A stretch of DNA of 63,935 nucleotides, counting the filler, from Intoshia linei (lineage: Eukaryota > Animalia > Orthonectida), in assembly GCA_001642005.1 (NCBI GenBank). It is 10 parts of 10 records of this genome, joined end to end, with 100 filler letters (N's around TTAATTAATTAA, not from the genome) between each part and the next. Parts side by side here need not be neighbours in the genome. Positions count along the whole stretch, not along the records: positions 12,583 to 31,228 come from LWCA01000768.1; 9 more parts are not named here. One strand, 5' to 3'. The translations under genes and the position numbers were made by a program. Shown in pieces: positions 1-63,935 of the stretch (position 1 is its first letter; each line of letters opens with the position of its first letter). The notes beneath the pieces are model-generated. The model did not search any database. It was not told the origin of the DNA and worked only from the letters and a program-made list of their open reading frames with translations.

Positions 1-359
1 TAATTTTTAATATATTATCAACCAATATTTTTCAAATATTTCGATTAAAATCAAGAATTGAAAATGTAAATATTGATCCTACAATTTCAAAAAAAATGTG
101 GATTGTACGTCTACACATTTCCGTAAAGACATATGGGTGAAAATCTATATAATTCATTCCTTTGCAATTTTTAAATTTCAAATTTTCATTTTCAAAAAAT
201 TTTGTAAACTTTAATTAATTTATGGCACTACAGCAACGTAATATAAAATATAAAATTTAATTTATACTTATATATATATATATTATATAAATATATTTTT
301 AAACTTACGACTTGGAAGAGGTATACATGTTTGTACGTAGTACAAAACTGATAATCTAG
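1..359 (+). mobile_element. Non-autonomous Helitron (family A), 3' portion
   Basis: Shares internal sequence with copies at 16021, 22309 and 27423. Ends with the TTTGTAC-GTA-GTACAAA hairpin about 10 nt before CTAG|T. Confidence 0.8.
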
Positions 360-571
360 TATATGATAGAATATATTGTAATACATCAGTGCCACTCAAC
401 CGGTCTTCCGCGGAACATTAATGTTCTCGATAAAATAATCGTGTAGGGTAGTTATACTAATATTTATATGGTTAAAGTGTTTCACCGGTCTACGAGATTA
501 AAAAGGTGCAAAGGCATTGATACACAATATATATTATACATGTATGTTATCAATAATATTGTTTATTTAAG

Positions 572-2103
572 ATAAAACCAATATTCTCAGTTACTTTTCA
601 TTCTGAAATAAAGAATAATAATACGGGAACAATTGAATTGCAAGTTTCTAGCAATTTTCCAAATGGTCTTGTAGCTAGAAATGTCGAAGTTCACATACCA
701 GTACCTTCAGATTGCTATTCACCTCGTTTTAGCAAATTAAAAATTGGCTCAATGAGATATGCTCCAGAACATTGTGAATGTGTTTGGTCTATACCTGTAT
801 TTCATGTAATATTTCATTTATAACAAAGATTTATTTGAAATAAACCATTTATTACTACTACAGAAAAAGTGGGGATAACTAAAAAAAAGTTTGAGGCTGC
901 ATGTAAGCACTGGCATATTTTATACAGTTAAATATTTTGAAAAAAATACAAAATTCATATTTAAAAACTTCACATGAATGCTTTTGAAAATTTTATAAAA
1001 ACTTTTTTGTTTGTATGAGTTGGTTCCAGGCACACTGCTGAAAATTTATCATCAATATTTGTCACAGCTTACACGGATGTTAGCGGGCTATGACCAAAAC
1101 AGTTAAACTTGTTATGTATTACAAAACGTTTACGAAATTAGAAAATTTATAGTATTTACGATTTAATCACAATAATTTCAAGGGATTAATTTTCAGTGCT
1201 ATTTTTCATTTCTGCCTTCTAATAAAATTTTATGGTTCATGTTACCTCTAGCTTAGGTTTACCATACTTTTAATATTTTAATATTAGGAAATTGAATTTG
1301 CACTATAATTTATTGTTTAGGGAGAAACTAATGCAAATATACGCCTGGATATGCAGTTACCTAGCGTTCATTCATCCACATATGAAGACATGAATAGACC
1401 AGTCTCATTTAAATTTCAAGTTAGATTGTATGCATTTTCGGGAATTCGTGTAATATGATTATATTATATGGATATTCGTTGAATTGAACAGATCTATGCA
1501 CCATCAAAAAATGGTGATTCATGTTTAAAAAGGTGTAACAAAACCATAGTATGGTAACGAGACATAACTCACAGTCGGTTTTCCATCACATTTATCGATA
1601 TATCACCTTATAATACTAGATATACAATTATTTTGTCTACAAACCGCCACTACTCTCATCCATCACAATTTATACACATGTGAATATTCACCTCAGGGTC
1701 CATAATCTGCGAAATTGGTTTTTAAACTCATTATTAGCGTAGCCTGCAGGTACCAATTACTTTTTCAGATTTTACTTAAAAATTTTCAGAAATCGTCACA
1801 TATTTATTTTATTTAACACTATGTTTGGTGGCTCTTTTGTATTTATATATTGAAAATGGTGGTCCACGACAAATAAGTTTAGCTGCCTTACATTATATTT
1901 AAATATACATTTTTATCTATTTTTACAAATTACAACTTTACATTATTCTTAAATTATTCATTTACATTACATTTATTCCATTATAATTTATTCAAATTTA
2001 GATAAAAAGGGTAAATTGTAATCAACAAACTTCATACAAATTTATTGCTGCCGTTTATTACGAAACTTGCGGTGGAAATTATGAAGTACGTAGTAGAATT
2101 TAA
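572..2103 (+). CDS. Adaptor protein complex mu subunit (AP-1 mu-like), last three exons 572-805, 1321-1449, 2002-2103
   Basis: Spliced translation ...ARNVEVHIPVPSD...GSMRYAPE..CVWSI...RPVSFKFQVRLYAFSGIR|IKRV...GGNYEVR* matches the mu homology domain. GT-AG phases are consistent. Confidence 0.8.
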
Positions 2104-2320
2104 AAATAAACATTACATGTATGCGTAGTAGAGATTAGAGTTCTTAAAATTCTAAACGTTTTATTTTCTTAAATAAACTGGAACAAACAGATATACATTT
2201 TTAACTAAATTGCTTTATATAACTAAGGATAATACTACATGTACCACTATTAATAAAAACGTAGCCAAAATGTTCAAAAACATCTCTACGATGCAAATTT
2301 TATGATAATGTTTGGTAGAC

Positions 2321-2679
2321 CAGTGGTCCCCGATTGGTGCTCCAAAACTATATAAATCGATATGGGTGAGAATCTCACCGTGAGATTAAAATAAAATTTA
2401 TCTCAAACCCTAGACAATCACTACATCATTATTTTAAAAATCCCATTTTTATCTCATCATGAATAAAATTTAACACTATTTTATAATAATACCATTTCAA
2501 ACCATCAGAGAAAAAACGAATTTTATCGATATTTTTTTTAAAAATCCGAATTTATCAAAAATTATCTAATTTTTATTTTCAAAAATGTTTTATATTTCTT
2601 TTGGGGTCCAAAAGAAATAAATATTTTGTAATAGGGATCCGTAGTACGGACCGTACACTATTTTAATCGGAAACCATTG
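2321..2679. mobile_element. hAT (Charlie/Buster-like) MITE
   Basis: CAGTGGT...ACCATTG termini and imperfect 8-bp TSD (tggtagac/gtgtagac). A related reverse copy lies near 59280-59600. Confidence 0.55.
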
Positions 2680-3043
2680 GTGTAGACGACTGAACTAACA
2701 GACTGTTTTGTATAAGAGACCCTCAAAGGGTCCAACAAATTTTTTGTATAATTAGTGTTCATTTATCTATATCGTTACTGTTTTGTACTGTTAATTTAAA
2801 TTTCACGCCCATACTCATGGAGAGGACGCTAGGGTTTAATGGCATTAATATGTATCATCATACCATGCAAGAATTTTATCAAGGACCAATTTTTATTTTC
2901 GCTACAGAGGTTCGGTCTGTAGATGAATGTGATCAATTATTGGATCTCAAACGGCTAAAAAATAGAATATACGTTTAATGAATCAACCTATCTGTAGCTA
3001 CGCATATTTGTTAAAAATATTTCAATAAGGATTTATTAAAAAT

Positions 3044-5239
3044 TTAATCACCGTAGTTGGTAGAATTACTATGAAATTCATCTGCATCATCTTCATTGTT
3101 ATTCATGAGACCCATGCTAAGAATTTTATCGCTAGGATTATTGATAATAATTTTGCGTATAACTCCTTTAGGACACGATTTTCGGACCAAAATAAATAGA
3201 GAAAATATCAATACAACACCAACAATAAATAAAATAATACTTAGTGTAATGGTTTTCCATATTTTTTTAGAATTCTCTCTACCCCAAAGACTTCTTTTAA
3301 AATCATATATTGAAGTAAATTCAGCAAATTCAATTGAATCACATTTTTTTTTATCTGTAGCTAAATCGTTTTCATTGACCTTGTACTTGTCTTCCTTGCA
3401 ATGCGTCTCATAGAATGATGAACTGTAAACTTTTGAATATCCGTTTGATTTAATTTCATATCTAATGTTTTTATTGCAAGTAATATTGCTGGCTGCCACA
3501 ATGGCATTTTTGGATAATTTGCATGAATTATCTTCGGTTCGATCAAAATTAAAATCACAACTATAATCATTAGTATGACAGGTAACATTAGTATTACGTT
3601 GTGGAATGGCGTCATTAAAAAAGCAAAGTGTTTTATTGGTTCGTTTGTAAACCATGCGTTCATCAGTAGACGGTATAAATGATTCAATGTCGGCTTTATT
3701 ACATTCTTGTATGACACGGTTTAATTTTAAAATTTTTGCCTTAGTTCCAACACGATTTATTGAAAAAAATTGTAAAGATTTATCATCAGTTTCACGTATG
3801 TGTAAATTATAATTAAGTAACCATTTTTCTCGAATATGAAACTTTACTCGGTGCCATGTTTTACCATGTGTAAATGAAAGTTTAAAATGATTTATTACTA
3901 TTGCAATGAATACATACGATTTTGAAGCCATGACTTGGTGTATGATCATTCTATTATTTGATTCAATAGTATCCTCCCAGGTGTGACATCCGTCATAACT
4001 AAAATATGTTGATCCACTATAGAATATCATATTAGATTCTACAATCACTGTTCCAATTGTTTTATAAAGATCCACGAACTCATAATCAAAGTAACATTCA
4101 TTACTCGGAAAATCAATCAATTTCCAGTTATCGCCATTATTGAAAGATATGTAATTCTTACAGTAAAATCTTATAATGTCAATATTGTAATCTTCAGTTC
4201 CAAGTTGCGCCAAACCTATCAATTTTGAATTCTTCTTAATTTCAATATTAATCGGTCGAGCTCTATTACCGAAAACGTCTGTAATAAACACTTCAATATC
4301 AGCTTCGAAATGATTATGATAGCGAATATATTCATAAGACACCGTGTTTAAGTGTTTCATAACAAATATAAGACGATTTCTCAAAGACGTCACTTTTTCT
4401 AATTTAATCTTCGAGGATGCATATTGAGGATTGGTATATTTTCCACCGACAAAATAGATCTCATTAAATTTATCTCCTTGATTATTTGAGCAAAGTTTCA
4501 TCCCTGAAGTTGTCGTGACAATCAATTTATTTCCGCTTTGACGGAAAGTGTCAAATCCGCCAAAAATTCGTGTAAGGGTTGCAGATTTCAAATCAAACCT
4601 AAAGACAATTCTTCGCTTGGTTAAAATAAAAATAGTTTTAGAATTAATTTCTGTTTCAATTGAATATTTAAAAATTTGAGACCATTGAATAGATACAATT
4701 TCATCATCACGTAAATTATTCTTCATGTCAAATGTTTTAAATTCTGTTCTGTCCAAATTGAAAATAATCTTTGTTTGATTGAAACAAACTAACAATGTTA
4801 TGTCTTGAGGTGAGTATATGCAATCAACCTTTTTAAAAAAATTAATTACATCTCTATCAATTTTAAACGGTATATGTTTGAAATTGAAATCCTTTAGTGG
4901 AATAATTACATTAAATTTATTTCCGTGTTCGTCACTTTTACCAACAAAAGCAGTTAAATCATCATATGAATCTTTTAAATTTGTCTCAATCATTTCAGTT
5001 TCTGCCTCGTAAAATTTAATTTTTTTTACAAATTGAACCTGTTTTGGATCAAATTTCGAAATTTCAATGGTTTTCTCTATAGAGTTTATATTTATAAGAA
5101 TATCGAGTTTATTGTTTGACCATGTAAATCTGCTAGTCATTTCTTTCGTATCAACCAAATCTAAACTCAACATTTCCTCAGCATTGTTAAATTGAAAAAT
5201 TGCGAGACCCAGCAAAAATATATAAATTATTTTCCGCAT
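3044..5239 (-). CDS. VPS10-domain (sortilin/SorCS-like) type I membrane receptor, intronless
   Basis: Signal peptide, Asp-box-like motifs SFNNGDNW, SYDGCHTW and SFTHGKTW, Cys-rich 10CC-like region (CHTNDYSCDFNF..C), TM helix and acidic cytosolic tail. Confidence 0.75.
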   Translation of the reverse strand: MRKIIYIFLLGLAIFQFNNAEEMLSLDLVDTKEMTSRFTWSNNKLDILININSIEKTIEISKFDPKQVQFVKKIKFYEAETEMIETNLKDSYDDLTAFVGKSDEHGNKFNVIIPLKDFNFKHIPFKIDRDVINFFKKVDCIYSPQDITLLVCFNQTKIIFNLDRTEFKTFDMKNNLRDDEIVSIQWSQIFKYSIETEINSKTIFILTKRRIVFRFDLKSATLTRIFGGFDTFRQSGNKLIVTTTSGMKLCSNNQGDKFNEIYFVGGKYTNPQYASSKIKLEKVTSLRNRLIFVMKHLNTVSYEYIRYHNHFEADIEVFITDVFGNRARPINIEIKKNSKLIGLAQLGTEDYNIDIIRFYCKNYISFNNGDNWKLIDFPSNECYFDYEFVDLYKTIGTVIVESNMIFYSGSTYFSYDGCHTWEDTIESNNRMIIHQVMASKSYVFIAIVINHFKLSFTHGKTWHRVKFHIREKWLLNYNLHIRETDDKSLQFFSINRVGTKAKILKLNRVIQECNKADIESFIPSTDERMVYKRTNKTLCFFNDAIPQRNTNVTCHTNDYSCDFNFDRTEDNSCKLSKNAIVAASNITCNKNIRYEIKSNGYSKVYSSSFYETHCKEDKYKVNENDLATDKKKCDSIEFAEFTSIYDFKRSLWGRENSKKIWKTITLSIILFIVGVVLIFSLFILVRKSCPKGVIRKIIINNPSDKILSMGLMNNNEDDADEFHSNSTNYGD

Positions 5240-5713
5240 TCAAACTTTATTCAAATATAGATTTTAAATCTTAAACAAATATTTGAAGAATAAACACAAT
5301 TTACGTGTAAAAAATAGTTTATATAGTAAAATGGCATGGATTTGAGAATAAGTGTATAATAAAGTGGACATAATTTCAATATTTATGAATTTCTGATAAG
5401 ACAAGAGCAAAAAGTTTTCGTTTTGATTAGCAGACATAAAATCCAAAATCTTAACAAAATTCAAAAAGTTTATAAGGGTGCTCAAGGGCACAGAATATCA
5501 AATTATTATTTAAATATGCATAGTAAGAGTACTTACTCATATAATCAAAATAATTATAGGAAAGCCAAATAAGGTTAATATTCAATGTTCAATTAATAGT
5601 TTTGAATGTAGAATAACAATTAAATTGTTAAATTTTAATTAATTAACAATGAATTGTAAATAAAATTAAGATTTTTTATTGTGAATTATTTATACATAAT
5701 TATTAAATTTAGT

Positions 5714-6985
5714 CTAAACTCTATTTTCTAAAGTTTTAAAATTTTTGCATGTCGGGACAACGTTATTTATCAATCCAAAAGATCTTTCGGATATCTCATT
5801 GGTGAAAGATATATCCATAAACTGTATAGTTTTATTCCAATGTTTCATTAGGCAACAATACGGTTTGGGGTATTTAGGTGATATTACAGGTCTTAAACAG
5901 TATTCAAGATGTTCCCACAAAGCTATTTTCTGATAATGACATGTAAACTAACAATTGCTCCATATATATGAGATAAAATTACACGCTTCGATCATAATTT
6001 CTGTCCTATCCAAATTTAGAATAAAAACTTTGAGGCAGTAAATTCTTCTAGAATTGCATCTATAATTGGATATATTGCATGGATTCTTGAAATTCATTTT
6101 TGGATCGGAATTATATTTTTTAAATTTTTTATAATCATTTCTCCATTGTCCACTTAGAGTATTTTCATAATCAATATCAATTGTCCCAATATAATTGCTG
6201 TATAACAATGGGACGAATAATTATCACGAATCGCGTTAATAAAAGGATAATGAAATAAGATAATCCAAATAAAATTATAAAAACCTATTTTGTCATTGTC
6301 AATGTGATAATATATATTCAGTACAAATTTAATAAACACTTAATAATATCAACTATCTATAAATAATATCAACGGAGTCAGCACTTTATAAACATATTTC
6401 AGGTGAATTTTACCAATACTGCAAAGGATTGTAATAAATATAAATATGATAATAACAAAGTTGCATTACTTTTAGTAATTCGTTGTTGTAGTCTTAATTT
6501 AAATTTTCAAAATGTTTTGAAAATGATAATTTGATATTGAAAAATTGCGTAGCAATGAAAAAAATTACGAAGGAATGAATTATATAGATTTTTACCCATA
6601 TTTCTTTAATGGAAATGTGTGGACGTTCAATTCACATTTTTTTAAAATTTTAGGATCAACATTTAGATTTTCAATTTTTATTTTACATTTAATTAAAGTT
6701 AATCGAAATAATTAAAAATATTGGTTGATAATATATTAAAAATTAAAAATTTTTGACCGTGAAGGCGTCACTTTTTCAGATTGAAATTTTTTTAAATTCT
6801 AGGGCTGTTTTCATTAAAAAAAAAATGTAATTTGAGATTTTGGCCTTGAAGATATATTTTTTTTAATTTAAATTTATGATGATATTTATGATTTTAAAAT
6901 CCGTATCAGAGTGTATATTTTTTATAAGTTTTCCAACTCGTTTGATTTTCAAAAAAAGGACAATTGGGCTTTTTAACTCGTAAGG
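5714..6985 (-). mobile_element. Helitron family A internal segment continuing into a broken multi-pass membrane-protein-like reading frame
   Basis: 6270-6985 matches other Helitron copies in reverse. 5714-6270 is unique and contains short frameshifted ORFs. Confidence 0.5.
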
Positions 6986-7038
6986 CTTTTTAGAAGACAG
7001 GGCATACTGTTGGTTGGAGACTTAGAGTCTTATAGACG

Positions 7039-7208
7039 TTTTCAATCCTTAAGACTATGTTTTCAGCAATAAGGTTATGTTTGCAATCGATAGGAGCATA
7101 TTTCTATATAGGAGTAGGAGTAAACAATACTCCTATTGATTACAAACATAATTCTATTGATTGCAAACATAATCTTATTGCTGAAAACATAGTCTTAACG
7201 ATTGAAAA
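7039..7208. repeat. Long inverted repeat (fold-back element), ~55-bp arms, running into a gap
   Basis: ttttcaatccttaagactatgttttcagcaataaggttatgtttgcaatcgatag pairs with ctattgattgcaaacataatcttattgctgaaaacatagtcttaacgattgaaaa (3 mismatches). Confidence 0.85.
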
Positions 7209-7308
7209 NNNNNNNNNNNNNNNNNNNNNNNNNNNNNNNNNNNNNNNNNNNNTTAATTAATTAANNNNNNNNNNNNNNNNNNNNNNNNNNNNNNNNNNNN
7301 NNNNNNNN
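7209..7308. other. Assembly linker N44-TTAATTAATTAA-N44; also at 9399, 12483, 31229, 34993, 41456, 55492, 58948 and 62783
   Basis: Identical 100-nt spacers carrying a six-frame stop linker. Confidence 0.95.
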
Positions 7309-7750
7309 ACCAACCGTAAAGGTTTTTTTCGACAACTGAACATTTTGGTTTTCTCATTCTTTGAAATGTTCCCATAATTTCAGGTACATTTGAATTTTTA
7401 TAAAAATCCATCATTTTTGATTTATTTCGCTGGACTGTATAAATGGTACTAGTTGACTTGTTCAATTTGGTCGATATTTCTTTAACTGATATACCTTCAT
7501 TGAGCATTCTAATTATCTCTAATTTTTCGTTTAATGTGATAGTTTTTTTCATTATTTTGAAATTTAAATCAATTTAATTTTATTATTACAATGTCAATAA
7601 TTGCGAGCAATAAAATATTCACTCAAATTCATATCACACTATGTTATGCTTGCATGCATTACGTAAATGCTTATCTAAATAAATCTCTACTAACGAAACA
7701 TTTTCAAAAAGTTATCTACTAAACTTTTCTCTACTAACGAAACTTGACTG
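7309..7750 (-). mobile_element. Tigger/pogo DNA transposon 5' end (HTH_psq/CENP-B N-terminus)
   Basis: MKKTITLNEKLEII...STSTIYTV..RMRKPK..VEKNLYGW. Terminus CAGTCAAGTTTCGTTAGTAGAG is flanked by TA at 7751-7752. 7628-7750 is largely duplicated at 8158-8238. Confidence 0.8.
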
Positions 7751-8583
7751 TATGTAATATTATTATCAATGCGATTGGAGTATACGTCAATTTATAGTTT
7801 TTTTTTCCAAATTTTCAAAGGGGTTTTTAAGATTTTTTAACCAAACTGTAATGTTATCTTGCAATTTTAACAAATTTTTTTTGTGTCTTAAGATACAACT
7901 GTACCATTTGTATTTTTTTGAAATTCTAGGGTTGTTTTCATTTAAAAAAAAATGATAATGTGGGTTTTGATCGTGAAAATTATTTTTTTGAGGTTTCCAT
8001 TTATGATTTTACAAACTATCCCAGAATCTATGATTACATACATTTTAGGACATGTTTCATTTTTAAAACAAAGGGTAATTTGTGGTTTTTTCCATGAAGG
8101 TATGCGTTTCTGAGGCTGAGATTAACGACAATGTTAATGATTTTAAAACGCGTCATNATTCATATCACACTATGTTATGCTTGCATGCATTACGTAAATG
8201 CTTATCTAAATAAATCTCTACTAACGAAACTTGACTATTCATTTATTTTATATTTAATTGTATTAGATTTTTTTGTTTGCATTTTAAATATTGTCGTAAA
8301 CTATTGTGCACACTCTCCAAAAAAAATTTAAGAATTTAGTCCACTCTTTGGAACGAATTTTTTAATTTTTTTTAGATTTGCCTAATAAATTGACACAGTG
8401 TGTACACTAAGATTTAGTGTAAGTATTGCTTGCTAAGTACATAATACAAATAAGTTTGCGTGAAGACGCCATATAATCATACTTTATATAGATGTGCTTA
8501 TATGAAGTCTTCACTACTTGAATGTTATTGTATTTAATTAACAAGCTGGTTTACATTCAATGGAACCCTATTGTTATTTGTAG

Positions 8584-8799
8584 ATCAGTGACTATTTGGC
8601 AATTTTTGTGAAAAACCCCTTTGAAACAATTTTAATGGATATAAACCCAGAAATGACCATGTCGTATATAAGTAGACGAACCTCAAAGTACACGTATTAC
8701 TACTTTGGTTACGATTCCCGTGCATACCTCGCACTCAGCAATTATACGTTGGAAAATAAATGTACATTATTTTCTACACAACTATTGATCAGAAAATAG
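8584..8799 (+). CDS. Divergent ubiquitin-like domain exon lacking the C-terminal GG
   Basis: After a tgtag acceptor: LAIFVKNPFETILMDINPEMTMS...LSNYTLENKCTLFSTQLLIRK*, resembling ubiquitin MQIFVKT...[21 protein letters not shown]. Confidence 0.5.
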   Translation: MSDYLAIFVKNPFETILMDINPEMTMSYISRRTSKYTYYYFGYDSRAYLALSNYTLENKCTLFSTQLLIRK

Positions 8800-9046
8800 G
8801 TTTAAACTAAATTTTAAAGACCGAGAATTTATCTATCATAGATGCATAATAATTGTATACTGCATTATATTGATAATTATCAATTATTTACTTAATCTGT
8901 GATTAATCTAGTGCGACCATAAGTACGAATGTATACAAAAAGTACGAAATGAAAATAACATGATTTCGTACTCCATTTGGTACTAATTAAAACGTGACAA
9001 ATAACAATAACATACTTCAGTAAAAATTTCACTGAATTATATCAAA

Positions 9047-9398
9047 CTACCTTGGCAGTTTTGTACTACGTACAAACAGCAACTAGCTCTGCCGAGGGCA
9101 CTCTTTTATTATACAAAAAAAATAAATTCACGTTAAAAATCTAACTTAAAAATTCTACTATTAACTATTATCAATCCTTTGTTTTGTTTTGTTAACATTT
9201 GCGTAAAGAATTTAAAAAAAATTGTCATCCCATTTTTTTAATTTATTAAACAGAATGTGTATAATATTAAAAATAAAGTAAAAACAGTCCAATCCTAAAA
9301 TTGTCATAAATAGCATAAATTCCAGAAAAAATTATATTAACATTAATTATAAAAACATATTTTGTCATTTTCAATGTGATGACATATATTCAGTATCA
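9047..9398 (-). mobile_element. Helitron family A, 3' end
   Basis: Reverse complement of gtgccctcggcagagctag..tgtttgtacgtagtacaaaac terminus. Confidence 0.8.
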
Positions 9399-9696
9399 NN
9401 NNNNNNNNNNNNNNNNNNNNNNNNNNNNNNNNNNNNNNNNNNTTAATTAATTAANNNNNNNNNNNNNNNNNNNNNNNNNNNNNNNNNNNNNNNNNNNNAT
9501 TTGACTTAGAATCAAAACAATTTTTACGATAATCTGTTCATCGTTAGATATTTAGGAAGGCAAAAAAATATCATTTTGTTGGACAGTGATATATTATAAT
9601 ATTGATACCAACCATATAGCTATATATATTTATATATACATATATTATATGTAAATAAATATTGATATTGATAAGATTATAATAAATGTATATTAC

Positions 9697-12007
9697 TCGC
9701 ATACTTTCCCATCTTGAGATTGCTCTCAGTGGCCGAAAGGCTCTAAAATATTTGAAATTATTAATGTAAAACTTTTATATTCATCTAGCTACGAAAATTA
9801 ATAAAATTTAAGTTTTATTTAAATTACCTCAAAGTACGCAAAGCTCTAAAGGCGTTGACGTTAGAAATACCTATTAAATCTCCAAGCAAAGAAAGAATTG
9901 ATATCTAAACGAATATATCCATATAACACATCATACAATATACAATAATGCATGCATTTAATTTTAATTACAAAAACTATGAAAAAGTCCAATAAGCACC
10001 AAGCATTAGTGAAATAAAAAGTAACACCAAAGCATATCATTTTTAGAATCATTTCAATTATAAATATCACTGTAAACGTTATATCCAAATAATACACAAC
10101 TTTCATGATGACTGGTTTTTTTGATAACTGATTATCTTCGACAATCTAAACGAATATATTTAATTTAGTTAGCAATATTATAATTCGCAATATTATTTAA
10201 CTGTATGTAAATAATCAGAAATTTTTACCAGTAAAATACTACTCATCAAAACAATCATCATTATAAAATAATCCATTTGCTTTGATTTCACGACCAGTTG
10301 TAATTTGGCATAACAAACACCTATTGATTTCCACCGTGATTTTACTTTCTTTTTCTCATCAATTTTAACTGTTTCATTATTTCCTTCTAAATCAATTTGT
10401 AAAATAAAACCCCGCCCCTTAGAAATATAAATCATATATCAAATTCGTCATTTTTTATTTTTATAAATGCATATTACCCAGAATTGTTGATAAATTTGGT
10501 TCATTATGGCAGTCATTCTTTTCAGAATTAGTCTATTAAAATGTATTTATTATTAAATAAAACATAGTACAGTCAGACCTTAGGAAATATTAGTGATGAT
10601 AATGAATATAACCTTACACTACCATTATTTTACATTTTTTCTAATTAATTCTAGTTTCTCTTACTTTATAATCTTTATATATATCCTTATAATTATAAAG
10701 TTCTTACTTTGAAGGCATTATCGAAATGTCTGACTTTATAAAATACTAATTAGGTCTGTAACAAAATATACACATCATAATAATGGAAATACGTTAGTCA
10801 ATCTCTAATTTTAATTTAAAATTAAATTAACTGTTTAATCAATGATATTTTAACTTTTTCGATTATTACTGCCCTAATGATTTTATTAACATTGTAAACT
10901 ATTATCATCTAACTGTTTTTATTAGAAATCACACCAGAAAATAGTTTTTGAATATAATCTCAAAATTAACACACCAAATTTTATTTGTTGTCATCACTGA
11001 TATGCAGTGTAGTTGAATAATGAAAAATATAAAAATAATAATATAATATTAAAAATATAAAAGTATTATAAAAATCAATTCCAATAGTTGTTTTAAAGAC
11101 TGAAGTATTATATGATTACACATCGATATATGTATATTACCTTTCTAACTTGGAATGTTAAACTTTCTGTGCGTATTCTTTTCTTGCAAAAACATTTTTT
11201 CAATAAAATATTAATTTTTCGTTTTATAAAACATAGAAATCTTTTAATATAAAAAATTAAACTTGTGTTTTTAGATTTTTCTTTAGAATTTGGAGGTTTG
11301 CTTATAGAATTATTACTATCGAAAGAGTGAATTAGTAGAGCGAGAAATAGATTTAGTAACTAAATTTAAAACATAAATATAGTTCATAAAATAGTATATC
11401 ATAATTAAAGTATATAATGTACAAAATTGATATGGATTTAAACCGGGAAGGGGTTCCTCACTGTGTAAAAATTTTATTATTTTCACTTATATATATAATT
11501 TTAATTTATATGTTTATATAATATAAATTCACAGTACATAAAGAATTTTGACATTATTTTTATTTGTGTATATTGTTAATTAATTACCACCAAATTTTCA
11601 ATAACTAAAGTTATTAAGAAATAAGGTATACAGTAATATCCATTGTCAATCATACATTCCCACATCAATTCAATCCATTCTCCACACAAAATGCGAAATA
11701 CTATCATAAACGAATGCAAAAAATCGTTAAAGTGCCAATTTTTATTTTCGTTGTAATTTGGAGAACCATATGGAATCAATGATTTTGAACGATTATTTAT
11801 TATAGTTATGTCAGAAGACGGTACACTGTCGCCATAAAAGGACGGTTTTTCAATATTCCCAAATAATTGCATCCCCATCACAGCAAATATAAATATTATT
11901 ATTGCTAATATTATAGTTAGATTTCTTAAAGCTCCCAAAGCCTTTCCAATGATTGATATGAGTAAATTCAAGGTTTGCCACGATTTCGCTAATTTAAATA
12001 TGCGCAA
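9697..12007 (-). CDS. Voltage-gated sodium channel alpha subunit, internal fragment (domain II S4-S6, II-III linker, domain III S1-S4)
   Basis: [77 protein letters not shown]. Multi-exon and truncated by gaps on both sides. Confidence 0.93.
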
Positions 12008-12081
12008 CTAAATTTAGATTAAAAATAAAAATGATGCGAAAATGGTGATAAAAAACCTGAATATAATTCAATCATATACAT

Positions 12082-12482
12082 CAGGCATTCTCAACGGGGC
12101 CCATGAAAATTATATACATTTATTACATATTATAGACATTTTCAGTAACATACATTTCGTTTTTTCTTAACTAACGTCATACTTTCAAAACAAAAGTTAA
12201 TTTTATTTTGTTTGTAGTTAATAAATATTGATAATAACGCAATTAACATTGGAGGTTTCTCGAAAAAAAGAAAGTTAAAATGTATTATTAATAAATATAA
12301 ATTGAACTCAATGGAAATGATTCTTTTGTTTTTTATTGAATTGACAACGCATTGTAGTTTTTGAATGTTTCATATGATCAATTGCATCATATCTTATTAA
12401 TAAGGTAAAAATTTCCAATAGGTTGGTATAAGGATATTGAGTCAATTAGTTCAAACAAATTTAATTATAGTTAAAGTATAAT
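12082..12482. mobile_element. hAT Buster/Charlie-like element end, same family as 60139-60648
   Basis: Starts CAGGCATTCTCAAC and shares the following ~100 bp with the 60139 element. Confidence 0.7.
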
Positions 12483-12582
12483 NNNNNNNNNNNNNNNNNN
12501 NNNNNNNNNNNNNNNNNNNNNNNNNNTTAATTAATTAANNNNNNNNNNNNNNNNNNNNNNNNNNNNNNNNNNNNNNNNNNNN

Positions 12583-13162
12583 TAAATAATTTTTAATATA
12601 TTATCAACCATATTTTTCAAATATTTCGATTAAAATTAAAAATTGAAAATGTAAATATAGATGCTACAATTTCAAAAATTATGTGTATTGACGTCTACTC
12701 ATTTCCAGTCAAGACATATGGATGAAAATCTATATAATTCATTCCTTCGGAATCATTTTTCATTGCTACGCAATTTTGAAATCTCAAATTCTCATTTTTA
12801 AAACACTTCGTATAAAATTGAAATAAAAACTACAACAACGAAACTAAAAGTAATACAACTTTGTTATTATCATTTTTATATTTATTACAATCCTTTATAA
12901 TATTAGTAAAATTCGTTTGAAATATGTTTATAAAGTGAAGATTCCGTTAATTATTGATACATAATTGGTATTTTTAAGTATTTATTAAATTGGTACGGTT
13001 CTACCTGAAACAAGTTTGAGAACCACTCCTTTAAAGGATTGATAATAGTGAATAATATTTTTAAGTTAGATTTTCAACTTTAATTTATTTTTTTGTAGAA
13101 TAAAAATGTACTCTCGGCAGAGCTAGGTGATGTTTGTACGTAATACATAACAGTCAACCTAG
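12583..13162 (+). mobile_element. Helitron family A, 3' portion
   Basis: Family internal sequence, subterminal hairpin and CTAG|T end. Confidence 0.85.
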
Positions 13163-13705
13163 TTATAATATACTTAGCAATCATTTCTCGTGTAAAGTAA
13201 TTTAGTCAAAAATTTATGTCTGTTTTTAACCATTTATTGAAGAAACTAAGAGGCGTATAGTTTCAAATACATCAATTCCTAACAAACTTTTTCAATAGTA
13301 AGGTTTTATCGCAAATTTCATTTTCAGGAATTCAGTCTTTCAGGGTCAAAAGCCCAAATTACCCTTTTTAAAGAATAGGATGTGTCCTAGAACTTTGAAA
13401 AATATACATTCTGATACAAACTTTAAAAGCATCAGTATTATCATAAATTTCAACCTTAAACACTTATGAAACTTATATAACAGTGAAGGATCTTCCTGTT
13501 ACTTCACTGAAGGTACATACATATGTAGTAGAATATAATAAATAAATTAATAATTGTGATATAGGAATGGTAGGAGAGGGATATAAAGAGAAAGTCATTT
13601 ATTTTATTTAAAACAACGAATATTTCAAATTGAAGTTGTTAATTTCTAAATTGATCTATCTCGGTCAGTCTCTTGATATTATATTATAAAATTATATATA
13701 ATTTA

Positions 13706-16700
13706 CTTTTAATGAAATCATTCAATCCAATTGATTCAACAAATTCTCCTTTTTCTGAATATTGACTATACTTTATTTCATTGGTCATATCTTCAATCTA
13801 TTATTATAATATAGATATTTTGAAAACTTAATTTTATTTTACATCCTTTTCACTTGAATAATTTCCTAAAGCTTTCATCATGTAGGGAATTTCTTCTAAT
13901 AAAATGGTATCTCCAACACTACGAGTTTTGGTACTATTGACGCCCTCCCTGAAATGTATATTATTTATATATTATAATTTAACAAACCCCCTAATTTGAG
14001 CATGATAAAAAAAATCTTCAATTTCGTCCATTGTGAGATTTGTAGCTTCCACTATCATATTATGAAATGGTCGATTTGCATCCTTAGAATTTAAGCTAAT
14101 TTGTATATCCACGACACTAAATTTATAATTAATTAATTTTGATTATTTATTTTTTTTGTAAACTAATTTCAAATTTAATTTAAATTTAAAACAGTACTCT
14201 GTATTTATCAACCATTGATGAACGCATCCATCTTTACCACCGCACGTAAAAGCATATAATCCGTCACCACTTATTGCCACATCTACAATCTACGGGATAA
14301 ACAATATTAATACAACATATACTTCATCATGAGCCACATACACAATAGATTCTGCCGGGTCTCCGGAGGCTGGTAACAATTGTAAACCAATAATATTTTC
14401 ATTACTGAAAAATATGTAATGTTTTTTATTTGACTCTTCACTTTTATCAGATTTTGAGTATTCGATATTGTAATGATAAAATTTTGGTAGATTTATCATC
14501 CTAAATGTTTTGATAATAAATTATTAATAATTATTATTATATAATAATAAATTAATACACTTCAATTGCTAAACCTTAGCCAAAATTTCACTTTGGCATA
14601 AATAAAGAGTGATAATAGTGCAATAATACACTGATTATATTATTGATGCACACTGCATGTAGAATCTACAGTTGTACCCATTCTATTCCGCAGGTATAAT
14701 ATAATGTACATGGTATATCATTGTATTGTTAACATACATAATTCATTATAATCAAACCTTTTGATTTTAGAAGCATATATTGGTGCTAGAATAGTTTTTC
14801 GGCACATTTTAGTGTCTGAGTTGTACAATTTAAATTTTAGCTATTTAAATTAAAATTAAAAAATATATAGTACATATCATGGGGTGGTTCAGAAAATTTA
14901 TATAATTTTATAATGTATTTTTGAATTTATACAGGAAATTCTGTAAAATTTAGTTGTACATCTTGTTAGCATATAAAAAAATTATTCCTTCAGAAGATCA
15001 GCGCTGTTTAAACTTTAACCAATTAGTGACAAACCGATTTTAGAATTGTTCAAACATCATTATTTTTGAAATAGGTAGTTAAAAAATATATCAATAGAGC
15101 TGCAAAGATTCCAAGATATGAAGACAGTAAAAATGGATTAACTTAATCGTAATTAATTAAAATGTGTAGTAAATAGATTTTCTATTGATATGCCCCTTTT
15201 CTACAGATTTTTCGGAAATTTCATGTACTTTTACATCCAAAATTTTAATCAATCAGTCAAAAATTTTAATTATAATTAATTATAGAAATAAATATCCAAT
15301 TTCACCTTAATTATCAATTAATTTACAGCTGAAAAAATTGGTATCACGTTACTCCCAAATTTTTGTGTAATTTGACCAGCGAGTGAAAAAGGTTGACCAC
15401 ATACCTCATCATTGATAGTTTGAATAAAACATTCATTGTTAATTGCAGGATGCCATATCATTGCAATAGGTCGTGCAACCAATTCAATTCTGTCATAGCC
15501 TACAATTTTTAAACATCCCTTCTTGAGTTCATTTGAATTTTCTTCATCAACACTTATATTCAATTCATCACTATCCAAATTTATGGAATATTCAACCTAT
15601 TATAACAATCAAATTTTATTTGCACAGTTATTATACAAAATAGTTACTAATAAAATATTATAAGATTTATAAAACATTAACATGATTAAACTCTTTCCCT
15701 TTATTCACATTTTAGAGTAGTGGTGCTCAATCTTTCTGTTTCGCAAAACACTATTATTTATTAGAATTTTTGTATAGAAATGTAATTTAATCTAATTAAT
15801 TTACTTTTTCCCTAATAATTTCTTAAATTCCTTATAATTATTCAATTTATTTACAATTTGTTAAAACAATAAGTTGATGATCTTAAAAACAATCAAATTA
15901 TTGTTACAACCCTAAAAAATCGTCATAAAAAACATTAATCCCAGAAAAAATGAAATATTAAATACCTGTAATATATAGTTTTTTCCATCATGCATGTTTT
16001 AAAAATCATCATAGAATTTATCCTAACTTATATAATATGCTAAGCGATTTTTGTTTGTGTGTGTGTGTTCAGCTTTATTTAAATAACTACCCGTCTATTT
16101 TATATAACTATCGAATTTTATACAGTTCACATTTTAATTACAGCTTTTTCCGGGACGTATAATAAGATAAATTTTAACCTCCCAAACTCACATCTTACGG
16201 GTCAAAAACCCCAGTTGTCCGTCTTTTTGAAAATTAAACGAGTTCAAGAATTTAAAAAAATATATACGCTAATACGGATTTTAAAATCATAAACATTATC
16301 ATAAATTTATAATTAAAAAAATTATATCTTCAGGGCCAAAACCCAAAATTACCCTTTTTTTTTAATGAAAACAGCGCTAGAATTTAAAAAAATTTACAGG
16401 TGGTACAGTTGTATCCTGTTAACACACACAGAAAATTTGAATCTGAATAAGTGATGACTTCATGGTCAAAAAATTTTAGTATTCATATATTTTTTTTCCA
16501 AAATATTTTATTAAAACAAAAAATGTGAAATAATTAACGGTCTGAAAATTAAAAAAAAAAATTATTTTGATAGAGCTTATTCCAGTTGATAAATACAAAA
16601 GTTCAACCCGAGAAATCTACGCATTCCTGATGAAAAATAATTTTAAATATATTATCCACCAATATTTTTCAAATATTTCGATGTGGATTGAACGTCTACA

Positions 16701-19700
16701 CATTTTCAATAAAAAAATATGGGTGAAAATCTATATAATTCATTCCTTCGCAATTTTTAAATTTCAAATTCTCATTTTCAAAACATTTTGTATAAAATTT
16801 AAAATTAAGTTTAGTATATAATCCTGCAAAAAATCGTCACAAATAAGAACACAACCATCTTTTACATCAAAACTTGACAAAACTTTGTTCATATGATCTT
16901 CATTATAATCAGCCGAATCACTAGATATAAGAATAGAACCGGTAGATTTAATAATAACATCTGGTTCTTTTAATAACAATTCATTTATTAATATCACATC
17001 TTGAAAGTATTTGAGTTTAAAATTCTTTACGCAAATTTTAATAAAAAAAATTAAGATGGAATAATTCGCTTTAATGTAAAAAGTAATGTGATATGATGGT
17101 TCCATCTGACACCAATTTGGGAACCATTCCTTTAAAGTGAATAGTAGGATTTTTAAATTAGATTTTCAACATGAATTTATATTTTTGGTATAATAAAAAT
17201 GTACCCTCGGCAGAGCTAGGTCCTGTTTGTACGTAGTACATAACAGTCAACTTAGTGCATTATAAAATATTAGGACTTTTTTCATTTTTAAAAAAAGATT
17301 TGTGTTTTGACTATGAAGATCTAAGTTTCAGAGTCATAGATTTACGACAATATAATGCCAATCAAACGTGTTCTAGAATACTTGTTTTTATATCTTATTT
17401 TAAATTTAAGGGTTGATTTTATTTCTAAATTAAATTGTATATAAGTAAAGGATCTAATGTATATTCTTTTTTTGGGATTAAAAGGTTTTTTCAATACAAT
17501 CGTAGGGTCCAAAGCGAAAAAGGATTGGGAATACATGGTATAGTCACTATACTATAATGTAACAAATCAAAGTCTCAAACAAATCAGTAACTGGTTATTA
17601 ATATGGTTACTTTGAAATGTCTGGGAATATTCAAAATAGTTTAAAGGTTAAGGTGAGATGTGTAAGTAAAGATAGATACGTATACCGATATAGATACGCG
17701 AGCACCCTACTATGTTTACATACATTGCAATATATGTAGCATTACGAATTGTAAAAAATTGTAACTACCCTGAATATATAAATTATATAGATACTAACCA
17801 AATGTCTATCATGACTTAATGAAAGCAATCTAGGTAATTTTGTAACAACGTCTTCACCAAATAAAATGTCCACTATAGGTCCATAATGTGCTCGGTGACG
17901 TCCTCCAAAAAGCCAATCTGAACCAAATGGTTTTGTGTCATCTTTTTTTTTGTAAAATAATGTTATCGACCAATCCTCATTCTAACAATGTAATATAAAT
18001 ATAGGATAATAATAATATACATTTTGTAAACTATAAAGAATGAACGCCATGTTTCATATACATAACATAAATTATAAATGTGAAATAAACAAAATATTAC
18101 ATATGTAACTATATATTTGCCACAAGAAGAATAAATAATTTTTATAATTTGCGCTTTTGCAAAATTTAAAGGTTTTTCAATAACACTTTCTAGTGTAATA
18201 GCATTCACAATGTGTAAATTTCCGTTTAATGTTCCGATAACCAATATTGAACCATTATTTGGTTCATAGCACATGCTCGTTATTGCGACTTGGCCAAAAT
18301 TTTGACAACATATCGTTTTTCTAATATTTAGAATATAATATATTTTATATTTATATTTATTTTCATTTTTATGTTATGTCACGTACATAAATCTTGTATT
18401 ATACCAATTGACAAGATTTTCAATTAATTCTGTATTTATATAAAATTGAATGTCTGCGTGTGTGTATGTTACCGTTTATTTAAAACGATAACCATCCGCG
18501 CATTTTAAACAACCCATTGTCTAATATAGTTTATCGAAAGTCATGTTTTTATGAAACTTACATTTTCAGAAATTGAGTCCTTCAAGTTAAAAAACATAAT
18601 TTGCTTCTATTTTTTTAAAATAAAATGAGCCCTACTATTTAAAAAGCATACATACTAGGACGCGCTTTAAAGTCATTAACATTGTCGTAAATCTCAGCCT
18701 CTTAAATATGTATCTTCATGGTGAAACGCCAAATTATCCTGTCTTAAAAATGAAACATGTCCTAAATTTGTATAAAACATAAATTCTGGGATAGTTTTTA
18801 AAATCATAAATAAAAACCTCAAAAAAAAATAATAATTTTCCCGATCAAAATCCACACTACCATTTTTTTTAAATGAAAACTGTCTTAGAATTTAAAAAAA
18901 ATTACAGATCGTACAGTTGTATCCTGTTAACACACACAAAAAATTTCAATCCGAATAAGTGACGACTTCACGGTCAAAAAAGCATTTTAGTATTCACATA
19001 TTTTTTTTCGAAATATTTTATTAAAACAAAAAATGTGAAGTAATTAACGGTCCGAAAATTAAAAAAAAGATTAATCTGATAGAGCTTATTCCAGGTGATA
19101 TAAATACAAAAGTTTAAACCGAGAAATCTACGCATTCCCAATGAAAAATAATTTTTAATATATTATCAACCAATATTTTTCGAATATTTCGATTAACAAA
19201 TGTAAAATAAAAAATAAATACTGTTTGTACGAAATACATAACAGTCAAGATTGTTAATACTATAAATAAGCAAGTGAAAAATTATTACTTATTAATATAG
19301 TGGTATATTTTTACATAACCATCAGTTGAGCCAACCGCCAAATTTTTTCTAAAATTGATCATTATATATTAATTGTAAATTTATATAATTGTCTATCCAT
19401 CATCCCAAAATTAATCTGAAAATATTAAAAGTATTTTTGTATACATTATGGCTTTATAATTATACTTATTGAATTTGAATTTATTACAATGTTGAATTTG
19501 TTGTAATTGACACTAGAGGATTTTTAAATTCTTTAATAATAATCTAAGATATGATTATAAAAATAATAATAATAATCGATACTTCAAAATCATTTCTTTT
19601 AGTATTAAATCGCGATATGATACTACTTGTCGAGCTGATTACAAAACTGTCAATAATAAATTTTTTTGTATTTATTGTAGCGTCATCAGAAATCATGGAT

Positions 19701-22700
19701 AAATCTTTTTCGTCTATATCGGAATTTCTAAAATATGAAACGTTGAAACTAATCTCTTGTTACAATTTGGATTCAGATTTTTTGTCAAAAGAAAGTGAAA
19801 CAATATTTTCTACTACACAATTTGAGTACCAATTTAGCAATTTTGTAGATTGATCAAAAAATTTAAGAGTACCACTCTCTCCACCAATAGCCAATATACT
19901 AAAATGTGAACATTATATATTACATACTACTATCTATATTAGTATTATTATTTATAAATTAAAAATTGGTAAATTACTCTTTATACACTTCCAAAACGTT
20001 AATGGCTTTTTCTTGTATTTGAATAAGTTTTAGAGATTTTTTAAATATTGGAGGCTGATTTAATTTTTCTATAATTTTACATTATAAAATGTTTTTTTAA
20101 TTTTATCAACCTTTTTCATTTATTATTGATGAATCCCACACTATTAATAAACCGTGACACGTCGCTGTTAGTGCCCGATATGGATATTGAGTTAAAAATA
20201 CACTTTGGGTAAAATTTCCAAGCACTTTATTATAATCTGAATTTGTTAATGGAGGTGAATAATTGTTAATTTCATCTTTTTCGTTGTTCAAATAATAAAA
20301 AATTGTATTGTTATCACTGTTTGATAGTAACTGTCTGTGATCCGTTTGATGAAATTTTAAAAATATCTACAAACAAATTAATAAATTAAATCTATTACAA
20401 ATAATTTAAAAAATAATAATTTTTATCTTAAATCTGAACTGAATGTAAATTTTTTCACTCATAAATCAAATTATTTAGATAACTCTCAATTATATAATAA
20501 AATATAACAAAATTTTAAATTTAAACAGATGAAAAGCTTTTAGCTTGAGAAAGTCGCAGTGATATCCTATAATAATTTGATAAGACCGCGCCTTCTAAAA
20601 ATTGCTAGTTAAAAGATGAATAATGAATACATTTTAAATTAAATTAAATTATTCATGCAACTACAACTATTGTATTCTGTTGCCCTAATTTATGACTAAA
20701 TAACAGAGTATTGATAATTTTGTGATTATATTTGTATTTTTTTCCATAATCTTTTACTTATATAAAATTGAATATCTGCGTTTACCGTTTATTTAAAAAA
20801 TTAAAAATCGTAGAATTTAACTAAACCCAATTTCTAATTAATTAATTAATTTCTAATTTTTTACAGTTTTTCGCGAGCAATGTTTATATATAAATTTTAT
20901 TTTCTAAAATTAAATTCTTCAGGGTCAAAAACCCAATTTTTTTTTTAAAAAAAATATAATGATCCCAAAAATTTAAAAAACCATAAATTCTGGAACACGT
21001 TTTAAAATTAATAACATTGTCGTAAATCTTAGTCTCAAAAACGCAGGCCTTCATGGTCAAAACCATAAATTACTCTTTTTTTAAAAATGAAAAATACCCT
21101 AAAATTTCATAAAACATAAATTCTGATAGTTTTTTAAAATCATAATCATTATCATAAATCACAACCTAAAAAGTATATTTTCACTATCAAAACACGATAT
21201 TATTTTTTTTAATTAAATTAAATATTTTAAAAGTTCTAGAATTAAAAATAACATTAAAGCGTATACCGTTATTTCCAGTTAACACACAAAAATTTTTAAT
21301 CTCACAAAGTGATGCCTTAAAGTTCAAAAAAAAACTTTGGTATTCATTTTTTTTCATTTGATAACTATTTTATTAAAACATAAAATTTATATTAATTAAA
21401 TGTCCAAGAATTTGAAAAAAAAATTATTCTGATGCAGCTTTTCAACCTCAAAAGTCTACGCTTTCTATGTCAAAAATAACTTTTAATATTAATAATAATA
21501 ACCTGATCATTATATTCTGCGAATATATCTAAAAACCATTTTGGATTATTTTGGTCTACGTCACTCCAATCATAAACATAAAGTTTCTACAAACAAAAAA
21601 ATTAATAAATATAGTTTATTATAAGTTAGCTGTTAATTTATTAATTAATGGCTAATAATAATATTACTTGATTGCTCTCTTCTCCACGATGACTTAATAT
21701 AGCTAAATATTTGAAATCGTGAGAAAAGGCAGCGTATACTATTCCGTTTTTAAATATTTCAAAATAAGTCCGAATTGGCACACTATATAACCATAATGAA
21801 TACAAATACATTGTATTTAATACAAAATGCACTGATAAAATACATTTTGAGACTTAAAGAATTGACAAATGCAAACCCACTTTTGGTATAATTTTAAACA
21901 AAACTTTAAAGAATAAAAATCTAAGGAAAGATTTTGTGCGTAACAAACTTGCTTAATCCTTTCCTTTTATTATATAAACTTAAATGTCTGTGTGTGCTAC
22001 CGTTTAATCAAAAAAGCAACAGTCATATTTACAATTTACAAAAACTCAATTTCTAATACAGTTGTTCGAGAGTGCTGTTTTATCGCAAATATTATTTTCA
22101 GAATTTGAGTCTTTCGGAGTTAAAAAACCCAATTTATCCTTTTTTTTATTAAAATAAAATAACCCATAGAATTTAAAAAATATAAATTCTGGGACGCGCT
22201 TTAAAATCATTAATGCTGTCCTACATCTCAGCCTCAGAAACTTACATATTCATAGGCAAAACCACAGATTATTTTTAATTATGAAAAGTCATAGAATTCT
22301 ATAAAATACTAGGTTGATTGTTATGTACTACGTACAAACAGCACCTAGTTATGCCGAGAGCACATTTTTATAATACTTTAAAAATAAATTCAAATAAAAA
22401 TAAATAAATACTATTCACTATTATCAATATTTTAAAGGAATGGTTCCCAAATTTGTGTCAGGTGGAACCATCGTATCATATTACTTTTTACTGAATTATT
22501 CCATCTTAATTTTTTGTTTGTTAACATTCAAAAGTAAAATAATAACAGTCCAATCCTAAAAATTGTAATAAATAGCATAAATTCCAGAAAAAATAAAACA
22601 ATTCAGTCGAATTTTATCGATATTGCAAAAGATTGTAATAAATATAAAAATGATACTAAGTTGTATTACTTTTAATTTCGTTGTTGTAGTTTAAGTTAAA

Positions 22701-24347
22701 ACAAAATATTTTGAAAATGAAAATTTGAAATTTAAAAATTGCGTAGCAATGAAAAAAATTTCAAAAGAATGAATTATGTAGATTTTTACCCATATTTCTT
22801 TATTGGAAATGTGTAAACGTTCACTGCACATTTTATTTGAAATTGTAGGATCAATATTTACATTTTCAATTTTTAATTTAATCGAAATATTTGAAAAATA
22901 TTGGTTGATAATATATTAAAAATTATTTTTCACCCGGGAATGCGTAGAGTTTTCGGGTTAAACTTTTGTATTTATATCAACTGGAATAAGCTCTATCAGA
23001 ATAATCAGGTTAAACTTTTGTATTTATATCAACTGGAATAAGCTCTATCAGAATAATTTTTTTTTTTAAATTTTCGAACCGTTAATTACTTCACATTTTT
23101 TGTTTTAATAAAATATTTCGAAAAAAAAATATGTGAATACTAAAATGTTTTTTTGACCGTGAAGTCGTCACTTATTCGGATTGAAATTTTTCTGTGTGTT
23201 AACAGGATACAACTGTATAACCTGTAAATTTTTTGAAATTCTAGGGCTGTTTTCATTAAAAAAAGAAGGTAATTTGGGGTTTTGGTCCTGAAGATATAAT
23301 TTTTTTAAATTTAAATTTATGATAATGTTAATGATTTTAAAATCCGTATCAGCGTATATATATTTTTCAAATTCTCGAACTCGTTTGATTTTCAAAAAGA
23401 GGGACAATTGGGGTTTTTGACCCGTAACATGTGACTTTGGGAAATTAAAATTATATTTGCGAACACCCCGGAAAAAACTGTAATTGAAATGAAGACTTTA
23501 TAAAATTCTAAGATGGGAGTTATTTAAATAAAGCTGAACACACACACACAAACAAAAATCGCGTAGCATGTTATATAAGTTAGGATATATTCTGGAATAG
23601 TTTTTAAAATTATGATCATAAATTATTATAAAGTGATATCTCAAAAACTTTTAATATCACGATCAAAACCACGTTATCCTTTTACTAAATAATGAAGTCT
23701 TAAACATTACTGTTTATAGAATTATTTCCAATTAACCTACGAAGAAAAATTTTATTGCACAAATTGATGCTTCCCTCGTCAAAACAATACTCTTGTATTA
23801 AATTTTTTTTTTGGTAACTATTTTATTAATCAATACGTGCCATACAACAATTCTAATTTTAGCTACAATCTCAAAATGTATTGATTTAAATTTTAACAAA
23901 TTGTAAATAATATTTTTCTAATAGTATACCATGTAGTAACGTCCCATATAATAAGTTTATTATTATATCCAATATCTGTTGTGGCCATCCATTTTTTGTT
24001 ATCAGTACACGTGATAAAACTGATTTTATTGCACTATATTTAAAAAAATATAAAATGTAATATAACACATACATGTCCCTTTAAAGTGGTTTGCGTCTTT
24101 TCTGATTCATCATAAATAATGGCACTTTTATTTGCAGCATAAGCAATTTTATTTATTTTTGAATCCGATAAATTAATTACAGGCAAATCATGATTATATC
24201 CAAAAGTCCAGAATATACTCTGTTAAATGTATTGAATTGTAATACATGCTATATGCATTTTAAATAAATTAATGCACTTACTAAAGCATCATTCTCGTTT
24301 ATTTTTGTATCACCATTATCAGTTTTTTCATTGGATTTAGCCGACAT
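13706..24347 (-). CDS. CFAP251: Cilia- and flagella-associated protein 251 (WD40 + EF-hand-like), multi-exon, last exon(s) not visible
   Basis: ATG at 24347, then WTFGYN...TLKGH, WD40 exons, GGRHRAHYGP, KIYHYNI..IGLQLLPASGDP, FTCGGKD, YHAQIR|..EIPYMMKALGNYSSE, matching WDR66/CFAP251. Confidence 0.8.
16021..17255 (+). mobile_element. Full-length non-autonomous Helitron (family A) carrying a captured UBA2 fragment, inside a CFAP251 intron
   Basis: A|TC 5' end with (TG)n microsatellite, 3' hairpin and TTAG|T end. Confidence 0.85.
16808..17017 (-). pseudogene. UBA2: Captured fragment of SUMO-activating enzyme subunit 2 (ubiquitin-fold domain)
   Basis: QDVILINELLLKEPDVIIKSTGSILISSDSADYNEDHMNKVLSSFDVKDGCVLICDDFLQDYIL aligns with my recall of UBA2 QDKIVKEKFAMVAPDV..GTILISSEE...KKLSEFGIRNGSRLQADDFLQDYTL. 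Confidence 0.8.
18429..19255 (+). mobile_element. Helitron family B (related, more diverged)
   Basis: TC...tatataaaattgaatgtctgcgtgtgtg 5' end. Shares internal blocks and a degenerate 3' end with family A. Similar copies at ~7800-8150, 20750-21490 and 21960-23840. Confidence 0.65.
22309..23585 (-). mobile_element. Full-length Helitron family A nested in a family B copy
   Basis: TC start at 23585 and CTAG end at 22309, inserted at A^T with no TSD. The rejoined flanks restore family B sequence. Internal ~52-bp tandem duplication at 22957-23057. Confidence 0.88.
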
Positions 24348-24653
24348 TATAAATATTAAGTCCAATTAAATATTTATATTTACTATGGATATCCATACAT
24401 ATAACAAAACAATTTTTAAATAAACAGACTTATATGTATATTATAACAATATTAATTTTTAATTTTTAGGATTTTTAATTAAGAATTAATCCCATTATAT
24501 ATTCCCAAGAGTTTACATGACATTATCAATTAAATTTAAATTTACATATTTGTAAATTTTTAATTCTGCATTGTTATCGCTGATAGTTACAATTTTTCGT
24601 ATTTAAAAATCCATGTTGCCGGATGATCAATTATATTTTAAAATTAGCTTGAA

Positions 24654-25976
24654 ATGATTATAACTTTATGCATTGTGGTTTTTTACCTTTCATTTGTAAT
24701 TTCAATATTTTTGTTTGGTGAGTGTAAACGTTTTTGCAACAACATTGAAAGCCACGAAAAAAACGAAATACTTGACTTGAGCGATGAGTTGAAAATTAAT
24801 ATAAAAGAGGATAATTTATTGCTGGTCATTGCACATCCTGATGATGAAATCATGTAACAATGAGAAATCAAGATTTAATAATTGTATAGGTTTTTTGGTC
24901 CCTTAATTCAAATATGCACTCTGAATGGTATCAGCTTAAAAATTCTTTGTCTATCAAACGGTAAATCTTAAAAAGTACAATTTAACAGACAGGAAATTAC
25001 GATGGAAAAGGAAAAATAAGAACAATAGAAATGAAAAATTCACTTGAAAAAATGGAAATATCTAAAGATTCCTTCGTTATTATCGATAGCCCGTAATTTA
25101 ATTCTAAAATGCCAATATTATCAATGACATTATCCCAGATACCTTAAAGATGGACCAAGTATTGATTGGGATCAAAAAGTAATTTGGAAAATTTTAGAAC
25201 AATACACGCTTAAATGGAAAATTAATAAGGTATTCAATAAATTTCATAATTATAATTGCCATTAGATATTCACATTTGATGAATACGGAATAAGCGGGCA
25301 CAAAAATCACAAATCTGTTCACAAAGCCGTAAAATCATACAAGTAAATTTGAAATTTTTATTACATCAATTTGCAACTTTCTTGTTATTCTTTTTTGCGT
25401 ACTTCATATTCCTCACATATTTTTGTTCCAGCTAAAAATTACTAACAAATTTATAACAATTATTACCCCACGCAAACTCATTTTAAGTTGTCTTTTTGGT
25501 TTCTTGATTCCACCTCTATGGTCCTTGCGATCTATACGTTTAAATTAATGTTACATTTTAATTACTCTGATGGTGGTGACTTGTATTTTTTGATTTCGCC
25601 ATTGATTTGAACGATAAAGTATTTTGTGTAAATTGACAAGGCAAAGTAGATTTGTTAACAAAGTTATTTTTATATATCAATTTTTACAATTTAAATTTTT
25701 TAGTATTAATTGTGATAAATTTTACCTGGAGTCTGTTGGATTAATTAGAAAATATGTGATTTTAGTTGATTTTTATTTTTGGATATTTGAAAAAAATATT
25801 ATTGTGAACGGATTTATTGAACGCTTTAAAATATGGGTAATTTTATTAAATATTTATACACATTTATTTAGCGAGCATTTAAAGAGTACAAATCACAGGC
25901 AGTTTATTACAGATACTTTTATAATATATTTTCACGATACACTTTGGTTAACACATTCAAACGCATAAAAATTTAA
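24654..25976 (+). CDS. PIGL: N-acetylglucosaminyl-phosphatidylinositol de-N-acetylase, 7 exons
   Basis: N-terminal TM, LLVIAHPDDEIM|FF, LCLSNGNYDGKGKIR, TFDEYGISGHKNH, SQ..YYR..SRY. Confidence 0.93.
25366..25602 (-). CDS. RPL29: 60S ribosomal protein L29 (eL29), exons 25566-25602, 25467-25531, 25366-25431, nested in a PIGL intron
   Basis: MAKSKNTSHHHQNRKDHRGGIKKPKRQLKMSLRGLEQKYVRNMKYAKKNNKKVAN* (55 aa). GT-AG introns of 34 and 35 nt; AATAAA just after the stop. Confidence 0.93.
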
Positions 25977-26020
25977 TAGATAACAAAATATACAGCTGTT
26001 ATAAACCATTTAAAATAAAA

Positions 26021-29000
26021 TTAATAACGAACGTGTTTATTGATTGATAACGAATTTACCCAATGTGATACAATCCATTGAGGGTTGTTGTTGATTTTAT
26101 CTACATAATCTATCAGCTCATTTACAGTTGATTTTGCTGTTTCGTTAATTATAACTTTTTCAAAAAAGTTGTAATAATTTTTCTTTAAAAAGTTGGCGTG
26201 GTGGTTTATTTCTGATGTGTTTTCCTCCTAATAATGTTATACGTGTGCAAAAAAATGTTATTACCTTGTAGTAGGCTTCGCGAAGGTTTGGTTTGTGCGA
26301 AGAGGGTAAAATAAGTACCATAATAGGCTTCAAGTTTGAAAGGTAAAGTCGTAATATTGCCTAAAATATAGTTTATATTATTTATAAGCCCTATTAAATT
26401 GAGTATACATTAATGTGTTTAATTTAGTTTTTTTAGAAACTCAGTAAGTACTAAATACAGTTTTACAAAATAAAAACTTACTTTTTTCAATTTTTCGTAA
26501 AAAATAACTTTAAAAAATTTGATGAATTTTCAGTTTTCGCTTACAAAAATAGAAAATTAAAATCATAAAATTAATAGCTGATTTTCGACGGAAAAAGAAA
26601 ATACAATATATTATTTCCAATAATTAAATAAGTGATATTTAGAGGAAGATAATTAACATTTTTAGCTAGTTTTATCAGTTTGAATATAATGACAGGTTAA
26701 CCCACATACGTACTTTTCAATTTTTAAAAATGGCATACCCTAATGTGAATGTAATAATATATTATATTTACCTCTTCTTCAAGATTTATAACACAGTTTC
26801 GGTTGGATTTCATTACACTTTCTACCGATGAAAATGTGGTACCATAATAATGTTTATTAAATTTCCCATATTCAATAAAACAATTATCGTTTACTAAAGA
26901 CCAGAATTTATTTTTTCCGATAAAATGATAGTCAAGACCATTAATTTCATTGTTTTTTATTTTGCGAGTGGTATCTAAAATTAATTATAGAGTTTTATAA
27001 AAGATTTCAACGTTGTTGACTTTGTGGGCGCTTTAAACTTTGCTATTAGTTCTGATGTCCCTGTTCTGATTTATGATATTCGATTGATTCCAGAATTTTG
27101 GTTTGGATTGGTTTCACCAATAATTAAAATTTTTGTAATTTAAAAAATTCGATACAAATCTCGACTTTTAATACAGTTTAATGTAGTGTTTCCTAACCGT
27201 GGGACTAGACCCCAGTGGTGGGGCTTAGGAAATGTCACGAATTTATTCCAATTATGAAGACTTTAAATTAATTAAATGTTAATTTTATACAATAATGGCG
27301 TGACTTATTTATTTCGTACAAACAGCAGCTAGTTGTGTCGAGATCCGACTTTTTAATTGATTTTAAGTTTTGATGTTGTGATTTATGATAATACTCATGA
27401 TTTAAAAAATGTCGATAATTTATCCTCACTTATATAATATGCTACGCGATTTTTGTTTGTGTGTTACGCTTTATTTAAATAATTACCCGTTTTAGAATTT
27501 TATAAAGTCCACATTTCAATTACAGTTTTTTCTGGGGTATGCACAAACATAATTTCAACTTTCCAATTTCACATCTTACGAGTCAAAAACCCCAGTTGTC
27601 CTTCCTTTTGAAAATCAAACGAGTTAAAAAATTTAAAAAAATTATATCTTCAGGGCCAAAACCACAAATTATCATTCTTTTTTTAATGAAAACAGCCCTA
27701 AAATTTCAAAAATTTACAAGTTGTACAGTTGTATCCTGTTAACACACATAAAAATTTTCAATCTGAATAAGTGACGAATTCATTGTCAAAAAAGCATTTA
27801 AGTATTCATATATTTTTTTTCCGAAATATTTTATTAAAACAAAAAATGTGAAATAATTAACGGTCCGAAAATTAAAAAAAAAACTATTCTGATAGAGCTT
27901 ATTCCAGTTGATATAAATACAAAATTCAACCCCAGAAATCTACGCATTTCCGGTGAAAAATAATTTTTAATATATTATCAATCAATATTTTTCAAAAATG
28001 TGCCCTCGGCAGAGCTAGGTGCTGTTTGTACGTAGTACATAACATTTAACCTAGTGTTTTATTTGTTAACTTAGTGTCCTTGTTGGAAATCGCATTGGTT
28101 ATCAAAATTTTCCAACGTTACCTATTAATACATTACAAAAGTAGACCCCTCGTGATTGTAGAAACGGTTATATGGCCTCTAGCTCCTCTCTTTACCAATA
28201 AAAATGGAATTTTCAACCTATATTTTTGAATCTGAATTCGGGGTGGCAAGTCATTACTAAGAACTAAAAAAATTACGTGGAATAGCGGCTCCAAACTTGT
28301 TTGGATTTTTCATAATAAGAGTTTTTCTAATTTCGTGTCTTCCAATATTATGAGGACCAAATAATATAAGAGGTCTTCTTTCGGTTGGTACAGGATAGTA
28401 CTTAACAACTTGTTCATAAGGCACATTAATATCATAGTATTTAATTCCTGCAGGAGATCTAGCCAATTGGCGGCGCATGGATAACTCTATGCATGTAGAA
28501 AAATCTTCAATATTTTTTAAAGGTATATTTGTAATGGCAGTTTGTAATTTACTTTCAAGTCGACTTTTAGCAGTTTCGAAAAATTCATTAACAGGATTCA
28601 TCCTTGTAAAAGTGTTTTTCTTTTTAATTTTAGATTTTGCAAACGTATTGATCCAACGTTGCACATAAAACCGTGAATTTATTTTTAAACTTAGCCACAA
28701 ATACCTACAAAGATCGGTCATTGAACTAGGATTAGTGTCTTGATTGTTTTGTTGGTTATATGGTCGATTGTGACTTGAGTAATCTGAAATATCTGCCAAT
28801 CCGTTATTATTCATAAACGGCTCAATACAACATGCCATTCCAAAACACGGCCACCGGGAGCGAAGTTCTTGTTGATATTCTATCCTTTTGATTTCGTATT
28901 TTGCTATCTCTAGACGTCTATGAAAAGAAGCAGAAGGAATGAGTCCTGCCAGAGGTTGTGCATCTTCATCTTCCTTGAAAGCTTGCCACCAGTCTGTATT

Positions 29001-30386
29001 TTTTTCAGAATAAATATGCAAAATTTCGCCCTTATTAAAACTGATGCCCAACTCTCTACATGGGTTGTAAATATCATCAGTTGGATCATAATTGAAATTT
29101 GATTTAACTGAAATCAAATTTGATTCCGATTCCATTTGATTTACATTACACACTTCAGAATTTGGAAGGACAATCATGGTTAGTGGTCCAGAATACAAAT
29201 CCATAAAGTCAGCAACTTGATTTACTGTTTTACCTCGTAAATCTACACCATTGACTTCCAAAATTTCGTCTCCCACACGCAACAATTTGATTTTATCAGC
29301 AATTCCGCCCTTGATAATCTTTGAAACAATAATGCTGCCATCGTCGGCAGAAACGGTTAAACCCAAATAATCTGCAGACTTGTTGATTTTGATGATTTTA
29401 ATGGTATCAATTTCATCAACAACGTAATTTTCACTCTCCAATTCTTCATAATCACAGTGCGAATTTTGAAGTATATTAAGGCAATCATTATAAGCTGAAA
29501 ACAAGTGTTTTATTTTAAAATTTTTGATAGATTTTTGAATCCTGTTTACAGTATCCTTGCTTCTCGTGTTGCACTGTGAAAATAAATTAAATACATTGGT
29601 ATCGCTTATAAAAATATGAGAAAAAATTTTACTCTTGTCATTATCAAATGACGACAGAATGTTGTGCAATTTCAAAGCATTCTTAAAACTACGAGTACTG
29701 ACCAATAGATTTAGCTTGCAAAACTCATCTCTATCATCATCTGAAGAGACATATTGCTGCAAACTTTTTAAAAAATCGTAAACCTCACTTTCTTTTAATC
29801 CCAAATCATCTTTTTTCAAAGGATGCTCCGTAGTAATAAATCTTTCATTAAGTCGAAAACTGGGGTTTATATAAGATTCAACAATGTCGGGTTTATTTGT
29901 CTTTGGTTCAGTTTTCGATTTGCTTCTTTTGGAGGAATTTGTTTCCTTCATCAGTTGTCTTAATCGCTCTGAATTTCGTAATGAAGATTGTTCAGTTTCA
30001 GTTTTTGACATTTTACTTTTTCGTCGTTTTTCAACATAATTTTTGTATTTTTTAATACTGAGTAGTTGCATCTTTTTTTCTTCTTCAGTCAGTAACTGCA
30101 ATTTCTTTGATCTGTGATCAGAGTATGATTTTTTGAATTGAAACACATCTTTAAATTTATTGGTAACATGTGTAGTTTCATTTTGAAGAACTACCTGTTG
30201 CGAAGAAAACGTTTCACATTTTTCGCTTAAAATTTCCTTGTAATCTTTTTGGTCAAATCCAGCCGACAAGTCATCTATTCTATCGACACTACTCCACAAC
30301 GACTTTTGAAGGGGAACTATCGTAGCTGTCGGTGTTTCTAAATACAGTTATTTATTTTACATCTTTTTAGTACCTTTACAATTCAT
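26021..30386 (-). CDS. MPP5: MAGUK p55 family PDZ-SH3-GK protein (PALS1/stardust-like)
   Basis: PDZ (YLGLTV..GGIADK..LRVGDEILEVNG), SH3 (FNYDPTDDIYNPCRELGISF..WWQA), GK (RRPLILFGPHNIGRHE|DTTR..YGT..PQWI..W). Short first exon 30374-30386 and 3' exons ending at 26021. Confidence 0.85.
27423..28054 (+). mobile_element. Internally deleted Helitron family A (632 bp) in an MPP5 intron
   Basis: A|TC start, hairpin, CTAG|T end; cargo region absent. Confidence 0.88.
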
Positions 30387-30699
30387 TTTTGCTTAGAAAA
30401 TATGTAATCATTGATATGCTTAATGATGTGAAACATTTATTCTAATCTTGGTAACAGACGTTCACAAATGTAATTATGTTGATATAGAAATTTGTCATAT
30501 CTACTACAAATGTGTTTACTTGCTCAACGAATCCAGTCAAAGCTTAAATGTTGAAAGATGGATCGTTAATACAACATAATATTAAATTACTATAAATATT
30601 ATTGCTACAGTTACACTGTACTAGTCTTAGTTCATTTTATAATTTTATATAATCCAGTCAAATAAAAATTTATTATGTGTTCTTATACAATGTTAATAC

Positions 30700-31228
30700 A
30701 TTTTGTATAAAGAATTAGGCCGAAAGGAACCTATGGTGTTAACTTTTTTTTTAAATTTTTTTTTTTAATAATAATAATTTATTAAATGCAGGAAGCTTAT
30801 AACTGATTATGTCATTGTAGTTTATAATTATACATTAGTTTTTGAAGTGTTTTGTTGAGTAATTTTTTGAAAATTGGTGCGTGGGACGCGGTGACAATTG
30901 AAGTGGGAAGCCTATTCCAGTAATTTACAATCCTATTAAAAAATTGATTTCGATTGATGTCTGTATTGCATGTTTTTGAAAATTTTCCTGATGTTGGATC
31001 TTGTTTTTGTTTGGATAATTTTAATTTTGTTACGGTTGATAAATTTGTAAGTCAGGCGAAGATCCAGCATATCCCTACGGCTTTTAAGGCTTAGTAGAGG
31101 TGAATGTAAGGGTGATAGACGACATAGGAAGAACCGTTGAGCTGATTTCAGTTTGTTTATATTGATTATTGATATAGGATTCCATAATTGGGTGGCATAT
31201 TCCAGCTTAGGCAACACAAAAGTTGTAT
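30700..31228 (-). mobile_element. Non-LTR retrotransposon (CR1/L2-like) 3' end
   Basis: LPKLEYATQLWNP...KLKSAQR...LKSRRDMLDL, then a frameshifted FNRIVNYWNRLP. Confidence 0.8.
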
Positions 31229-31328
31229 NNNNNNNNNNNNNNNNNNNNNNNNNNNNNNNNNNNNNNNNNNNNTTAATTAATTAANNNNNNNNNNNNNNNN
31301 NNNNNNNNNNNNNNNNNNNNNNNNNNNN

Positions 31329-31555
31329 AAAAAATGTGCATTGAACGTCTACACATTTCCAATAAAGAAATATGAATGAAAACCTATATAATTCATTCTT
31401 TCTCAATTTTTTTAATTACTACGCCATTTTTAAATCTCAAATGGTAATTTCCAAAACATTTTATTTAAAATTTAAATTAAAACTACAACAACGATTACTA
31501 AAAGTAATACAACTTTGTTATTATCATTTTTATATTTATTACAATCCTTTATAAC
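31329..31555 (+). mobile_element. Helitron family A internal fragment in an EME1 intron
   Basis: Matches the family internal sequence. Confidence 0.75.
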
Positions 31556-31570
31556 ATTGCATTAAAATTT

Positions 31571-32783
31571 ACTTCGACAAGATGAGCACATGTAGGGTAT
31601 AATATAGAAATTGCAGTAGCGATTTCTTCCGAAACGTTATTCAAACACGATAATTGTTTTTTCCATACCATAGATCTGGAATATAAATCTTTTCCAGCTT
31701 TACATGAACCATTATATACAGACAAACAAAAATCAAAATTTAATTGTCCAATTTTTCTAAAAATAAAAAAATGTATAAACAATGTTTCTTGGCTTCAAAA
31801 CAGTTTACAGTAAAAAAAGTAAATTTTAATGGAGTAAACTTTACTCCCTCGATATCGTCACACATATTTATAATTTATAATATACATTTACTTGTATTTT
31901 TGAGATACACTCTTTATGAATTTTTCAAATATGCCATCAAAATTAAGAACATTCCAATAATTCACTCGATAATGACATTTTAAAAACATTATTTTCTACA
32001 CATACGATTTAGCAATAAATAACTAGATGCAATTTAAATTACATTAAAAAACAACTTTGTAATTTTATTAATTTTTCGCATTTTAGATTTATCTTCCAAT
32101 GTTCCAAATTTCTCTATAACAATCTTTCTATAAATATATAAAATGAATCTCAAAAAATTCCATAAATAAAACTATTTATAATTACTTTAATATTGAATTT
32201 AAATCAATTGTAACAAAGCTGAAGGATTCAACATTGAATTTTTTGAAAAAATTTTTTATATATTCAAATCCACTTTTAGAATCCAAAATAATATTTACGT
32301 TTTCAATGGACCCAATAATTAAAATACATTCATTAGTCTAAATTACTTTTATACATTTTTTTTAAAAAAATTGTAAACTGAAAAAATCCAGCTTTAAGCC
32401 CACCTTATCCACTGAATCTAATAATACAATAATTTCAATGAAATTAAAATTATTTTCTAAATGTCAACTTAATTTTTAGGGTAGTTCGACCTAGACGTCA
32501 CTGCGGCCGACGATAAAAGTTGAAATTTTTATAAAAGTCAATTTACAATTTAATTATAATTACCAAAGTGCCATTTTTATTTAAATTTATTGAAATGCTG
32601 CTATTAAAATCCAGGTTTGAATAAGAGTAAGGCAAATTAAGTCGTTCGATATTACTAACAATGTTCAAAGTGGAAAGTTTTAATGAATTATCCAAAATTA
32701 AATAAATATTCTAAACTTTCAATGAAAAATTTAACAAACATTTATTAGTATCACTGAAAGGTTACCTTATATTTTAATGTCAT
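31571..32783 (-). CDS. EME1: Crossover junction endonuclease EME1 (3' end lost at gap)
   Basis: MTLKYK|NIYLILDNSL... and FDFCLS...VWKKQLSCLNNVSEEIATAISILYPTCAHLV resemble EME1 [30 protein letters not shown]. Confidence 0.75.
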
Positions 32784-33081
32784 TTTAATTGGCCATCGAG
32801 AATAAAATTTACATAAAATTGTTATTAAAAAATAGTGATATAAAATAAAAGGCAACTTTATTTTGTGTAAGGATTGAAATATTGCACATTTCCTAAATAA
32901 AACGTAATTTGTTATATTGTTCCCACGTTCATGAACTGTATGTTGAAAATGTTACTTTTTAAGTACTTGTCTGCCAAACCGCAAACCAACACTTTACAAC
33001 TGCTAAAAGTAAAGGTACAATAGAAAAAATACATGACATCATATCATTGATATATAGGATTTAATATCAATAAATAAACAA

Positions 33082-33722
33082 TTAATCTTCAATTTCAAAG
33101 GTATAATGTTTTTCGCCTTTAAATGGAAACTGCTGAGGCAAGTACGGTTTCCCAAATTTAAGAAATTGAGTTGAAAAAAAGATCAAAAACGCAATGAGGG
33201 GTGGAAGGACAATAGATAAAATTCCATAGACATTAGCATATTTTTTACTTTTATGTTTAAGGTACCAATCCGGTTGAAATATATGGTCCAAATCGGACCA
33301 TCTAAATTTAATGAAAATTAAAAATTCACACTAACAAACTGATGATGCAATGGGTCGTTAAAATTGATTCTAAATCTAGGACAATCCCAATCTTCATATG
33401 GATCTTTTTCCAAATAAGGTACATCTGGTACTTTTGGATAATCTCCAAGTGGCAAATCTGGGTCAATTAATTTGTAATCTTCTGGTAATAGTCCATATTT
33501 TTTTGCTGCAATTAAATGCTCTTCTTTAGTAATGGGTCTTGGACCAGGCTTTATATCTTTATTCCATACAGCCATCCTCCTAAATATGCTACCAATTACA
33601 ATTATCTATTACGAATAGAAATCAAATGTGAGGTTTAAAGTGTCATTATAACACGGCGTCTTTTAGTATTATAAACTCACATTGAAATGATTAATAATGT
33701 TTTGAAATTTTAATAATGGCAT
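33082..33722 (-). CDS. NDUFB8: NADH dehydrogenase 1 beta subcomplex subunit 8 (ASHI)
   Basis: WNKDIKPGPRP..AAKKYGLLPEDY..GDYPKVP..DPYEDWD..RINFNDPLH, TM helix, KPYLPQQFP..HYTFE. First exon is tentative. Confidence 0.9.
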
Positions 33723-34389
33723 GGATTAAAACTTGTAAAATATATCCGACGCATAAATAAAAAAAATTATATCTTTTTTAAGATATGTAATTTCGTTAAA
33801 GATAAAAAGACACCGGCAAAATGTAGACAACAATTCGATTATATTATATGGATGTTGAATTTACCTTGAATTTTGGACAATTATCTTTCTCAACATTTTG
33901 TTCAGTAACTTATATTCATTTGATCATTACGTATCCTTGACTAATCGTTATATAAACAATGTTATGCAATGCTACTATTTAATGTATTTTATCCATTACG
34001 AGACTTCATTTTTAGAAATGTTTACAATAATTTTCTTAAAATTTTCATATCATTAAAACTTAAATTTCAAAAAGTAAAAACCAAACTATTTCATAAAATT
34101 ATTTCGAAAGATTATTGAAAGTGTCACTAATAAAATACAATACTTTAAATTTTCACGTTAAATCTAAAATAAAATAAATAATAAATAAATGTAATAATTC
34201 TCAGATATTGTTCACTTTTTTTCAATCGCCACTAGACATTCTCACCGCCCCTGAGACCATATCGAAAACTTTTTAATCTATTTAATTAAAAAATTTATTT
34301 AAAATTATTTTGGATATCGTCCGTCCGATACTATGACTAACACTTCATGATTCATAAATTATAAATATTTCCAAAAATAAATTTAACTT

Positions 34390-34992
34390 AGTGTAGCATA
34401 CTTATAGCACCTAAGAATTTAAGAGTAAAGTTGAAGGCACATTTAGAAGAAATGTTGAGGTTTAGTGTTATTGAGCCGTCTTATTGTAGTTGGAGGTCAC
34501 CATGTTTTTTGGTACCTAAAAACAACGGTAAGATAGATTTGTAGTTGATTTTAGAGAGTTGACTAAAGTTGATTCGTATCCTACTCCCAATCCAGGAGAG
34601 ATGTTTGATTTGTTGAAAGGTGGTTCGGTGTTTAGTACATTAGACTTGTCAAAGTGGTTTTGGCAAGTACCGTTGAAAAAAGATCGTTGACTGCATTTGC
34701 AACGAATGCATTAGGGTTGAGCAATAAGTTGTTTCAGTTTAAAGTGTTGCCGTTTGGGTTAAATAACGGACCTGTGACATGTCAAAGGTTGAGTGATACG
34801 GTTTTGGCGGGTTTATCGTGTGTAGTTGCTTATTTAGACAATATAATAATTTTTTCTAAATCAGAAGTTGATTATGTTAAGGACGTTAAAGTTGTTTTGC
34901 AAAGGTTGAAACGTCATGGATTGACTGTAAATCCGGCGAAATGTCAAATTGGGTTGAAATCAATTAAGGTGTTAGGTCATATAATTGATTCA
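34390..34992 (+). mobile_element. Ty3/Gypsy reverse transcriptase relic
   Basis: IEPS..WRSPCFLVPK, LPFGLNNGP, YLDN (YxDD broken), VNPAKC..LGH, with frameshifts. Confidence 0.88.
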
Positions 34993-35703
34993 NNNNNNNN
35001 NNNNNNNNNNNNNNNNNNNNNNNNNNNNNNNNNNNNTTAATTAATTAANNNNNNNNNNNNNNNNNNNNNNNNNNNNNNNNNNNNNNNNNNNNGACGAAGT
35101 GTGTGTTTTTATACAAGCCTTTGCAATATCCTGACAATACAGTTTTTGTCCCGATTTTTTCCCCGGCACAATCACTAATTGTGGAATTCTTAATTATTGA
35201 AATAAACGATAACACACAGACAGACAAACAGTCAAACAAAGAATTGTATACCCCTTTTTTTAATACAAAAATGTTAACGTGAAAATTGATTCCGTTATAG
35301 TGTGGAATTCTGTTAATATAAGTTTCTTTAATTTGGACTTATACTGTATTTTCAAATATTTATTCAATATTAGTCGAATAAAGCTGAAGGAAGACCGAAC
35401 GAAAATATTAACAATAAAGGACAAGTATTATTATTTTTTTATCAAGTTCTAATTTATTAAATTATCTTACCACAGGATAAATGCGTTTTCTAACCAACAT
35501 GCCGCATGAAATTTTTTTATATTTTGACAGCAGGGTGATTAAGTGAAAGGGTAGAGTTAAATATTTAAAAATTTTATTTTTTGTATGGATACTGATCTAC
35601 ATCATTTCTGTGCTTGTCTAACTGTTATTAAATGGATAAATAAGAACATATCGTGTCATAATTTATAGATTGACACCAAATAATAAAATTACGGGATACG
35701 AGC

Positions 35704-35965
35704 AGGGCCGTGGAGAGCCACCAGTGGGCCCGGGCCATGATGGAAATTGTAAGCCTATAAACATTTTTAAAAAATGAGACCTCTACAAATTGCTTAATCG
35801 ATCGTTCATTATCTAAAAATTTAAAATTACCGTTGGAAGTCGCATTGGTTATCGTAATTTTAATATAATTAAGAAATTTTCTAACATTACCTAATAATAA
35901 ATTAAAAAAGTAGACCCTCATGATTGTAGGCCTGGGACATATGGCCCCTATCCCTCTTTCCACTG
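35704..35965. mobile_element. hAT-type MITE (CAGGGCCGTGGAGAG end); relatives at 42261-42540 and 28075-28195
   Basis: Three homologous copies sharing aaagtagacccc.catgattgta and ccct.tct ends. Confidence 0.6.
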
Positions 35966-36287
35966 TCATATGTACGAGTCAGAAAATATAGGTTCGTGTA
36001 TCGCTTCATAACATGGATTCAATGGACTACTTAAATTACATTTATTACGTATTATTAAAGAAAATTTATACAAAAATGCATTGTAAATTTTAAATCCAAT
36101 TTTGTGGTAAAATGGTGTAGTTTAAATTACGAATAAACCTATTATCAACAATATGCCGTTTTTGTAAATTTCGTTTAATATTGATTTCTTCAAATTCGCA
36201 CTTTGAAATGTAAATTATAAAATTATAACCTATATTTAGTTTACATTCATTATTTTAAATTAAAATTGAATAATAATGTATTCATAG

Positions 36288-38208
36288 ACGAATACATATG
36301 ACGAAGAATATAGAGATTATATAAACCGAGTGGTAAGTCAATAATGTTCACATTTATAATTTTTTAAAGTCACAAAAAGGTCCAAGGACGACATATACTC
36401 CTAAAAGAGAAAAAGGAACGACTCAAAGAGTAAATATATTAATTTCAGTTTAATATTAATAGTAATTATACGATTAATAATAATTTAGCCACCTACCAAA
36501 GGATGCGATTGTCTTGATGTAATTATATTAGGCATTAAATCCAATTTAATTTGATGTGAATTGAGCGGTGCATGTTAGAAATAAGTTTAGAAACAACCCT
36601 TCACCCGAAATTAATAATTAAAAAAATCATTATGTATTACAGGTATTTTAAATTTTCTGAAATTAATAATTTTTATGACGATTTTTTAGAGTGTAACAAT
36701 AATTTGATTTTTTTAAATACCATAAACTCATTATCTAATAAATTGAGAATACCCTCGCCAGATCTAGCTGTTGTTTTTACGAATTACAAATCATATCAAA
36801 TTAATATCAATCTTATTATAATATATTTATATTTAATAGGGTGCTAAGGGCTCACTAGGAAAACAGGTATGAGTTTTAATATACTTTTTAATTATTTTTA
36901 GGGTAAACCCGGATCAATAGGCAGCAAGGTTATATGATTATATAAAATACATTTCACAGAGTTTACATCAAATATTTTCAAATTTAAAGTGGTTAAGGAG
37001 ACGTTTCTAGTGTCGTAAACTACATTATTCATCATCTATATACGTGGCCACCAAACTACGGCCAGAAATTGAATTTTATCCCCCGCGAATTACAAATCTA
37101 TTACAAAATACATCGGTGATAACTTACAAATTATCATATATCATCGACTTAGATTTTAAATTTATACTATCGCATTGTGATTTCTAGATCTTGAGAAACT
37201 TATTAATTCATTACTTGAATTTTAAATCGTAATTTAAATACCGTCATGTATATTTTCCATATACATGTATACATTCCATGTATATGGCCCACGGATTTTT
37301 TTAGTTATTCCGGCCTTCATGTCAAATCTTTTGTTGGTTACTGATCTATATCATGGGTTTTTAACCGTTTTCTATTTAGCACCCCAAAAATGTAATATTA
37401 TAAAAACGGTAACAAAAACTTGCTACATAAAATGACTAAAAAAACTGTAAATTTGAAAATTGTAAATTAGAAAAACTTTGAACCTAAAAAACACTGTGGT
37501 TTGTCGGATTTATCCATATCATTTATTTTAGTGGATCCATAACGAATATAATCATCACTCTATTTCCTTTTTTTAACATAAATTAAATTGTATGTTGATA
37601 TTTACATATTAAAATATTTAATATATAAAAATGTTAAATTAATAAATTTTATTTTAGAAACGTCATTCGAGTTTAAAAAATATAGTCGTAAAATAATTTT
37701 TATTCAAAACTTTTCTGGTTCCCCTTCCCCCAAAAAACTGGTTTGACATCCCCTGGGTGCCGGCATCCAAATTTAAAAACCTATGATCTATATTGAAAGA
37801 AAATTTAGAATAATTTTTAAATAATTAATTACAAATCAATTTAACTCCAATTTAACACTATTGCAAAATTTGTAAAAAATAAAAATAATTATCTCAAGTC
37901 CTCTGATAAAAAAACACTAAATTAACTTTGAAATAAAAAATTTCTTGTTTCAAAATTATAAGTGTATAAAATGAAAAATGTGCCTTATTGATTCGGTAAT
38001 AATTATTGTTTGATAACTTCTTTTTACTGATATATACTCTGTAAATGTAGCATACTACAGATATATAATTACATGATAAGCAAATTATAAAAATTAATAT
38101 ATAATTTTAAACATAGGGTGAAAAAGGAGAAAAAGGTTCTATTGTAAGTATAAATTGGATTCATTTTATTTTAATTTATAGGATGAAATTACAAAAAATG
38201 GAGAAAAG
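36288..38208 (+). CDS. Collagen-like gene, N-terminal microexons (type IV 7S-like CxC followed by Gly-X-Y)
   Basis: Phase-0 exons: PPTKGCDCLD (36489-36518), GAKGSLGKQ (36840-36866), GKPGSIGSK (36902-36928), GEKGEKGSI (38117-38143), DEITKNGEK (38182-38208). Confidence 0.65.
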
Positions 38209-39208
38209 GTGAATTTATAATGCAGTTATAATTTATATCGTATGGATAATAGCGGTGTTGAACCTATCCCCCCCCCTCCCCAAAACTCCTCTTCGGGCCT
38301 TATTTTTCCAAATTGAGTATTAAAAAAATACATTTTTAAATATAATAACTAATATTTTGTGTATTAAATTTAAAATTTCAAGTCAAGAGTATTGGATAGG
38401 TGGCTAGGGCTATATAACACTACGTATCGTTTAAAAACTGACGTCCATTTTCTAGCGCAGTGGTTCTCAACCTTTTTTTATAATTTCTCCGTTTACGAAT
38501 GTTTTTTAAATTCCTCCTCCCATCATTTTTTCATTAATCACCAAATTTTAACATATTTATATGTCGTAATTTTAGTATGTCTGAAAATTATCCATATTAC
38601 AGTCACTAATCCTATTGTAACGTTAAATATTTTAATTCCCTTCAGACTGATCCATTAGAACAAATTTTGTTATTAATACTACATATAATATACTATATGT
38701 AATATTCATTTACATAGTAGTTATAACCAAATCTTGGAACCAAAATTATCTTCAGTCACTAAAAATTGGATAAAAAAAAACTTCCCTTAAAAACCCTACC
38801 GAATCTTGTAACCAAAATTATGTTCAAAATCTTTAAAATTGATTGAAAAAACTTCCCTAAGAGAAACCCATAAAAATTTCGTCAAAAAATCATTAAAATT
38901 ATTAATTACTAAATCTGTGATTAAGCCGCTCAAATGAATTTCGCCAAAAATCGAACTAATTTTTCATTTTCTGGTGGACTCGAGCTAGGAAGGTTTAGCT
39001 CTGTAAAATATTCACCTCTCTTACTTGTATACTAATTATGTATGTTTAATATCATAATTAATTGTTTAAAAAAAGAATAGATACAAGCAAAGTGATTCAT
39101 ACCTCTTAAAAAACATTTTGAGTGATTTTGAGGTGACTACGCCATTATAATCTACAAAAATTACATATTATTAATAATTAAGTCAGGGTAGTGTATATTA
39201 TAGTATAC

Positions 39209-39756
39209 TAGCTTGGCAGTTTTGTACTACGTACAAACAGCACCTAGCTCTGCCGAAAGCACTCTTTTATTATACCAAAAAAATAAATTCATGTNGGAAT
39301 AAGTTCTATCAGAATAATTTTTTTTTTAATTTTCGGACCGTTAATTATTTTAAATTTTTTGTTTTAATAAAATATTTCGAAAAAAAATATGAATACTAAA
39401 ATGCTTTTTTGAACGTGAAGTCGTCACTTATTCGAATTACATTTTTTTGTGTGTGTAAACAGGATACAACTGTACCACCTGTAATTTTTGTAAATTCTAG
39501 GCCTGTTTTCATAAAAAAAGGGTAATTTGGGGTTTTGGCCCTGAAGATATAATTTTTTTAATTCTCCAACTGGTTTGATTTTCAAAAAAAGGATAATTGG
39601 GGTTTTTGACCCGTAAGATGTGAGTTTGGGAGGTTGAAATTTATTTTGCTAACACCCCGGAAAAAACTGTAATTGAAATGTGAACTTTATGAAATTTTAA
39701 GACTGGTAGTTATTAAAATAAATGGGATCACACACACAAATATTGCTTAGCATATG
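39209..39756 (-). mobile_element. Helitron family A (3' end and 5' half joined at a single N, 39295); another 3' end at 41388-41455
   Basis: CTAG end with hairpin and family 5' half. Confidence 0.8.
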
Positions 39757-39844
39757 ATTATTTATTATTTATATATATTATTTTATTAATTGTAAATGTT
39801 TTGGTAATTTTTAGTGTTTAATTTGATAATGTTAATTTTACTAG

Positions 39845-41081
39845 AATTGGAACTCCAATAATCAATTTTGTTGGAGAGATTTGTATAGTTTTTAAATACA
39901 TGTACCAAACGTTAGAAGACAACATTGCTTCCGTGAATAAAATAGGAATTAATAAATCCAAGCTGATGAATTTAAGCAAAACAGGCAATAACTGGAATTT
40001 TGTCAATATTGATGCAAATATAAGTAACGAAGAGGTAATTTAAAATGTGGCTATAATAAGTCCAATACGGGTCATGCCCGAGTTTATGAGTAACAATATT
40101 TATAATGATCAAATTTTCATATTTAAATTTTTAATTTTTAAAAATTGTAATTTTGGGACCCATAAAAGGTGAGAATGCTACTATGAAATCTAATTTATAT
40201 AAAAGTGATTGTTAATATTTAGATTGTTATATTTGCTGAGATTAAATCAAAAATAGACATATTCTATTTCACAAATTTTGTTATATATCAAAAAAACTGC
40301 AAAGATGGTGAGTTGATGGAAGGAGTGGTGAACGTTATGTACTTTACATTTTTTAATTCATACTAATTCTCGGCATATACATTCATTGTAGATTTATTGC
40401 CAATTGTGACTGCCAAAAGGTTTTTTTGATTCAAAAGATTGATTATTGGTGAAGGGGTAAAAAGCAGAAAGTTTCATCCAAGAGTTAGGAATCTGGTCCA
40501 GAAAATATTTAATCCAATGTCAGAATTGATACCCTTTAGTCCAGAGGTGATCCTAACTCGCATAACGGTTTTCAGAAACGTGGTTGGTAAATATTTGATA
40601 CATGGTAAAAAAATTGACTGAATTAAAATGAATAGATTAGATATAAAATTTTCATTTCTACATCCATGTGGAACTGACTAAAATTTCGAAAATTGAGATG
40701 AATAGATAAAACTGACTGGATTCTCGATACTTTATAGAAATTTTACAATTTAGGTTCCCAGACTTTCAAATTTCAAACGTTCGTCGTTCCACCGTTTTAT
40801 TTTTCATATCTAAAACATTTTTAGTTATGCGTACAATTGATGATCAAAATAAATCGCTGAGAACAGGTTTTTTTGATACTTTGATTTAATAATTATGAAT
40901 TTTTAAATAAAAAACTAGATTCATTGTTGTTTTATTGTTCTTTCGAAAAGAATAACTGTGAAATGACTCAAAAATCCAATCAATTGTCTCATTGGGTTAG
41001 AAATGGGTTAAATATAGCAGACACTGTGCTATTTTGGGTGAGTCATAAAGATTCTGATGGGATATTCAATACAATGAGCAG
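39845..41081 (+). CDS. MAM-domain protein exons (end of one MAM repeat and start of the next)
   Basis: IGTPII..EICIVFKY..GNNWNFVNI|IVIFAE..TNFVI..NC, then YCSFEKNNCEMTQ...HWVR. Confidence 0.55.
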
Positions 41082-41555
41082 GTAAATATTTCAATGGTCA
41101 TACATTTTTACTAAATGTAGATCTAATGTCGGTGGTCCCCAAAAATTTTCGCATACTCTTAAAATTTAATTTTAACGAATGTTATCCAAACATAACTACA
41201 TAACTATTTTTATTAATTAATTCAATATTTCAGATAAATCTTTAGTCTACGCACCGGTACATTTTCAATAAGACCAGTAGCGATCCGCGGATCTGTATCT
41301 AGAAACCAATCCAATGTAAAAATATTGCTACATTGCATATTTCAATTTAGTTTTAATCACTAAAATTTTGTTAATAATATACTTACACTACTTTGTACTA
41401 TGTACAAACAGCACCTAGCTCTGCCGAGGGCACTCTTTTATTATACCAAAAAAATNNNNNNNNNNNNNNNNNNNNNNNNNNNNNNNNNNNNNNNNNNNNT
41501 TAATTAATTAANNNNNNNNNNNNNNNNNNNNNNNNNNNNNNNNNNNNNNNNNNNN

Positions 41556-41735
41556 CCTTAAGGGTAGGTAAAACTCGATTTTTCCATTAAAGGTTGGTAA
41601 AAGTGGGTTTTTTCATAAGAGTTTGTAAAATTGGATTTTTCCTAAAAGGTTGGTAAAACTGGAATTTTCCCTAATAGGGTTGGTAAAATAGGGATTTTTC
41701 CTAAGGGGTTTGTAAAAGTGGATTTTTAGTAAAAA
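41556..41735. repeat. Degenerate ~29-bp minisatellite (~6 units)
   Basis: Repeated aagggttggtaaaa.tggatttttcct units. A similar motif lies at 59455-59490. Confidence 0.75.
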
Positions 41736-42575
41736 TGGTTGGGTTTAAGAATATTCTCTTTATAAAATGAACATCAACTCCTGTCGGCAGGATGAATAAG
41801 AAATATAATTAAAATGCACCACAATATAAAAAACTATTGAAATAAATTTTTAACGCAGACTAGACAACAAATTCTCTAATAATACTAATTCATTAGTAAA
41901 ATTGTTTGTGCGTTGCATTTTACAATGAAATATTGCACTATAAAACACCTAGTCGAGATTTTCCTGATATTTAACTCGGTAAAAATTAATTAATATTTTC
42001 CAGTTGTATTCATTACTTTAATTCAGGGTTGCCCAATTCGTTTTTGATGCTATCAACATTGAGATTTTACAATGAATGACTCGACCAATCCAACGAACTA
42101 ATTTTAATGTTAATCTTATGAGGTAAAATTCGATAATGATTAATTTTTTTAAAAATTCTAAGTAATGGCGATCAATTAAAAAATCCAGTGCGATTGCCTT
42201 GTTGGGAATCCCTGCCTAATTGGATGTAAAAAAAATATAAGAAAAACAAGCAATGTGAACCAGGTCCGTGGAGAGCCAGCAGTAAGCCCGGACCAGATGG
42301 AAATTGTGATGGCTTATAAAACATTTTATAAAATGGGACCTATATACATTATATATTATATTTTGCTTAATCGATGGTTCATTATGTAACAATTACAAAT
42401 AACCGTTGTAAATTGCATAAAACATTTCATTATACGATAATTTTGGTATACTTAAAAATTTTCCATTACCTATTAATAAATTGAAAAAGTAGACCCCTGA
42501 TTATTGTACTCCCGGTCATATGACACCCTCTCTACGTCCATAATCTCAATGAGTATAAAATTAAAGATAAAAACT

Positions 42576-42875
42576 CTATGGAAATTAATAACTTGTCCAA
42601 CATCAACAGGCCAATTTTCTTGAATAGCAATAATATCATAATTAGAAATTTTATATTGAATTTGCCCAAATGCTACAACTGCAAATAAGGGTTCCTTTTT
42701 TTCCAAAGTGGAAGAAAACTTTTTAACATCCAAATGTTCAACTTTATCCAAAGTTTCATATGAAACTACAAAAAATCAAACAATATAAAAAGTACACTAA
42801 TTTAAATATGGCATTACATTTACGATAATTTAAATATTTCAACTGCTGCAAAAATCGACATTTAACAATTGACAT
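42576..42875 (-). CDS. MRPL21: Mitochondrial ribosomal protein L21 (bL21m), 5' exons
   Basis: Basic presequence MSIVKCRFLQQLK..., then LFAVVAFGQIQYKISNYDIIAI...VDVGQVINFHR|. Confidence 0.8.
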
Positions 42876-42922
42876 TGAACGATAATTTATTTAAAATGTA
42901 CAAAAATTTTAAATTGATAAAA

Positions 42923-43528
42923 TTAACTTTTTTCTATGACAGATGAATTTTCCGTGTACATTTGACAGAGTACTGTCTAAAAGTGAATTGAATTAAATAC
43001 ATTAATGTAATGCACTGGGTGCAACGGTACATGTTAAAAAATGCAATAAACCTTGTAATCAATGGTAGTAAAACCCCATTAAGTTTGCTTTTAAATTTTA
43101 GATTTACTCGATACTTGTTCAAAATTATAAAAAACTCAAATTCCGGTTTTACAATAAAATAAAACACCGTGGCGGTCAAATCAAGAACCTTGAACCCGAT
43201 ATGAAAAATAGATATATATTATGAAAATATACAAACCTGTCGTTTCAACATTTTCAATATCTCAGTTTGACAAGCTATAACATGATCCAATTGAGAATTG
43301 GCATAGTCATGTTTATCAACTTGGTTCAATTGTTGGGTATATTTATTTACAAAATATTGTCTAAATAATTTGTAAATGAAAAAATAGAATATTCAACTTG
43401 TGTTTAATTCAATGTAAATTTAAATCAAACTTTTAAAAACATACTTACTTAAAATTATAATCTTTAAACTGATTTGATTGCTTGATGCACGAATCAATCA
43501 AATTTTTTAATGTTTTCAACTTTGACAT
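42923..43528 (-). CDS. LYRM4: LYR motif protein 4 / ISD11, exons 43449-43528, 43237-43360, 42923-42976
   Basis: MSKLKTLKNLIDSCIKQSNQFKDYNFKQYFV...LKMLKRQ|TVLCQMYTENSSVIEKS* (85 aa). F.DYNF and LKRQ.V..QMY are ISD11 signatures. Confidence 0.8.
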
Positions 43529-43923
43529 ACCCGAATTTTCATTTATATAGAAATAAATTTATACCAATAAAGTTTGAATTTTTTTAATTTTGAAATATTT
43601 TTTATTCCATTTCATTGTTAAATGACTGGTGTAATGAGTATTAGAATTCAACAAATATATAAATTCAATTAAACATTTAACAGAAATTGGTCAAATTTTA
43701 TTAAAAAATGATTAACGATCACTGATCAAACTGACAAATTCGAAATTATCACCATGTACTCAACTTTAGTGTGAACGAAATTTAAATTTGAGCAAGTTAT
43801 ATCAATGGTAACAATTATAAAATTGATCAATTTAAAATAATTCATTATACCTCTATGGATACAATTCATCATATTGAATTTATTTTCGCTTCATATTCAA
43901 CTGTTTAAAATTTAAAATCAAAA

Positions 43924-46900
43924 ATGACCATTACGTCAGAATCTACCGCTCCACTAAAAAGTATCAAACGTGTTCAATTTGGAATACTCAGCCCAGATGA
44001 AATAGTAATTTTTATATTATAGTTTGCGTTATTTTTACATATTAATTTTTTTCAGTTTTTGAGAATCGATAGATTATGTAATTTTTAAAATTGAACGTTA
44101 ATTTTAATGTTATTTTAAATTTTACTCATGATTCATGACAAATTTTATGTATTATTTTGTTTGATTGAATGTGATTATTCTTTAGTGCAAAAATTAGAAA
44201 GTATTTTTTTCCAATTTTCTAATATTGTTGAAGTTGCCTTTTTTTGAAAAAAATGAAATTGTTAATATTGATAGGTACTTTGATATATACTAAAGTTGTA
44301 TCTAAATTTATTGCACATTATTTTGTATATATTTTGTTAATTTATATAAAGAACATTTATTTTGATATATTGAATTATTAACCAAATTACTTTAATTCAA
44401 TTTTATTTCAATTTAATTAGTTACGTGCTTCAGTTACTGAAGGTGGAATATTATATCCAGTTACAATGGAAGCTGGAAAACCAAAATTTAATGGATTGAG
44501 CGACCCGAGACAAGGTGTTATTGAACGAACCTCACGATGTCAAACATGTGCTGGAACCATGACAGAATGTACGGGACATTTTGGTCACATTAGTTTGGCT
44601 AAGCCAGTGTTCCATATTGGTTTTCTAAATAGACTTTTAAAAACTCTGAGATGTATTTGCTACCATTGTTCGAGATTGTTAGTGAATCCGGTATATTTTT
44701 AAATTATTATGTATAAAAGTAATCTCATTGCGTGGTTGTGTTTGTCTCATCCCAAATGGAAGTGCTAGTTTATATACACATTTTTTGTTTCCAAAACCAC
44801 ATTGTTAAACCCTTTATCCGTTTTCGCTTATATTTTTTTGACATTAACCCACATGTACAATTTAACGAATAAAATTTATCTGTAGTTTAATTTGTTTTAT
44901 TTTTGATAAGAATTTTACACATGCTAGCCCTTTATGAGAGAGAATGGAATTCTCAAAACTACACAAGCACCTTATGTAGATTATTAATTGTTTTTTTATG
45001 TTTATTTTTAGAGTTCCACTGCAGTTCAAAGTGTTCTGAAATTTGATTCCAAAGCTCGATTGGATGGAATGTATCAAATTTGTAAAACAAAGGTGGTATG
45101 TTCGGCTGGTTCAAAGATTGAAGATTGTGAAGGTTCTGATGATGGACAGGTTTCATTTTGGATTTTTTTGTTATCAATAGAACGGGTTGGTAAAGTTATG
45201 AATGTAGACCTCGGTGAATTACTTTGAATGTTTTATTATTTTTTTAGTCATCAAATTTCTTGCATAATGAAATAAATGCAACCTAATGTGTAAATCAAAT
45301 CAGTGTTATACATTTATTAACATTACATTCCGAGTGTGGTGATTCCAAAATTATTACATATTATAAAAAAGAGTAAATAGTAAAATCCTTTTTTTTTACT
45401 GTGAAGGGGTCATTTTGTGTGAATGAAATTTTTTGTTCATGTTAAATGGAAATAACTATTAGCAGTGATATTTTTGAAAATATTGAAATGTAATGAGTAA
45501 TTTGTTGTTTTGACGATGATTTAAAAAAAGATGGTAGTTTTTGATGTTGAAATTTATGATAACATGAATATGAAAAAACTCCAGAATTTGTATCCAGAGA
45601 TCAAAAACGCGTTTTAGCATTTTATTAACAAAAAATTTTGAAATTACAAAATGGTCAATTAAATTGTAAATGATACATAGAATCTCGAATATAAGTAAAT
45701 TCTATCAAACTGTTTTTACAGGGACCGACGCAATTTTTTACAATCAGAAACTATTGAATGTCAAATTTAAAGTGTAAATACACATCCGTGAGAGGTGGCT
45801 TTAGTTATATGATATTAATCATCGTTTTAAATAAAATTTTCTAGTCATATGGTACTATGTGATATTATGTGATTTAGATATTTTTTTTTTTTGAAATGGG
45901 GTTCGTGGATTTTTGAGTTTAAGAGCCACCCTTCTATAGTATATTCGTTCGGCTAACCTGTCGTATTTTTTATGAAAATAATTATCTAAAAATGTTCATT
46001 GGACTATATAAATATAGTAATTTATCACATTAGCAAGAATATGGTTGCGGTCGTTCATTGCCAAAATACCGTCGAAATAATATAAAAGTTACTATTGAAT
46101 GGAAAGACAAATCCGCTCAAAACGATTTTTCAAACACTGGTGAAAAAATGTCGAATTTTACTGCAGAAATGGCACTTGAAATTGTAAAAAGAATGAGCGA
46201 CGAAGACGCTGAAATTTTGGGTTATAATTTAAAATTTGCTAAACCCGAATGGCTAATTATTGTAGTATTACCAGTGCCACCTTTATCAGTAAGACCATCA
46301 GTGTTAGTAAACGGTTCTTCAAGAGGTCATGATGATTTAACCCATAAATTGGCAGACATTGTAAAGATTAACCGTCAATTAAAAACGAATGAAGAATCTG
46401 GAGCTCCACCTCATGTTATATATGACGATATGCAATTGCTACAATACCATGTGGCTACGTTAATGGATAATGAAATTCCTGGAATACCTAGAGCTGCACA
46501 AAAATCTGGACGTCCTTTAAAATCAATAAAACAAAGATTAAAGGGCAAAGAAGGTAGAATTCGAGGAAACTTGATGGGTAAAAGGGTTGATTTTTCGGCG
46601 AGAACTGTGATTACACCAGATCCATTACTTCATATTAATCAAGTTGGTGTTCCCTTATCGATTGCACAAAATATGACTTTCCCTGAAATGGTGACTCCAT
46701 TAAACGAGGCTAGGCTTACTGAATTGGTACGTAGAGGAGCAAATACTTATCCTGGCGCAAAATATATTATTAGAGAAAATGGAGATCGAATAGATCTTAG
46801 ATATCATCCGAAATCTAGTGACATTCATCTAAAACCGGGTTATATTGTTGAGAGGCACATGCAGGATGACGATTATATTGTTTTCAATAGACAGCCTACA

Positions 46901-49900
46901 CTTCATAAAATGAGTATGATGTGCCACAGAGTAAAAGTATTACCGTGGTCTACTTTTCGTTTAAATTTAAGTGTAACAACACCATATAATGCTGATTTTG
47001 ATGGTGACGAAATGAATCTTCATTTACCTCAATCCATGGAAACTCGAGCCGAAGTTGAGCAACTTGCAATGGTGTCTAGAATGATTGTGTCACCACAAGC
47101 AAATAGACCCGTTATGGGTATTGTACAAGATACTTTAACTGCTGTTTGTAAGATGACTCGGCGTGATACGTTTATAGAGTATCATGAACTAACTGATTTA
47201 TTAATGTTTCTTCCAAATTGGAATGGAAAAGTTCCTATGCCCGCTATTCTCAAACCAAAACCTTTGTGGACGGGTAAACAATTGTTTACGTTAATTATAC
47301 CTAATAGAATTAATTGCACTCGAAAGCACAGTACTCATCCTGACGAAGAAGATACTGGCCCTTATCGACACATTTCTCCTGGAGACACAAGAGTTTACAT
47401 TGTAAATGGTAAATTAATTAGTGGAATTTTGTGTAAAAAATCATTGGGTGCATCTAGTGGTTCTTTGGTTCATATCATATTTAATGAATGTGGTCACCTT
47501 GAAGCTGGTGATTTTTATACAAATGTTCAAACCGTCGTTAATAATTGGCTCATGATTGAAGGTCATTCCATTGGTATAGGAGATACGATTGCTGATCCTG
47601 ATACTTACTTGGACATTCAAAATACCATTAAAAATGCAAAAATTGATGTCATTGAAGTTATTGAAAAAGCTCATAATGATGATTTGGAACCATCGCCCGG
47701 AAATACATTACGACAAACATTCGAAAATAAGGTGAACGTAATATTGAACAATGCTCGAGACAAAACTGGAAGTAGTGCACAAAAAAGTTTATCAGAACGT
47801 AACAATTTCAAATCTATGGTGGTTGCTGGTTCAAAGGGGTCTAAAATTAATATTTCTCAAGTTATTGCATGTGTTGGTCAACAGAATGTAGAAGGAAAAC
47901 GAATTCCATTTGGTTTTAGAGAAAGAACATTGCCTCATTTTATTAAACACGATTACGGCCCTGAATCTAGAGGTTTTGTTGAAAATTCTTATTTAGCTGG
48001 ATTGACGCCCACCGAATTTTTTTTCCACGCTATGGGTGGTAGAGAAGGTTTAATTGACACAGCAGTAAAAACAGCCGAAACTGGATACATTCAACGTAGA
48101 TTAATAAAAGCGATGGAATCGGTGGCAGTTAAATATGACGCAACAGTGCGAGATCAAATGGATCATTTAATTCAATTTCGATATGGAGAAGATGGTTTAA
48201 CTGGAGAAAAAGTTGAATTTCAAAATTTAGAGAATATTAAACCTTCAAATATTAAATTTGAAAAAAAATTCAAGTTGGATCTAAACGATGAAGTCGGTTT
48301 GAGAAAAGTTTTGAATGAGGACATTGTGAACGAAATTTTAAATGATACCAAAGCCCACGGAAAAGTTGAAGCGGAATGGAAAGTTTTGTTAAATGACAGA
48401 AAACTAGCTAGGCAGATCCAAGGATGTAATAATCAAGTAGTCTTACCATGTAATTTGGCTCGCTTAATTTGGGACTCTCAGCAAATTTTTGAAATTGATA
48501 AATTAAAACATACAGACATATCCCCAATTGCAATTATAGATGATATTGTAGAATTAACCGATAGTTTGACTGTTGTGTCTGGAAATGATAATTTAAGTAT
48601 TCAGGCCAATAAAAATGCAACATTTTTAATGTCTTGTCTTATAAGGTCGACTTTTGCGGCTTGTAGAGTCATTAATGAGTACAAATTATCGATCGAAGCT
48701 TTTGAATGGATTGTCGGAGAAATAAAATCAAGATTTCAGCAAGCGTTAGTACAGCCGTGTGAAATGGTTGGAGCTTTAGCAGCACAATCGCTCGGAGAAC
48801 CAGCTACACAAATGACTCTAAACACTTTCCACTATGCCGGTGTTTCAAGCAAAAACGTCACTCTTGGTGTACCTCGTTTAAAAGAAATTATAAATGTATC
48901 AAAGTCACCAAAAACTCCGTCAGTTACTATATTTCTAGATGAAAAGTTTGCAAAGGACGCCGAAAAGGCCAAAGAAGTATTGTGTAAAATCGAGCATTGT
49001 GTTTTGAGACAACTAACCATAAATTCAACAATCTTTTACGATCCTAACCCTGAAAATTCGGTTGTTGAAGAAGACAGAGACTTTTTGTCAATCTATTACG
49101 AAATGCCTGATTTTGACGTAACCAAGATGAGTTCTTGGGTACTGAGACTTGTATTGGACCGGAAAAAAATTACTGATAAACAATTAACTATGGAAGCTAT
49201 CTCAGAAAAAATTAAATTAAATTTCGGAGATCAACTTATTTGTATTTTTAACGATGACAACGCCGAAAAGTTGATACTTAGAATTCGTATGATGGAATCA
49301 AATAAACCCGGTGACGATGACGGTGAAAACGCAAATATGGTCTCGGACGACTTCTTTTTACGATGTATTGAAAATAATATTTTAAATGAAATGACTCTTC
49401 AAGGTATCGAGGCTATTACAAAAGTGTACATGAATTTGCCTACAATGGATAACAAAAAAAAGGTTGTAATTAATAATGAGGGTGAGTATCGATCTATTCA
49501 AGAATGGATCTTGGAAACTGATGGCACGGCTCTAATGGCTTGTTTATCTCAAAGAGGGATTGATGCAAAACGTACTTATACTAACGATATTTTGGAAACA
49601 TTTGCGTGTCTCGGTATTGAAGCTGTTAGAAAGTCTATTGAAATGGAATTAAACCATGTCATTTCGTTTGACGGCAGTTATGTAAATTATAGACATTTAT
49701 CTTTACTTTGTGATGTCATGACTAATAATGGGTACGTTATGGCTATTACTAGGCATGGTATAAATCGACAAGAAAATGGATGCTTAGCGAGATGTTCTTT
49801 CGAAGAAACGGTTTTATATTATAAAAATTGTTTAATATTTTTATTAGGTCGATATTTTGTTGGACGCTGCAATGAATGCTGAATTTGATGATATGTTGGG

Positions 49901-51727
49901 TGTGTCTGAAAATGTTATGGTTGGAAAACTTGCTAAAATTGGAACTGGTGCTTTTGATTTAATTTTAAATACTGAAAAACTTAAATTCGCAATGGAAATT
50001 AGAGGAGATTCAAATAATGGTTTATTTGGTTCATATTTATTTTATTTGATTAGGTATCGTTCCATGTATTTATGAAAATGCTGATGTCGATGAAGGAGCA
50101 ATGACTCCATGGTTTATGACGAGTCAGACATCACCGGACATTATGTATCCTTCAACTGGGTATATTTTTATTTATAATAGTTTTATAAAGAAATTTTATA
50201 TATAAGGTTTTTAATTAAAGAATCCATCAAAAATACGTATTTTGAATTTTAGTTAGACATTTAGTACATTTTTTTAATAAGTCGTTATTCTTATTATTTA
50301 GAATGGTAGATGGATCGACACCAATTATTGCTGGATTTTCACCGATTGAGTCAATTCAGAGCCCAGGATGTAGTCCAGGAATGTCTCCTAGTTCGCCAAT
50401 TCAAACAGATTACCGAGGCGGAGTTTCACCAGCACCACACATGTACAAATCTCTTAGACATAAAGCTGCCAAGAAGGTTTATTGTCCAGGACATCAAAAT
50501 ACTACATATTCGCCAACTAGTCCAAGTTATTCTCCAACAAGTCCTAGTTATTCGCCGACTAGCCCAAGTTATTCTCCCACGAGCCCCAGCTATTCACCAA
50601 CGAGTCCTAGTTATTCGCCAACAAGCCCCTCGTATTCACCTACAAGCCCAAAATATTCCCCCACTAGTCCTACTTATTCTCCCACAAGTCCTACTTATTC
50701 TCCAACTAGTCCTAATTACTCTCCTACAAGCCCCAACTACTCTCCTACTAGTCCTAATTATTCTCCTACAAGCCCCAACTATTCTCCGACTAGTCCTAAT
50801 TATTCTCCTACTAGTCCTAACTATTCTCCAACTAGTCCGAATTATTCTCCAACTAGTCCTAGTTACTCCCCGACAAGTCATAATTATTCTCCTACGAGCC
50901 CAAATTTTTCGCCAAAAAGCCCATCACAAACTGATTTTACTTTGAACGGATTGGATGATTCGGGTCAAGCGACTCTTAAAGCTGGTGGTGAAACATCTTC
51001 AAACACTAGTTCTTCATTGTCTGTAAATTATTCTCCTACATATTCCCCTACGAGTCCAAATTATTCTCCTACGAGTCCTAATTATTCACCAACTAGTCCC
51101 AATTATTCTCCGACAAGCCCTAATTACTCTCCCACGAGTCCTAATTATTCTCCTACTAGTCCGACATATTCTCCGACAAACAATAATTTTTCTTCTACGA
51201 GCCCAGAAATATCACATGGATCAAATTATTCTCCAACTAGCCCCGACTATTCACCTACTAGTCCAAGCTTTTCTCTAAAGAGTCCTACATATTCTCCTAC
51301 GAGTCCAGATTATTCACCTACTAGTCCTGGTTTTTCTCCAAAGAGTCCGACATATTCACCATCAAGTTCAAATTATTCTCAAACGAGTCCAAGTTACTCT
51401 CCATCAAGTCTTAATTACTCACCTACGAGTCCGAATTATCCTCCGACTAGTCCTAATTATTCACCGACTAGTCCAAAATATACCCCATCTAGCCCTTCTT
51501 ACTCACCTAAAAGCCCATTTTCTCCGACATACCATTCTAAATTGTATGGTATGACTGAAAGTTCATCATTTTTCAAAAAATCTTACGCTTCTCCTTATAT
51601 GAAATCTTTTTCTACAAACAGTCCTAGTTTTTCATATGGCGATGATTCTGCATCTAAAGGTGAAACTGATAAAGAAAAAGAAGGCGAGACCAGTGAAGAT
51701 GTCACTTCTGATACTAATAATGTGTAA
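43924..51727 (+). CDS. POLR2A: RNA polymerase II largest subunit; exons 43924-44004, 44421-44690, 45012-45149, 46034-49810, 49848-50019, 50054-50159, 50302-51727
   Basis: [11 protein letters not shown], Zn-binding CQTC..C.GHFGH, NADFDGD active site, [16 protein letters not shown], YSPTSPx CTD. All splice phases are consistent. Confidence 0.98.
50507..51520 (+). repeat. RPB1 CTD heptad repeats in two arrays
   Basis: ~20 + ~22 YSPTSPx units separated by a 34-aa non-repeat spacer. Confidence 0.95.
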
Positions 51728-51759
51728 ATAATGTTTAATCATAAATACATAATATATTT

Positions 51760-52818
51760 TTAATAAGTTTTTGGAGAATGGATGTATGATAGACAAATTA
51801 TATTTTTATTTTTCATAACAATGGCATAAAAGGATCTATTGATAGTTAAATTAATTTTTTTTAATTTTTCTCGATTTTCATAATTCTTGTCTTGAACATT
51901 TTTTTTTTTTTCTGATTCAGCTATAGAAATGCACACTGAATGATGGATACACGTTTTTAAGTAATTTTGAACTTTATACTCGGCTATATCCATCGTTAAT
52001 ATCTCTGAAACTTCCAATGATTTAAAAATTTTTTTAAAATTTAAACTACAACTTGCATAAAATTTTGGTATTGCTAGCGTTATCTTGTATTTATCTGCCT
52101 TTTCTAAATTTTGTAAAATTTTATTAATTTTAAATGTAAATGGTTCCTTTTCATGGGGTATAACTATAATTAAATACGACTGTTTTAACTGATATTTTAA
52201 CCTAATTTGAATTGAGCCTCGACAACTTACAAAGGGCGCTTCAACAATTTGATTCAACATTACTACTTTCCTTTTATTTCCATTTACAGGGTAAAAATAA
52301 TCCTTAGTCATTTCATTTATATAGAATGGTTCAACAAATTCTGAATTGAAGCACATTGCGTTAACAATTACTAATTTTGGCTTAATGCTGTTTATTATAC
52401 TAATTTGTTGGTTAGTTTTAGAAGCTATCCATTGGTTAATTTTTTGATTTACATTTTCGTTTTCATCAAACTGATCAATTAGTTCTTTGTAGTTTATTTT
52501 AAATTTTTGGCACTGTTCAATAAAATACGGTGATAATTTTACACTTTGTGGTAAATACATTTTGTTGGCTAATTTCATACAGTTTACTTGCTGATTGTTA
52601 TCTGATTTGTACAAGTTTTTATACAGATTTACAGATTCCAAAGTATCTTGTTTTAATGTAAACTCTTTAAAAATTTTCAAACGATTTACGGAACTTGGAT
52701 TGTTCAAATACAGCAACATCATTATTGTGTTGAGATTGGCTGGAGAGTAACACTTGTCGGCATATGGGTCCATCGCCATTATTTTGTTGAATAATATATC
52801 GTAAAAACTTTGTCTCAT
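51760..52818 (-). CDS. Divergent intronless serpin, probably non-inhibitory and intracellular
   Basis: YSPANL, MKLANKMY, INQWIASKTNQQI, LVIVNAMCF..F..PF, LAIPKF, INRSF. No signal peptide; hinge is charged. Confidence 0.8.
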   Translation of the reverse strand: MRQSFYDILFNKIMAMDPYADKCYSPANLNTIMMLLYLNNPSSVNRLKIFKEFTLKQDTLESVNLYKNLYKSDNNQQVNCMKLANKMYLPQSVKLSPYFIEQCQKFKINYKELIDQFDENENVNQKINQWIASKTNQQISIINSIKPKLVIVNAMCFNSEFVEPFYINEMTKDYFYPVNGNKRKVVMLNQIVEAPFVSCRGSIQIRLKYQLKQSYLIIVIPHEKEPFTFKINKILQNLEKADKYKITLAIPKFYASCSLNFKKIFKSLEVSEILTMDIAEYKVQNYLKTCIHHSVCISIAESEKKKNVQDKNYENREKLKKINLTINRSFYAIVMKNKNIICLSYIHSPKTY

Positions 52819-53699
52819 TATTTGTTGAGCAAATATTTACTATGTCCAATAACTTCACGTTGTCAGATAATTAGGAAATGTATCGATATTTTGACATTCA
52901 AGATTGCTGACTTTTGATCTGAATTTATTGGTTTATTCAAAAAATAAATCTTACTAATGATTAAGTATTGAGCATAGCACAAATAGAAATTATAAATTTG
53001 CTACTTATTGCGAATAAACTGCAGTGGCAAGGTGCGCACACCCTAGAAAATTTAAAAAAATTATATTTTTAAGTTAAATAATTGTAAATAACATAATTTT
53101 TATATCTTAAGTTAGATATCATATCATAGTTCATATTAGATAGTTATATCAAATGTCAATAATAACTTATCTTTAAAAAACAATAGTACAAAATTTTACT
53201 CATAATAAAATTCAATTAAATAAAATTTGTACATCGTAAAAATTGGATATGATTTTCTATAGAGATTTATATTCTAAAATTATACTCACGGACCTTGAGT
53301 CAAGGTGTATTGAAAATTTACCGCACACAATTTCATAGTATTTTGCAGTGTTATAATTATTATTATAATAGTTTAATGTACTATTTACATCAAAATAGTT
53401 TGCATAAATCGAATTTAAAGTTTAAAAGTACTATATTGCCTAAAATAATTTTTATATTGAAATTTAATTATACAATTTAGTTTTTTAATATTTGTTAAAA
53501 TATATTGAAAAGTTTCGTACGATAAAAATAAAAACAAGGGTGTTTCAGAACTTAAATTTCACTAATGGAACAATCTGTCTATATATTTGTTTGAAAAAAT
53601 TGCAAATAGAACATTTTAATTATTATTCTATAAAAACTGTATAACACATTTAACATTATCATAATATTTAATTAAAACGAATTTTTATCAATTCATATA

Positions 53700-54345
53700 A
53701 AATTCTTGAGACTCGTTGTCCATTTTAATTAACATACTTATAATGTCCTTTTTAGAATCTGTTAGTTTATTTTTAATAGGAATTCGACGAGGTAGCGGGA
53801 ATACATTTTTAAATGTTTGAGAATTTTTGTAAGGAATTATCATCACTTTTCAGAGATATAGTAATTGAAATATCTACATTTCTCCATTAAATGTCATCAT
53901 AATCGAATTTTATTTTAATCATTGTGGATAATTTTGAATATTGAATTATTTTTAATTTTGAATATTGCATGTTATTGTACTGTAAATTTTTTGATAATGC
54001 AGAATAATTATAAAAACTTGTTAAATGGATATTATTAAAGGGATTCTTGAAATTTGTTCATTAAAATATTTAAATTTCAACTTCATAAGAATAATAGATT
54101 CCTAAAGGATAATACTTATTTTACCCTGGTAGACCTTCTCTTTTTTATTCATTTTTAACGGGGAAGTGAGAAAAGAGTAGATTTTGACTACCGCTGTGGG
54201 GTAACCTCATAAGAATGATAGGAGAATCAAATGATACATTTTTTGGGTATTTTTCAATTTAAGAATGTATGTTGTCTACTTCTTGACTTAAAGAATGTCC
54301 TGGTTCAGAATACTTATGTGTTATCGTAATAATATTGTTATTTGT
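53700..54345 (-). mobile_element. Degenerate DNA transposase relic (Sola-like)
   Basis: ITHKYSEPGHSLSQEVDNIHS*IEK motif and KLTDSKKDIISML..EFY C-terminal pattern, with stops. Confidence 0.5.
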
Positions 54346-54406
54346 TAAAAAATAAGATATTGCATAACTTAAAAAACTATTCTTGTTTTACGATACACCA
54401 CAGCCT

Positions 54407-54823
54407 CAGAGCCGTTTTAAAGCATGGGCAATATGGGCTGTAGCCCAGGGCCCCTCATTAAAAAATGCCTTAAATTAATAAAAGTTCTTACAATTATATC
54501 TTAAAAAGAGGCCCCCAAATTAATAAAAGTACTTTACATTTATATCTTAGAAAGAGGCCCCAATTTATTAAAAAATATTTCACATTTATATCTTAATTAA
54601 AAAAATGTAATAATTTAAACATTATTTTGATTAAGAAAAAACAAGCAATAACAATTTTGATATGTGTAAAGTATAAATATAGTTATAAAAAGTGATAAAT
54701 TGGAATCACTATTTTCTAATATTGAAATCTGCATGAGAATGTTTCTTTCAATGATAATTGCAAATTGCAAAGGTGAAAACTTTTTCTAAACTAAAAATAA
54801 TTAAGAATGAACTTCGAAATTGC
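54407..54823 (+). mobile_element. hAT element with C-terminal dimerisation-domain relic
   Basis: CAGAGCCG..GC-rich end; SLFSNIEICMRMFLS..ANCKGE..FSKLKIIKNELR (frameshifted). Confidence 0.7.
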
Positions 54824-55011
54824 GTAACCGATACACTTTCTAGAGTATTTTTAAAAAAAATTCTTGGTAGGGTTTTTTTTTAAATGCAAGAAATGTAAAT
54901 TTTATGTAAAATTGGAAATTTCAATGCAAAAAATTATTTAAATTTTCATTTTGTTAACAATTTATACTAAATATAATTATTTTCATTGTAATACTGAAAA
55001 TTAATCATAGT

Positions 55012-55491
55012 TCAACATTTTGAAAATTTATGACAAACTTGAATGTATAGAAATTTAATAAAATGATGAATTTTCAAATGTGCTTGCTTGCAATCTTCTA
55101 TAACTTTTAACAATTGTTGACCATATTTGTCTTTATTAACTTCTGTTACAGCATACTTAGCCCAGGTTTTTTTAAAATTTGCATGTACAGATTCTGAGGC
55201 TTGCTCAGACCATATACCAAGTGCTGATTTATATGAGGAACATAAATCAGAGATATGGAAAAAAATAGCATGGAATTTTGGAGTTATTGTTATGTTAAGC
55301 TTGCAAAAACTTTCTTTAAAATTATTTATCACTTGTTTATAATTTCCTTACAAAGTTTTGCCAAAACAAGATTTCGCAACAGCATTGAAATCATTTAATG
55401 CGGTGACAAATTCAGGATATTGACAGTGCATTTTATCAATCAATAAATGTGTGTGTTGTAATAGCTTTTTACAGTCATTCCCATTAAAAAC
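55012..55491 (-). mobile_element. RAG1/Transib/Chapaev-like transposase C-terminal relic
   Basis: FNGNDCKKLL, ITPKFHAIFFH and LGIWSEQASESVH motifs, with one in-frame stop. Confidence 0.7.
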
Positions 55492-55741
55492 NNNNNNNNN
55501 NNNNNNNNNNNNNNNNNNNNNNNNNNNNNNNNNNNTTAATTAATTAANNNNNNNNNNNNNNNNNNNNNNNNNNNNNNNNNNNNNNNNNNNNTAAAGTCAG
55601 TAAATTTAATTTTTAGGTCAGTTTTTTTGTTATTCTATAGGTCAAAAAAAAAAAATTGCCCTAGTTATAACCCATAACATGAAACCACAACTTATAATCC
55701 GGCCCGTTCATAGCTTCCTGTAATCTTTCGGCTAAAATATA

Positions 55742-56068
55742 CAGTGGTCGCTCCCTAAATTGAACAGTATCTAAATGGTAATGTACATGGTAAGAATATA
55801 CATTCCCGCTCTTGAACATGAACACAATTTATTGTGATTTTTCTCATAAATTTGTTTTAATTTAATTAATTTTCTATATAATTTAAGAAATTTATAAGAA
55901 AATGCGAGTTCTTCAATTTGAACAATTTATTTATTTTAAAATTTTCATTTTTCTCATAAATTTGTTTTAATTTTTTATACCTTTTTTGAATAAACAGTGT
56001 TCAATCTCTAAAATATGAACACTATTTATTTTTTTGCAGGTAGTGTTCAATTTAGAGAGCGATCATTG
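55742..56068. mobile_element. Tc1/mariner-pogo type MITE
   Basis: 25-bp TIRs (CAGTGGTCGCTCCCTAAATTGAACA / CAATGATCGCTCTCTAAATTGAACA) flanked by TA on both sides. Confidence 0.85.
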
Positions 56069-56362
56069 TAATTAAAAATCTTTTGGATTAATTTATGAAA
56101 TAAATTGATGAAATATTTTAATATTAATTGTAGTCTACCCGATATGTGTCATGCTTCTTGGTTAACGATTTAAACATCTTTCATATTTGTTCTTATTTAA
56201 AATGACCATTTTTAATAAACAAATCAATAAGTTCTTCTAAGCCCTGAAATTAAACCCATTCAATAATTTCTATAAAATAAAATAGAATAGTTTCAATAAA
56301 AATGTAAAAAAGATAGTTTCATTTTATTTGCATAAATTAGATTACATTATTTATAAATAAAA

Positions 56363-58499
56363 ATGTTACTACGGAACAGACTCCAGCAAAAAGGGAAATA
56401 CTTGATAAATCAATTTATGGGAATGAAAGAAATGTTTGGCGAAAAATATCCCTACAAACCACCATTCGAAAATGTCAGTTTTTGGGAAAGGGATTTTCCA
56501 TTTGTTCAAAAAATGCCTGGTTTATCTGAAAACTCAAAAATTATCACCGTAGAGGGTAACATGTGCAGTGGAAAAACCAAGTTTGCAAAAGAATTGGCAA
56601 ATTGTTTTGATTTAAAATTGTTTAACCCCATTACAGACAGAGATATTTATTATGACAATAAAGTTGATTTACGGGTTTTTGATCCAGTTTTAACAGATAG
56701 AGCAAAAATCTACACGCTGGACAAATTTTACAGCAATGAAAAACGTTTTGCCGATAAAACACTTGTTTGTCGCCTTCAATTAAATTTTTTCAAAAAAAAG
56801 TTTTACCAATACATTGAAGCTCTCAAACATTTAATTTACACTGGTAACTTTAATATGATAAAAATATTTTTTAAAATTTATAGGGTAACATTTTTATTCG
56901 GAAAATAGGGTTTAATGGAAAAAATTTGTATATTATTCTAAAATTCCTGATGAACCCTGAACTACAATGATTTATTTCATTAATGAATTTTTATTTATCA
57001 AATTCAAATTTTAGGGCAAGGAGTCGTTCTAGTCAATTCTGCAATTTATGATTACGCATATACAGAAACTCTCTACAAAAATGGATACATTACCAAAAAT
57101 TGTATGCTTAATTTTATATTGAAAGTATAATTCGAATTTTTAGTTTACGATTACATGAAAAGATTATACAAGTTTACTATACCAGAGTTTTTTTACCCCC
57201 ACTTGATAGTTAATTTGGATATTCCATCAAAGGATTTATTTAAGAATATTAAAAATGGAAAACGCGATAGAGAAAAAAATTCAAAATTTTTGACTGAAAA
57301 TTTTTTAAATGAAATTAGAAATGGTTGTCAAATAAGAAATGAAAAATACAAGTTTTTTATATTTTTGAATTTATAAAAAAATTTAGAAAATATTGTGAAT
57401 TAATTGAAGTTGATGTTTCTAAACCTTTAGTTGATGTGGAATTAGATGAGGTAAGATTAATGTTCATGATGGATAATTTTTTCATTTAAATTAAGTATTT
57501 CCACATTTAGTCCAATTAATTTAATTAATAAACGCAAATTCAAAAATAGTATTCACGAAATAAATTATGCATTACAATCATATTTTTCAATAAATAGGAA
57601 CTTTATATCATTACTTTTACAACAAATTATATGAAAATTTTCGTTAACTGAAATAATATCACCACTGGTTATTAACCAGTGTGTTATAATTATAATTCAC
57701 TAGTTATTCTCGACGTTTGTGTTTTTTAGGGCTCCAAGGATCGTATGGACAACCTTGATAGCCTGAGTTTAAATTTAAATTAGATATTTTATGACATCTC
57801 TAAAATGCAATTGGATCCACCTGAATATCCGAAATGGAATGACATTAAATTTTATCATTGGCAATATCTTAGCGTGCATTTAGTGGAAGAACTGATTATT
57901 AGGTATTTTTAAATTAATTTTAAATATATTTTGGATATTCATTTACTTTTAAAAATATCTTTTTTGGATTTTGGGGGTCTACGACGTTTATTACTCTGAG
58001 AAACACTGTTTTAGATTTTTTACTTAAATAATTAACCATCGCACAGTTTTTTGTGGTGTCATAATTCGCACGAGTATGTGCGATGGGTTCCCAAAGAGTT
58101 AACAAACGATGCGTAGTGTCATTTATTCAGTGGCGGATCTAGGATTTTCAGCCAGGGGGCGAAATTATTATTAGGGGAGCAAACGCATATAATGTATTAA
58201 AATTGGAATTTTTATATTATATTTTTTTTCTAGTTTGTCGTATAGAATGTGTAAAACTGTGAAATGTACACAATGTGTATGCATTCTATACAACATATCT
58301 AATGATAAACAGTGTATACAGTAATAATTAGTAAACTATTAGTAATAAGTCATACACTTATTCATAATATTGTATGGTTCCGTTTAGTTATGATGAAAAT
58401 CGTTTGGACGACTTATTTGATCAAATTAAAGCTGTCGCTTGTCCTGAATATTTAGTTTATGGTGAAGAAGTTGCTCAATGGACAAGTATTAATAGAAGA
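56363..58499 (+). CDS. NDUFA10: NADH dehydrogenase 1 alpha subcomplex subunit 10 (dNK fold), multi-exon, 3' end not visible
   Basis: ENSKIITVEGNMCSGKTKFAKELA, RLQ..F..QYIEALKHLIYT|GQGVVL, PHLIVNLDIP. Confidence 0.9.
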
Positions 58500-59676
58500 G
58501 TATTTTATATTAATATTTATTCAATCTTTCATTACATAACTTATTTGTAAAAAATCTGTTTTATTTTTATCTGTGTTAATAATAGTATTATCTTAAAGTA
58601 CTAATAGTACTAAAAAAACTAATTTTTATCTTTTCACTAATATCTACGATCACCATGGAGGATTATTGTTCTAATGGGTGATCAAATGCACTAAAATTTG
58701 AGTAAATTGAGATATGATGGAAGCAGTGGCGACTCTGGCTAATCGAGATCACTCGGGCTAAAGTTTCTATGACAACCACACATTTTTTTTTTCAAATTAT
58801 ATTTGAAAATATAAATATCAAAAAAAAATTTACAAATAAGAAGTAATTATTAGAGTCGACAAATGCACTTTTTTATGGCACTAAAGTTACTAAACAACAA
58901 TTGATGCAAAGTTCATTAAATTTATTTGAATTGAAAATGAAATAGTCNNNNNNNNNNNNNNNNNNNNNNNNNNNNNNNNNNNNNNNNNNNNTTAATTAAT
59001 TAANNNNNNNNNNNNNNNNNNNNNNNNNNNNNNNNNNNNNNNNNNNNTGTATATAAGCATCTAATTATTCCTGAGCGGCATTGCATTTAAGATACCGTTG
59101 ATACCCTAGTCCTCATAGATAAGTAGTTTTGGCTTTACATTTAACACCAAATAAACTAGAAGTGATAGTACATGTAGTGATATATCGCTATTTTACTAAT
59201 CGAGATTCGAATATATACTTTTGATATAACTCACTTGTGATGTCTAACTGGTATAGTAATATAATTGTATTCTGCGTTGCTAGGTTCAAAGGTTCCCGGT
59301 TCAAATAGTGTACGGACCCCCATTTCAAAAAATTTATTTTTTTGATCCCAAGGGAAACATGAAATATAAAACATTGATGAAAAAATTAAAGATTTTTTAT
59401 TATAGGATATAGTAAAATCGTGTTTTTTAAAAAATATTGAGAAAAAAGTATTTCTCCTTAAGGGTTGATAAAATTGGATTTTCCCCTAGGCCTTAAAAAT
59501 GTATTTTTATTATATTACATTGATGTTGGAATAAAAGTAGGATTTTTGAAATAATAATGTAGCGGTCGTCTGGGCTTTTGGATGACAACATCATCTTACC
59601 ATCAAATTGGCAAAATTTGAATCGACAAAAAAGAAAAACGTTAAACCCAAGTAATATAAAGTAAAATTTAATGATT

Positions 59677-59835
59677 TAAAATCGATTTTGTATCAAAATA
59701 TTGTAAACAGTACGTTGTTTTATCCCAGGTCGACAAGCGACTTCAATAGAATCACATCCTGTTTCTTTTTCATGTAGCAAAAGTTGTTTATTTTCATCCG
59801 AAACTATTTTATATTTTCCCCGTTGGATTGGACAT
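59677..59835 (-). mobile_element. Transposase N-terminal HTH relic
   Basis: RGKYKIVSDENKQLLL...EVACRPGIKQRTVYNIL. Confidence 0.4.
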
Positions 59836-60138
59836 TTTTTTGATTCGATAAATAAAAGGATAACACAATGAACTCTTTATTAAGTTTGCGAAGTACAGCA
59901 TAAGAAAATGTTTGTTCCTGTATAATCCATGAAACATGATTGAATTTTTCTTTTTGGATCACATAGAGAAATTTTTGATCTAAAAGATTGGTAAAATTTT
60001 GGTTTTTTCTCATAAGATTTCACTAAATTGAATAACTATAACAAAAGTTATTTTAGCTCAAACTATTTAAATTATGATTAAACATAAATTTAATTAGTAT
60101 GGAAGTTTTTATTAATAAAATTTTTTTTCAATGTAGAA

Positions 60139-60648
60139 CAGCCATTCTCAACGGAGTCCACAGCACTTTTTTGAGGGTCCATGAAAATTATACACATTTA
60201 TTACATATTATAGACATTTTCAGTACATAAAGTCATTTTTTCTTAACTAACGTCATATTTTCAAATAATAATAATAAATAAGAAAGTAATAAAGTTGAAA
60301 AAAAGACTTTACAATTTTAAAATATGATGTTAACTATGAAAAAGTGACTTTATGTAAATAATTTTTAGAAAAAAATTAATTCAAATAAACTAAAATTGAT
60401 TAGGATCGACATTTTTTCTTCACATGATTGTTTATCTGCATATATTGTAAAATTAAATAATAACGTTAGTATTAAAATTTAAAAATTTGTTAAATATTAA
60501 TAGTTCATCAACTTTATCATCTCGAAAAACTATAGTACTCCATCTCATTTGGCCATCATTCGTTTCACACAAATGTAATCATTCATTACATTTGTAATTA
60601 TTATTCATTTTTTTGAGGGTCCAGAGCGAAAAGGGTTGAGAATGCCTG
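60139..60648. mobile_element. hAT Buster/Charlie-like MITE
   Basis: TIR CAG(C/G)CATTCTCAAC and 8-bp TSD atgtagaa/atgtataa with central TA. Confidence 0.85.
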
Positions 60649-62120
60649 ATGTATAATACGGAAAATGCGTTTAAAATACATTTTCGTCAGTACTAAGGTC
60701 AATACACTGGGTACTATTTACATACAACTAAATGTCAATTTTTAATTCCTACAACCATCCATCCCGAATAGGCATCTTGAGGTAAGGCAGCATCGGTTCT
60801 GCGAAAATTTGTTCAAATCGAAAATATTACTTATCAAATTTGAAAATACTTTTTAGTATCTCACAGAAAAACAAAAAAACATAAGAATGATAGTATACTA
60901 AAAATAGAATACTAGAAAAAATATATCTTTACGATTCAGTGATTTTTTAATTTATACTATTATGTATAATGTAGCGTATTTAAAAAAAATTTCGCTACCA
61001 ATTAATGCGACGTGCCTATTTAAATGAAATAATAAAATAGTTTATTCATGTTATTCATAAACACTTTAACATACATTTACTACTTTGTAATTAAAAATAA
61101 TCTTTTATATTTGTATATTAAAATTAAATTATTCTAGTTTAATTGTTTTTATGATTTTTTTAAACAATTATATATCTTATTGGCCTTACCTTCAAATTAT
61201 AGTTTAAAATAAAATTCACTAAATTATAATTATATTAATGCTTTAAGTGGTTTTTAGGAGGTGCTGCAAGAATTTTTTAAATATTTACAATAATTATTTT
61301 TACCGTGAAGATTTTTTTGTATGAAATGTGGTTCCGTTATCTTCAGTCCGTGAACAACTATTGTAGAGAATTATAAAGAATTGCCAAATCTAAAAAAATA
61401 CAGAAAGGAACTATGAAATTTTTTCAAAAAAAACACACATTCAAAATGAAATACAATGATGATTCAAAGGAAATTATCTAACACAAAAAACGATTATACA
61501 CTAGAGTGGTTCTCAACATTCTTAACGACCACGAATGACATTTACCTATTTCATGTTATTCGTGGGTTCATATAATAAAATCTTATTAACACAATCAATA
61601 TATTAATAGAAATTTTTTTTCAATATTCTCCGTGACCTTTAGGTAACCTACCAAAAATAATTAAAACTATTCAGATATGACTAGCCAGTCGGTTTCAATT
61701 CTAATCCCAACCGTGAGTCTCAAATAGAAAAATTGTTACTCACAAATGTCATGATTGACAAATAATACTGATTATCGGTCAAATGATTAAGACTAGGGAC
61801 TACTTACCTATAACTTACCAAATAAGTTACGGTTGCTAGAAAAGTACGGAATGAATCGATTTTAGTTAATTTCAACTACATTAAGACATACGAAGATCAA
61901 CACTAAACTATACTGCAAGACTACATAATAAGAAATCTACACTATCTGTACATAAAATGTATATTTAAACTAAGATCTACATTAAAATTAAAAATGTAGA
62001 AGACTATTCGTTTATAAATTTTAATCCTATTCTTATGTGTAAATGCGTGACCTAAAAAAACTATATTTAACTAATATTCAACAAAATCGATGTAATTTAA
62101 TATATTGTAAAAGATGTACT

Positions 62121-62781
62121 CTAATAGCCAGCATCATAATTATATCTATCAGGGCGATAATTTGGAGCAGGTTCATCGTATCTTTGAGCATATCTATATT
62201 GATCTAAAAAGATATATAGACCATCAAAAAAAATTTTATTAACCTGGTCCAGGAGCATAACCAGTATTATTATCATATCCTGAATAATTATCTTGATAAG
62301 GACCTAATCAAATGAATATAAAATTAACAAAATAAATAAAACCTCTTGCAGCGTATGGATCTTGACGATAAGAATCATTATATTCCTCTCTACCATTAGG
62401 TCGATAATCATTATAACTGTTTCGTGGCGCCCCTCTAGAATAAGGAGTTCTATCACCCGACATTCCTAAAATATACAATTAAAATAAAAAATAAAATATG
62501 CTAGTACCGCCCTGCTGTTGCTCTTTGGGTAAAGCTTTTTTAACTTGAAGATCCACCCCATTAACTCTATGATGCTCCATTCCTAAATACATTAAAAATT
62601 TAAATTTAAAAAACCAACCTGAAAGTTTATCGACAGGATCGGAATCGTCGTATTCCACAAAAGCAAAACCTCTCAACGCACCAGCCTTGTCTTTGATAAT
62701 ATCAATGCTCTTCACATTACCATACGGGTTAAAATAATCTTCCAAACTTTGCTGTGTAGTTTTGTCATTAATTCCATAAAC
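62121..62781 (-). CDS. hnRNP A/B-like RNA-binding protein, second RRM and low-complexity C-terminus (5' end lost at gap)
   Basis: RGFAFVEYDDSDPVDK..H.VNG...VKKALPK, then a Y/R/D/G-rich tail across four short introns. Confidence 0.85.
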
Positions 62782-62882
62782 ANNNNNNNNNNNNNNNNNN
62801 NNNNNNNNNNNNNNNNNNNNNNNNNNTTAATTAATTAANNNNNNNNNNNNNNNNNNNNNNNNNNNNNNNNNNNNNNNNNNNN

Positions 62883-63609
62883 TGTGTTATTATTTGAGAT
62901 CTGATTTCTTTTCGGTAATATGACTTAAAGGTTCGTGTTATGCCCTGATCATACGGCTGAATAATAGACGTTGTATTCGCCGGTAAAACATTATTTTGAT
63001 ATGATTTAATTGACCAATGTTTTTGTGAGCCGTGCAATTGTCAAGTAATAACAGAATTTTATGATCCAAAGATAAATCCCATTTAATCAGTTAATCTGTG
63101 AATATAGATTTAGTCATCCAAGAATTTTGACTACTTGCATAATCAACGGGTAACATTCTAATGCCTCTAAAGCATCGTGGGCTTTTGCTTTTCCCGATTA
63201 CCAATAGTTTTTTTTTGTGGCCTTCCATATTGACGCAGCACAATAATGTAAGTCGTTCTTTGATTACTTTAAACCCCTTACAGCTGTCATTTTTAAATAA
63301 GTATGTATGATTAGGCATTGCTCGAAAATATAATCCGGTTTCATCAGCATTGTAAATGTTCTTCGGACTATATTCATTTACAATTCTAGGCCACTCGGTT
63401 TTTTGCCAATCATCAGCTGCTACAAAATCTGATACACATTGAATATTCATTTTATTCTTTAAAATTGTGTTCAAAAGAGATTGTGATATTTTGAGTTTTG
63501 TAGCAGCACTGCGTTGACTCATTTTTGGCAGTTTTTTATATTCCATTATTATTTCTTTTTTCTCTTGAATTGTTAAATTTGATTTTTTCTTGTGTTCTGA
63601 CATTTTCAT
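62883..63609 (-). mobile_element. Tigger (TIGD4/6-like) transposase, degenerate
   Basis: HTH, IYNADETGL, KERLT, SQNSWMT, LPANTTSIIQPYDQG. Internal deletion and stops. Confidence 0.9.
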
Positions 63610-63935
63610 ATAAATTTAACTTAACTTTATCTCAATATTAAAAATAATACAATGATATCTTGATATGGTAATCTACAAAAACGGCACAAACAAAAACGCC
63701 ACACATTTATAATTACGTACTTATGAAATACTTATTAACAAAATATAATACTTCAGACTTGAGACTGTTAATGTTTATTTGTCAATTATAATTATAATAA
63801 ATGTTCATTTCAACATTTAAATTTAAATGTAAAGTTTAAAAAATTAACAAATTGATCACTATAACCGAATTTTTAATCACGATAAGAGGATTAAATTCCA
63901 TACATTTTGATCAAAATGTACGGGATTCTTAATTT

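Follow-up and report, generated by a model that had tools for sequence, protein, structure and literature searches.

The DNA analysed here (the window, 63,935 nucleotides of Intoshia linei, filler included) holds an old, non-autonomous Helitron copy in which an internal segment has been replaced by a 219-nt piece of the gene UBA2 (SAE2) of the SUMO-activating enzyme, and the template of this piece was spliced mRNA or cDNA, not genomic UBA2, because the insert joins four exons with three introns removed to the base. We consider that reverse-transcript-mediated double-strand-break repair in a resident Helitron, that is, a class 2 templated insertion or RMDR, probably introduced the piece (probability of about 0.6). 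The new point is the RNA-level origin of a UBA2 piece inside a Helitron; the repair mechanism itself is already known, and class 2 templated sequence insertions bear the same signature (Onozawa & Aplan 2016, PMC5110952).

The insert (16798-17016, minus strand) shares 98% identity with four UBA2 exons and covers most of the ubiquitin-fold domain (UFD). It matched the Pfam UAE_UbL profile PF14732 with E=1.3e-16 (61.3 bits for a cut-off of 30.8) and, among PDB chains, the human SAE2 UFD over residues 456-532 with E=1.5e-8, the DDFLQDY motif being included in the match. The exon by exon comparison with UBA2 showed four consecutive exons joined as 22+55+42+100 nt, all on the minus strand, with the three GT..AG introns of the gene (~1052, 37 and 77 nt) precisely absent. 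Positions 16995-17016 correspond to the last 22 nt of the upstream exon on contig C2790 (L017:2075-2096; 22/22 identical, the donor GT following in the gene). Exon A (55 nt, 16940-16994; contig C2347, L005:6040-5986) has a single mismatch at 16977, and exon B (42 nt, 16898-16939; L005:5948-5907), in front of which the 37-nt intron is missing, a single mismatch at 16935. The first 100 nt of exon C (16798-16897; L005:5829 downwards) follow, with the 77-nt intron missing and mismatches at 16828 and 16804, and the homology to UBA2 ends within this exon. The human SAE2 UFD aligned unbroken over the exon joins of the insert; intron gain in the UBA2 gene was rejected on this ground and because three gains are implausible at 98% identity. 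An open frame of 113 codons (16764-17105, minus strand) continues beyond the insert into Helitron sequence at either end, and only its residues from 16798-17016 are UBA2-derived. A UBA2 origin was also considered for the 42 nt that precede exon A in the frame (residues 24-37 in the Pfam match), and it proved true of the last 22 nt only, the remainder being Helitron family sequence.

A separate UBA2 gene, 98% identical to the insert, is present in the same genome and is split over three contigs: C126 carries the N-terminal part with the ThiF and SCCH exons, C2790 the middle and C2347 the C-terminal part. C2347 contains a single N, and the sequence next to it matches the end of C2790 over 123 nt with 100% identity; the join at this N is doubtful. 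The rest of UBA2 was sought beside the matching exons on C2347 and was not found there. The window holds the UFD piece only, and the adenylation (ThiF) and catalytic-Cys domains of UBA2 are not at the insert locus. A whole-genome DNA search with the insert stretch returned two loci, the Helitron copy and the UBA2 gene; PF14732 likewise matched two loci only in the assembly, and the GNIIPAIAT motif was restricted to UBA1 and UBA2. These profile, DNA and motif searches of the assembly yielded no further UBA2 UFD copy or retrocopy; outside the UBA2 gene, the insert is single copy in the assembly. The first-pass annotation, made by reading the sequence, had described an open antisense stretch that sibling copies lack, had assigned its peptide to the UBA2 UFD and had supposed a parental UBA2 locus; all three points are borne out, with the limits of the UBA2 part refined as above and the number of Helitron-borne inserts equal to one.

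The element itself (16021-17255, plus strand, 1235 nt) is a copy of a non-autonomous Helitron family, its 5' and 3' termini coinciding with those of dozens of copies. The family is very abundant in the genome, first-look counts giving 1758 candidates with the 5' part and 3906 with a query including the 3' module. The copy starts with TC (16021-16022) after a host A at 16020; among aligned family 5' ends, the TC start was found in 21/21 and the preceding A in 19/21. Its 3' end reads CTTAG (17251-17255), one base off the CCTAG (i.e. CTAG) of the family consensus, and is followed by a host T at 17256. The family 3' ends conform to the CTRR of Helitrons (CTAG in 15/17, CTAA in 2/17), with T next in 17/17, and family members sit at A|T sites of the host with no target-site duplication, in flanks that are otherwise unrelated. 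A subterminal hairpin (17223-17246, plus strand; DNA fold), ending 9 nt before the end of the element, consists of a stem of 10 bp, interrupted by one bulge, and a 3-nt GTA loop, and its sequence is kept in 17/17 sibling 3' ends; the fold energy of the 70-nt 3' end is unexceptional (z = -1.2). The search of the assembly with the Helitron Rep profile PF14214 gave no match, the control genomes being silent too, and a single PIF1-like locus was detected, on contig C2031.

Comparison with the siblings showed that the insert replaces an internal family segment, of which ~335-490 nt are missing. The family sequence between the same two junction points is 237-778 nt long in 10 of the 11 aligned siblings (335-493 nt in seven of them) and 161 nt in the reverse-oriented family copy in the window; the copy at 16021-17255 has 212 nt there. 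Homology of the left flank with the siblings extends to 16802-16808, and that of the right flank resumes at 17016, or at 17003-17008 in some copies. At the left junction the family sequence and UBA2 exon C have TTTAAA in common (16798-16803), an overlap of 6 exact nt, or of 11-12 nt with one mismatch, while at the right junction the sibling homology restarts with 1 shared nt (T, 17016). The A|TC and TTAG|T termini, the hairpin and the continuity of both flanks in siblings, all proposed in the first reading, agree with the family; of the microhomologies it placed at the junctions, the left one holds and the right one amounts to 1 nt, so that this claim is half as strong as stated. Poly(A) or an A-run, target-site duplication and LINE or SINE sequence were sought beside the insert by sequence reading, and none was seen. 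A LINE-type retrocopy made by target-primed reverse transcription was rejected on the lack of poly(A), of a target-site duplication and of the mRNA 3' end, the insert being an internal mRNA fragment that ends in exon C.

The relative age of insert and element was estimated from their divergence. Against a 20-copy consensus, the 3' module of the element shows 13 differences in 241 sites (5.4%), and against the UBA2 gene the insert shows 3 in 214 (divergence of 1.4-1.8%); the contrast has a Fisher p of 0.02, the substitutions being few and the consensus drawn from those copies that resemble the query most closely. At one of the three insert/gene differences the gene has Ser where the copy has the conserved Leu of DDFLQDY, a gene-side change. 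By this measure the insert looks younger than the element copy.

The element lies in an intron of a CFAP251-like (cilia) gene, with the insert in sense orientation, as the first-pass annotation had also read it. Three minus-strand exons, at 20106-20291, 17963-18274 and 14143-14280, match CFAP251/FAP251 chains collinearly (best E=3.4e-6). The exon at 17963-18274, with weak matches to about residues 657-870 of the CFAP251 chains, is the upstream flanking exon of this intron; an open frame at 15318-15578 (minus strand), without a PDB match, is likely the downstream flanking exon. RVT_1 matches in the genome exceed 150, and many of them lie in open frames of 300-545 aa, a sign of coding potential only.

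In the reading that we prefer, reverse-transcript-mediated break repair, a non-autonomous Helitron would first have entered an intron of the CFAP251-like gene. A double-strand break would later have occurred within the resident copy and been mended by end joining, with loss of ~335-490 bp of internal Helitron sequence and filling of the gap by the 219-nt patch. The template of the patch would have been an internal stretch of the spliced UBA2 mRNA, copied either through a pre-existing cDNA, made by one of the many reverse transcriptases of the genome, or by direct RNA-templated synthesis, and the annealing of the patch would have relied on microhomologies of 6 nt at one end and 1 nt at the other. 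The right junction, with its single shared nucleotide, counts against this explanation. We infer the break, its timing after transposition and the cDNA-making enzyme; for the break and the deleted segment, the reasoning goes through paralogous siblings, whose internal region spans 161-778 nt. The signs of end joining that characterise class 2 insertions and RMDR, microhomology and loss of target sequence, were found, together with spliced exons that lack introns and are truncated at both ends. What is left is most likely an inert relic that resembles a pseudo-exon and is by chance still open.

A possible but clearly less probable alternative is filler DNA capture in an active Helitron, in which the break and its cDNA patch date from a donor copy or from rolling-circle transposition itself, the chimera moving to the present A|T site afterwards. 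Both termini and the hairpin are intact, the filler DNA model predicts internal acquisitions with junction homologies of 2-13 bp (PMC6544945), and intronless gene pieces in bat Helitrons are documented (PMC4224331). Against it, the insert is in one copy only and has diverged less than the element, and the assembly offers one PIF1-like locus and, with the silent controls noted above, no Rep domain match. An identical sequence would result if the filler event had taken place while the element was active and one transposition had followed. If this alternative were true, the piece would be a genuine Helitron-borne captured fragment, though RNA-derived. The first reading had proposed a recent gene capture by template switching or filler-type repair. 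The filler-type repair fits; capture at the DNA level from the UBA2 locus does not, as the three introns are absent, and 'capture' in the sense of mobilising the UBA2 piece finds no support, in view of the single copy, the younger-looking insert and a Rep search of the assembly that gave no match, its controls being silent. Neither the intron-containing collinearity nor the amplified chimeric element of classical DNA-level Helitron capture was found.

It is improbable that a reverse transcriptase working on CFAP251 pre-mRNA, in which the Helitron is antisense, switched to UBA2 mRNA and then returned, and that the chimeric cDNA converted the locus by homologous recombination. The UBA2 piece and the host transcript have the same sense, reverse transcriptases are plentiful in the genome and short homologies exist at both junctions; however, the matching orientation is a 1-in-2 event, two jumps plus recombination are required, and the flanks are ordinary diverged family sequence with no nearby intron loss or other conversion tract. 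We regard as very unlikely a present function of the patch, as a UFD-like module spliced into CFAP251 or as a small new gene: for all that the 113-codon frame is in sense with the host gene and retains the conserved DDFLQDY motif, a young copy that is in frame and has two to four substitutions would be expected to stay open, dN/dS has no power on it, and the domain is truncated at both ends. A chimeric joining of cDNA-derived and genomic reads in the library or the assembly has hardly any likelihood. The assembly is fragmented, with UBA2 on three contigs and the doubtful join at the single N, but overlaps as short as 6 and 1 nt at the junctions could not bring about a graph mis-join, 3-4 positions distinguish the insert from the gene, and kilobases of collinear host gene lie on both sides in one N-free stretch. 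Least probable of all is that template switching in Helitron replication captured a segment of genomic UBA2 as DNA. The Helitron context and the microhomologies might evoke such a capture, but it would have kept the introns, one of them ~1 kb long, and it is contradicted unless the assembly misses an intronless genomic copy of UBA2.

The UBA2 patch resembles the known products of class 2 insertion and RMDR (PMC4516963, PMC5110952) in being an internal mRNA fragment with introns skipped and both ends truncated, without poly(A) or target-site duplication, with short junction microhomologies and loss of target, either orientation being possible. In mouse zygotes, spliced Pcnt and Inadl fragments were found at breaks, without poly(A) and with microhomology (PMC4516963). 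The UBA2 patch departs from these cases as a fixed natural event, within a transposon copy of a small AT-rich invertebrate genome, for which break, enzyme and timing in the germline are deduced rather than observed. With the filler DNA capture of Helitrons (PMC6544945) it shares an internal acquisition, short bounding homologies and untouched termini, whereas its template was spliced RNA or cDNA, the chimera was not amplified and an internal family segment was lost. The bat Helitron retrogenes (Thomas et al. 2014, PMC4224331) are likewise multi-exon, intronless host gene sequences within Helitrons. Four of them are retroposition cases with poly(A) and target-site duplications, attributed to LINE-1 retroposition, and the other intronless fragments were treated as captured pre-existing retrogenes; all were amplified afterwards, to 118 copies for the four retroposition ones (PMC4224331). 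The UBA2 patch, in contrast, has no poly(A), target-site duplication or retrocopy elsewhere and exists in one copy. A processed pseudogene formed by target-primed reverse transcription is also an intronless mRNA copy, but the patch has neither mRNA 3' end, poly(A) nor target-site duplication, and it replaces target sequence.

The UBA2 patch provides a clean natural case of spliced mRNA patched into a genome and fixed in the germline, in an organism that is neither a mammal nor a yeast, and its source gene, its two junctions and the target sequence that was lost are all recoverable. The case also brings a caution, since not every gene fragment within a Helitron is a Helitron capture, and the intron check against the parental gene distinguishes a DNA-level from an RNA-level origin. 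More speculatively, and with strong doubt on our part, spliced-cDNA filler might be a regular route by which exon-only gene pieces enter this very abundant Helitron family, and breaks throughout this compact genome rich in reverse transcriptases, an RNA-templated form of filler-DNA capture that would shuffle ready-spliced domains; the present copy could be spliced into CFAP251 transcripts. If such events were recurrent in the genome, reverse transcriptase activity would be tied to exon shuffling within DNA transposons.

The contig C1827 (window 12583-31228, G+C about 25%; the assembly has 41.6 Mb in 3520 contigs) carries on its minus strand the exons of a WD-repeat gene with collinear matches to CFAP251/FAP251 chains of axoneme structures. 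The CFAP251-like exon at 20106-20291 (-) matches about residues 425-474 of 8j07_d2 (E = 3.1e-5; best chain 8glv_LY, E = 3.4e-6), that at 17963-18274 (-) about residues 657-712 and that at 14143-14280 (-) about residues 897-922. The UBA2-bearing element, at 16021-17255 (+), sits in the intron bounded by the exon 17963-18274 and an open frame at 15318-15578. A 680-codon frame without interruption at 28257-30299 (-), an unusual length for one exon given the intron-rich surroundings, has PDZ and SH3 domains and the beginning of a guanylate kinase domain, and is a predicted MAGUK-type scaffold protein. The open frame at 30936-31217 (-), truncated by the end of the piece, gave no match in a Pfam search, and its putative product looks like the part that follows the RT domain in non-LTR retrotransposons.

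By its ends, the element is a Helitron-family copy. Whole-genome searches with these ends gave 1758 and 3906 first-look candidates. In the 21 fetched 5' ends, homology begins at one common base, with TC, preceded by A in 19; at the 3' side it terminates at CTAG (15 of 17) or CTAA (2 of 17), followed in every case by T, and apart from this A and T the flanks are mutually unrelated. At 17223-17246, 9 nt before the end of the element, a palindrome conserved in the family forms a hairpin of 10 bp; the element's own terminus, CTTAG, differs by one base from the family CCTAG. No Helitron Rep domain was matched in the assembly by a search whose controls were also silent; one PIF1-like locus is present.

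The same 18.6-kb piece holds at least four further copies or fragments of the family, at 12583-13162 (+), 18455-19253 (+), 22284-23593 (-) and 27417-28054 (+); one of these is truncated by the contig start, one is short with an internal deletion and one is degenerate at its 3' end. Exon-like frames of the CFAP251-like gene flank the copies up to 23593, which places these in its introns, and the last copy lies outside, past these frames; such intron-resident copies occur in a genome with UBA2 introns down to 37 nt. A different repeat at 15900-16001 (+), 88% identical to C2812:28421-28522, ends about 20 bp upstream of the Helitron 5' end. As homology reaches back to about 15997 in some family copies, the two may form a composite, or the context may be one preferred for insertion. 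A 52-nt unit is tandemly duplicated (92% identical) at 22946-23049 inside the reverse-oriented sibling, and two other siblings, L024 and L033, have about 400 nt of additional internal sequence, partial self-duplication included. The internal region of the family is apparently prone to rearrangement.

The 113-codon minus-strand ORF at 16764-17105 matched Pfam UAE_UbL (61.3 bits, E = 1.3e-16) and human SAE2 ubiquitin-fold-domain chains (E = 1.5e-8, with DDFLQDY within the match), which identifies the insert, from sequence, as UBA2. In the alignment with eleven siblings, family homology runs to 16803 and restarts at 17016; between these points the siblings have 335-493 nt of family sequence in seven of eleven cases (161-778 nt over all eleven) and the UBA2-bearing copy 212 nt, so that the internal segment was replaced, not just interrupted. 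With the family termini and hairpin, these results bear out the first-pass annotation, which had seen a UBA2 fragment within a Helitron copy.

The genome search found the insert sequence in one other place, contig C2347, as three blocks, 98% identical to the insert, with spacers of 37 and 77 nt between them which, on the sense strand, start with GT, end with AG and contain stops; the blocks are UBA2 exons. On the 5' side, the homology ends precisely at the acceptor site of the first block, and the 22 nt next upstream match, base for base, the end of the UBA2 exon before this block (contig C2790, L017:2075-2096), directly followed there by a GT donor. Since 123 nt at the end of C2790 recur with 100% identity beside a single N in C2347, the third intron would be about 1052 nt. 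Read in sense, from 17016 to 16798, the insert thus comprises 22 + 55 + 42 + 100 nt of four consecutive exons, joined exactly, to the base, with all three introns missing, which shows that its source was spliced RNA.

The single UBA2 gene is spread over three contigs, C126:3911-8260 (-), with the N-terminal ThiF and catalytic exons, C2790 (L017:1477-2096, +) and C2347:19717-20040 (-). The last 123 nt of C2790 equal C2347:20853-20975, immediately next to the N at C2347:20976, so that what follows this N, a further Helitron copy, probably reflects a mis-join or an alternative path. When insert and gene were compared one exon at a time, the differences at 16977 and 16935 were synonymous, and a fourth, 16804, falls in the junction zone. 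Position 16828 gives TTG (Leu) in the insert versus TCG (Ser) in the gene; as this Leu is a conserved residue, the change would have happened on the gene's side. The assembled gene (L005:5760 region of C2347) accordingly reads DDFSQDY versus DDFLQDY in the insert and human SAE2, and the Ser could stem from polymorphism, from a sequencing error or from a recent substitution in the functional gene.

The insert is an internal mRNA piece that stops within an exon, more C-terminal exons lying downstream in the gene. TTTAAA (16798-16803) is common to family and UBA2 at the left junction (11-12 nt if one mismatch is allowed) and a single T (17016) at the right; reading of the sequence beside the insert found no A-run, target-site duplication, LINE or SINE sequence. 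No further locus coding for a UFD, and no retrocopy of UBA2, was detectable in the assembly, where reverse transcriptase genes are abundant (RVT_1 gave more than 150 matches, many of them in open frames of 300-545 aa). The insert diverges from the gene by 1.4-1.8% versus 5.4% for the element's 3' module, measured against a 20-copy consensus (Fisher p = 0.02); this module also has a 13-nt deletion.

These features match, at sequence level, reverse-transcript-mediated repair of a double-strand break. In the likeliest history, to which we give a probability of about 0.6, a resident Helitron copy would have broken and then been patched with UBA2 cDNA. The main rival, a filler event in a formerly active element followed by one transposition, seems rather improbable to us. 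An artefact is unlikely, because overlaps of 6 nt and 1 nt cannot produce an assembly mis-join and the insert differs from the gene. Neither target-primed retroposition nor classical DNA-level Helitron capture matches the features of the insert. Of the earlier interpretation, filler-type repair stands, and genomic capture by the Helitron falls with the absence of the introns.

The insert resembles the spliced Pcnt and Inadl fragments that mouse zygotes took up at breaks, with microhomology and no poly(A) (PMC4516963), and the human class 2 templated sequence insertions, which have the same features (PMC5110952). The Helitron filler DNA model has the same geometry but differs in its template, genomic DNA (PMC6544945). 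In bats, intronless gene pieces in Helitrons are known, and these were amplified; four cases scored as retroposition into Helitrons have poly(A) and target-site duplications, and others are regarded as captured retrogenes (PMC4224331). The UBA2 insert is a natural case that is fully reconstructable.
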